Shown here: positions 1 through 22,431 of the stretch, piece after piece
Layout of the letters: every line of letters begins with the position of its first letter
How positions within the stretch are numbered: position 1 is the first letter of the stretch
Assembly (NCBI GenBank): GCA_964473145.1
Contig: CAYYNW010000011.1
Span: 1 to 22,431, forward strand
Source: an uncultured Halobacteria archaeon
Lineage (GTDB): Archaea > Halobacteriota > Syntropharchaeia > Alkanophagales > Methanospirareceae
Reading direction: 5' to 3'
Length of the DNA: 22,431 nucleotides
Notes under the pieces: generated by a model
Database searches by the model: none
Seen by the model: only the letters and a program-made list of their open reading frames with translations
Told to the model about the DNA's origin: nothing
Translations under genes and position numbers: made by a program

Positions 1-158
1 ACTATGTCCTGGATTATATCCGGATGGCGCCGTCCTTAAGCGCTGAGGAAGTACTACAGCGCACGGAGGAGCGATTTGGATCGTGTCAGGAGCTGGAAAC
101 CGTGCAGCACTTCATACGTGAGAATGAGGCGGAGCTCGTGCACGACTGCCGGGCGTAA
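1..158 (+). CDS. 3' end of an unidentified protein-coding gene; the gene starts upstream of the window
   Basis: The frame starting at position 3 is open to TAA at 156-158 and reads YVLDYIRMAPSLSAEEVLQRTEERFGSCQELETVQHFIRENEAELVHDCRA. Codon usage resembles the neighbouring genes. No recognisable motif. Confidence 0.35.
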   Translation, partial: YVLDYIRMAPSLSAEEVLQRTEERFGSCQELETVQHFIRENEAELVHDCRA

Positions 159-185
159 CGCATTCATGCACAGGCGTGAACGGCA

Positions 186-1542
186 CTATCTCCGATCCAC
201 GAGCCGTTTCGGCCTGCCCTTGACCTGGTAGAGCTCCAAGCCGCCAGGGCCGATGAAGTTGAAGATGATCTTGAACGAATTCTCGGCATACGCCTCGGCG
301 AGCCGCGGCTTGTACTGGAAGAAGGCTTTGAGGAAGTTCTCCTCCACTACTTTGCGATCAGATCGTTGAGGATCGAAGCACTCGACGCTCACGCGCATCA
401 CCGTCTCGCCTTCATCGTCACCGCCGTAGAGGAACGCTTCGTACTCGCCCGTGAGGTACTCCATGTTCTCGCGCTGGAAGACGCCGCGTTCGACGTCCAC
501 ACGGTTGAACGGCGTCTCGGCGACCCAGAAGGTCTCGGCCTCGCGCTGCGGGTTCAGTACCCTTACATGCGTTCTCCCACAGGGGCACCGGTCGCGTGTG
601 AGCACCACGGTCGTGTCCTCTGTATCGTAGTTGAGGAGGAGCGTGCCGCACTTCTCGCCCACCGGGAGGAGTGTGGAGCACGATGCGCCCGCATTCGCCC
701 TCGGGCACGAACCCGCCGAAGTGCGGATCGTACACATCCAGATGTACCAGGTCTTCAGGCACGTGGAGGCCCTTCAGCGCAGTGCATTCGCCACACATCG
801 TGCCCTCGGTGCTCCCGTAGGTATTGTAGACGTCACAGCCCCAGAGCTCCGCGAGGTATGCACGTGACTCATCGGCGAAACTCTCTCCACCGACCACGAG
901 CCGCTTGACGCTCGAGTCCTGTGGCGGGAGCTGCTCCAGCGTCATCCGCCGTGCGAGCCGCAGGAGTTTGAAGACACTGCCTACCAGGCCTGTGGGCTGG
1001 TACGATTTGAGGATCCGAACCGGGAAGGTGCATTTCCCTTCCGGGATGATGGTCATCCCGATCTTCTGTGCGGCGAGCGTCATTGTGTTCGCGCCCACAT
1101 TCATCCCGTAGGAGGCGCAGACCACGACGCGATCTCCGGGCCCGAAGCCCTGCGAGACGAAACTGCGTGCGTACTTCTCCGCGTACCGTTGCCAGTCCTC
1201 CCAGGAGAGGAAGAATGCCTTGGGCGTGCCGCTGGTCCCGCTCGTCTCGTGGAGCGTGAAGATCTCAGGCCAGTCGCGGCTCCGGAACTCGAACTCCGCA
1301 GTCTCCAGCGGCTGATGCTCGCGGATCGTCTGACCGGAGATAATGGGCAGTTCCTGCAGATCTTCGTGGGTTCGCACGTCGGCAGGTTGAATGCCGTGCT
1401 CACGGAACCACTTCTTATAGAACGGCGAATGCTCGTACGCGTAGTTGACCGTATAGCGGATGCGTTCGTCAACGAGCGCGTCGAGATCTCCTCGTTCCAT
1501 CGTCTCGATGGCTTCGTTAAAGAACCGTTTTCCGGAGTTCAT
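186..1542 (-). pseudogene. paaK: Phenylacetate-CoA ligase (PaaK / coenzyme F390 synthetase family), interrupted by a frameshift near 677-684
   Basis: ORF 418-1542 carries adenylate-forming motifs (HETSGTSGTPK, NTYGSTEG) up to ...GECGRIVL. Family-like sequence then continues in another frame in ORF 186-737 (STLLPVGEKCGTLLLNYDTEDTTVVLTRDRCPCGRTH...GRPKRLVD). The out-of-frame tail of the long ORF is Arg/Pro-rich nonsense. Confidence 0.8.
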
Positions 1543-1570
1543 TCCTTACGTAAACCTAAGGCGTTTACGA

Positions 1571-1577
1571 TTATATA
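1571..1577 (-). promoter_or_regulatory. TATA-like element upstream of paaK
   Basis: The sequence ttatata lies about 30 nt upstream of the paaK ATG (1540-1542), a spacing that would fit an archaeal short-leader transcript. Confidence 0.25.
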
Positions 1578-1683
1578 GCTCGATAATCCCAGAACCATTC
1601 CGCCACAGGCGGGCTTTGCGCATGATCTGAAAGCAACACTGTCAGCATTTTATCGTGCCAATCTTACTAGAACTAAGAGCACC

Positions 1684-3030
1684 GTGATCACGTTACGCTA
1701 CGAGAAAGGGACGCTCGCCGTTACGAGCAATTTCAAGCTGCCGCACACCGTATGGGATACGCGCTCGGGCGTTTACCGCTGCTTACCCCTCTTCTATCGA
1801 GAATTAACCGACTATTTGCAGCTCTCCCGGCTCGACTACGAAGACGACGTGCTTGATCTCCCACCGATGCCGCAGTTAACCGAAGCACTCAAGCTGCGTG
1901 ATTATCAAACCGAGGCGCTGCAGCGCTGGCTGCGCACGAACCAGGGCGTCCTGGTGCTGCCGACCGGCGCGGGAAAGACGATCATTGCGATAAAGGCAAT
2001 CGCAACGCTGAACGTCCCCACGCTGGTCGTCGTGCCAACCCTGGAGCTCGTGAAGCAGTGGCAGCGTGAGCTCGAAGCACGGTTAAACATAGAACCAGGC
2101 ACATACAGCGGCGAATCCCATATTCTGAAGCCGATAACCGTAGCAACCTACGATACCGCGTATCTGCGCGCCGAAGAGCTCGGGAACAAGTTCCTGCTCC
2201 TCGTCTTCGATGAGGTACACCATCTGCCCTCGCCCGGCTATTCCACTATCGCGGAGCTCTTCGTCGCCCCGTACCGGCTGGGCTTGACGGCCACGTACGA
2301 ACGCGAGGACGGCCGGCACACGGACCTGGAGCGGCTGGTCGGTGGTAAGATTTACGAGATAGGCGTTGAGAAACTAACCGGAAAGCACCTGGCGGAATAC
2401 ACGACACGGAAGATCGTTACTGACCTGACGGATGAGGAACGGGCGGAGTATGAGAAGCATTATGTGGTCTTCACCGATTTCCTCAAGACGAAACGGATCA
2501 TCCTGCGAACTCCACGGGACTTCCAACGGTTCGTCATGCGCACCGGGCGCGATCCGAAGGCGCGTGAAGCGCTGCTGGCACGGAATCGGGCGCGACAGAT
2601 CGCATTGAATTCACGCACCAAGTTGGATGCGCTCGCTAAGATTCTGACGGAGCATCCCGGTGACCGCACGATCATCTTCACCGAGCATAACTCGCTCGTC
2701 TACGCGATCTCCCGAGAGTTTTTGATACCCGCGATCACGCATACCACGCCGAAAGAGGAGCGGGCGGAGGTCCTCGAGAAGTTCCGGGCCGGGCAGTACC
2801 GGAGGATTGTCACCTCGAAGGTGCTGGAAGAGGGCATTGACGTGCCCGAGGCCTCGGTCGGGGTGATCCTGAGTGGCAGCGGGAGCAAACGCGAGTACAA
2901 GCAGCGGCTGGGCCGCATCTTGCGGAAGAAAGAGGGTAAACTGGCGATCCTCTATGAGATCGTCTCGAAAGGGACGACGGAGATCGGGATCTCGCGGAGG
3001 CGGAAGAGTACCGTGACTGATTCGTCTTAA
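1684..3030 (+). CDS. xpb: XPB (Rad25/ERCC3-type) SF2 DNA helicase
   Basis: 448-aa ORF with a GTG start. Walker A is VLPTGAGKT and motif II is FDEVHHL. GLTATYEREDGR contains the XPB-specific RED motif. C-terminal helicase motifs are VLEEGIDVPE and QRLGRILR. A Bax1 gene lies downstream. Confidence 0.9.
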   Translation: MITLRYEKGTLAVTSNFKLPHTVWDTRSGVYRCLPLFYRELTDYLQLSRLDYEDDVLDLPPMPQLTEALKLRDYQTEALQRWLRTNQGVLVLPTGAGKTIIAIKAIATLNVPTLVVVPTLELVKQWQRELEARLNIEPGTYSGESHILKPITVATYDTAYLRAEELGNKFLLLVFDEVHHLPSPGYSTIAELFVAPYRLGLTATYEREDGRHTDLERLVGGKIYEIGVEKLTGKHLAEYTTRKIVTDLTDEERAEYEKHYVVFTDFLKTKRIILRTPRDFQRFVMRTGRDPKAREALLARNRARQIALNSRTKLDALAKILTEHPGDRTIIFTEHNSLVYAISREFLIPAITHTTPKEERAEVLEKFRAGQYRRIVTSKVLEEGIDVPEASVGVILSGSGSKREYKQRLGRILRKKEGKLAILYEIVSKGTTEIGISRRRKSTVTDSS

Positions 3031-3033
3031 TCC

Positions 3034-3067
3034 GAAGCACGATTGACGTAAACTTTTAACGTGCTTC
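3034..3067 (+). terminator. Inverted repeat immediately after the xpb stop codon
   Basis: gaagcacg (3034-3041) and cgtgcttc (3060-3067) form a perfect 8-bp stem. The 18-nt loop contains cttttaa. Confidence 0.25.
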
Positions 3068-3084
3068 AGAACAAAGAAGAAATC

Positions 3085-3357
3085 ATGGAACTCATTTCGA
3101 TTCCCATTCTCATCAGCAAAGAAGGTACATGGTTTGTGGCATCGTGCCCGCTCCTTGACATAGGCACGCAGGGAAGGACCGAGGAAGAAGTGAAAGAGAA
3201 TATGGCGGATTTAATCGAAGAGTACCTAGAAGATCCCGACACAGCAAAACCTGACTTGGAGGCTATTTCGTCAACGTCAATCACTCTGACCTCCGTTCCC
3301 ATCAAGATACGAGGTGTTTATCGTGGCACTGGAACTTCGCCCGCTACCACAGCATGA
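3085..3357 (+). CDS. hicB: HicB-family (UPF0150) antitoxin-like protein
   Basis: MELISIPILISKEGTWFVASCPLLDIGTQGRTEEEVKENMADLIEEYLEDP matches the HicB N-terminal-domain pattern: beta strands, a G-x-T/S-x-E-E-A motif, then a helix ending in YLE. The ATG at 3085 is preferred over the GTG at 3061. The C-terminal tail looks atypical. Confidence 0.65.
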   Translation: MELISIPILISKEGTWFVASCPLLDIGTQGRTEEEVKENMADLIEEYLEDPDTAKPDLEAISSTSITLTSVPIKIRGVYRGTGTSPATTA

Positions 3358-3463
3358 GGTCATAAAAATCCTTGAAACGAACGGATTTAGCCGCGTCCGA
3401 TCACGAAAGCATATAGTATCTAAGAGGAGAGACACTGAAAAACAAACAATAAGGTATTTTTAA
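3323..3463 (+). pseudogene. hicA: HicA-like mRNA-interferase remnant, C-terminally truncated (46 codons)
   Basis: A small frame missing from the ORF track reads VALELRPLPQHEVIKILETNGFSRVRSRKHIVSKRRDTEKQTIRYF*. The EVIKILExxGF...R..(S)H(I)V pattern is HicA/YcfA-like. The roughly 25 C-terminal residues expected after the His region are absent. It overlaps the hicB 3' end by 35 nt. Confidence 0.4.
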
Positions 3464-3496
3464 AAAATGAGACACTATAAATAGGAGGTGATATGA

Positions 3497-4699
3497 ATGA
3501 GGTTCAGTGATGTCAAGCAATTATATTACATCACCCATGTCAGGAATGTCCCCTCCATACTGAAGCATGGCATCCTCTCTCATGAGCGTGTTGAAAGAGA
3601 GGGGTTAGAGTACCGTCCCATTTATGATGCCGAAATCGTTGGAAGGCGTAAAGAAATTCGGACACCTGATGGTAGAGATCTTTGGGATTTTGCCAATCTT
3701 TACTTCCAAGCCCGAAATGCGATGCTCTATCGCGTAGTGACCGAAAAGAGCGCTGATGAAATAGCGGTTCTCGCGGTCAACAGAGATATCCTTACCATAA
3801 AACGGCCGGATTTGTTTATCTCTACCGGTAATGCTGCAAGCGTAGGAAGTAATATCCTCCCTAAAAAAGAAGGGTTGGCCAATATTGACGCTAATGTCCT
3901 GACTATGGAATATTGGACGGTAGAGGATGGTTCAAAAAGAAAGATGATGGCTGAGTGTCTAGTTCCAGACAGCGTGCCATCTTCCTTAATTGAAACGATC
4001 TATGTAGCAAGTCACCGGGCTGCGGAGCAGGTGAAAGCGGAAGTACCCCAGACAAACATACCGATCATTCCTGAGCCGTATATGTTTTTCCAACCTTATA
4101 ATAAAATAGATCTCACTTCCAACCTTTCCCTTATCGAGGGAGATATGCTATTTTCTCGGCTGCATACACTTACCATAAGTGTGAACATTGTTGGCATCAT
4201 GGGGAAAGGACTTGCTTCGAGGGCGAAATATCAGTTTCCTGATGTTTATGTATTTTATCAAGACTTATGCCGAAAGAAAACCCTGCGAATGGGCAAGCCG
4301 TATCTTTATAAACGTGAATACGAATACTCATTCGATTATCAATTGGCAGACGACCCGTTAACCTTGTCCAATGCGAATTTGGAGACCTGGTTCCTCCTAT
4401 TTCCAACGAAACGCCACTGGCGCGAGCGGGGTGACATACATGGCATTGAGGAAGGATTGCAATGGCTTGTAGATAATTATAAAGGAGAAGGAATTAAATC
4501 ACTGGCGCTCCCAGCTCTTGGGTGTGGGCTTGGTTGGTTGGAGTGGCGTGAGGTAGGCCCGTTACTCTATAGATACCTTGCAACACTTGAGATCCCCGTT
4601 TGGATCTATTTACCCCGAGAGAGAAAGGTTCCTGACCAAGAACTTACAAAAGAGTTCTTAGAACGAGAAGGATTGGCTCGGTTCACTCGTGCCACGTGA
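3497..4699 (+). CDS. Fusion protein: N-terminal DarT-like (DUF4433) ADP-ribosyltransferase domain plus C-terminal DarG-like macrodomain
   Basis: Uninterrupted 400-aa ORF. A strong SD (ggaggtg, 3484-3490) lies 6 nt before the ATG. N-terminal landmarks: LYYITHVRNVPSILKHGILS, NLYFQARNAMLY, STGNAAS, KRKMMAECLVPD. C-terminal landmarks: NIVGIMGKGLA, LLFPTKRHWRE, LALPALGCGLGWLEW, VWIYLP. AT-richer than the flanks. Confidence 0.85.
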   Translation: MRFSDVKQLYYITHVRNVPSILKHGILSHERVEREGLEYRPIYDAEIVGRRKEIRTPDGRDLWDFANLYFQARNAMLYRVVTEKSADEIAVLAVNRDILTIKRPDLFISTGNAASVGSNILPKKEGLANIDANVLTMEYWTVEDGSKRKMMAECLVPDSVPSSLIETIYVASHRAAEQVKAEVPQTNIPIIPEPYMFFQPYNKIDLTSNLSLIEGDMLFSRLHTLTISVNIVGIMGKGLASRAKYQFPDVYVFYQDLCRKKTLRMGKPYLYKREYEYSFDYQLADDPLTLSNANLETWFLLFPTKRHWRERGDIHGIEEGLQWLVDNYKGEGIKSLALPALGCGLGWLEWREVGPLLYRYLATLEIPVWIYLPRERKVPDQELTKEFLEREGLARFTRAT

Positions 4700-4800
4700 A
4701 GAGAAGAAGATGGACGCCCAGGAAAGCAAATAAAGGGACCTCAAATGATCGGTGACGGCAAATTACGTGAGGCGCCTAGCACCCAGGTTAGGTAGGCACC

Positions 4801-6342
4801 ATGCTCCCCAGTGAACTCCTCATCACGCGGACGAAAAAGGACCGAATCCATCCGGATTTCCTGCAGGTGGATGCGGAGCAGCTGGAGCTGGCCGAGGAGC
4901 TCATCAGCGTGTACCAGCAGTTTGTGGGCACGAAGAAGGGCGAGCTCAACGATTTTATGGAAGAGTTCGAGCAGGGTCTGGAGTTCAAACGCATCCGCGG
5001 CTTGAGGACGCTGCTGGAGCGCCGGTGCACCTTCGTCTCGAAGCATGTAGTCGCGCCCGTAGAGGCACGGCGGGCGGTATTTCACGCGGCCAACGCTCAA
5101 AACGTGACGTCTCAAGCCGAGCGAATCGTGGTGATTACTGCTGTTGCGGGAGAACTGAACGTTTCCGCGAGTGATCTGGAGCAGTCGCTCTGGGCCGATC
5201 TGGACGCGGAAGTGTTCCTGGAGCAGTTTGAGCCGCTGAGGCCCGAGGAGTTGCTGCGGTGGTACAACCTCTCGTTAGCGCAGACGCTGCTCTTCAGGGC
5301 AACTGGTATGACCCTGACGATCATGGACCGTACGCCAGCGCTCTTCCGGGCGATCAAGTATTTCGGGCTGATGTATTTGCCCGAGGGCGGGCAGAAGATA
5401 CGGATCGAGGGCGCGCCGTCGTTACTCAAGCTGAGCGAGCGATACGGCACGGCGCTCGCCAAGCTGCTGCCCCTGATCGTCAGAAGTGGGAACTGGGCGC
5501 TCGACGCCGAGATCGTGGTTCGGAGGGAGAACACGCCGCGGATCTACCATTTTCTGCTGGACAGCCGCGATAAGCATGTGGTGACGAGCGACGAGGGAAA
5601 GGGGGAAGAGGTAACAACCACATTTGACAGCAGCGTCGAGCAGAAATTCTACACTGAGTTCGTCTCGTTACCGATCGCGCAGCGGTGGGAGCTTGTGCGC
5701 GAGCCGGATGTCATCGTAACGAAGGGGGGCGTGCTCATCCCGGACTTCAAATTCGTCCATAAAGAATTGAGCCTGGAGACGTATTTCGAGATCGTGGGCT
5801 TCTGGACCGAGGAATATCTCAAGCGGAAACTGGCGAAGATACGGGCATTGCCGTTCACGATGCTCGTGGCCATTGATAAAAGCTTAGCGTGCTTCAACTT
5901 CGAGCCCTTCGGGTTCGGGCTGGAGCAGCCGCTCATCCTCTACAGCAAGAAGGTGCCGGTTGGCGAGGTTGTCCAGTACTTAACGGCACTTGAACGAGAG
6001 GCAGTCACGAAGCAGGTGGCATCCCTGAAAGAGCAGGCAATAGAGCTTACAGGGGATATTATTCCGATTAAAGACCTGGCGAAGAGGTACGGGATGGGTC
6101 AGGATACCGTGCGAGCGAGCATGAAGGATCCGGAGTACGTGGTGTTCAAGGAGGTTTTCGTCAAGCAGAAGCTGCTGCGAAAAGTGAAGGAGAAGCTGGT
6201 GGCTGTCGAGAAGTACGTGGAGGCACGCAACATCATCGAGGAGGCAGGGCTAAGGAATGCGGATGAGGTGCTGGCGCACTTCGGATTCAGGGTGCAGTGG
6301 AAGGGGTTGGATCCAGGTGCGGCAACCATTACGCTTCAATAA
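4801..6342 (+). CDS. bax1: Bax1 (DUF790) nuclease, the partner of XPB
   Basis: 513-aa ORF. The N-terminus MLPSELLITRTKKDRIHPDFL is typical of Bax1. The nuclease region reads FDSSVEQKFYTEF...WELVREPDVIV...VLIPDFKF...YFEIVGFWTEEYLKRKL. It lies on the same strand as xpb. Confidence 0.9.
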   Translation: MLPSELLITRTKKDRIHPDFLQVDAEQLELAEELISVYQQFVGTKKGELNDFMEEFEQGLEFKRIRGLRTLLERRCTFVSKHVVAPVEARRAVFHAANAQNVTSQAERIVVITAVAGELNVSASDLEQSLWADLDAEVFLEQFEPLRPEELLRWYNLSLAQTLLFRATGMTLTIMDRTPALFRAIKYFGLMYLPEGGQKIRIEGAPSLLKLSERYGTALAKLLPLIVRSGNWALDAEIVVRRENTPRIYHFLLDSRDKHVVTSDEGKGEEVTTTFDSSVEQKFYTEFVSLPIAQRWELVREPDVIVTKGGVLIPDFKFVHKELSLETYFEIVGFWTEEYLKRKLAKIRALPFTMLVAIDKSLACFNFEPFGFGLEQPLILYSKKVPVGEVVQYLTALEREAVTKQVASLKEQAIELTGDIIPIKDLAKRYGMGQDTVRASMKDPEYVVFKEVFVKQKLLRKVKEKLVAVEKYVEARNIIEEAGLRNADEVLAHFGFRVQWKGLDPGAATITLQ

Positions 6343-6443
6343 GTGGTGTTAAACCTCAAAAAAATTCTAACTATGCGAGTAAGCAGCGCAAAGCGTCGGA
6401 GATACATGCACGTTCGACTTTAGCCGCTGGTTATGCATTCCTA

Positions 6444-6920
6444 TCAACCATTTACTGCCCCAAGCTTCCTATCAGTGATCTGCCTTATTATGGCAGTAGT
6501 CGACCCCCAGTCAATTTCAGATAATTTGTTTGTTTTTGGAATGTGTACCGTAAATTCTCTTTGATTTTCAGTATGATGATGCCTAACGTCTCTCAAAAAA
6601 ATCCAATACGCTTCGTTCTCTAACTCTACGTATTTTACGAGCATTACAACTGTCAAAAGACTACGAAGATAATTATATGTCGATATCTTTAATTGAATAG
6701 TTTCTTCGTTTTCATGCCCACTGCTATTTCGTGATGCTTTCAATTGGACAAGTAATTGCAATCCTTTTAGCTCTCCATTTTCCGCGATACCAATCTCGAA
6801 GTCTACGCCGTAATCATTTTGAGGCCGATTGACAGGCCAGCTTTGAGGTATATGATTACGTAAGAATGTTTCGGATTTCTGTTCAATGATATGCGTTTCA
6901 TGTCTGATTGGATATGGCAT
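6444..6920 (-). CDS. DUF4365 domain protein (restriction-endonuclease-like fold)
   Basis: 158-aa ORF. NDYGVDFEIGI...GELKGLQLLVQLKAS followed by ...VVMLVKYVELENEAYWIFL matches the DUF4365 pattern (DyGiD, a Q/E-x-K motif, then PvllV...ayW). An aggaag RBS-like motif lies about 9 nt upstream. Very AT-rich. Confidence 0.75.
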   Translation of the reverse strand: MPYPIRHETHIIEQKSETFLRNHIPQSWPVNRPQNDYGVDFEIGIAENGELKGLQLLVQLKASRNSSGHENEETIQLKISTYNYLRSLLTVVMLVKYVELENEAYWIFLRDVRHHHTENQREFTVHIPKTNKLSEIDWGSTTAIIRQITDRKLGAVNG

Positions 6921-7146
6921 CGTTAAGTCTTCCTAAAAGCATAACATTCACTTTTCCTCGCGGGTGCGGTATCTCCCTCCCTTCGGTCTCCGCGACTTCC
7001 AGCCACAGTTCGATAGCGATTTTAATCTCCCGTAACGCCGCCTCCTCTGTCTCGCCAAATGCCGAGCAGCCGGGTAACTCGGGCACCACCGCAATGTACC
7101 CTTCGTCCTCGTCACTATAGAAGATCTCGATCGCGTATTTAGACAT
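6898..7146 (-). CDS. hicB: HicB-family (UPF0150) antitoxin-like protein
   Basis: Taking the internal ATG at 7146 gives 82 aa: MSKYAIEIFYSDEDEGYIAVVPELPGCSAFGETEEAALREIKIAIELWLE. This is a textbook HicB N-terminal domain. The longer ORF extension (to 7284) is hydrophobic nonsense. The 3' end overlaps the DUF4365 start by 23 nt. Confidence 0.75.
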   Translation of the reverse strand: MSKYAIEIFYSDEDEGYIAVVPELPGCSAFGETEEAALREIKIAIELWLEVAETEGREIPHPRGKVNVMLLGRLNDAISNQT

Positions 7147-7206
7147 CGCTTTTCCCTCCACGTGAATGAAGAGCATAAAGGGATTTAAGAGTAAAAGAAG
7201 ATACGT

Positions 7207-7767
7207 ATGAGAAGGAAAGAAGTAAACATGGCAGAGCAAGTCGAGAGCGGCTTTCAGAGGGAGAAGTTTAAGCAGGTGCTCCATTACCTCATCTTCAAGT
7301 GCGGCTCGCTGGAGAACGTCGGGAAGACCGTGCTCTTCAAGCTCCTCTACTTCTCGGATTTCGATTACTACGAGCTCTACGAGGAGAAGTTAACCGATGA
7401 ATCGTATCGCAAGTTGGAGCACAGGCCCGCTCCGAGCCATTTTGACGACGCGGTGCGGGAACTCGAAGTCGAGGGCAAAATTGAAACGACGGTTGCGACA
7501 TTCGGAACGTTCGATCAGCAGAAATTTCTCCCCGTTAAAAAGCCATCGCTGGATCTGCTCACGGCAAATGAGCTCCAGGTCATCGAGAACGATATCGCGA
7601 AATACTGCAGCATGAACGCAAAACAGATAAGTGCATTTTCGCACAGAGACATACCATATAAAGCAACTGCTGAGGGCGATATTATCGACTACGAATTGGT
7701 ATTCTACAGAGACGTCCTGTTCTCTGTCCGAGAATACGAAGATGACCGAGTTCTTGCAGGTCGATGA
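7207..7767 (+). CDS. Panacea / DUF4065 (SocA-, GepA-like) antitoxin-domain protein
   Basis: FKQVLHYLIFKCGSLENVGKTVLFKLLYFSDFDYYELYEEKLTDESYRKLEHRPAP fits the DUF4065 pattern (KLlYf.D...g.plt...Y......GP.p). An alternative start is the ATG at 7228 (MAEQ...). It is divergent from the hicB/DUF4365 pair. Confidence 0.7.
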   Translation: MRRKEVNMAEQVESGFQREKFKQVLHYLIFKCGSLENVGKTVLFKLLYFSDFDYYELYEEKLTDESYRKLEHRPAPSHFDDAVRELEVEGKIETTVATFGTFDQQKFLPVKKPSLDLLTANELQVIENDIAKYCSMNAKQISAFSHRDIPYKATAEGDIIDYELVFYRDVLFSVREYEDDRVLAGR

Positions 7768-7846
7768 ATTCGCGAAGGACCTGAAAAAGTTGCGTAAAAA
7801 GTTCAGGAACATAGACCGCAAAACCTGCCAAAGCATCCAAAAGTGA
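7742..7846 (+). pseudogene. RelE/ParE-superfamily toxin N-terminal stub (34 codons)
   Basis: MTEFLQVDEFAKDLKKLRKKFRNIDRKTCQSIQK* resembles the N-terminal helix of RelE/HigB-like toxins (F.KDLKKL.KKyrsl..d). It overlaps the upstream gene by 26 nt, as a cognate toxin would. It stops about 60 residues short, just before the trm1 promoter region. Confidence 0.4.
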
Positions 7847-7879
7847 CTTTTAAGTGCGAAAACGTTATTCCACTATCCT

Positions 7880-9004
7880 ATGTTCACCGAACTCACCGAA
7901 GGCACCACCAGGATTTTAGTACCGAAGCAGCACCGTACCCGATCCATGTTCTACAATCCGAAGATGGAGCTCTGCCGCGACATTGACGTCGCGAGCATTG
8001 CCGTTTTCGCCGCCTCGTATCCTTCCCAACCGCTCAGTTATGTCGAAGCCCTTGCCGGCACCGGGGCCCGTGGCGTTCGCGTCGCCAACGAGGTCGGCCT
8101 CCGCGTTACGGTGAACGATCACAGCACGCCCGCCTTTGAGCTGATTCAGCACAATATCGCCTTGAACGGCGTAGAAGCGCGGGCAACGGCATCGCACGAG
8201 AACGCGAACGTGCTCTTACATCGAACTCCGTTTGACCTTGTGGATCTCGACCCCTTCGGCTCGCCCGTGCCATACCTCGATGCCGCTTCGCAGTCGGTAA
8301 AGAAGTTGCTGCTCGTCACGGCGACCGATACCGCGCCGCTCTGCGGGGCGCATACCGGCGGCCTCCGGAACTACGGCGCGCGACCACTGAACACGGAATA
8401 CCACGCGGAGCTGGGCACCCGCGTCCTCCTCGGCGCGGTCACCCGCGAGCTTGCCCGGCATGATAAGGCCGTCCAGCCGCTGCTCTCCTACGCCTCTGCA
8501 CATTTCATCCGGCTCATCATACGCATAGAGCACGGCGCGAAGAAGGCTGATGCGAGCATACAGCGGCTCGGGTTCATCGCGCACTGCTTCGCCTGCGGCC
8601 ATCGATTCGCCTTTCCGTACGCCGAACTGCTGGAGCAGTCCGTGACGACGACCTGCGCGCTCTGCGACCACCGGATGCGGCTCGCAGGTCCGCTGTACCT
8701 GCATCCGCTAAAGGTGCGTGAATTTTGCGAACGCGTGCACGAAGAAGTAGGACGGCGACCGCTGGGCACGAAGCGTGAGGCGTTGAAGATCCTCTTTACG
8801 GCCGGCCGCGAGCTGGACATACCCTTCTTCTACGAGCATCATGCGCTCTGCAAAGCACTGCGCATCCCGCCACCCCCAATCACCGCGCTCATCGACGCGC
8901 TACAGGAACGCGGCTTCTCAGCGAGTAGAACCCAATTCTCCGATACCGGGCTAAAGACGGACGCGCGGCTAGATGAGCTAAAAGCGCTGCTGGATAGGTT
9001 GTAA
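7880..9004 (+). CDS. trm1: tRNA (guanine26-N2)-dimethyltransferase Trm1
   Basis: FYNPKMELCRDI, SAM-site EALAGTGARGVRVANE, the signature DLDPFGSP, and a Cys4 cluster (CFACGH...CALCDH). Confidence 0.92.
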   Translation: MFTELTEGTTRILVPKQHRTRSMFYNPKMELCRDIDVASIAVFAASYPSQPLSYVEALAGTGARGVRVANEVGLRVTVNDHSTPAFELIQHNIALNGVEARATASHENANVLLHRTPFDLVDLDPFGSPVPYLDAASQSVKKLLLVTATDTAPLCGAHTGGLRNYGARPLNTEYHAELGTRVLLGAVTRELARHDKAVQPLLSYASAHFIRLIIRIEHGAKKADASIQRLGFIAHCFACGHRFAFPYAELLEQSVTTTCALCDHRMRLAGPLYLHPLKVREFCERVHEEVGRRPLGTKREALKILFTAGRELDIPFFYEHHALCKALRIPPPPITALIDALQERGFSASRTQFSDTGLKTDARLDELKALLDRL

Positions 9005-9084
9005 CCCGCACTCTATCGATCGATCGGAAAGCTTTTTACAGCCCAGTGCGTTCTACGTAGTAAGGTACGGAGAGGAGGAAGGAG

Positions 9085-9579
9085 ATGAAGGTACCCAATA
9101 CCGGGGAGAATTTGAAGAAGTGCATCTGCCCGAGCTGTCCCAGTTATACCGAGTGCATGAAGAGCGGTATGGAAGGGCTCTTCTGCGCGCGCGGAAAGTC
9201 CGCCTGCGAGCTCGACCGGCTCGGCTGCATCTGCAACCAGTGCCCAATCCAGAGCGAGTATCTGCTCTTCGGCGGCTATTACTGCGCCATGGGGACCGAG
9301 TGGGACGAAGATTTCGGGAAGGCAGTCAGAACGCTGATCGGCACGGCCTTTGTTCCGCTCAAAGTGGCCGCGGAGATCGCGAGCGATTATACCAAGACCC
9401 TTGAGGCCGCCATACCCCAGCCCACCAAGATCGCTTCGTCCATTATCGATATGCGGATCAGCACCCTGAAAACGATCACGAAGGCGATCGAGAAAGAGAC
9501 CGCGCTTCTGGAGCAATACAAGAAGAAGCTCGAAGCAGAAGAGGAGAAGAAGCGGGAAAAGGTAAAAGTAGAGAAATAA
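9085..9579 (+). CDS. Cys-rich DUF2769-like protein with a charged coiled-coil tail
   Basis: KKCICPSCPSYTEC...LFCARGKSAC...LGCICNQCPIQSEY...GGYYCAMG matches my memory of the DUF2769 pattern. The C-terminus is Lys/Glu-rich (YKKKLEAEEEKKREKVKVEK). An aggaggaagga SD lies upstream. Confidence 0.6.
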   Translation: MKVPNTGENLKKCICPSCPSYTECMKSGMEGLFCARGKSACELDRLGCICNQCPIQSEYLLFGGYYCAMGTEWDEDFGKAVRTLIGTAFVPLKVAAEIASDYTKTLEAAIPQPTKIASSIIDMRISTLKTITKAIEKETALLEQYKKKLEAEEEKKREKVKVEK

Positions 9580-9586
9580 AAAGGAG

Positions 9587-9660
9587 TGCCGGGGGCGGGA
9601 TTCGGACCCGCGACCTCAGCATTATGAGTGCCGCGCCCTAACCAACTAGGCCACCCCGGC
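9587..9660 (-). tRNA. tRNA-Met (anticodon CAT), elongator-like
   Basis: The reverse complement folds as a 74-nt cloverleaf: GCCGGGG-TG-GCCT-AGTTGGTTA-GGGC-G-CGGCA-CTCATAA-TGCTG-AGGTC-GCGGG-TCCGAAT-CCCGC-CCCCGGC-A. A CAT anticodon could also belong to tRNA-Ile2, but the acceptor stem looks Met-like. No CCA is encoded. Confidence 0.9.
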
Positions 9661-9672
9661 GTCCGGTTCAGC

Positions 9673-10641
9673 TCAGCTCGCTGTACTCTCCCCGAGCTCA
9701 CGACGCAGATCCCCTATCGTCGCCACGCGTTCCGCGACCGCATCATGCTGATGGATGCTCTCCTCGTTGAGCTGCGTTAAGGTAACGATAGAATCCTCCG
9801 GGAGGTACTGGAACGTCTCCACCACGTGCTTCGCCATTTCGCGCACGCAGTCCTCGACGAACATGGGACGTCGATGCGCGTCAATCACCAGCTTTGCCTC
9901 ATCCGGCCGCTTCAGGAGCTCGTACGTCTTCGCACTCATCGAGCGCTCAATGATCCCGATGATCTTGTCCAGCGGGACTTTGTAATTGCCCTCCACCTCA
10001 ATGGAGATGAAGCCGCGGCCGCGTTGATTATGCGTGGCGAGCGGAATGCTCTCGAGGAACGTGTTCACGTTTTGCTCCGAGACGCCCAGCTTCAGGAGGT
10101 TTTCCGTGGCCTTCTCCCGCATGAGCTCCTGGGCACATGGACACGCGGTCATACCCACGATCTCCGCGCCGATGATCTTCTTGATGCTCACACCGCTCAC
10201 CGGGCTGTCTGGCGGGCAGCGGAAGGCACGCGCCTCCGCAAAGATGGTCGCGGGCTCATGGCAGAGGTTCCGCATCACCGGCGTTCGACGCATCAACATG
10301 TACTCGCTCTTCATCCCCACCTCAGCAACCGTGGCATACTGGTGACGGTCGAGCAATCGCCGCGCTACCTCACTGCAGAGATCCTCGACATCGTAGACCG
10401 GCTTGCTCATCGCCTCATCAAGCACCTCGTACATCGCTTCGAAGTTCCGCGACATGTTCGCGCCTTTAATCTCACCCGGGAGATCGACGAAGATGTGGAA
10501 ATTCGAGACGAGAACGATTGGCCGTTTACCGCCATCACGAGCCACCTCCACCAATTTCTTCACGTTCTTCACGCCCACTCGCGTCAGATTGATCTTGATA
10601 TCAGGGCTGCAGGCTTGCACATCGAGCAGATTCGGCGTCAT
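9673..10641 (-). CDS. mptA: GTP cyclohydrolase MptA (FolE2/DUF198 family, archaeal pterin biosynthesis)
   Basis: 322 aa. The N-terminus [29 protein letters not shown] is typical of MptA/FolE2. Other features are the metal-site segment [10 protein letters not shown] and ATHNQRG. Confidence 0.88.
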
Positions 10642-10860
10642 TCCTCTCGGGTACTATGGGTTCTTGGGCATTCGTATTTAAATAAGATGTAATCGTGCTC
10701 AGCAACGCCTTTGCTGCTCTCTTCACCCTTTCACGTCCCGCGCAGCTCTCGGTGCCCACAGGCGAAAGGCAGAACGAAGTGAGCGGAGTGAGCCGCGGGT
10801 GTACGTACGCGCGTGGCGTGAGTTTATCATGAAGTACCTACCTATATCGAGCGAAGGGAG

Positions 10861-11352
10861 ATGGGCAGAATTCTCGTTGCAGGTCTCGGGAATACCTATA
10901 TGGGCGACGATGGCTTCGGGCCAGCAGTGATCGAAAGACTCCAGAGGAGAGAGCTCCCGGAGAATGTCGAGGTGCGGGATGTCGGCACCTGTGGCGTGAC
11001 GCTGGCGCCCGATCTCGATGAGTACGAACTCGTGATCTTCGTTGATGCGGTCCACCGCGGTGGCAAAGTAGGCACGATCTATCGGAGTGAAATAAAAGCA
11101 GAGGAGGTGAAGGAACTCGAATCTGGAGATCCGATGCGTTCCCTCACCTTCAGCCTCCACGGCACGGGTTTAGAGGAGATCCTCTCCTACGCCAAGACCG
11201 TCGGCACGATCCCGCCGCGGGCCATTGTCTTCGGCTGCGAGATCGCTGAGACCGCGCTGGGCGACGGGCTGAGTGCGGCGGTGGAGGTTGCCGTGCCGAC
11301 TGCGGTGGAGCGGATCCTGGACGAGCTACAGTGGTATGGCGAACGGGAGTAG
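10861..11352 (+). CDS. [NiFe] hydrogenase maturation endopeptidase (HybD/HycI/FrhD family)
   Basis: ILVAGLGNTYMGDDGFGPAV (the GxGNxxxxDDGxG motif), VIFVDAV and FSLHG. An agggag SD precedes the ATG. It lies adjacent to the hydrogenase structural genes. Confidence 0.88.
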   Translation: MGRILVAGLGNTYMGDDGFGPAVIERLQRRELPENVEVRDVGTCGVTLAPDLDEYELVIFVDAVHRGGKVGTIYRSEIKAEEVKELESGDPMRSLTFSLHGTGLEEILSYAKTVGTIPPRAIVFGCEIAETALGDGLSAAVEVAVPTAVERILDELQWYGERE

Positions 11353-13152
11353 CTCGTGCTTCACGACGTGCTCCCCGATGTGCACAGCCACGGCGCACCC
11401 GAGACATGGATCGAAGCTCCGGATCGTCCGAACGACATCGATCCCTTTCCAGCCTTCCGCGTTACCCGCTTCGGTTACCGGTGAGTTGATCAGCGCCTCC
11501 TCGTATGCCCCCGGCTTCCCCGCTGGATCCCTGCACGACGCGTTCCACGTCGTCGGGGCATGATACTGGTAGTTGTAGGTCTTCCCGTCCTTCATTACGC
11601 ACCAGTGCGTGCAGGCTCCGCGCATCCCCTCGCTCGCACCGAACCCCATTCCTTCCTGGGGCTTCTCGTAGGGCGTCCATACCGCGGTCTTCCCCGCTTT
11701 CATCAGCGCGAGTGACTTCAGCGTCAGGTTGATCATGGCATGGGCGGAATACGCGTGGAAGTATGCACGTGCTCTGATTCGCTCGGCCGCATTGGGCTGC
11801 TTCGGGATCTTCCACTCGAAGGCCATCTGGTCCGCGTACTTGAAGCCCGGTATCAGTGCCTTCGGCAGCTCGAACTTGAGGCTGGTGCCGGTCGCTTCGG
11901 GCACCAATTTCGCCTTCGCGGTTACCCACAGCCGTGCGAGCGGGCCCACTTCGATGACATGATCCTTCTTATCGCCCTTCCAGTTCCACCAGCGTGGTGC
12001 AGTCACCCAGGAGTACTTCGAGCCCCATTTGCCGTATTCGCCCGGCTGCGGGAGTGTACGCTTGTTCCACGGATGCTCGTAGGCCAGTTCATTGCCCACC
12101 GGGTCAGTCTTCACTTCTTGCTCCCACTCGCTGGAGTACCAACTGCTGCCGATGTATTCGCGAATACCAACGTTGTACTCGATGAGATCGGTGGTCACCA
12201 GCTCGCCATTGAGAATGATACCAGGCGAGAGCATTCGCTTACGGCCCCACGCGGCCATCTCCGCGTAGTTCGCGGAATACGCCTCCGGATCATTGTACGC
12301 GCCAACGGAGCCGAAATTGAGCGGCCTCGCACCGACCTCCGCGTAGCCCTGCGCGAGCACGAAATCGACCAGATCATCCGTCACGGCGACCAGCTCCTTG
12401 GTAAAGGCCACGTGCCGCATGAGCAGCGTGAGATAAGCCTCAATGTCCGAAGCCGAGAGGCCCCACTTCGCTATGCCGCCAGGGACGAAGGAATGGACGT
12501 GCGGGTGCTTGGCACCGAAGATCGCGGCCATATTGTGCCCGGCTTTCTGCACGAGGATCGATCGCAGATAGAGCTCGCCGGCGAGCGGATTGAGCGCGGT
12601 CATGATATCGGCGATGGTTGAGAAGCCGTGCACCGCCTTCCGCTCGGCCTTTGTCGCCTGCGCCTCTTTCCACCAGTCGGGATTGAACTTCTTCACGGCT
12701 ACCTCGCTGTAATCCGGCCCTTCGAGGTTGAGAATACCCACTTCGGCATCGTAGAGGTGCTCCGCACCGAGGACGAGATCACGGAGCGCGACGCCCATGG
12801 GCGGTGGTGAGACACCGTAGGTCTGGTCGCACGCGTTAACCGAGGACGTCGCATGCGGTAAAGGACAGACACCACAGCACCGCTGGGTAATCATGACCGC
12901 CTCCGATGGCTCTCTGCCCACGCAGATAATCTCGAAGCCGCGGAACATTGGGCTATACGCATAGGCATCGCTGATCTTCCGCGCGCCCGTATCGATCTTG
13001 ACATGGACACCCATATGTCCCTCTATCCTCGTAACGGGCTCGATGGTGAGTTCACGCTGTTTGCCCGACGCTGCTGGCGCTGCTGTAGCTGCTGTAGCTG
13101 CCGGTTCTTCCACCTTCTTTCCCCCTATTATCTTCTCCCACAGTTTCGTCAT
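11326..13152 (-). CDS. [NiFe] hydrogenase large subunit
   Basis: N-terminal Ni-binding motifs PVTRIEGH and QRCCGVCPLPH. The C-terminal motif is SFDPCLGCAVAVH, followed by a 17-aa tail. The start is set at ATG 13150-13152, which lies 1 nt after the small-subunit stop and has agaggaag upstream. This replaces the overlapping Arg/Lys-rich extension that runs to 13197. Confidence 0.93.
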   Translation of the reverse strand: MTKLWEKIIGGKKVEEPAATAATAAPAASGKQRELTIEPVTRIEGHMGVHVKIDTGARKISDAYAYSPMFRGFEIICVGREPSEAVMITQRCCGVCPLPHATSSVNACDQTYGVSPPPMGVALRDLVLGAEHLYDAEVGILNLEGPDYSEVAVKKFNPDWWKEAQATKAERKAVHGFSTIADIMTALNPLAGELYLRSILVQKAGHNMAAIFGAKHPHVHSFVPGGIAKWGLSASDIEAYLTLLMRHVAFTKELVAVTDDLVDFVLAQGYAEVGARPLNFGSVGAYNDPEAYSANYAEMAAWGRKRMLSPGIILNGELVTTDLIEYNVGIREYIGSSWYSSEWEQEVKTDPVGNELAYEHPWNKRTLPQPGEYGKWGSKYSWVTAPRWWNWKGDKKDHVIEVGPLARLWVTAKAKLVPEATGTSLKFELPKALIPGFKYADQMAFEWKIPKQPNAAERIRARAYFHAYSAHAMINLTLKSLALMKAGKTAVWTPYEKPQEGMGFGASEGMRGACTHWCVMKDGKTYNYQYHAPTTWNASCRDPAGKPGAYEEALINSPVTEAGNAEGWKGIDVVRTIRSFDPCLGCAVAVHIGEHVVKHELLPFAIPL

Positions 13153-13153
13153 C

Positions 13154-14179
13154 TTAGATCTTCCTCTTCTTATCTTTCTCCGCTTCCATCTGCTCATCGA
13201 GCGCCGTGATGAATTCGGGGAGCTGAGGCAGAAGCGATTCGATCACGGGCTTCAATCGCTCAAACCCCATCTCGGCATGCGCAATCATGCCCTTAATGTT
13301 CTCCAGGATGAAGGGCATAGCCGGTGCCTTGGCGAAGAACGGTGAGGTCGGCGCATCGGGGAAGTCGGGGTGTGTACAGCCGAAACAGGGGACACCTGTT
13401 CCCGTACAGCCACCAAATCCATCGGCCCACATCGTATTGTTGCAGTTCGTGATGATGCCCTTGCAGCCGAGTGCACCGAGACAGCCCGCGTCACCAAAAG
13501 CATGGGCGTCGATACCCTCAGCATAGAACCCGCAGATCGGACAGAGTTCGTGCATTGTATGGCCGAAGAAATCAACCGGCCGGTGCCATTCATCGAGCTC
13601 CGGGAGCGGCGCTATCCCGCGTGCCGCGAGTACCGCCTGGCCTAAGATCTGGATGATATTATCCGGCCTTGGCGGACACCCGGGGATGCAGATGACCGGG
13701 AGACCCAGCGCACCCTTCCACTCACGCCCTAAATACTCCAAAAGCCCCTGCGCACCCGTTGGATTGGGGATTCCATGCGGAATGCCGCCATACGAGGCGC
13801 ACGACCCGATAGAAACTGCGGCTGCACAGCGATCAGCGAGCTTCTTCACGATATCGCTCAACTTGATTAGCCCTTCCTTATATTCGCCAACGACGCAGAA
13901 AACTCCGGGCGCCGCCGCGGCCTCATCAGGAATGGCGCCTTCGAGGATCAGAACGAAGGGATCGTACTTCCCCTCCGCGGCATCAACGAGCACCTTCGAG
14001 GCATCGTCGCCCCACTCGAACATGAGCGTCGGATGGTAGACGAGTTTCAACCCGTCAAGTCCGGGAATCGCCCCTGTTAAGACATCAATAAGCGTGGGGG
14101 AGCTTGCTTGCTTGACCGAAATAGTACAACCAGCACAGTCCTGCCCTTCGAGCCAGATTAGGTTTAACTCTTCACTCAT
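13154..14179 (-). CDS. [NiFe] hydrogenase small subunit (no Tat signal)
   Basis: MSEELNLIWLEGQDCAGCTIS, GSCASYGG and IPGCPPRPD mark the proximal cluster. HELCPICG, GCLGALGCKG, TNCNN and GGCTGTGVPCFGCT mark the medial and distal clusters. The start is set at ATG 14177-14179, with a GGAGGT SD 8 nt upstream. Confidence 0.9.
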   Translation of the reverse strand: MSEELNLIWLEGQDCAGCTISVKQASSPTLIDVLTGAIPGLDGLKLVYHPTLMFEWGDDASKVLVDAAEGKYDPFVLILEGAIPDEAAAAPGVFCVVGEYKEGLIKLSDIVKKLADRCAAAVSIGSCASYGGIPHGIPNPTGAQGLLEYLGREWKGALGLPVICIPGCPPRPDNIIQILGQAVLAARGIAPLPELDEWHRPVDFFGHTMHELCPICGFYAEGIDAHAFGDAGCLGALGCKGIITNCNNTMWADGFGGCTGTGVPCFGCTHPDFPDAPTSPFFAKAPAMPFILENIKGMIAHAEMGFERLKPVIESLLPQLPEFITALDEQMEAEKDKKRKI

Positions 14180-14182
14180 CTT

Positions 14183-14232
14183 AGCTATACCTCCAAGTAG
14201 CTTATACCTCCAAATTGGTTCTAGTACCTCCA
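14183..14232 (-). repeat. Three copies of TGGAGGTA (SD-like) in the hydrogenase promoter-proximal/leader region
   Basis: The plus-strand sequence tacctcca occurs at 14188-14195, 14205-14212 and 14225-14232. The two proximal copies sit in an imperfect 17-nt tandem unit on the minus strand (TTGGAGGTATAAGCTAC / TTGGAGGTATAGCTAAG). Confidence 0.7.
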
Positions 14233-14234
14233 CC

Positions 14235-14242
14235 CATATAAG
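14235..14242 (-). promoter_or_regulatory. BRE/TATA-like promoter element for the hydrogenase operon
   Basis: The minus strand reads cgaaaag-cttatatg, about 60 nt upstream of the small-subunit ATG. Confidence 0.35.
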
Positions 14243-14410
14243 CTTTTCGAAATTACGCGCGCCTGCCCCTCTGAGGGTAGGATACCACCCCCCCAGGCGA
14301 CCGCTCCTAGGGTTCATTACGGCCGGAGAGCTTCAGTCGTGGGCGAGTGAGGAAGAGAAGTGGCGACGCGGGAAGAGGGGGATGGGGGAGCGCGCGAAAA
14401 AATAGAAAAG

Positions 14411-14418
14411 TTTATATG
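14411..14418 (+). promoter_or_regulatory. BRE/TATA-like promoter element for metV-metF
   Basis: agaaaag-tttatatg lies about 45 nt upstream of the metV ATG. A ggaggt SD at 14448-14453 lies downstream of the predicted TSS. Confidence 0.4.
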
Positions 14419-14460
14419 TGGACCGAGTAGAACCTAGAGTATACACGGAGGTATTATGAC

Positions 14461-15231
14461 ATGATTGCGCAAGAGCAAAAGCCTATGGAAGAGATTCTGG
14501 GATACCTGGAGGGGAAAAAGAATATTTTCATCCTGGGTTGCGGCGGCTGTGCTACCTTCTATCATACCGGTGACAAGAAGGCGGTCAATGATATGGCGGC
14601 GAAACTGGAGAAGGAAGGGAAGACGGTTACCAAAATCGCTCTGCCGTTCGGGATGCAAGCCTGCGATACTGAGAAAAGCGGGATGTATCTGGAACAGGCC
14701 AAAAAGGCCGTTGAGGGCTCTAATGCTATCTTAGTGATGAGCTGCGGTGATGGTGTGCAGGTCGTGACCGATTTCACGGAGAAGGAGATGGGTATCCTGA
14801 AGCCGGTCTATCCGGCAAATAACGCACTCGGGCTGGTCGGCGGCGGCCCGACGAAGTTCAAGGAGACCTGTCTCTCCTGTGGCATGTGTGAACTGGGCAA
14901 GACCGCGGGTATCTGCCCGTTGACCTCGTGCGGCAAAGGCTTAATGAATGGGCCGTGCGGCGGTGTGCGGGTCGATAACAAGTGCGAGATCGATCCGGAG
15001 AAGGAGTGCGCCTGGGTTCGGATCTATGAGCGGATGGAGAAGCTGGGCGAACTCGACAAGTTCATCGAGATGCGCGCTCCCCATGAGTGGAGTAAGTGTC
15101 TGAGGCCACGGCTGTACTCGATCGAAGAGCCGCTCACCATGACAGACATGATGGGCTGCATGCTCAACTGGAACACCATGAAGGGCTACATGTCGTTGAT
15201 GTTTGCGAAGAAGCCGGAAGAGGAGAAATAG
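14461..15231 (+). CDS. metV: MetV-like protein (methylenetetrahydrofolate reductase C-terminal-domain family, Cys-rich)
   Basis: CLSCGMCELGKTAGICPLTSCGKGLMNGPCGGVRVDNKCEIDPEKECAWVRIYERM matches the MTHFR_C / MetV Cys pattern. It lies immediately upstream of metF. Confidence 0.8.
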   Translation: MIAQEQKPMEEILGYLEGKKNIFILGCGGCATFYHTGDKKAVNDMAAKLEKEGKTVTKIALPFGMQACDTEKSGMYLEQAKKAVEGSNAILVMSCGDGVQVVTDFTEKEMGILKPVYPANNALGLVGGGPTKFKETCLSCGMCELGKTAGICPLTSCGKGLMNGPCGGVRVDNKCEIDPEKECAWVRIYERMEKLGELDKFIEMRAPHEWSKCLRPRLYSIEEPLTMTDMMGCMLNWNTMKGYMSLMFAKKPEEEK

Positions 15232-15243
15232 AGGAGGAGAAAG

Positions 15244-16161
15244 ATGCCAGAAGTATATAGCCAGTTGATGAAGGAGATAACAGAAGGCCGATTCGTCTTT
15301 ACCGGCGAGCTGGAGCCACACAAGGCGGGCGACGTGAACGATCCAATCCAGGCGGCGAAGGAGTTGGTGGGCCTCGTTACGGCCTGTAACGTGACGGACA
15401 ACCCCCAGAGCTTCGCGTACGTCAGCAGCCTGGCCGCGTCGTACAAGATCCAGAAAGAGACGGGGATGGAGTGTGTCTACCAGCTCCGGTGCTCGGACAG
15501 GAATCGCATGGCGCTCCTATCTGATATCCTCGGCGCGGGCACGCTGGGGATCAAGAACATCTTAGCCTTAGCGGGCGATCACGTCTCGCTTGGCGATACC
15601 AAGGACGCAAAGCCGGTCTTCGATCTCGACTCCACCACCTTGATCCATCTGATCCGCGAGATGGTGGACCACGGCAAGGACCTCGCGGGTAACGAGATCC
15701 ACAACCCGCCGAAGCTGCACGTCGGTGGCGCGGCAGCGCCGGGCGCGGCGCACTTGAAGTCCGAGGTCGGGAAGGTGAAGCGAAAGATCAAGGTGGGTGT
15801 CGAGTACATACAGACGCAGGTGGTGTACTACCAGGATATTCTGGACAAGTTCTTCAAGGAATTGGGGCCCGTAAATACCCCGATTCTGGTCGGCATCTTC
15901 CCGGCGAAGAGCTTTGGCGCCGCGGACTTCTTCGACAAGTACGTGGCAGGCGTGGACGTCCCGCCGGACTATCTCGCGGCATTGAAGAAGACGCAGGATA
16001 TCAAGGACAAGGAGAAGAAGAAAGAGGAGATCGACCGGATCAACATCGAATTTTTCACCAGTTTCCTGGAGTACCTGAAAGGGACGCCGGCTGCGGGCTG
16101 CCACATGATGGCCGTGGGCTATCCGCGGATCATCGCACCCCTGAAGAAAGTAATGGTGTAA
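15244..16161 (+). CDS. metF: Methylenetetrahydrofolate reductase MetF-like
   Basis: 305 aa. The segments FVFTGELEPHK, ACNVTDNPQS, YQLRCSDRNRMAL, NILALAGDH and IQTQVVY fit the MetF TIM-barrel family. An aggaggag SD is present. The gene starts 12 nt after metV. Confidence 0.88.
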   Translation: MPEVYSQLMKEITEGRFVFTGELEPHKAGDVNDPIQAAKELVGLVTACNVTDNPQSFAYVSSLAASYKIQKETGMECVYQLRCSDRNRMALLSDILGAGTLGIKNILALAGDHVSLGDTKDAKPVFDLDSTTLIHLIREMVDHGKDLAGNEIHNPPKLHVGGAAAPGAAHLKSEVGKVKRKIKVGVEYIQTQVVYYQDILDKFFKELGPVNTPILVGIFPAKSFGAADFFDKYVAGVDVPPDYLAALKKTQDIKDKEKKKEEIDRINIEFFTSFLEYLKGTPAAGCHMMAVGYPRIIAPLKKVMV

Positions 16162-16186
16162 AAACAAACAAACCGGGAAGGTAAAC

Positions 16187-16214
16187 GGAGGGGGCTTTTT
16201 TTTCTGCCCCTTCT
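16187..16214 (+). terminator. Hairpin with an 8-T run after metF
   Basis: ggagggggc-ttttttttct-gcccc(ttct). The T-run at 16196-16203 is the type of signal used for archaeal termination. A pyrimidine-rich tract follows, running to about 16250. Confidence 0.4.
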
Positions 16215-16423
16215 TCCTCTCTCTTCATTTCGTGTCTCTTCTTCTCCTTTCGTGGCGAATCGCCAGCAACGCCGCTGACCGCGAGTGTTAGCCGTCAATA
16301 ACTGCGCTGCGGCGCCTCACTGGGCGCATCGCTACAGGACATTTGAGCACCCTTGATCCACGAGTTCGGCACGAAAGGGCACTCAAAGAACAGCGTTGCA
16401 GCCGTGAACGGATATGAAGCGAT

Positions 16424-17377
16424 TCATTGTACGTCTCGGAGCAGCTCCTCGATCGCCATCCGGACCGCTGTTTCGGACGTATAGCGCTGCTGCCAACCCA
16501 GGTTCTGCAGTTTCGAGGCGTCGAGCAGCATCAGCGGGACATCGCCCTTCCAGCCGCGATCACCGCCGGTAAAGGAGAAGCGCGGTGTAACACCCATAGC
16601 AGCGCAAACGAGTTCGGCGATCCGCGTCACGGTGATCATGTCCGTCGTGCCGATATTGAAGATCTTGACCCGCTCCGACCCGGCTGTCGATGCCTGTGCT
16701 GGTGCGTGCAATCCCGCAAGCATCGCCTCGATGCAATCAGTAACGTAGATGTATGATTTTGTCTGGGTGCCGTCGCCGAGGATCTCCAGCTCACGGGGAT
16801 TGCGTCTTATCTTCTGAATGAAATCGTAGATGACGCCGTGCGATGACCGCTTGCCGATCACGTTGGCGAAGCGATAGATCCAGGCATTCAGCTCGAAGGT
16901 ATGGCAATAGGAAGCGATCAGTGCCTCACCGGCGAGCTTTGACGCGCCGTAGAGCGAGATGGGGAGGGTCGGGTACTCCTCGGGCGTGGGGAGCTGCTTC
17001 GCCTCGCCGTAGACCGTAGAGGTGGAGGTGAAGATGATCCTTCGCACAGAGTTGAGCCGCATGGCTTCCAGCACGTTGTAGGTCACGAGGATATTCTGCT
17101 CCAGGTGGATACGGGTGTTCTCCGCACCGAGCCGGACCTCGGGGTTCGCCGCGAGATGCCAGACCTCATCGATGCCCTCGAAGAACTCAGTGATAGCATC
17201 ATGCAAGAGGTCGACCTTGTGGAACTGGAAGTTCGGGTGACCACGGTGCGGCGCGATGAACTGCTCATTCCCGGAACTCAAGTTGTCCAGCACGATCACC
17301 TCATGATTCGCAGCCATGAGATGATCGACCACGTGCGAGCCGATGAAGCCCGCACCACCCGTGACGACGATTCTCAT
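16424..17377 (-). CDS. NAD-dependent nucleotide-sugar epimerase/dehydratase (SDR family)
   Basis: MRIVVTGGAGFIGSHVV (Rossmann GxxGxxG) and the catalytic LYGASKLAGE (YxxxK). 317 aa. Confidence 0.88.
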   Translation of the reverse strand: MRIVVTGGAGFIGSHVVDHLMAANHEVIVLDNLSSGNEQFIAPHRGHPNFQFHKVDLLHDAITEFFEGIDEVWHLAANPEVRLGAENTRIHLEQNILVTYNVLEAMRLNSVRRIIFTSTSTVYGEAKQLPTPEEYPTLPISLYGASKLAGEALIASYCHTFELNAWIYRFANVIGKRSSHGVIYDFIQKIRRNPRELEILGDGTQTKSYIYVTDCIEAMLAGLHAPAQASTAGSERVKIFNIGTTDMITVTRIAELVCAAMGVTPRFSFTGGDRGWKGDVPLMLLDASKLQNLGWQQRYTSETAVRMAIEELLRDVQ

Positions 17378-17429
17378 CTTCTCACTATTCGGGTTACCGC
17401 GAAGCTGGTAGAGAAGAAGCCGCAGCTCG

Positions 17430-18296
17430 TTATAAAGCTTCCGATTCGGGATTGGCCGCGGCAGGATAGGAGCCGAGGAGTTTCAACAGGGTGACGTGCT
17501 GGTCCAGCGCATGCACTGCTGCGGTGATCTGCTCGTCCTCGATGTGCCCTTCACAATCGATATGGAACATGTAGTCGCCCAGCGCGCGTTTGGACGGGCG
17601 CGACTCAATCTTCGTGAGATTGATGCCGCGGTGCGCGAACTCGCCGAGCGCATGGTACAACGCGCCGGGACGATCCTTGAGAGCGATGAGCAGTGAAGTC
17701 TTATCTCTGCCGGTTGGCGCGGTTGCGACTCCACTAGGGGTGAGCACGATGAAACGCGTAACGCTAGCCTTATCCTGGATATTCCGTGCGAGTATCTGGA
17801 GCCCATATTTCCGCGCCGCGGCTTCGGAGGCCAGCGCGCCGATCGCATCGATCTCCTTAGCCAGTTGCGCGGCTCGCGCCGTGCTCTCCACCGCATTCAC
17901 CGTGATCCCTTGAACCCGTAATCGCTCGCGTATGAACTGCTTACACTGCGCCATCGCATGGGGATGCGAGAGTACCGTACGCAGCTTCTCGACGGAGTCC
18001 TGGGCCAGGAGGCAGATACGGATCGGTACCAGCAACTCACCAACGATCTGCAGCTGCCCGATAGGTTCAGTGGAGAGGATATCCAGCGTCTCACCCACCG
18101 AGCCTTCCAGGGAATTCTCGACCGGCACAATGCCGTAGGCTACCTCGTGTCGAACAATGCTCTCAGCCACATCGATGATCGTCTCGAAGTAGGTGAGCTC
18201 TGTCCTATCACGAGTTTCTTGATTCCGTTCCGCGAGCCAGCGCAGCGCAGCGGTTTCTGAGAACGTCCCCTCTGGGCCTAATACGCCGAGTTTCAT
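17430..18296 (-). CDS. pheA: Prephenate dehydratase (PDT plus ACT domains)
   Basis: MKLGVLGPEGTFSETAA, SVTRFIVL (TRF motif), and an ACT domain containing PGALYHALGEF and LTKIESRPSK. The start is set at ATG 18294-18296 rather than the upstream ORF extension. Confidence 0.9.
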   Translation of the reverse strand: MKLGVLGPEGTFSETAALRWLAERNQETRDRTELTYFETIIDVAESIVRHEVAYGIVPVENSLEGSVGETLDILSTEPIGQLQIVGELLVPIRICLLAQDSVEKLRTVLSHPHAMAQCKQFIRERLRVQGITVNAVESTARAAQLAKEIDAIGALASEAAARKYGLQILARNIQDKASVTRFIVLTPSGVATAPTGRDKTSLLIALKDRPGALYHALGEFAHRGINLTKIESRPSKRALGDYMFHIDCEGHIEDEQITAAVHALDQHVTLLKLLGSYPAAANPESEAL

Positions 18297-18443
18297 CCCG
18301 TTGTTACGGCTACTTTCATGCTGCGGGCATAAATAGCACGGTAACTGCGAAAGAAAGCGATTGAGGAGCGCCCATTCCACTGCATCGAACGAGCGATCCA
18401 GGGCGTTGCAAAGCCCGGTGGGGGAAGCGAGCGTAAGGGCGGC

Positions 18444-18451
18444 TTTATATA
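18444..18451 (+). promoter_or_regulatory. TATA box (tttatata) upstream of tRNA-Thr
   Basis: A consensus-like archaeal TATA element lies 45 nt upstream of the mature tRNA 5' end, consistent with a short leader. Confidence 0.45.
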
Positions 18452-18495
18452 CGAAGAGCCCTGTATCTTACTGGTGGTGCCGTGGGGAACCGAGC

Positions 18496-18568
18496 GCCCT
18501 GGTAGCATAGTCGGCAATGCGCCACCTTGGTAAGGTGGAGATCGCGGGTCCAAATCCCGCCCAGGGCT
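18496..18568 (+). tRNA. tRNA-Thr (anticodon GGT)
   Basis: 73-nt cloverleaf: GCCCTGG-TA-GCAT-AGTCGGCA-ATGC-G-CCACC-TTGGTAA-GGTGG-AGATC-GCGGG-TCCAAAT-CCCGC-CCAGGGC-T. All stems are Watson-Crick paired. Confidence 0.92.
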
Positions 18569-18868
18569 TACTGGATTGGCGCTAGAGTCTTATCTTGCGA
18601 CTACAGCGGTGATAGCTGAGCTCCCCAGTAGACCCTTGAGCAGTTCCCGATACGTTTAACTAGGGGTATAACCAAGAGATCACTCGTCGTAGTTCCGAGA
18701 GGTGCGCGGCGAACTATGAGCCGGCGTAGTCTGGGGTGTAAATTGCTCATTGGTGCGATTCCACTGGCAGAGCAGTATACACAGAAGTACATAGTTCAGC
18801 TCACCGAGGAGCAGTTCCGGACTCACGTGCCGCTCGATGGGAACCTTCATATCCTGCCGGAGTGAGCG

Positions 18869-19126
18869 ATGGCTGGCGAAGAGGCATTTATCCCTGCGGA
18901 CGAGATGCTGACCGAAGCATTTGCCGCGAATGCGGAGCAGAAGTGCCGTAAGGTGCGGCTGGTGAAGAGAATGCCCATGCTGCTTGCTGATGAGTCAGAG
19001 CCGCTCCAGACCATTCTCATCTGCCGTGATCCTGGAGAGCGGATCTTGATCGTGAAGGAGTTTGACCGGCCGCGTAAAGGTAAACGATCGAGTCAGCTCA
19101 GCAGTACAACCGGTTCACGCCGTTGA
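18869..19126 (+). CDS. Hypothetical small protein; may be the distal part of a TGA-interrupted ORF
   Basis: 85-aa ORF with no recognisable motif. It is in frame with an upstream 49-codon ORF (18716-18865) and separated from it by a single TGA. The 3' end overlaps cimA convergently by 29 nt. Confidence 0.2.
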   Translation: MAGEEAFIPADEMLTEAFAANAEQKCRKVRLVKRMPMLLADESEPLQTILICRDPGERILIVKEFDRPRKGKRSSQLSSTTGSRR

Positions 19127-20579
19127 TGAGCGCAAGTACCGAAGCAATCACGATATCCTCGCTTACTCCGCTCGCCGTGATCATCCGATCGCCCCGGCTG
19201 ATCTTCACGATCACGTTGACCAGCGCATCCGTGCCGCCGGTGATCGCATCGACGTGGTATTCCTCGAGCCGGAGATCGTCCATCGCCATCCCGGACATCG
19301 CCTTCCTCAGCGCGTTGATCGCCGCATCCACCGGTCCGACACCCACGCCCGCTTCGATCACATCCTCGCCATCGATCTGCAAGCGGATTGAGGCAGTCGG
19401 CCGTACATTCTTGCCGGCGACCAGCGAGAGGTCAATGAGCTTGATCTTCTCCTCTCGCTCGAGCTTCAGCACATCCTCCACGATCGCCTGCACGTCGGTA
19501 TCCGTGACCATTTTACCTTTGTCGCCCAGCTCCTTCACCCGAGCCACGATCTTCAGCGTCTGGTCCTCGTCGGCCGCGATGCCGAGCTCCTCCAGGATAC
19601 GTTTCACGGACGCCTTCCCGGTATGCTTCCCGAAGGTGAACCGCCGCTTTCGACCGACGATCGCGGGATCCAGCGGCTCATAAAGGCTCGGATCCGCCAG
19701 AGTGCCGTGGACGTGCATCCCGGACTCGTGCGTGAAGGCGTTATCGCCCATGAGCGGCTTGTTCGGCGCGATCGGCATCTTGGTGACGCTCCGGACGAAC
19801 CGCGAAGTCTCGTACAGCTTCTCCTTCACGATTCGCGTCCGTAGGCCATAGAGCAGCTCGAGGGCCGTGGCCACCTCCTCCAGCGAGGCATTACCTGCGC
19901 GCTCGCCCAGCCCGTTCACCGTCACATGGACGCACGAGGCGCCCACGGAGACGGCGGCGATGGTATTCGCCGTGGCCAAGCCGAAGTCGTTATGGCAGTG
20001 CACCGCGACGGGTGTCGTGAAGGTGCAGAGCGGCTGAAAGAGCTCTTTCGCACGCTCGGGATACAACACCCCGACGGTGTCGCAGAAGCATAAGCGGTCA
20101 ACGATGGGCGCGAGGGTGGCGAAGAAGGACTTGAGAAATGCCGGATCTGCGCGCGACGCGTCCTCTGAGCTGATCTCCACCTTTAAGCCATGCGCTTTCA
20201 CGTACTCCGCCATCTCGATCGTCCGCGCGAGCAGCGTCTCCCGATCCAGCTTTAGCTTCTTCTTGATATGGGAGTCTGAGACCGGAGCGACGAGGTTGAT
20301 CCGGTGAACATCACAGGCTATCGCGGGATCAATATCGCCCTGCAAGAGTCGAGCAAACGAGCAAATTTCTGCCTTGAGCCCTTCGTTCGCAATCAGCTTA
20401 ATTGCCCGCTGCTCACCCTCTGAAATGATCGCCGTGCCCGCCTCGATCACATCCACGCCGAGCAGATCCAGCTGCTTGGCGATCTGCAACTTCTGTTCCG
20501 GCGTTAATGAGACCCCGGGGGTCTGCTCGCCATCACGAAGCGTCGTATCAAAGACCTCGATCGTTCTTGCTTCAGCCAT
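19098..20579 (-). CDS. cimA: (R)-citramalate synthase / 2-isopropylmalate synthase family; CimA-like
   Basis: VFDTTLRDGEQTPGVSLT, VHCHNDFGLATANT and GLGERAGNASLEE. The C-terminal LeuA-dimer regulatory domain contains GVGPVDAAINALRKA and GGTDALV. Length and sequence closely follow archaeal CimA as I recall it. Confidence 0.85.
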   Translation of the reverse strand: MAEARTIEVFDTTLRDGEQTPGVSLTPEQKLQIAKQLDLLGVDVIEAGTAIISEGEQRAIKLIANEGLKAEICSFARLLQGDIDPAIACDVHRINLVAPVSDSHIKKKLKLDRETLLARTIEMAEYVKAHGLKVEISSEDASRADPAFLKSFFATLAPIVDRLCFCDTVGVLYPERAKELFQPLCTFTTPVAVHCHNDFGLATANTIAAVSVGASCVHVTVNGLGERAGNASLEEVATALELLYGLRTRIVKEKLYETSRFVRSVTKMPIAPNKPLMGDNAFTHESGMHVHGTLADPSLYEPLDPAIVGRKRRFTFGKHTGKASVKRILEELGIAADEDQTLKIVARVKELGDKGKMVTDTDVQAIVEDVLKLEREEKIKLIDLSLVAGKNVRPTASIRLQIDGEDVIEAGVGVGPVDAAINALRKAMSGMAMDDLRLEEYHVDAITGGTDALVNVIVKISRGDRMITASGVSEDIVIASVLALINGVNRLYC

Positions 20580-20777
20580 AGCCGGTCAGTCTCCCCTCTT
20601 CAAGGTAGTTCTGAATCGTATCTTATAACCCGTACCATTTAAAGGTTCTAAGCTCCTCACCTCATTTCCTCAGTCCCCGAGCATGACTGCAGGCTCCTTG
20701 CCTTGAGTGCTTCGACCCTGCAATGGCGGACTCACGTGCAGCCGGGGAAGGGGCGATCGTGAAGTTTCACAAGGTTC

Positions 20778-20785
20778 TTATAAAT
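20778..20785 (+). promoter_or_regulatory. TATA-like element (ttataaat) upstream of the di-iron protein gene
   Basis: It is centred about 24 nt upstream of the ATG at 20805, a spacing typical of a leaderless archaeal mRNA. This argues against the ORF-track start at 20784, which lies inside the element. Confidence 0.4.
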
Positions 20786-20804
20786 GGCGGGCGTATTGTA
20801 CGCC

Positions 20805-21347
20805 ATGGAAACACCGCAGAATTCACCTGCTGGTATACGGGGGCAGGATACCGATTTGATCCGGCCGCCGATGCGGGTTGCGGACATCAAGCTCCGGGGC
20901 CAGGGGATGGCGCCTGATCGGTTAGCGGGCATTAAACGGGGCTTACGCACGCTGCACGCCGCGGAGACCATGGCCGTCAACGTCTATAAGTTCGAGCTCA
21001 CGAGCGAGGCGAACGAGCTCAATCGGCTCCTGGTCGCGGCGATGGCGAACGAGATGACCCACCTCCAGGATTTCCAGATCAAGCTCTACGAGTACGGATG
21101 GAAGCCGAGCAAGTCACGCTGGCTCAACTGGCTTGTCAGTGCGGTCTTTGGTTACGTCTCGCGGCTGCGTGGGCCTAAGGCGATCCTCGAAACGGGCATG
21201 TGGGTGGAGACGAAAGCCTGCCACCACTACGACGAGCTACTCAAGACCGTTGCGTGGGATGAGGATACTCGCAAGATAGTCGAAAAGGACCGAGCGGACG
21301 AGGATGAGCATATCGCCCGGTGGCAAGGGCAGCTCCAGAAAGCATGA
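20805..21347 (+). CDS. Ferritin-like di-iron protein, COQ7/demethoxyubiquinone-hydroxylase-like family
   Basis: The four-helix di-iron signature is present: AAETMAV, ANEMTHL (ExxH), WVETKA, ADEDEHI (ExxH). The exact start is uncertain (20784, 20805 or an internal Met). Confidence 0.65.
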   Translation: METPQNSPAGIRGQDTDLIRPPMRVADIKLRGQGMAPDRLAGIKRGLRTLHAAETMAVNVYKFELTSEANELNRLLVAAMANEMTHLQDFQIKLYEYGWKPSKSRWLNWLVSAVFGYVSRLRGPKAILETGMWVETKACHHYDELLKTVAWDEDTRKIVEKDRADEDEHIARWQGQLQKA

Positions 21348-21443
21348 GCGGCTAGCCGTGATGAGGCGAAGTAAGCGCAGTGTCCTGCGAATCAGGTTGT
21401 GCCGCGTTAAACCCCGTTAAGAAGACGCTCATAGTGGTGACTT

Positions 21444-21830
21444 GTGAAGGCACTCATCATTTCCATTTCGAAGCATCAGGGGAATACTGAAACGATAGCA
21501 CGTGCCATGGCCACGGCAACTGCAGGCCAAGCTCTTGAAGCTGCCTGAACCGGAGTTCCCTCCGCTCGAAGAGTACGACCTGATCGGGTTCGGCTCGGGT
21601 ATTTACTGGGGCAAGCATACTCAAGGGCGCCTTATTCGTGTTCGGCGTTTACCGCCGCGGCAACGTTTGTCCGCGAAGATGTAGAACGATCCGAGCAAGT
21701 CGCTTGACCTCATTCCTTCGTGCACGGGAAGATCCCGCAGGTGGCCCTCAGCGGAACAGAGGCTGGCCGAAGTTACCACAGCTCCTTTACCTTTGCGACC
21801 TCCACGACTAGAGAGATTATTAATGACCTG
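21444..21830 (+). pseudogene. Flavodoxin-family protein, disrupted by several frameshifts
   Basis: A GTG start with a ggtga SD opens VKALIISISKHQGNTETIARAMA...* in one frame. The sequence continues as ...EEYDLIGFGSGIYWGKH in a second frame (ORF 21502-21684). KGALFVFG follows in a third frame, and SFVHGK...SGTEAGR... follows in the first frame again. Confidence 0.6.
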
Positions 21831-21852
21831 GTTACCAATCAACTCAGCGACG

Positions 21853-22431
21853 ATGAAGCGACTGGCAGAACTTGATGCGGTACTTATCACCAACGCGGAG
21901 CTGAAAGCAGCGATCGAGGCGATTGGCTGGCGGCAATTCATCGCGGAGATACAGAAGGGCTTCGTCCAGAGCTCGCTGGGCTACAGCGTCACGCCGCCGA
22001 AGGTCTACGTGAACACGCCCGTCTCGGATATGCGGTGCATGCCCTCGTATTTGCCGAAGTACAACCCGCGATACTGTGGCGTGAAGATCGTCTCGGTCGC
22101 GCCCCAGAATCGAGCCTGTGGTTTGCCCTGTGTGCTGGGCGAATACCTGCTCCGTGATGCGGAGACCCAGCAATTACTCGCCATTCTGCAGGCCGAGGAG
22201 ATGACTGCGTACCGTACGGGCGCGGCTACGGGCGTGGCGACTGACGCGCTGGCGCGCCGGGATTGCGCGACGCTGGGAATAGTAGGCACGGGAAAGCAGG
22301 CGTACTATCAGGCGAAAGCGATACTTACCGTTCGACCTTCGATTGCGCGCATTAAGCTCGTTGATCGCGCGAAGGATCGTGCGATCGCCTTCAAAGCGCG
22401 TTATGAGCGTGAATTCGGGGTTGATACGGCC
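21853..22431 (+). CDS. Ornithine cyclodeaminase/mu-crystallin family dehydrogenase (archaeal alanine-dehydrogenase-like), 5' partial; continues past the window end
   Basis: This frame is open to the window end and is not in the ORF track. It reads MKRLAELDAVLITNAELKAAIE...PPKVYVNTPVSDMRCMPSYL...EEMTAYRTGAATGVATDALARRD...LGIVGTGKQAYYQAKA. An alternative in-frame ATG lies at 21823. Confidence 0.8.
   Translation, partial: MKRLAELDAVLITNAELKAAIEAIGWRQFIAEIQKGFVQSSLGYSVTPPKVYVNTPVSDMRCMPSYLPKYNPRYCGVKIVSVAPQNRACGLPCVLGEYLLRDAETQQLLAILQAEEMTAYRTGAATGVATDALARRDCATLGIVGTGKQAYYQAKAILTVRPSIARIKLVDRAKDRAIAFKARYEREFGVDTA

What the first reader, a model, noticed from the sequence alone, without database searches (positions are those of the whole stretch)
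3031..4800. XPB-Bax1 helicase/nuclease module split by a 1.77-kb AT-richer insertion carrying a DNA ADP-ribosylation gene
XPB and Bax1 form a complex and are normally encoded side by side. Here xpb ends at 3030 and bax1 starts at 4801 on the same strand. Between them lie hicB-like, hicA-remnant and DarT-macro genes.

Composition differs by hand count on sample 60-nt lines. The line at 3841 has 25 G+C (42%). The line at 8281 in trm1 has 38 G+C (63%). This suggests horizontally acquired DNA.

As far as I recall, bacterial DarT lesions on ssDNA thymidines are reported to be processed by nucleotide excision repair and recombination, and XPB-Bax1 is the archaeal NER-like bubble-opening and cutting pair. 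The juxtaposition could therefore be functional, with lesion writer, eraser and processing machinery together. It could equally be an insertion hotspot.
Basis: partly seen in the sequence, partly recalled or inferred. Interest (0 to 1): 0.6.

Follow-up and report, generated by a model that had tools for sequence, protein, structure and literature searches.

The report
DarT-macro cassette in xpb-bax1 hotspot
A bacterial-type gene that both writes and erases ADP-ribose on DNA has landed inside an older toxin-antitoxin pair lying between two archaeal repair genes, at a junction where relatives repeatedly carry such cassettes, so its position next to the repair genes looks accidental, not functional.

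Summary
The 1.77 kb between them has 45% G+C against 57-59% in the flanks, which puts it in the lowest ~2% of this genome.

- **Ancestral state.** In 12 relatives of the same family, xpb and bax1 overlap by 14 nt.
- **Hotspot.** In 12 other relatives the junction holds 0.4-2.5 kb of varied cargo: an intact hicBA pair, decayed hicB, a BrnT-like pair, or other genes.
- **This window.** A ~1.27-kb cassette sits inside hicA. It is a short AT-rich leader plus one ORF. Both halves of the split hicA are still visible.
- **The ORF.** It is a single-chain DarT plus DarG-type macrodomain protein, collinear with solved structure 7OMU. Catalytic residues of both domains are intact.
- **Origin.** Its nearest relatives outside this genus are bacterial, at 66-70% identity.
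- **Spread.** The same insertion junctions occur in one other species of the genus and in three metagenome contigs. Synonymous divergence of the cassette is far lower than that of xpb and bax1, so it spread among congeners.
- **No link to XPB-Bax1.** None of 79 fusion loci in other lineages has XPB or Bax1 within 6 kb.

Verdict: a nested horizontal insertion at a hotspot, and a new member of a known kind. A functional writer-eraser-repair module is not supported.

The parts
1684..3030 (+). xpb (448 aa). The last 7 codons after ...RRRK differ from the tail seen in relatives with the empty site.
   Evidence: Pfam XPB_DRD, ResIII, Helicase_C and ERCC3_RAD25_C. C-terminal tails compared.
3031..3070 (.). 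11-nt inverted repeat (3031-3041 / 3060-3070) flanking an AT-rich TTTTAA box, between the xpb stop and the hicB-like start. Possibly an operator or promoter of the TA pair.
   Evidence: Repeat I9. Relatives keep a palindrome at the same place with changes on both arms (sequences). Function is inferred only.
3085..3357 (+). hicB-like antitoxin-position gene (90 aa from the ATG at 3085; 98 aa from the GTG at 3061). Intact and under purifying selection.
   Evidence: 77-89% identical to the gene that overlaps a true hicA in relatives. pN/pS is about 0.2-0.26. No significant Pfam or PDB sequence hit. The AlphaFold model was unusable, pLDDT 43.
3323..3432 (+). 5' fragment of hicA. The open frame runs on to 3463 into insert DNA.
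   Evidence: Window 3034-3432 aligns at 83% with the hicB-hicA of G012 and G009, and homology stops at 3432. Weak HicA_toxin hit of 18.8 bits.
3433..4705 (+). Inserted cassette of about 1.27 kb (ends known to about 10 nt): a ~60-nt AT-rich leader with GGAGGTGA ahead of the ATG, plus one ORF. It has no integrase, transposase, tRNA, attC or terminal repeats.
   Evidence: Breakpoints. G+C 0.443, the lowest 1.6% of genome windows. Negative searches.
3497..4699 (+). Single-chain DarT-macro gene (400 aa).
   Evidence: Collinear with PDB 7OMU over residues 3-388, E 3.7e-141. 2526 homologues. pN/pS is about 0.17-0.25 among five copies.
3515..4090 (+). DarT ADP-ribosyltransferase domain (residues 7-198). 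H14, R51 and E153 are present.
   Evidence: Pfam DarT 161 bits. Alignment to Thermus DarT 7OMV and to 7OMU, where the aligned residue is Ala in the deposited chains. The three residues are 99-100% conserved in 120 homologues.
4130..4642 (+). DarG-type macrodomain (residues 212-382). N230, K237, K305 and W308 are present. There is no DarG C-terminal domain.
   Evidence: PADLOC DarG positions 4-154 of 329 and NCBIfam DarG positions 3-157 of 338. Alignment to TaqDarG macrodomain 5M31. Residue roles from PMC5179494. Conservation.
4706..4797 (+). Decayed 3' fragment of hicA, with a 17-19-nt deletion relative to G001 and to intact hicA.
   Evidence: Alignments with G001, L135, L136, L138 and intact hicA of G012.
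4801..6342 (+). bax1 (513 aa). It has lost its ancestral 14-nt overlap with xpb.
   Evidence: DUF790 378 bits. NCBIfam endonuclease Bax1. The overlap in relatives is shown.

Best explanation
The stretch is a two-layer horizontal insertion at a recombination hotspot. It is not part of the XPB-Bax1 machinery.

Layer 1. A small hicB-hicA toxin-antitoxin pair sits exactly at the point where xpb and bax1 ancestrally overlap by 14 nt. In this methanogen family that junction repeatedly holds small TA cassettes. These cassettes are swapped among lineages, most simply by homologous recombination through the conserved xpb and bax1 flanks. That route is inferred.

Layer 2. A compact ~1.27-kb cassette of bacterial type was inserted once into codon ~45 of hicA and killed that toxin gene. 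The composite then spread among species of this genus.

The cassette's single product carries a DarT domain and a DarG-type macrodomain in one chain. By homology, the DarT domain transfers ADP-ribose from NAD+ to thymidine in single-stranded DNA and the macrodomain removes it. The proposed mechanism is inferred, not shown. The macrodomain keeps the host chromosome clear of the modification at a fixed 1:1 dose. The transferase wins when the balance is upset, for example on abundant viral ssDNA or when the eraser is blocked. That would stall replication, as two-gene DarTG does in phage defence.

Shown here: the anatomy, the breakpoints, intact catalytic residues, purifying selection, foreign composition, and the lack of any association with XPB/Bax1 elsewhere.
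For: Empty site. xpb and bax1 overlap by 14 nt in 12 of the 27 family genomes that have both genes on one contig. Three have 47-174-nt spacers. Twelve have 0.4-2.5-kb inserts with at least five kinds of cargo.

Breakpoints. Homology to intact hicBA ends at 3432 and resumes near 4706. All five DarT-bearing loci (G000, G001, L135, L136, L138) share both junctions.

Foreign composition. The insert has G+C 0.443, the lowest 1.6% of the genome. Its GC3 is 0.40-0.45 in every host, although host GC3 ranges 0.53-0.83.

Later spread, shown by the proportion of synonymous sites that differ (pS).
- G000 vs G001: 0.33 for the cassette against 0.70 (xpb) and 0.73 (bax1).
- G001 vs L136: 0.126 against 0.61 and 0.55.
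- The same pattern holds for other cassettes at this junction. hicBA in G005 vs G068 gives 0.28/0.25 against 0.59/0.63. The BrnT-like pair in G020 vs G081 gives 0.05/0.14 against 0.40/0.35.

Bacterial source. The best hits outside the genus are 66-70% identical and lie in bacterial contexts. In the tree the G000+G001 pair (support 99) is nested among bacteria, and the other archaeal copies are scattered.

Protein. It is collinear with 7OMU. H14, R51, E153, N230, K237, K305 and W308 are conserved. pN/pS is about 0.17-0.25.

No functional link. 0 of 79 loci in other lineages have XPB or Bax1 within 6 kb. There is no conserved neighbour of any kind. G076 carries the fusion on a different contig from xpb-bax1.
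Against: - The route of the original insertion is unknown. No integrase, transposase, attC, target duplication or terminal repeats were found.
- Synonymous divergence of the flanks is near saturation and is inflated by GC3 drift between hosts, so the size of the contrast is uncertain. The G020-G081 pair, where both hosts are AT-rich, shows the same contrast.
- hicB has stayed intact and constrained next to the cassette, which could hint at a new partnership.
- The survey for XPB/Bax1 neighbours covered mostly bacteria, which rarely have these genes. Only 6 independent archaeal loci could speak to the question.
Confidence: 0.85

Rival explanations
1. Functional module. The DarT-macro gene was retained between xpb and bax1 because XPB-Bax1 processes ADP-ribosyl-thymidine lesions, so that writer, eraser and excision machinery are co-expressed as one unit.
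For: All four genes lie on one strand with short gaps and no terminator-like site on the + strand between 4143 and bax1. In E. coli, DarT lesions are removed by RecF recombination followed by UvrABC excision repair (PMC7003065). The cassette has been kept intact under purifying selection at this site in five lineages.
Against: All five occurrences derive from one insertion into hicA. 0 of 79 other loci, and 0 of 6 other archaeal loci, have XPB or Bax1 within 6 kb. G076 has the fusion away from xpb-bax1. The junction holds unrelated cargo in many relatives. The insertion destroys the 14-nt xpb/bax1 overlap instead of building on it. The protein carries its own eraser.
Confidence: 0.05
2. Toxin swap. 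After hicA was destroyed, hicB and the DarT-macro gene became a new working pair, with HicB regulating transcription of the cassette or neutralising the fusion protein.
For: hicB stays intact with pN/pS about 0.2-0.26 in all DarT-bearing lineages, while the hicA pieces decay. A palindrome around an AT-rich box precedes hicB. One bacterial lineage also has a HicB-type gene upstream of its fusion gene.
Against: hicB is also kept alone, without hicA and without DarT, in G004, so its retention does not need the cassette. In the bacterial case the adjacent hicA is intact and separate. Of 60 small upstream ORFs taken from these fusion loci (plus the added locus L131), only one matches UPF0150/HicB. 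The fusion already contains its own antidote. This 90-aa HicB-like protein shows no recognisable DNA-binding domain.
Confidence: 0.08
3. The three genes are an old, vertically inherited part of the locus, and relatives with abutting xpb-bax1 have lost them.
For: hicB-type genes occur at this junction in five genera of the family. One clade of four species all carry hicB or its remnants.
Against: The empty site is an identical 14-nt overlap in at least six genera, which precise deletions would not restore. G005, which has hicBA, is sister to G011, which is empty, with support 100/97. Cassette synonymous divergence is well below that of the flanks. Composition is foreign in every host. The DarT-macro gene is found in 3 of 66 family genomes.
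Confidence: 0.02

Closest known systems
Single-chain DarT-macrodomain ('DarTG fusion') protein, PDB 7OMU. It has a consecutive accession with the Thermus DarT structures 7OMV-7ON0. From memory it is the Thermosipho africanus protein of Schuller et al. 2021, a paper not held in the library.
   Same: Same architecture and length. The match is collinear over residues 3-388 with E 3.7e-141. The same catalytic positions are present. Like the window protein, it has no DarG C-terminal domain.
   Different: The host is an uncultured McrA-encoding archaeon, not a bacterium. The window copy keeps Glu153 where the deposited chain has Ala. Its genomic setting, nested in a hicA gene between xpb and bax1, is particular to this genus.
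Two-gene DarTG2 toxin-antitoxin and phage-defence system (Thermus aquaticus, M. tuberculosis, EPEC; PMC5179494, PMC7003065).
   Same: A DarT fold with the conserved Arg and catalytic Glu. A DarG macrodomain with the catalytic Lys in an FPTK-HW motif. By homology, reversible ADP-ribosylation of thymidine in ssDNA.
   Different: Here it is one polypeptide, not two genes. The C-terminal half of DarG, implicated in binding DarT because only full-length DarG inhibits it non-enzymatically (PMC5179494), is absent. Control by differential antitoxin stability cannot work in the usual way.
HicAB type II toxin-antitoxin pairs.
   Same: Two small overlapping genes. The toxin in relatives is a bona fide HicA_toxin (42.3 bits).
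   Different: The gene order is antitoxin first. The antitoxin-position protein matches no HicB/UPF0150 profile. In the window the toxin gene is split and dead.
Defence and TA 'hotspots' between conserved core genes in bacterial genomes (for example the Acinetobacter hotspot survey, PMC11723918, seen).
   Same: A fixed position between two conserved genes, variable small cargo, cargo of foreign composition, and no mobility genes inside the islet.
   Different: Here the site is the overlap between two translationally coupled genes of one operon in methanogenic archaea. The cargo is mainly TA pairs.
Archaeal XPB-Bax1 helicase-nuclease operon (He et al. 2020, PMC7672443, cited).
   Same: Both genes are present, intact and on one strand.
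   Different: They are separated by 1770 nt, not adjacent or overlapping.

Membership tests
DarT ADP-ribosyltransferase (Pfam PF14487) | Domain match above the curated cut-off | tested here: met
   161.4 bits against a cut-off of 22.5, residues 10-193. PADLOC DarT 2.6e-40.
DarT ADP-ribosyltransferase (Pfam PF14487) | Catalytic Glu (E160 of Thermus DarT) and Arg51 equivalent, plus the His of the ITH motif | tested here: met
   E153, R51 and H14 align to those positions in 7OMV and 7OMU. They are 99-100% conserved in 120 homologues. The roles of the residues are from my memory of Schuller et al. 2021.
DarT ADP-ribosyltransferase (Pfam PF14487) | ADP-ribosylation of thymidine in ssDNA, and toxicity when unopposed | not testable with these tools
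   Needs expression and an in vitro assay.
DarG-type macrodomain | Macrodomain with the catalytic Lys (K80 of TaqDarG) and the N22, K29 and W83 equivalents | tested here: met
   K305, N230, K237 and W308 align to 5M31. Roles from PMC5179494. They are 99-100% conserved.
Canonical two-gene DarTG system | Separate toxin and antitoxin genes, with a full-length DarG that has the C-terminal DarT-binding half | tested here: not met
   A single 400-aa ORF. The DarG profiles are matched only over positions 4-154 of 329 and 3-157 of 338. NCBIfam scores are below both equivalog cut-offs.
Single-chain DarT-macro fusion (7OMU type) | Collinear full-length similarity to the solved fusion protein | tested here: met
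   Residues 3-388 against 20-403 of a 406-aa chain, E 3.7e-141.
HicAB toxin-antitoxin | HicA_toxin domain above the cut-off | tested here: not met
   The window stub scores 18.8 bits, below 27, and is truncated. The intact orthologue in G012 scores 42.3 bits.
HicAB toxin-antitoxin | HicB/UPF0150 antitoxin domain | tested here: inconclusive
   No Pfam hit at E<=0.01. Weak PHD_like hits at 0.0014-0.017. No PDB sequence hit. The model had pLDDT 43.
XPB-Bax1 operon | XPB helicase with damage-recognition domain and a DUF790 nuclease, adjacent on one strand | tested here: not met
   Both proteins qualify, but they lie 1770 nt apart. Adjacency with a 14-nt overlap is met in 12 relatives.
Integron-type gene cassette | attC site (RYYYAAC ... 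GTTRRRY with complementary cores) downstream of the ORF | tested here: not met
   0 of 80 fusion loci have such a pair within -60 to +220 nt of the stop codon. Control windows gave 14 of 5512. This was a simple core-motif test, not a covariance model.
Integrative island or transposon | Integrase or transposase, tRNA target, and terminal or direct repeats | tested here: not met
   There is no such ORF between 3031 and 4800. The nearest tRNA is at 9586. Only chance-level repeats flank the insert.

The most novel reading that the evidence does not exclude
The xpb|bax1 overlap is a dedicated landing pad where toxin-antitoxin and defence cassettes are exchanged among methanogen lineages. bax1 is also bracketed by a second variable islet carrying a DUF4365 nuclease, HicB and a Panacea-domain protein, and in a relative a restriction-type nuclease. 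On this reading, XPB-Bax1 in these archaea would itself belong to a conflict or defence island. It would be a helicase-nuclease acting on foreign or modified DNA, not a housekeeping excision-repair pair. The DarT-macro cassette would then be one of its neighbours by more than accident.
Probability: 0.1. Interest if true: 0.6.

Novelty: new member of a known kind. Interest (0 to 1): 0.3.

Why it matters
- It settles a tempting reading. A DNA-lesion writer/eraser sitting between the two genes of the archaeal excision-like pair is a product of where cassettes land, not of shared function.
- It documents cross-domain transfer of the single-chain DarT-macro module into a methanogen lineage, and its later spread among congeners.
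- It shows that the junction of two overlapping operon genes can act as a long-lived exchange site for toxin-antitoxin cassettes.
- It warns against guilt-by-association inference at such sites.
- It offers a natural series (empty, hicBA, decayed hicB, hicA::DarT-macro) for studying how TA cassettes replace one another.

Tried and rejected
- **Conserved partner genes of the fusion.** Clustering of neighbours within 3 kb in 80 loci gave no family shared by more than 4 loci. A Pfam scan of 60 small upstream ORFs gave no recurrent family.
No attC-like core pair was found in 0 of 80 loci.
- **Mobile-element ends.** No convincing target duplication or terminal inverted repeat was found. The 23-nt, 74% inverted repeat flanking the insert lies in the hicA pieces and is at chance level. 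There is no conserved leader upstream of the gene across loci.
- **tRNA or structured RNA at the site.** None found.
- **Fold assignment of the HicB-like protein.** The AlphaFold model from 7 sequences had pLDDT 43, so no fold search was run. The profile search against PDB found nothing.
- **Schuller et al. 2021**, the paper behind 7OMU, is not held. Statements about it rest on memory and on the PDB match.
- **Organism name.** This could not be established. The genome encodes McrA. A same-genus MAG is deposited as 'uncultured Halobacteria archaeon'. The cluster look-up gave no organism.
- **Assembly chimera.** Rejected, because five independent assemblies show the same order.
Full report
**What is there.** The window is a whole 22.4-kb contig of a 1.59-Mb, 92.7%-complete archaeal MAG that encodes McrA.

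- xpb is 1684-3030 and carries XPB_DRD, ResIII and Helicase_C domains.
- bax1 is 4801-6342 (DUF790 4.8e-113; NCBIfam endonuclease Bax1). It lies on the same strand, 1770 nt away.
- Between them lie a 90-aa ORF (3085-3357), a 46-aa frame with a weak HicA match (3323-3463), and a 400-aa ORF (3497-4699). The last has a DarT domain (3e-47) and a macrodomain.

The stretch has 45.3% G+C, against 58.6% for xpb and 57.4% for bax1. Only 2.3% of 1.2-kb windows of the genome are as low.

**The ancestral state and the hotspot.** I searched the 66 genomes held for this family with XPB and Bax1 and read the junctions. Both genes are on one contig in 27 genomes.

- In 12 genomes from at least six genera, xpb and bax1 overlap by the same 14 nt. 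This is the layout of a translationally coupled pair.
- Three genomes have 47-174-nt spacers.
- Twelve genomes have inserts of 0.4-2.5 kb at exactly this point, right after the codons for ...RRRK of XPB and right before the bax1 ATG.

The cargo of those twelve inserts varies.

- An intact pair of the 90-aa gene plus a 77-aa true HicA (G005, G009, G068; HicA_toxin 42.3 bits).
- The 90-aa gene with a truncated or missing hicA (G078, G004).
- Remnants of that gene plus other genes: a membrane protein, a lipoprotein with a glyoxalase-family protein, or a decayed flavin oxidoreductase (G003, G012, G041).
- An unrelated BrnT-like pair (G020, G081).
- The arrangement of the window (G000, G001).

On a Bax1 tree, G005 (hicBA) is sister to G011 (empty) with support 100/97. 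Presence is therefore patchy.

**The DarT-macro gene is a nested insertion in hicA.** Window 3034-3432 aligns at 83% with the hicB-hicA of G012 and G009, and homology then stops. It resumes weakly about 90 nt before bax1, where G001 still shows a recognisable hicA 3' end.

The insert is about 1.27 kb (3433 to about 4705). It comprises a ~60-nt AT-rich leader with GGAGGTGA ahead of the start codon, and one ORF. The same two junctions occur in G001 and in three metagenome contigs that also read xpb, 98-aa gene, DarT-macro, DUF790. All of these copies therefore go back to one insertion event.

Nothing marks a mobile element. I found no integrase, transposase, tRNA, Rfam element, attC-like site or convincing terminal repeat.

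**Foreign origin and later spread.** The protein has 2526 homologues. Nearly all of those listed are about 390 aa and 55-70% identical.

- The best 80 genomic loci are mostly bacterial: Chloroflexota, Acidobacteriota, Ignavibacteriota, Planctomycetota and many others. A few archaeal loci are scattered among them.
- In the tree the G000+G001 pair (support 99) is nested among bacteria and does not join the other archaeal copies.
- The closest hits outside the genus (70% and 67%) lie among bacterial housekeeping genes.

Within the genus I compared the proportion of synonymous sites that differ.

| Pair | Cassette | xpb | bax1 |
|---|---|---|---|
| G000 vs G001 | 0.33 | 0.70 | 0.73 |
| G001 vs L136 | 0.126 | 0.61 | 0.55 |
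| G000 vs L135 (close pair) | 0.33 | 0.40 | 0.35 |

In the close pair the cassette matches its flanks. The cassette's GC3 is 0.40-0.45 in every host, although host GC3 ranges from 0.53 to 0.83.

The other cassettes at the junction behave alike. hicBA in G005 vs G068 gives 0.28/0.25 against 0.59/0.63. The BrnT-like pair in G020 vs G081 gives 0.05/0.14 against 0.40/0.35. The simplest reading is that cassettes are passed among related lineages into the same site by recombination through the conserved flanks. That route is inferred, not shown. GC3 drift inflates the flank values, but the AT-rich pair G020-G081 shows the same contrast.

**What the protein is.** It is collinear over residues 3-388 with the 406-aa chain of PDB 7OMU (E 3.7e-141). 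It also matches the DarG macrodomains 5M31 and 5M3I and the Thermus DarT 7OMV separately.

- It matches thymidine-specific Thermus DarT (1e-10) far better than E. coli DarT1 (0.03).
- Only the macrodomain half of DarG is present (profile positions 4-154 of 329).
- H14, R51 and E153 of the transferase are present and 99-100% conserved among 120 homologues. So are N230, K237, K305 and W308 of the macrodomain, which correspond to N22, K29, K80 and W83 of TaqDarG.
- pN/pS among the five copies is about 0.17-0.25.

The gene is therefore functional and both activities are predicted to be intact. Activity itself was not tested.

**No link to XPB-Bax1.** Among the 80 loci, XPB and Bax1 occur within 6 kb only in the same-genus locus. 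The fusion has no conserved neighbour at all. In the family it is found in 3 of 66 genomes. The third, G076, has it on a different contig from its xpb-bax1, which are 89 nt apart.

**Comparison with known systems and verdict.** The single-chain DarT-macro protein is a known type with a solved structure. TA cassettes in hotspots between conserved genes are a known pattern. Three things are new: the host (a methanogen lineage), the nested hicA::DarT-macro architecture, and the finding that the xpb|bax1 overlap is a recurrent exchange site for TA cassettes across a family. This is a new member of a known kind, of modest interest. The functional-module reading is not supported, and I give it about 5%.

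**Limits.** No expression data could be obtained. The paper behind 7OMU is not in the library. The antitoxin-position gene could not be assigned to HicB by any profile or model.

Noticed in passing
window 3031-3070; relatives: An 11-nt inverted repeat flanks an AT-rich TTTAAA-type box just upstream of the hicB-like gene. Relatives keep a palindrome at the same place but with different arm sequences (AAGCAC/GTGCTT in some, TAGGGCA/TGCCTAA or TAGGACA/TGTCTAA in others). This looks like an operator over the cassette's own promoter.
   Followed up: partly
window 6343-7879; L136 8860-11455: The stretch between bax1 and trm1 is a second variable islet. In the window it holds DUF4365, a HicB-like gene and a Panacea-domain gene. 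In a metagenome relative the same interval holds a GNAT acetyltransferase, an NmeDI_C restriction-type protein and an intact hicAB pair. G004 and G003 share the SocA and HicB genes.
   Followed up: partly
G010:C50:29058-29291, G075:C29:8317-8556; also G007, G005, G014, G021: Stand-alone copies of the last ~60-80 residues of Bax1 (56-71% identical) occur about 1 kb downstream of bax1 or elsewhere in several relatives. They may be partial duplications or leftovers of recombination at this locus.
   Followed up: no
family genomes of genera g10 and g5; L018: In all six g10 genomes and in three of four g5 genomes with both genes, xpb and bax1 lie on different contigs. In G024, bax1 is directly preceded by an unrelated 436-aa gene. 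The pair therefore seems truly unlinked in some genera.
   Followed up: no
G043:C235:18251-19445: xpb matches in two overlapping pieces in different frames just upstream of bax1. This is a likely frameshift in xpb or an assembly error.
   Followed up: no
L131 4392-4830: A bacterial MAG has an intact hicB-hicA pair about 190 nt upstream of its DarT-macro gene. Its HicA has Tyr where the conserved His of the GSxH motif is expected. The adjacency of the two TA types looks coincidental.
   Followed up: partly
window 186-1542 (- strand); L032 2950-4067: The AMP-binding (PaaK-like) gene upstream of xpb is covered by two overlapping ORFs (186-737 and 418-1542). It aligns to the G001 copy in two frames, which is consistent with a frameshift.
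   Followed up: no
L099 and L107 (tree): One Nitrosopumilus MAG carries two nearly identical DarT-macro loci with identical neighbours on two contigs, one of 1.86 Mb and one of 41 kb. This is either a recent duplication or an assembly redundancy.
   Followed up: no

What the first reader, a model, noticed from the sequence alone, without database searches (positions are those of the whole stretch)
3497..4699. DarT toxin and DarG-type macrodomain antitoxin fused in one polypeptide
One uninterrupted 400-aa ORF joins two activities that are separate proteins in characterised DarTG toxin-antitoxin/anti-phage systems.

Residues 1 to about 195 carry the DarT (DUF4433) landmarks, with the catalytic contexts apparently intact:
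- YYITH
- LYFQARNAMLY
- STGNAAS
- MMAECLV (compare the Thermus DarT Glu context QAEFLV)

Residues about 205-390 carry a DarG-like macrodomain:
- NIVGIMGKGLA
- FPTKRHW, which retains the Lys that is catalytic in DarG (FPTKKHW)
- ALPALGCGLGW

Domain order is toxin then antitoxin, and the C-terminal DarT-binding domain of DarG is absent. A DNA ADP-ribosyl writer covalently tethered to its eraser implies a different control logic. Possibilities are cis-autoinhibition released by proteolysis or a trigger, or a reversible DNA-marking enzyme. I cannot tell from here whether this architecture has been catalogued or studied.
Basis: partly seen in the sequence, partly recalled or inferred. Interest (0 to 1): 0.85.

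Follow-up and report, generated by a model that had tools for sequence, protein, structure and literature searches.

The report
Known single-chain DarTG in an archaeon
The gene really does encode a DNA ADP-ribosylating toxin fused to its own eraser enzyme, but this single-chain form is an already known, widespread family with a crystal structure released in 2021; here it is a recently acquired copy in an archaeal genome.

Summary
Window 3497-4699 (+) is one intact 400-aa ORF. It has an N-terminal DarT domain (Pfam E=3e-47) and a C-terminal DarG-type macrodomain (PADLOC DarG E=1e-42). It lacks the C-terminal DarT-binding domain of DarG. The catalytic residues are in place: R51, E153 and K305.

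The architecture is not new. The protein matches PDB 7OMU, 'Thermosipho africanus DarTG in complex with ADP-ribose' (released 2021-06-23), end to end:
- Sequence: E=3.7e-141, 57% identity.
- Structure: the AlphaFold model superposes as a whole, TM 0.85/0.90.

Relatives occur in at least 229 species-level genomes. In 77 of the best 80 loci, spread over many bacterial phyla and several archaeal groups, there is an intact fused ORF. These loci share no conserved partner gene.

What is new here is local. Close relatives of this archaeon show three states at this site: XPB and Bax1 abutting, XPB-hicB-hicA-Bax1, or this arrangement. In the window a 1.38-kb, low-GC single-gene darTG cassette (3416-4799) replaced the 3' half of hicA.

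The most likely function is a self-contained toxin-antitoxin or defence module of the DarTG2 type. The trigger is unknown.

Verdict: new member of a known kind, low to moderate interest.

The parts
3497..4699 (+). darTG: single 400-aa ORF encoding DarT fused to a DarG-type macrodomain (end includes the stop codon)
   Evidence: full-length match to PDB 7OMU, E=3.7e-141; Foldseek TM 0.85/0.90
3497..4081 (+). DarT (ssDNA ADP-ribosyltransferase) domain, residues 1-195
   Evidence: Pfam PF14487 residues 10-193, E=3e-47. Structural matches to Thermus DarT 7OMY/7OMV (TMt 0.78-0.79) are better than to E. coli DarT1 8BAQ (TMt 0.62).
3647..3649 (+). Codon of R51, aligned with Thermus DarT R51
   Evidence: HMMER alignment to 7OMV; conserved in at least 90% of 106 fused homologues
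3953..3955 (+). Codon of E153, the catalytic glutamate of DarT (MMAECLV)
   Evidence: Aligns with the Ala that replaces the Glu in crystal constructs 7OMU and 7OMV. The native Thermosipho genome sequence has Glu here. Invariant in 106 homologues.
4061..4096 (+). Inter-domain linker, residues 189-200 (P-x-x-P-E-P-x-M-F-F-Q-P), nearly invariant
   Evidence: Column counts in alignment A1; mean pLDDT 92-96 across the 10-residue blocks of residues 181-230
4124..4642 (+). DarG-type (TARG1/ALC1-like) macrodomain, residues 210-382
   Evidence: PADLOC DarG E=1e-42; 5M31 E=5e-22; 5M3E TMt 0.91
4409..4411 (+). Codon of K305, equivalent to the catalytic K80 of T. aquaticus DarG (FPTKRHW)
   Evidence: Alignment to 5M31 and 5M3I; invariant in 106 homologues
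4313..4384 (+). Acidic, highly conserved insertion in the macrodomain (residues 273-296), present in fused proteins and absent from stand-alone DarG
   Evidence: Gaps against 5M31 and 5M3I but present in 7OMU. E276 and P287 are invariant; L283, A284 and D285 are nearly so. Mean net charge -4.3.
3416..4799 (+). Inserted cassette carrying darTG with its own upstream region; GC 0.449 against 0.564 for the window
   Evidence: Homology to empty-site relative L092 (97% DNA identity) stops at 3415 and resumes at 4800. GC and GC3 values.
3323..3463 (+). Truncated hicA toxin remnant (46 codons; only the first 31 are homologous to the intact 74-aa HicA of relatives)
   Evidence: Translations of the window against L092, L090, L102 and L107
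3061..3357 (+). hicB-like small ORF, now without an intact toxin partner; not part of the DarTG module
   Evidence: Conserved next to an intact hicA in relatives. No profile hit in Pfam or NCBIfam. The HicB assignment rests on its position and on my reading of the sequence.
1684..3030 (+). XPB helicase: host gene upstream of the insertion site
   Evidence: Pfam XPB_DRD, ResIII, Helicase_C and ERCC3_RAD25_C
4801..6342 (+). Bax1 nuclease (DUF790): host gene downstream of the insertion site
   Evidence: Pfam DUF790 E=4.8e-113. NCBIfam endonuclease Bax1 is the best hit, E=1.3e-94, but scores below the equivalog cut-off.

Best explanation
This is a genuine single-chain DarTG of the Thermosipho africanus type. 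An N-terminal DarT2-like ADP-ribosyltransferase is expected to ADP-ribosylate thymidine in single-stranded DNA using NAD+. It is joined by a short, rigid, conserved linker to a DarG-type macrodomain, which is expected to hydrolyse that same ADP-ribosyl-thymidine mark. The gene entered an archaeal genome (the closest named genome is a 'Halobacteria archaeon' MAG) by horizontal transfer. It arrived as a 1.38-kb single-gene cassette in a hicBA locus between XPB and Bax1 and destroyed hicA.

It most likely works as a self-contained toxin-antitoxin or anti-virus module. In the resting cell the in-cis eraser keeps net DNA modification low; this is enzymatic, type-IV-like neutralisation, because the DarT-binding C-terminal domain of DarG is missing. 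Toxicity or defence appears when the writer outruns the eraser. That could happen through abundant viral ssDNA, or through a trigger that disables or re-orients the macrodomain.

Shown here:
- domain identities
- conserved catalytic residues in both halves
- integrity of the fusion
- homology to a solved fused protein
- mobility as a single gene with no conserved partner

Inferred: enzymatic activity, thymidine specificity, a defence or TA role, and the nature of the trigger.
For: Domain matches.

Homology to a solved fused protein:
- Full-length sequence match to PDB 7OMU, E=3.7e-141 over residues 3-388.
- AF2 model with pLDDT 89.9 and pTM 0.87.
- The model superposes on 7OMU, 'Thermosipho africanus DarTG in complex with ADP-ribose', with TM 0.85/0.90 and rmsd 2.5 A over 385 columns.

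Both active sites are conserved. In 106 fused homologues of 60-90% identity, H14, E153, G236-K237-G238, K305 and P339-G346 are invariant, and R51 is conserved in at least 90%.

The DarT half resembles thymidine-specific DarT2 (7OMY, TMt 0.79) more than guanine-specific DarT1 (8BAQ, TMt 0.62).

Distribution:
- 229 genome stretches encode relatives.
- 77 of the best 80 loci have an intact single ORF.
- No neighbour family is shared by more than 5-6 of those loci.

Single-gene acquisition:
- Relatives carry XPB|Bax1, or XPB-hicB-hicA-Bax1, without darTG.
- The breakpoints lie at 3415 and 4800.
- hicA is truncated.
- GC3 is 0.45, against 0.75-0.77 in the flanking genes.
Against: No biochemical or genetic data exist for this protein. 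None for the fused family could be read here, because the paper I recall as describing 7OMU (Schuller et al. 2021, Nature 596:597; attribution from memory) is not held.

NCBIfam equivalog cut-offs for DarT (111 bits against 150) and DarG (135 against 250) are not reached. The fused clade is therefore divergent from characterised DarTG2, and its base or sequence specificity could differ.

A permanently tethered eraser makes it unclear how net toxicity ever arises. No trigger or sensor element was identified.

The surroundings of the 80 loci are largely housekeeping genes rather than defence islands.
Confidence: 0.8

Rival explanations
1. The fusion is an artefact. A missed stop or frameshift in the assembly merged an ordinary two-gene darT-darG pair.
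For: [quoted passage not shown] Plasmid homologues at under 30% identity are annotated as two genes.
Against: The identical 400-aa protein was looked up on 15 contigs, and the 8 shown come from separate ENA, JGI and Logan samples. 77 of 80 related genomes have one ORF. The native Thermosipho sequence is fused, and a fused protein was crystallised as one chain. The linker is nearly invariant.
Confidence: 0.01
2. It is a domesticated reversible DNA-marking enzyme working with the archaeal XPB-Bax1 repair pair. In this view DarT marks ssDNA or lesions, the macrodomain resets the mark, and XPB-Bax1 processes the marked DNA.
For: The gene sits co-directionally between XPB and Bax1, both here and in a second species-level genome, L009 (XPB 80%, Bax1 69%, DarTG 86% identity). 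In E. coli, ADPr-thymidine lesions are handled by nucleotide excision repair (title and abstract of PMC7003065, listed). A few other fused loci lie next to photolyase-like or MrfA-type helicase genes.
Against: Close relatives lack darTG at this very site: L092 has 97% DNA identity in the flank and L090 has 93% XPB protein identity. More distant relatives have XPB and Bax1 directly abutting. GC3 of 0.45 against 0.75-0.77 marks the gene as foreign. None of the other 79 genome loci has XPB or Bax1 nearby. The site had already received another TA pair, hicBA, which fits a permissive insertion hot spot.
Confidence: 0.06
3. One half is catalytically dead. The protein would be either an orphan toxin with a regulatory ADP-ribose-binding macrodomain, or a stand-alone eraser (for example, immunity against foreign DarT) carrying a vestigial DarT.
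For: The Pfam Macro score is barely above threshold (22.5 against 22). NCBIfam equivalog cut-offs are not met. 7OMU has ADP-ribose bound, which is compatible with either binding or hydrolysis.
Against: Catalytic and ligand-binding residues of both halves are invariant across 106 homologues: E153 and H14, with R51 in at least 90%; K305, the GKG loop and the PALGCGLG loop. The PADLOC DarG profile matches at E=1e-42. The macrodomain superposes on T. aquaticus DarG with TMt 0.91.
Confidence: 0.08
4. The gene gives two products. Internal translation initiation near the domain boundary would supply free macrodomain antitoxin in excess over the full-length protein, restoring classical TA stoichiometry.
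For: In the window, GAGGGAG precedes the in-frame ATG of M217 by two bases (4138-4148). A Met is common at position 196.
Against: Across homologues the Glu codon before that Met is GAA in 39 of 46, so no SD-like GAGG is kept. An SD-like motif precedes the linker Met in only 4 of 44. A product starting at M217 would lack the first beta-strand of the macrodomain.
Confidence: 0.04

Closest known systems
Thermosipho africanus DarTG (PDB 7OMU, released 2021-06-23)
   Same: Same single-chain architecture, DarT then DarG-type macrodomain with no DarG C-terminal domain. 57% identity over residues 3-388, with the same predicted fold and domain arrangement (TM 0.85/0.90). It also has the same conserved linker and the same acidic macrodomain insertion.
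   Different: The host is an archaeon rather than a Thermotogota bacterium. This copy has a 12-residue longer C-terminal tail. Here the gene is a recent insertion into a hicBA locus between XPB and Bax1. The crystal construct carries Ala in place of the catalytic Glu.
Canonical two-gene DarTG2 (Thermus, M. tuberculosis, EPEC; PDB 7OMV-7ON0, 5M31, 5M3I, 7YK3)
   Same: Homologous DarT fold with the catalytic Arg and Glu. Homologous TARG1-like macrodomain with the catalytic Lys. By homology, the chemistry is expected to be reversible ADP-ribosylation of thymidine in ssDNA.
   Different: One polypeptide instead of two genes. It lacks the DarG C-terminal domain, which per Deep et al. 2023 (title cited) inhibits DarT by ssDNA mimicry. 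Identity is only 23-25% to Thermus DarT (20-22% to M. tuberculosis DarT) and 27-34% to DarG macrodomains. It scores below the NCBIfam equivalog cut-offs.
DarTG1 (DarT1 with a NADAR antitoxin)
   Same: The toxin belongs to the DarT superfamily (8BAQ matched at E=5.7e-10).
   Different: The antitoxin domain here is a macrodomain, not a NADAR. The structural match to DarT1 is clearly poorer (TMt 0.62, rmsd 5.4 A). DarT1 modifies guanine.
Fused toxin-antitoxin defence proteins such as CapRel(SJ46)
   Same: Toxin and antitoxin lie in one chain, which shows that a fused TA can be a working phage-defence switch. [quoted passage not shown] That this refers to CapRel is from my own knowledge.
   Different: It is an unrelated fold and chemistry, and its antitoxin is a non-enzymatic occluding domain. 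This is an analogy only. No trigger is known for fused DarTG.

Membership tests
Single-chain DarTG (T. africanus / PDB 7OMU type) | One polypeptide with N-terminal DarT and C-terminal DarG-type macrodomain | tested here: met
   a single ORF, also in 77 of 80 relatives
Single-chain DarTG (T. africanus / PDB 7OMU type) | End-to-end sequence homology to the solved member | tested here: met
   phmmer E=3.7e-141, residues 3-388 against 20-403 of 7OMU; 57% identity
Single-chain DarTG (T. africanus / PDB 7OMU type) | Same fold and same relative arrangement of the two domains | tested here: met
   AF2 model (pLDDT 89.9) against 7OMU: TMq 0.85, TMt 0.90, rmsd 2.5 A over 385 columns. This compares a prediction with a crystal structure, not two experimental structures.
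Single-chain DarTG (T. africanus / PDB 7OMU type) | Intact catalytic residues in both halves (DarT Arg and Glu; macrodomain Lys and phosphate-binding loops) | tested here: met
   R51, E153, K305, GKG 236-238 and PALGCGLG 339-346
Single-chain DarTG (T. africanus / PDB 7OMU type) | ssDNA ADP-ribosylation and its reversal by the same protein | not testable with these tools
   Needs biochemistry
Canonical DarTG2 toxin-antitoxin system | Toxin and antitoxin encoded as two separate adjacent genes | tested here: not met
   Single ORF
Canonical DarTG2 toxin-antitoxin system | DarG C-terminal domain that binds and inhibits DarT | tested here: not met
   DarG profiles are matched only at positions 4-154 of 329 (PADLOC) and 3-157 of 338 (NCBIfam). 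The protein ends 18 residues after the macrodomain match.
Canonical DarTG2 toxin-antitoxin system | Scores above the NCBIfam equivalog cut-offs for toxin_DarT and antitoxin_DarG | tested here: not met
   111.4 bits against a cut-off of 150; 135.3 against 250
Canonical DarTG2 toxin-antitoxin system | DarT toxic when expressed alone and neutralised by the macrodomain; anti-phage activity | not testable with these tools
   Needs expression and infection experiments
DarTG1 (NADAR antitoxin) | NADAR-domain antitoxin partnered with DarT1 | tested here: not met
   No NADAR match in the ORF or in the neighbouring genes. DarT1 is the poorer structural match.

The most novel reading that the evidence does not exclude
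The fused family may neutralise its toxin by more than in-cis erasure. The conserved acidic insertion in the macrodomain (residues 273-296) is absent from stand-alone DarG. It could occupy the DarT ssDNA groove as a built-in DNA mimic, replacing the missing DarG C-terminal domain. A viral trigger or ssDNA competition would then release it, as in a CapRel-like single-chain switch. In this archaeal lineage, placement inside the XPB-Bax1 unit could additionally couple the resulting ADPr-DNA lesions to the host's excision machinery.
Probability: 0.12. Interest if true: 0.6.

Novelty: new member of a known kind. Interest (0 to 1): 0.27.

Why it matters
For the scan, this finding should be downgraded. 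A writer-eraser fusion that looks striking from sequence alone is a catalogued family, structurally solved in 2021.

Some value remains.
- It documents that single-chain DarTG is widespread: relatives in at least 229 species-level genomes, and a fused gene in the best 80 loci across many bacterial phyla and several archaeal groups. It travels as an autonomous one-gene cassette without any conserved partner.
- That makes it the minimal natural system for asking how a toxin permanently tethered to its antidote is ever switched on.
- No paper in the searchable library addresses that question. At least one review still describes DarG as strictly two-component.
- The three-state XPB/Bax1 junction gives a clean natural before-and-after comparison of the insertion.

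Tried and rejected
- **Conserved partner gene (separate antitoxin, sensor or regulator).** I clustered ORFs within 5 kb in 80 loci and scanned 131 immediate neighbours against Pfam. Nothing was shared beyond 4-6 loci, and those are probably related genomes.
- **Functional XPB-Bax1 linkage.** Rejected as the main reading. Close relatives lack the gene at the same site, and no other fused locus has XPB or Bax1 nearby.
- **Internal translation start giving free macrodomain.** No conserved SD-like signal.
- **Flanking direct or inverted repeats, or a tRNA at the cassette ends.** None were found. The only tRNAs lie at 9586-9660 and 18496-18568.
- **Carriage on known plasmids or phages.** Only distant homologues at no more than 31% identity, mostly annotated as two genes, plus phage DarG-like macrodomains.
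- **Sigma-70 promoter and terminator scan.** Uninformative for an archaeal host.
- **Literature on the fusion.** Six full-text searches and ten papers read gave no description of a natural DarT-macro fusion. The paper I recall as describing 7OMU is not held.
- **HicB assignment of ORF 3061-3357.** Pfam and NCBIfam gave no hit. The assignment rests on its pairing with an intact HicA-like ORF in relatives.
Full report
**1. Observation**

Window 3497-4699 (+) is a single 400-aa ORF with no internal stop. A GGAGGT motif lies 7 nt upstream of the ATG.

Profile searches confirm two domains.
- Pfam DarT (PF14487): residues 10-193, E=3e-47. Pfam Macro: a marginal hit at residues 303-353.
- PADLOC DarT: residues 7-198, E=2.6e-40. 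PADLOC DarG: residues 212-382, E=1e-42.
- The DarG profiles are matched only over their first ~155 positions (4-154 of 329; 3-157 of 338). The C-terminal DarT-binding half of DarG is therefore absent.
- NCBIfam equivalog cut-offs are not reached: 111 against 150 bits for DarT, and 135 against 250 for DarG. The protein is a divergent relative of the characterised two-gene system.

**2. Is the fusion real?**

Yes.
- The identical protein was looked up on 15 contigs, and the 8 shown come from separate ENA, JGI and Logan samples.
- A database search returned more than 120 clusters of 59-90% identity, ~390 aa long and covering the full query. Most carry PF14487 plus PF01661.
- A scan of one genome per species found 229 stretches encoding relatives.
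- In 77 of the best 80 loci, one uninterrupted ORF spans both domains. Two are interrupted (L052, L065) and one is cut by a contig end.

**3. It is already known**

Comparison with PDB sequences gave a full-length hit to 7OMU chain A (406 aa), E=3.7e-141, query residues 3-388.

An AlphaFold2 model built on 106 homologues has pLDDT 89.9 and pTM 0.87. Searched against the PDB, it returns 7OMU, 'Thermosipho africanus DarTG in complex with ADP-ribose', released 2021-06-23, as the top hit over the whole chain. The scores are TMq 0.85, TMt 0.90, rmsd 2.5 A and 57% identity. Next come:
- the T. aquaticus DarG macrodomain (5M3E, TMt 0.91)
- Thermus DarT (7OMY and 7OMV, TMt 0.78-0.79)
- M. tuberculosis DarTG (7YK3)
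- only then E. coli DarT1 (8BAQ, TMt 0.62)

A Thermosipho MAG in the genome scan (L064) encodes the native fused protein. It reads KIMAECLVP where the crystal chain reads KIMAACLVP. The crystallised construct is thus a catalytic Glu-to-Ala mutant of a naturally fused gene.

From memory, 7OMU belongs to Schuller et al. 2021 (Nature 596:597). That paper is not in the held library, so I could not read what it says about the fusion.

None of the held papers I searched or read describes a natural DarT-macro fusion. [quoted passage not shown]

**4. Catalytic residues**

From the HMMER alignments:
- Query E153 (MMAECLV) aligns with the Ala that replaces E160 in the Thermus DarT crystal chain (KKQAAFLV).
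- Query R51 aligns with Thermus R51.
- Query K305 (FPTKRHW) aligns with K80 of T. aquaticus DarG (FPTKKHW).

In alignment A1 (106 fused homologues, 60-90% identical to the query), the following are invariant: H14, N74, M76, G111-N112-A113, R148, E153, G236-K237-G238, T304-K305 and P339-G346. R51 is conserved in at least 90%. Both active sites are therefore under purifying selection across the family. This argues against a dead domain.

**5. Family-specific features**

*The linker.* Residues 189-200 (P-x-x-P-E-P-x-M-F-F-Q-P) are nearly invariant. They are modelled as ordered short strands and a helix, with mean pLDDT 92-96 across the blocks of residues 181-230.

*The macrodomain insertion.* The macrodomain carries an insertion at residues 273-296. 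It is present in 7OMU but absent from the stand-alone DarG macrodomains 5M31 and 5M3I.
- It is highly conserved: E276 and P287 are invariant, and L283, A284 and D285 are nearly so.
- It is acidic: mean net charge -4.3, range -6 to -2.
- Its role could not be tested here because no coordinates are available.
- I record as a hypothesis that it substitutes for the missing DarG C-terminal ssDNA-mimic domain.

**6. Genomic context across the family**

I clustered ORFs within 5 kb of the gene in 80 genome loci and found no neighbour shared by more than 5 loci. A Pfam scan of 131 immediate neighbours gave 160 different families. The most frequent were radical SAM (6), amidohydrolase (5) and photolyase-like (4), most probably from related genomes. 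The fused gene is thus a stand-alone module.

The 80 best loci span many groups:
- Bacteria: Chloroflexota, Ignavibacteria, Acidobacteriota, Planctomycetota, Aquificaceae, Thermosipho, Atribacteria, Omnitrophota and others.
- Archaea: Bathyarchaeia, Nitrosopumilus and a 'Halobacteria archaeon'.

In a library clustered at 50% identity there are 106 hits at E<=1e-30. Roughly two dozen of these are full-length fused proteins.

Known plasmids and phages carry only distant homologues (no more than 31% identity), mostly annotated as two genes. Many phages encode DarG-like macrodomains alone.

**7. Local history in this genome**

The host is archaeal. The evidence is an XPB helicase, a Bax1 nuclease, Trm1, FolE2-type GTP cyclohydrolase, [NiFe] hydrogenase with HycI, and a closest named genome that is a 'Halobacteria archaeon' MAG (L009).

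darTG lies between XPB (1684-3030) and Bax1 (4801-6342), all on the + strand. A metagenome scan with Bax1 gave 30 related loci that show three states at this junction.
- (a) XPB and Bax1 directly abutting: L093, L096, L101 and L103-L105.
- (b) XPB-hicB-hicA-Bax1 with an intact 74-aa HicA-like ORF: L090, L092 and L102 (translated). L107 has the same layout, but its hicA carries an internal stop. By tblastn layout only, L091, L099, L109, L116 and L117 look the same.
- (c) XPB-hicB-[hicA remnant]-darTG-Bax1: the window, L089, L118 and the species-level genome L009.

L092 is 97% identical in DNA to the window up to position 3415 and again from 4800. Between those points, 142 nt of L092 are replaced by 1384 nt in the window. 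In the window, hicA is cut after codon 31 (…SRKHI) and reads on into the insert for 15 codons.

The insert has GC 0.449. darTG has GC3 of 0.45, against 0.75 for XPB and 0.77 for Bax1. No flanking repeats or adjacent tRNA were found.

darTG therefore arrived recently, by horizontal transfer, as a single-gene cassette into a spot that had already accepted another TA pair. Its best relatives outside the lineage are about 70% identical. Named relatives at 63-68% identity come from Dehalococcoidia and candidate division NPL-UPA2.

The XPB-Bax1 position is intriguing, because ADPr-thymidine is repaired by NER in E. coli (PMC7003065). However, the presence/absence polymorphism, and the absence of XPB or Bax1 from the other 79 loci, make a functional link unlikely.

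**8. Mechanism**

*Shown:* a DarT2-like transferase domain and a DarG-like glycohydrolase domain, both with conserved catalytic residues. They are rigidly joined, autonomous and mobile.

*Inferred from homology to DarTG2*: NAD+-dependent ADP-ribosylation of thymidine in ssDNA, blocking replication, with reversal by the macrodomain.

*My best guess* (about 0.6, given that the identity is right): the protein is a self-contained TA/defence module. In-cis erasure keeps the resting cell safe, and the balance tips during infection. No trigger is identified.

A fused TA that is switched by direct binding of a phage protein is an accepted precedent. Internal initiation to make free antitoxin was tested and not supported.

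**9. Verdict**

This is a new (archaeal, recently inserted) member of a known kind. Interest is low to moderate. The open question is how single-chain DarTG is controlled.

Noticed in passing
window 3323-3463 (+), with 3061-3357 (+): A hicA toxin gene is truncated after codon 31 by the darTG cassette. This leaves an apparently intact hicB-like ORF without a partner. Relatives L092, L090 and L102 keep a full 74-aa HicA-like ORF at the same place; in L107 that ORF carries an internal stop.
   Followed up: yes
window 3030-4801; loci L089-L118: The XPB|Bax1 junction is an insertion hot spot with three states among related archaea: the genes abutting, hicBA inserted, or hicB plus darTG. The ancestral pair is separated by only one or two bases, so the insertions probably uncoupled Bax1 from XPB translation.
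   Followed up: partly
window 6444-7767: A second low-GC islet (GC about 0.45) holds a DUF4365 nuclease-like gene (-), a HicB-like antitoxin (-) and a SocA/Panacea-domain gene (+). Its content varies among relatives; for example L092 lacks the DUF4365 gene, and L089 and L091 show no SocA match.
   Followed up: partly
L069 677-1291 and L086 7196-7891: In two genomes a separate DarT-like ORF sits directly upstream of the fused darTG on the same strand. In L069 it scores Pfam DarT E=2.5e-31 and is 27% identical to the fused DarT half. In L086 it is a weak, partial match. This may be a second toxin relying on the fused eraser.
   Followed up: no
L052 7935-9161; L065 7980-9167: The fused gene is interrupted into two ORFs in these two genomes. 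They may be pseudogenes or assembly errors.
   Followed up: no
phage records, e.g. phiEco32 EU330206.1 34800-35252 and Klebsiella phage Eowyn 4281-4706; MT837167.1 837-1916: Many phages encode stand-alone DarG-like macrodomains 35-40% identical to the macro half, which are probably anti-DarT factors. One unannotated 'Bacteriophage sp.' contig gives a single-piece hit covering 94% of the fused protein at 30% identity, so it may carry a fused gene.
   Followed up: no
window 4313-4384 (residues 273-296): A conserved acidic insertion in the macrodomain is specific to the fused family and absent from stand-alone DarG. Its function is unknown, and it may act as a DNA mimic or an inter-domain contact.
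   Followed up: partly
L104 8435-8665; L105 4561-4791: A partial second copy of the Bax1 C-terminus (about 60% identity to residues 436-512) lies about 900 nt downstream of Bax1 in two related contigs.
   Followed up: no
L001 3320-4519 and equivalents (upstream of the window's left end): An Mrr-type restriction nuclease gene (Mrr_cat plus NA-iREase1) lies about 5.5 kb upstream of darTG in the same organism. The neighbourhood therefore holds several defence or TA genes interspersed with housekeeping genes.
   Followed up: no

Follow-up and report, generated by a model that had tools for sequence, protein, structure and literature searches.

An overlapping hicB-DUF4365 gene pair in an archaeal chromosome as a probable junction left by an integron-type cassette

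The overlapping HicB-like and DUF4365 genes of this archaeal DNA very probably mark a recombination junction, formed at a hotspot of chromosomal gene flux where a mobile integron-type cassette replaced the tail of an orphan hicB. They had been proposed as a toxin-antitoxin or two-gene defence module in a first-pass annotation of the window, by which we mean the whole 22,431-nt stretch analysed here. Both open reading frames (ORFs) lie on the minus strand, the 82-aa HicB-like ORF at 7146..6898 and the 158-aa DUF4365 ORF at 6920..6444, and they share 23 nt (6898-6920). The annotation had placed them where the window is richest in AT, and on this point coordinates and GC scan agree: the line at 6541 has 20 G+C in 60 positions, and 6451-6950 is the lowest-GC 500-nt segment of the whole sequence (0.376 compared with 0.564 overall). 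To judge from a coenzyme F390 synthetase in the window (555 bits versus a cut-off of 459), with XPB-Bax1 and Trm1 as further archaeal pointers, the host is a methanogen-type archaeon.

Table 1. Features at and around the junction, in window coordinates
Feature	Position	Strand	Evidence
bax1 (DUF790 endonuclease), conserved right-hand flank	4801..6342	+	Pfam DUF790 E 4.8e-113; NCBIfam Bax1
T7 run	6358..6364	-	Immediately after R'; read from the sequence
attC-like recombination-site relic	6365..6436	-	R'' GCATAAC 6436..6430; R' GTTAGAA 6371..6365
Integron-type gene cassette, 581 bp	6365..6945	-	Similarity shared with DUF4365 cassettes from unrelated surroundings runs from GTTATGC into attC
Stand-alone DUF4365/DREN-like PD-(D/E)xK nuclease gene (predicted), 158 aa	6444..6920	-	Pfam, PADLOC, AF2, Foldseek; D36, D40, Q59, K61
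Chimeric hicB tail, 17 codons + stop	6898..6950	-	Cassette DNA; contains the 23-nt overlap with DUF4365
5' core-site-like heptamer GTTATGC	6939..6945	-	25 nt before the DUF4365 ATG
Native hicB part, codons 1-65	6951..7146	-	Pfam HicB_lk_antitox/UPF0150; homology to L137/L138 stops exactly at 6951
Panacea-domain (SocA-like) gene, pointing away from hicB	7207..7767	+	Pfam SocA_Panacea E 9.7e-14
trm1 (tRNA m2,2G methyltransferase), conserved left-hand flank	7880..9004	+	Pfam TRM E 2.3e-97

The DUF4365 protein is a self-contained, stand-alone predicted DREN-type PD-(D/E)xK nuclease. Its residues 13-135 matched DUF4365 (PF14280) at 69.4 bits (E 4.1e-19; cut-off 24.3 bits), while an NCBIfam search returned a model for neither this nor the HicB-like protein. 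With the AF2 model (pLDDT 85.8, pTM 0.80) as the Foldseek query, the top 15 PDB matches were all SPARDA DREN-APAZ chains (E 3e-9 to 1e-7), followed by Hjc and I-Ssp6803I; a search of the PDB by sequence alone gave a marginal DREN match (E 0.65), so that the fold search was needed. Together with the Pfam assignments, these matches bear out the domain assignments and the restriction-endonuclease-like fold of the first-pass annotation. Likewise, the D...(E/Q)xK pattern that it had picked out, DYGVD...VQLK, aligns with GID...VQIK of DREN, and D40, Q59 and K61 correspond to D41, Q60 and K62, the experimentally defined catalytic residues of the SPARDA DREN nuclease (PMC12205087). Across 23 members of the family, D36, G38, D40, Q59 and K61 do not vary.

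Although it belongs to the same Pfam family as DREN, the effector domain of short-Argonaute (SPARDA) systems such as NbaSPARDA (9jsz/9jt2) and XauSPARDA (9qcc), the protein stands alone at 158 aa without an APAZ region, shares only 18-20% sequence identity with them and has a beta-beta-alpha extension added at its C terminus (residues ~100-157). No Argonaute gene was found in the window, where all ORFs of 300 aa or more were assigned to other families. The same DxGxD...QxK motif is present in EAT16, an eCIS-associated toxin whose N-terminal DUF4365 domain is cytotoxic in E. coli unless the motif is mutated (PMC11297309); by analogy, this favors the earlier idea of a toxic or defence-type effector. 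EAT16, however, is a secreted two-domain protein loaded on a contractile injection system, and no such system is present here. PADLOC returned matches to Aga_REase and PDC-M02A models, the latter comprising about a dozen A-component models (stand-alone proteins of 165-190 aa) matched only partially, in two stretches, with E values of 4e-13 to 4e-4. No PADLOC model was matched by the HicB or the Panacea protein, and a literature search on PDC-M02 found nothing on its composition.

The boundaries of the DUF4365 gene resemble those of an integron-type cassette. In an alignment of 14 loci, homology begins at the 5' heptamer GTTATGC, which is the exact reverse complement of GCATAAC at the 3' end, and the GC content of the cassette is 39.2%, compared with 56.4% for the window. 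Both the 5' leader (GTTATGCTTTTAGGAAGACTTAACG-ATG) and the 3' pattern GCATAAC...GTTAG(G/A)(C/A) are conserved in hicB-less homologues from unrelated contexts. The 25-nt leader contains a Shine-Dalgarno-like AGGAAG ahead of the DUF4365 ATG; in bacterial arrays (L021, L025, L027, and L116), the R' box of the upstream attC ends 17-30 nt before this start codon. Relative to the core G|TT, the 5' junction is displaced by 6 nt in the upstream direction, a position at which a clean IntI crossover would not fall. On the other side, the flank from 6364, right after R', is common to the window and to the right flank of a different cassette in a related archaeon (L133). The T7 run found there is a possible archaeal oligo-T terminator of a hicB-DUF4365 transcript.

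Regular expressions combined with DNA folding gave clear attC arrays but under-called sites that were obvious by eye; covariance models were therefore used, one including the window site's own attC family (R1) and one leaving that family out (R2). The attC structure (R''/R', L''/L', and bulge) was examined on 26 sites, in which 84.7% of cells were paired, compared with 23-38% when the partners were slid, and in which compensatory changes were seen. The attC-like site of the window, directly after the DUF4365 stop, was its sole match to R1 with an E value below 1 (23.9 bits, E 0.007), and both of its ends show homology to the attC sites of L054, L056, and L032. Because R2 did not detect it and its hairpin is weak, not surpassing shuffled sequences (z -1.5 and +0.4), the site is read as an eroded relic. 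No second attC was found in the 22-kb window (R1, E < 1), nor was an integrase or tyrosine recombinase among its assigned ORFs (Pfam, NCBIfam).

Elsewhere, DUF4365 genes sit in same-strand attC arrays (L011, with 8 sites; L021, with 5; L025, with 6; L027; L059; and L116), and in L025 the array is adjoined by an integron integrase (TIGR02249, 429 bits versus a cut-off of 265). R2 found the L059 array sites and the attC of L133 although it had been built without them. At the level of gene order and recombination sites, these arrays document single-gene integron cassettes as the vehicle in which this family of predicted DREN-type stand-alone nucleases moves across many bacterial phyla. A plasmid collection held distant homologues only (at most 37% identity), with no annotated integron context.

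Gene neighborhoods do not support the view of HicB and DUF4365 as a module. The DUF4365 family comprises ~3360 representative clusters. An HMM search for HicB over 129 loci found it adjacent to DUF4365 only in the lineage of the window and its sister, and the adjacency is absent from ~90 other independent loci, an outcome that the annotation itself had named as counting against its proposal. Likewise, no HicB was among the Pfam families listed for 101 ORFs upstream of DUF4365, and 20 small upstream ORFs scanned singly gave no HicB/UPF0150 match. An all-against-all BLAST of 115 neighboring ORFs from 33 loci, searched for a conserved partner gene, revealed no recurrent family beyond close relatives. 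Apparent HicB-DUF4365 fusions in two longer homologues (P0017 and P0058) were rejected, as the extensions were a mis-called upstream frame or an unrelated C-terminal region.

The 82-aa ORF nevertheless encodes a genuine N-terminal domain of HicB (UPF0150), as in HicAB type II toxin-antitoxin systems (HicB_lk_antitox PF15919, E 5.8e-10; UPF0150 PF21748, E 1.3e-8), and its ATG at 7146 is the conserved start of its homologues (M-x-KYAIEIF). Codons 1-65 are 90-91% identical in nucleotides to the hicB of relatives with an empty site (L137 and L138). Many of the 1761 HicB homologues are 80-97% identical, yet only across residues 1-65, and in comparison with ~100 close homologues the divergence sets in immediately after residue 65. 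In place of the canonical tail (...PRGK-ELLSTLYETAISTARPQRA), the ORF ends in VNVMLLGRLNDAISNQT and a stop codon, encoded by the conserved 5' leader of the cassette and the first DUF4365 codons. The new HicB tail is, by this comparison, the cassette leader translated in a different frame; since the leader also occurs in loci without hicB, the overlap can hardly represent the evolved translational coupling that the annotation had seen in it. This short HicB has no DNA-binding domain.

In L137 and L138, the gene order is trm1-hicA-hicB-bax1, with nothing downstream of hicB, and hicA lies upstream of hicB with an 8-nt overlap in these two loci and in L131. The window is homologous to L137/L138 at 8000-7865 and 7150-6951, and homology resumes only at 6312. 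The intervening 7864..7151 has no counterpart in these relatives, where hicA stands, its place being filled in the window by the Panacea gene and 7768-7864. The slot of hicA, which the annotation had assigned to DUF4365, is thus upstream of hicB and now holds the Panacea gene. Orthologues 91% identical in DNA belong, at the equivalent chromosomal position, to canonical hicA-hicB operons, whereas in the window hicA was found on neither flank of hicB, the C-terminal tail of HicB is replaced, and the downstream gene encodes a predicted DNase of unrelated fold and not the HicA RNase. The native part of hicB is, to all appearances, the antitoxin half of the ancestral operon, now orphaned.

The flanks of the locus are conserved: trm1 adjoins hicB or hicAB in L130, L133, L137, and L138, and bax1, convergent with the cassette, is syntenic in L039, L041, L137, and L138. 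The orphan hicB beside trm1 is also retained with wholly different downstream cargo, namely, an HNH_5 nuclease in L040 (same species), an FRG protein in L130, and a 219-aa attC-bearing gene in L133.

These observations suggest an ancestral trm1/hicA-hicB/bax1 locus in which a divergent Panacea-domain gene took the place of hicA and so orphaned hicB. A segment with the 581-bp AT-rich cassette at its core would then have replaced the last ~20 hicB codons, the spacer, and the last ~10 bax1 codons, bringing in the GTTATGC core with the 25-nt leader behind it, followed by the DUF4365 ORF and an attC that is now eroded. The hicB frame now runs across the junction into the cassette leader to the first stop, and this produces the 23-nt overlap. 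The promoterless cassette would presumably be transcribed by read-through from whatever drives hicB, with the transcript ending at the T7 run after attC. The nuclease itself may act alone as a defence or abortive effector, gated by oligomerization, as DREN is by assembly into a D2 tetramer, and not by HicB.

The cassette is, judged by its divergence, younger than the split of its two archaeal carrier lineages. Between the window and the sister lineage (L039), it is 97.9% identical (97-99% inside), compared with 80-92% for the flanks, and dS is 0.02 for the cassette and 0.30 for hicB. The tract of high identity begins ~45 nt inside hicB, and the breakpoint of L040 also lies inside hicB. Spread between the two lineages evidently took place by homologous recombination, via the core genes on either side.

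A functional pair of recent origin, in which the orphan HicB N-terminal domain and its cassette-encoded tail were recruited as antitoxin or regulator of the nuclease and the overlap serves translational coupling, is highly improbable. In its favor, the window lineage and its sister (L039 and L050-52) have kept the two overlapping ORFs whole, hicB persists without hicA (dN/dS 0.13 over codons 1-65), and a promoterless cassette must rely on upstream transcription; furthermore, because DUF4365 domains can be cytotoxic (PMC11297309), some control of the nuclease would be needed. However, the lack of a HicB partner at ~90 independent DUF4365 loci argues that the family evidently does not need a cognate antitoxin, and hicB is kept with other cargo in L130, L133, and L040, so DUF4365 does not explain its retention. 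The cassette is also far younger than hicB, which leaves little time to co-adapt, and the leader sequence that makes up the new HicB tail is unselected. The established partner of HicB domains is HicA, an RNase whose fold is different, and the short HicB here lacks a DNA-binding domain.

Rather unlikely is that the pair is functionless, the cassette being a recent arrival that is unexpressed or inactive and decays in its archaeal host. Decay would fit the eroded attC, the window without integrase or array, the frameshifted DUF4365 copy of a relative (L055), the loss of the start codon frame in a related archaeal locus (L053), and a GC content of 39%, far from the 56% of the host. The window and L039 differ by 6 non-synonymous and 2 synonymous changes in DUF4365, a ratio in the same direction although the changes are too few to show selection. 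However, the ORF and all catalytic and invariant residues are intact in the window, L039, L041-52, and L053, identical copies occur in >10 metagenome contigs from several samples, the SD-like motif precedes the ATG, and family-wide dN/dS is 0.12-0.39. It is distinctly unlikely that integrons had no part in this locus, with homologous recombination between hicB and bax1 as the sole means of moving an ordinary AT-rich island gene, and with coincidental attC- and core-like motifs. Such a history would agree with the failure of R2 to find the window site and with the spread between lineages, which clearly took place by homologous recombination, but the motifs flanking the gene match base for base, at both ends, those of cassettes in bona fide arrays, the two heptamers are exact reverse complements, and R' is precisely where the boundary in common with the L133 cassette lies.

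The locus can be compared with integron cassettes and their attC sites, archaeal integrons, and CALINs (PMC9668308). As in these, a single promoterless ORF lies between a GTTRRRY-like core and an attC-like R''...R' imperfect palindrome, close homologues occur in same-strand attC arrays, one of them by intI, and the gene carried is one for defence or restriction; as in archaeal integron cassettes (PMC9668308), the host is an archaeon and the relatives are in bacteria. In contrast to them, the cassette is alone, with no array or integrase in 22 kb and an eroded attC, and it occupies the hicB/bax1 hotspot and not an attI, with a 5' junction off the canonical crossover and local spread by homologous recombination. 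An integron cassette in an archaeon and an orphan antitoxin are both of kinds already known, to which the locus adds a new example. Cross-domain cassette traffic was proposed by Ghaly et al. in 2022 (PMC9668308), and a cassette that retains its core site and the remains of an attC, lodged in the chromosome of a methanogen-type archaeon, offers a concrete, datable instance of it. The predicted product would be a potentially lethal solitary DNase without an Argonaute sensor or antitoxin.

A broader reading, that the trm1-hicB/bax1 interval of these Methanomicrobia-like archaea is an integrase-less docking site that captures and swaps bacterial-type attC cassettes, is unlikely. The cassettes would be DUF4365, the 219-aa gene of L133 with its textbook attC, and possibly the HNH gene of L040, and the orphan hicB would provide transcription, as Pc does in integrons. 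Scanned with the attC model, neither the loci with an empty site (L137 and L138) nor those with other cargo (L130 and L040) gave a match, and hence no attI- or attC-like target site was identified in them. If true, the interval would be an archaeal chromosomal mini-integron platform feeding cross-domain defence genes into methanogen-type genomes.

More generally, a tight overlap in an AT-rich islet can be an insertion scar and not a functional pair, and neighborhood-based discovery of toxin-antitoxin and defence systems has to be backed by a look at empty sites and at co-occurrence. The first-pass annotation had also described a hicB-hicA remnant in another islet of the window (islet 1). Profile searches did not confirm this, the 98-aa ORF at 3061-3357 giving a sub-threshold PHD_like match (E 0.015); by eye, however, this ORF and the 49-aa ORF at 3314-3463 do resemble HicB and HicA.

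The overlapping gene pair reported in the first-pass annotation was recovered intact, with both ORFs on the minus strand of the window (see the table below). Pfam profiles matched above curated thresholds for both proteins (DUF4365, E 4.1e-19; HicB_lk_antitox, E 5.8e-10; UPF0150, E 1.3e-8), and the ATG chosen as the hicB start agrees with the conserved M-x-KYAIEIF start of HicB homologues. The pair is also, as described, the most AT-rich region of the window: the 500 nt at 6451-6950 contain 37.6% GC versus 56.4% overall, and the count of 20 G+C in the 60-base line at 6541 agrees.

Coordinates of the gene pair, the inserted cassette and other features of the window
Feature	Coordinates	Strand	Remarks
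Weak attC-model match	1467-1522	-	within F390 synthetase gene; 12-18 bits, E 0.4-1.3 (both models)
98-aa ORF	3061-3357	+	UPF0150/HicB-like by eye
49-aa ORF	3314-3463	+	overlaps 98-aa ORF
DarT-DarG gene	3497-4699	+	400 aa; DarT domain 7-198, macrodomain 212-382
Cassette	6945..6365	-	581 bp, 39.2% GC
R1 match (putative attC)	6436..6365		23.9 bits, E 0.007
DUF4365 ORF	6920..6444	-	158 aa
ORF overlap	6898-6920		23 nt
HicB-like ORF	7146..6898	-	82 aa, ATG at 7146 as start
Panacea (SocA-like) gene	7207-7767	+
RelE-like stub	7742-7846		34 aa, no Pfam match

The proposal that HicB and DUF4365 form a module did not survive a neighbourhood survey covering 31 loci from reference genomes, 80 from metagenomes and several found by exact-protein look-up. 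Using an HMM built from 120 HicB homologues, an adjacent HicB was detected at the surveyed DUF4365 loci only in the window organism's own contigs (L041-L049, 99-100% identical) and in a sister lineage (L039, L050-52); one further locus gave a weak, non-adjacent match. When 101 ORFs lying upstream at approximately 88 distinct loci were compared with Pfam, HicB was not among the families listed, which included DNA methylases, IS110 transposases, RelB/Phd, KwaB, AbiU2, TIR and others. HicB/UPF0150 was found in none of 20 small codirectional upstream ORFs scanned singly, and clustering of neighboring ORFs found no conserved DUF4365 partner. The gene pair is real, but the loci surveyed give no support to a HicB-DUF4365 module; lack of co-occurrence elsewhere was what the first-pass annotation had itself named as grounds for rejecting it. 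Beyond close relatives, a recurring partner was hinted at only by a 145- to 170-aa upstream gene abutting DUF4365 in two Bacteroidota loci (L007:1433-1867 and L009:3487-3996), in which an R-x4-H (HEPN-like) motif was seen by eye.

The overlap itself is probably a by-product of an insertion junction. Among 1,761 HicB homologues, dozens were 80 to 97% identical to the window protein, restricted to residues 1-65; thereafter, the homologues read ...PRGK-ELLSTLYETAISTARPQRA and the window protein reads ...PRGK-VNVMLLGRLNDAISNQT*. In a nucleotide alignment of DUF4365 genes and their flanks from 14 unrelated contexts, a leader of about 25 nt, GTTATGCTTTTAGGAAGACTTAACG, was conserved ahead of the DUF4365 ATG in loci without hicB. 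Translated in the hicB frame, this leader and the first DUF4365 codons yield exactly the aberrant HicB tail, which argues for such an origin of the 23-nt overlap.

The inserted element is probably an integron-type cassette. In homologues, the DUF4365 stop is followed by GCATAAC, which matches the 5' GTTATGC exactly when reverse-complemented, and then by an imperfect palindrome ending in GTTAGGC or GTTATGC. Twenty-six such sites were verified by coordinate, aligned and tested for an attC-type structure (R''/R', L''/L' and one bulged base): 84.7% of cells paired, versus 23 to 38% with partners slid by 1 to 3 columns, and compensatory changes were present at L''/L'. A covariance model built from these sites (R1) revealed same-strand arrays around DUF4365 genes in Pseudothauera (L011, 8 sites), Halomonas (L021, 5 sites), Natronospirillum (L025, 6 sites), Salinivibrio (L027) and loci L059, L078 and L116. 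The Natronospirillum array begins beside a divergent integron integrase (TIGR02249, 429 bits versus a cutoff of 265).

In the window, the only R1 match with an E value below 1 begins eight bases past the DUF4365 stop. Against circularity, a second model (R2) was built without the cassettes most related to that of the window; it recovered the array of L059 as well as a textbook attC from a related archaeon (L133; 29.7 bits, E 0.0016), scored the L054 and L056 sites weakly and did not find the window site, which also folds poorly. We interpret this site as a probable eroded attC, based on its R'' and R' boxes and on homology at both of its ends to the L054, L056 and L032 sites. The core G|TT begins 6 nt past the 5' junction, and the 22 kb contain no integrase. 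The weak model match within the F390 synthetase gene is most likely due to chance.

Among HicB proteins with a canonical tail, the closest come from two relatives with an empty site (L137, GCA_015665585.1, and L138), where the gene order is trm1(-)/hicA(+)/hicB(+)/bax1(-), with an 8-nt hicA-hicB overlap and only 45 to 56 nt between hicB and bax1. As hicA lies upstream of hicB there, and not downstream, the suggestion that DUF4365 occupies a hicA slot is not supported at this locus. Homology to the window spans 8000-7865 (trm1) and 7150-6951 (hicB) and resumes at 6312 within bax1. These breaks suggest that hicA, together with the region upstream of it, gave way to a Panacea-domain gene plus a short stub (7151-7864) and that the whole segment from 6950 to 6313 is new relative to L137/L138. 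The Panacea gene and the RelE-like stub stand where the relatives have hicA; with a putative antitoxin-domain gene in place of a toxin gene, two antitoxin-type genes are now back to back, neither of them with a partner. An orphan hicB is kept directly beside trm1 in L130, L133-L136 and the window, and hicA-hicB is retained in L137, L138 and L131.

Cargo at this site varies. A same-species contig (L040) matches the window exactly as far as about position 6965 and then carries an HNH_5 nuclease gene (3213-3660, E 6.5e-13) instead of the DUF4365 cassette; the break falls within hicB, and the cargo brought with it the 3' end of another hicB allele. An FRG-domain gene follows hicB in a Methanomicrobia MAG (L130). 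At the same hicB/bax1 site, L133 (1762-3095) has as cargo a 219-aa gene without Pfam matches, ended by the attC at 3032-3092, and its right flank is homologous to the window from 6364, immediately past R'. Directly behind hicB, L133 also has a duplicate of part of the trm1 5' region. It is quite unlikely that the hicB/bax1 interval is an integrase-less docking site for cassettes in these archaea. When the window is compared with L039, identity is 97.9% in the cassette (dS 0.02) and 80 to 92% in hicB (dS 0.30) and the remaining flanks, which indicates a cassette younger than the host split. The high-identity tract starts about 45 nt inside hicB, and the cassette evidently passed between lineages by homologous recombination through flanking core genes.

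The assignment of DUF4365 to a nuclease family was correct. A database search returned 277 homologues, mostly stand-alone proteins of 155 to 175 aa from many bacterial phyla and a few archaea, and searching 1.84 billion representatives with a profile gave 3,360 clusters at an E value of ≤1e-3, many of 150 to 175 aa and some representing fusions of about 660 aa. Residues H10, S16, D36, Y37, G38, D40, Q59, K61, K96, Y105 and W106 were invariant in 23 diverse members. In the PDB, the AlphaFold model (pLDDT 85.8, pTM 0.80) best resembled SPARDA DREN-APAZ proteins, whose DREN nuclease domain accounted for the top 15 matches (best E 2.7e-9, TMq 0.5-0.65); Hjc resolvases and I-Ssp6803I came next. D40, Q59 and K61 align with the catalytic D41, Q60 and K62 of NbaSPARDA (PMC12205087), and the protein shares the DxGxD...QxK motif on which cytotoxicity of the eCIS toxin EAT16 depends (PMC11297309). 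PADLOC matched stand-alone PDC-M02A candidate models and an Argonaute-associated REase model. A SPARDA system is ruled out, as the protein lacks an APAZ region and the window lacks an Argonaute.

The nuclease gene is intact, with all catalytic residues kept. It has an SD-like AGGAAG within its leader and no promoter-sized space of its own, and a T7 run follows the putative attC. DUF4365 would be transcribed by read-through from hicB and translated from its own ribosome-binding site, and may serve as a defence or abortive DNase that works alone and needs self-association for activity; the analogy is with DREN, which is inactive as a monomer and active as a D2 tetramer (PMC12205087). The HicB fragment is probably not involved. 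Other lineages keep an orphan hicB beside trm1 with unrelated cargo. Recruitment of HicB and the nuclease as a pair is highly improbable given the lack of co-occurrence, the young cassette and a natural HicB target whose fold is unrelated.

A silent, decaying passenger is less readily dismissed but still unlikely; it would fit the eroded attC, the frameshift in one relative (L055), the shifted start in another (L053) and the substitutions within archaeal lineages, too few to show selection. In L055 (731-1284), the DUF4365 gene is an apparent pseudogene. In L053 (2378-2971), where the upstream gene encodes a UvrD-like helicase, a 1-nt deletion just past the ATG has moved the start to the ATG within the GTTATGC core, giving MLLGRLNDAYPIRHE.... 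An origin without integron involvement is very unlikely, as cassettes from bona fide arrays are homologous to this one, base for base, at both ends and the boundary at R' is shared. The locus is best described as an archaeal instance of an integron-borne cassette for a DREN-like nuclease, beside an orphaned hicB.

Coenzyme F390 synthetase (555 bits versus a cutoff of 459), XPB-Bax1 and archaeal Trm1 assign the window to a methanogen-type archaeon, and the closest HicB sources are archaeal MAGs. Ghaly et al. (PMC9668308) described integrons and CALINs in archaea as well as the sharing of cassettes across domains; the window locus adds a further instance rather than a new kind. Elsewhere in the window, a single protein joins a DarT ADP-ribosyltransferase domain to a DarG-type macrodomain, a toxin-antitoxin fusion in one polypeptide, encoded on an AT-rich insert that splits xpb-bax1; the fusion is absent from L039. 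The nearby 98-aa ORF, for which Pfam gave only a subthreshold PHD_like match (E 0.015), overlaps a 49-aa ORF resembling, by eye, a HicA remnant and is conserved in L039.
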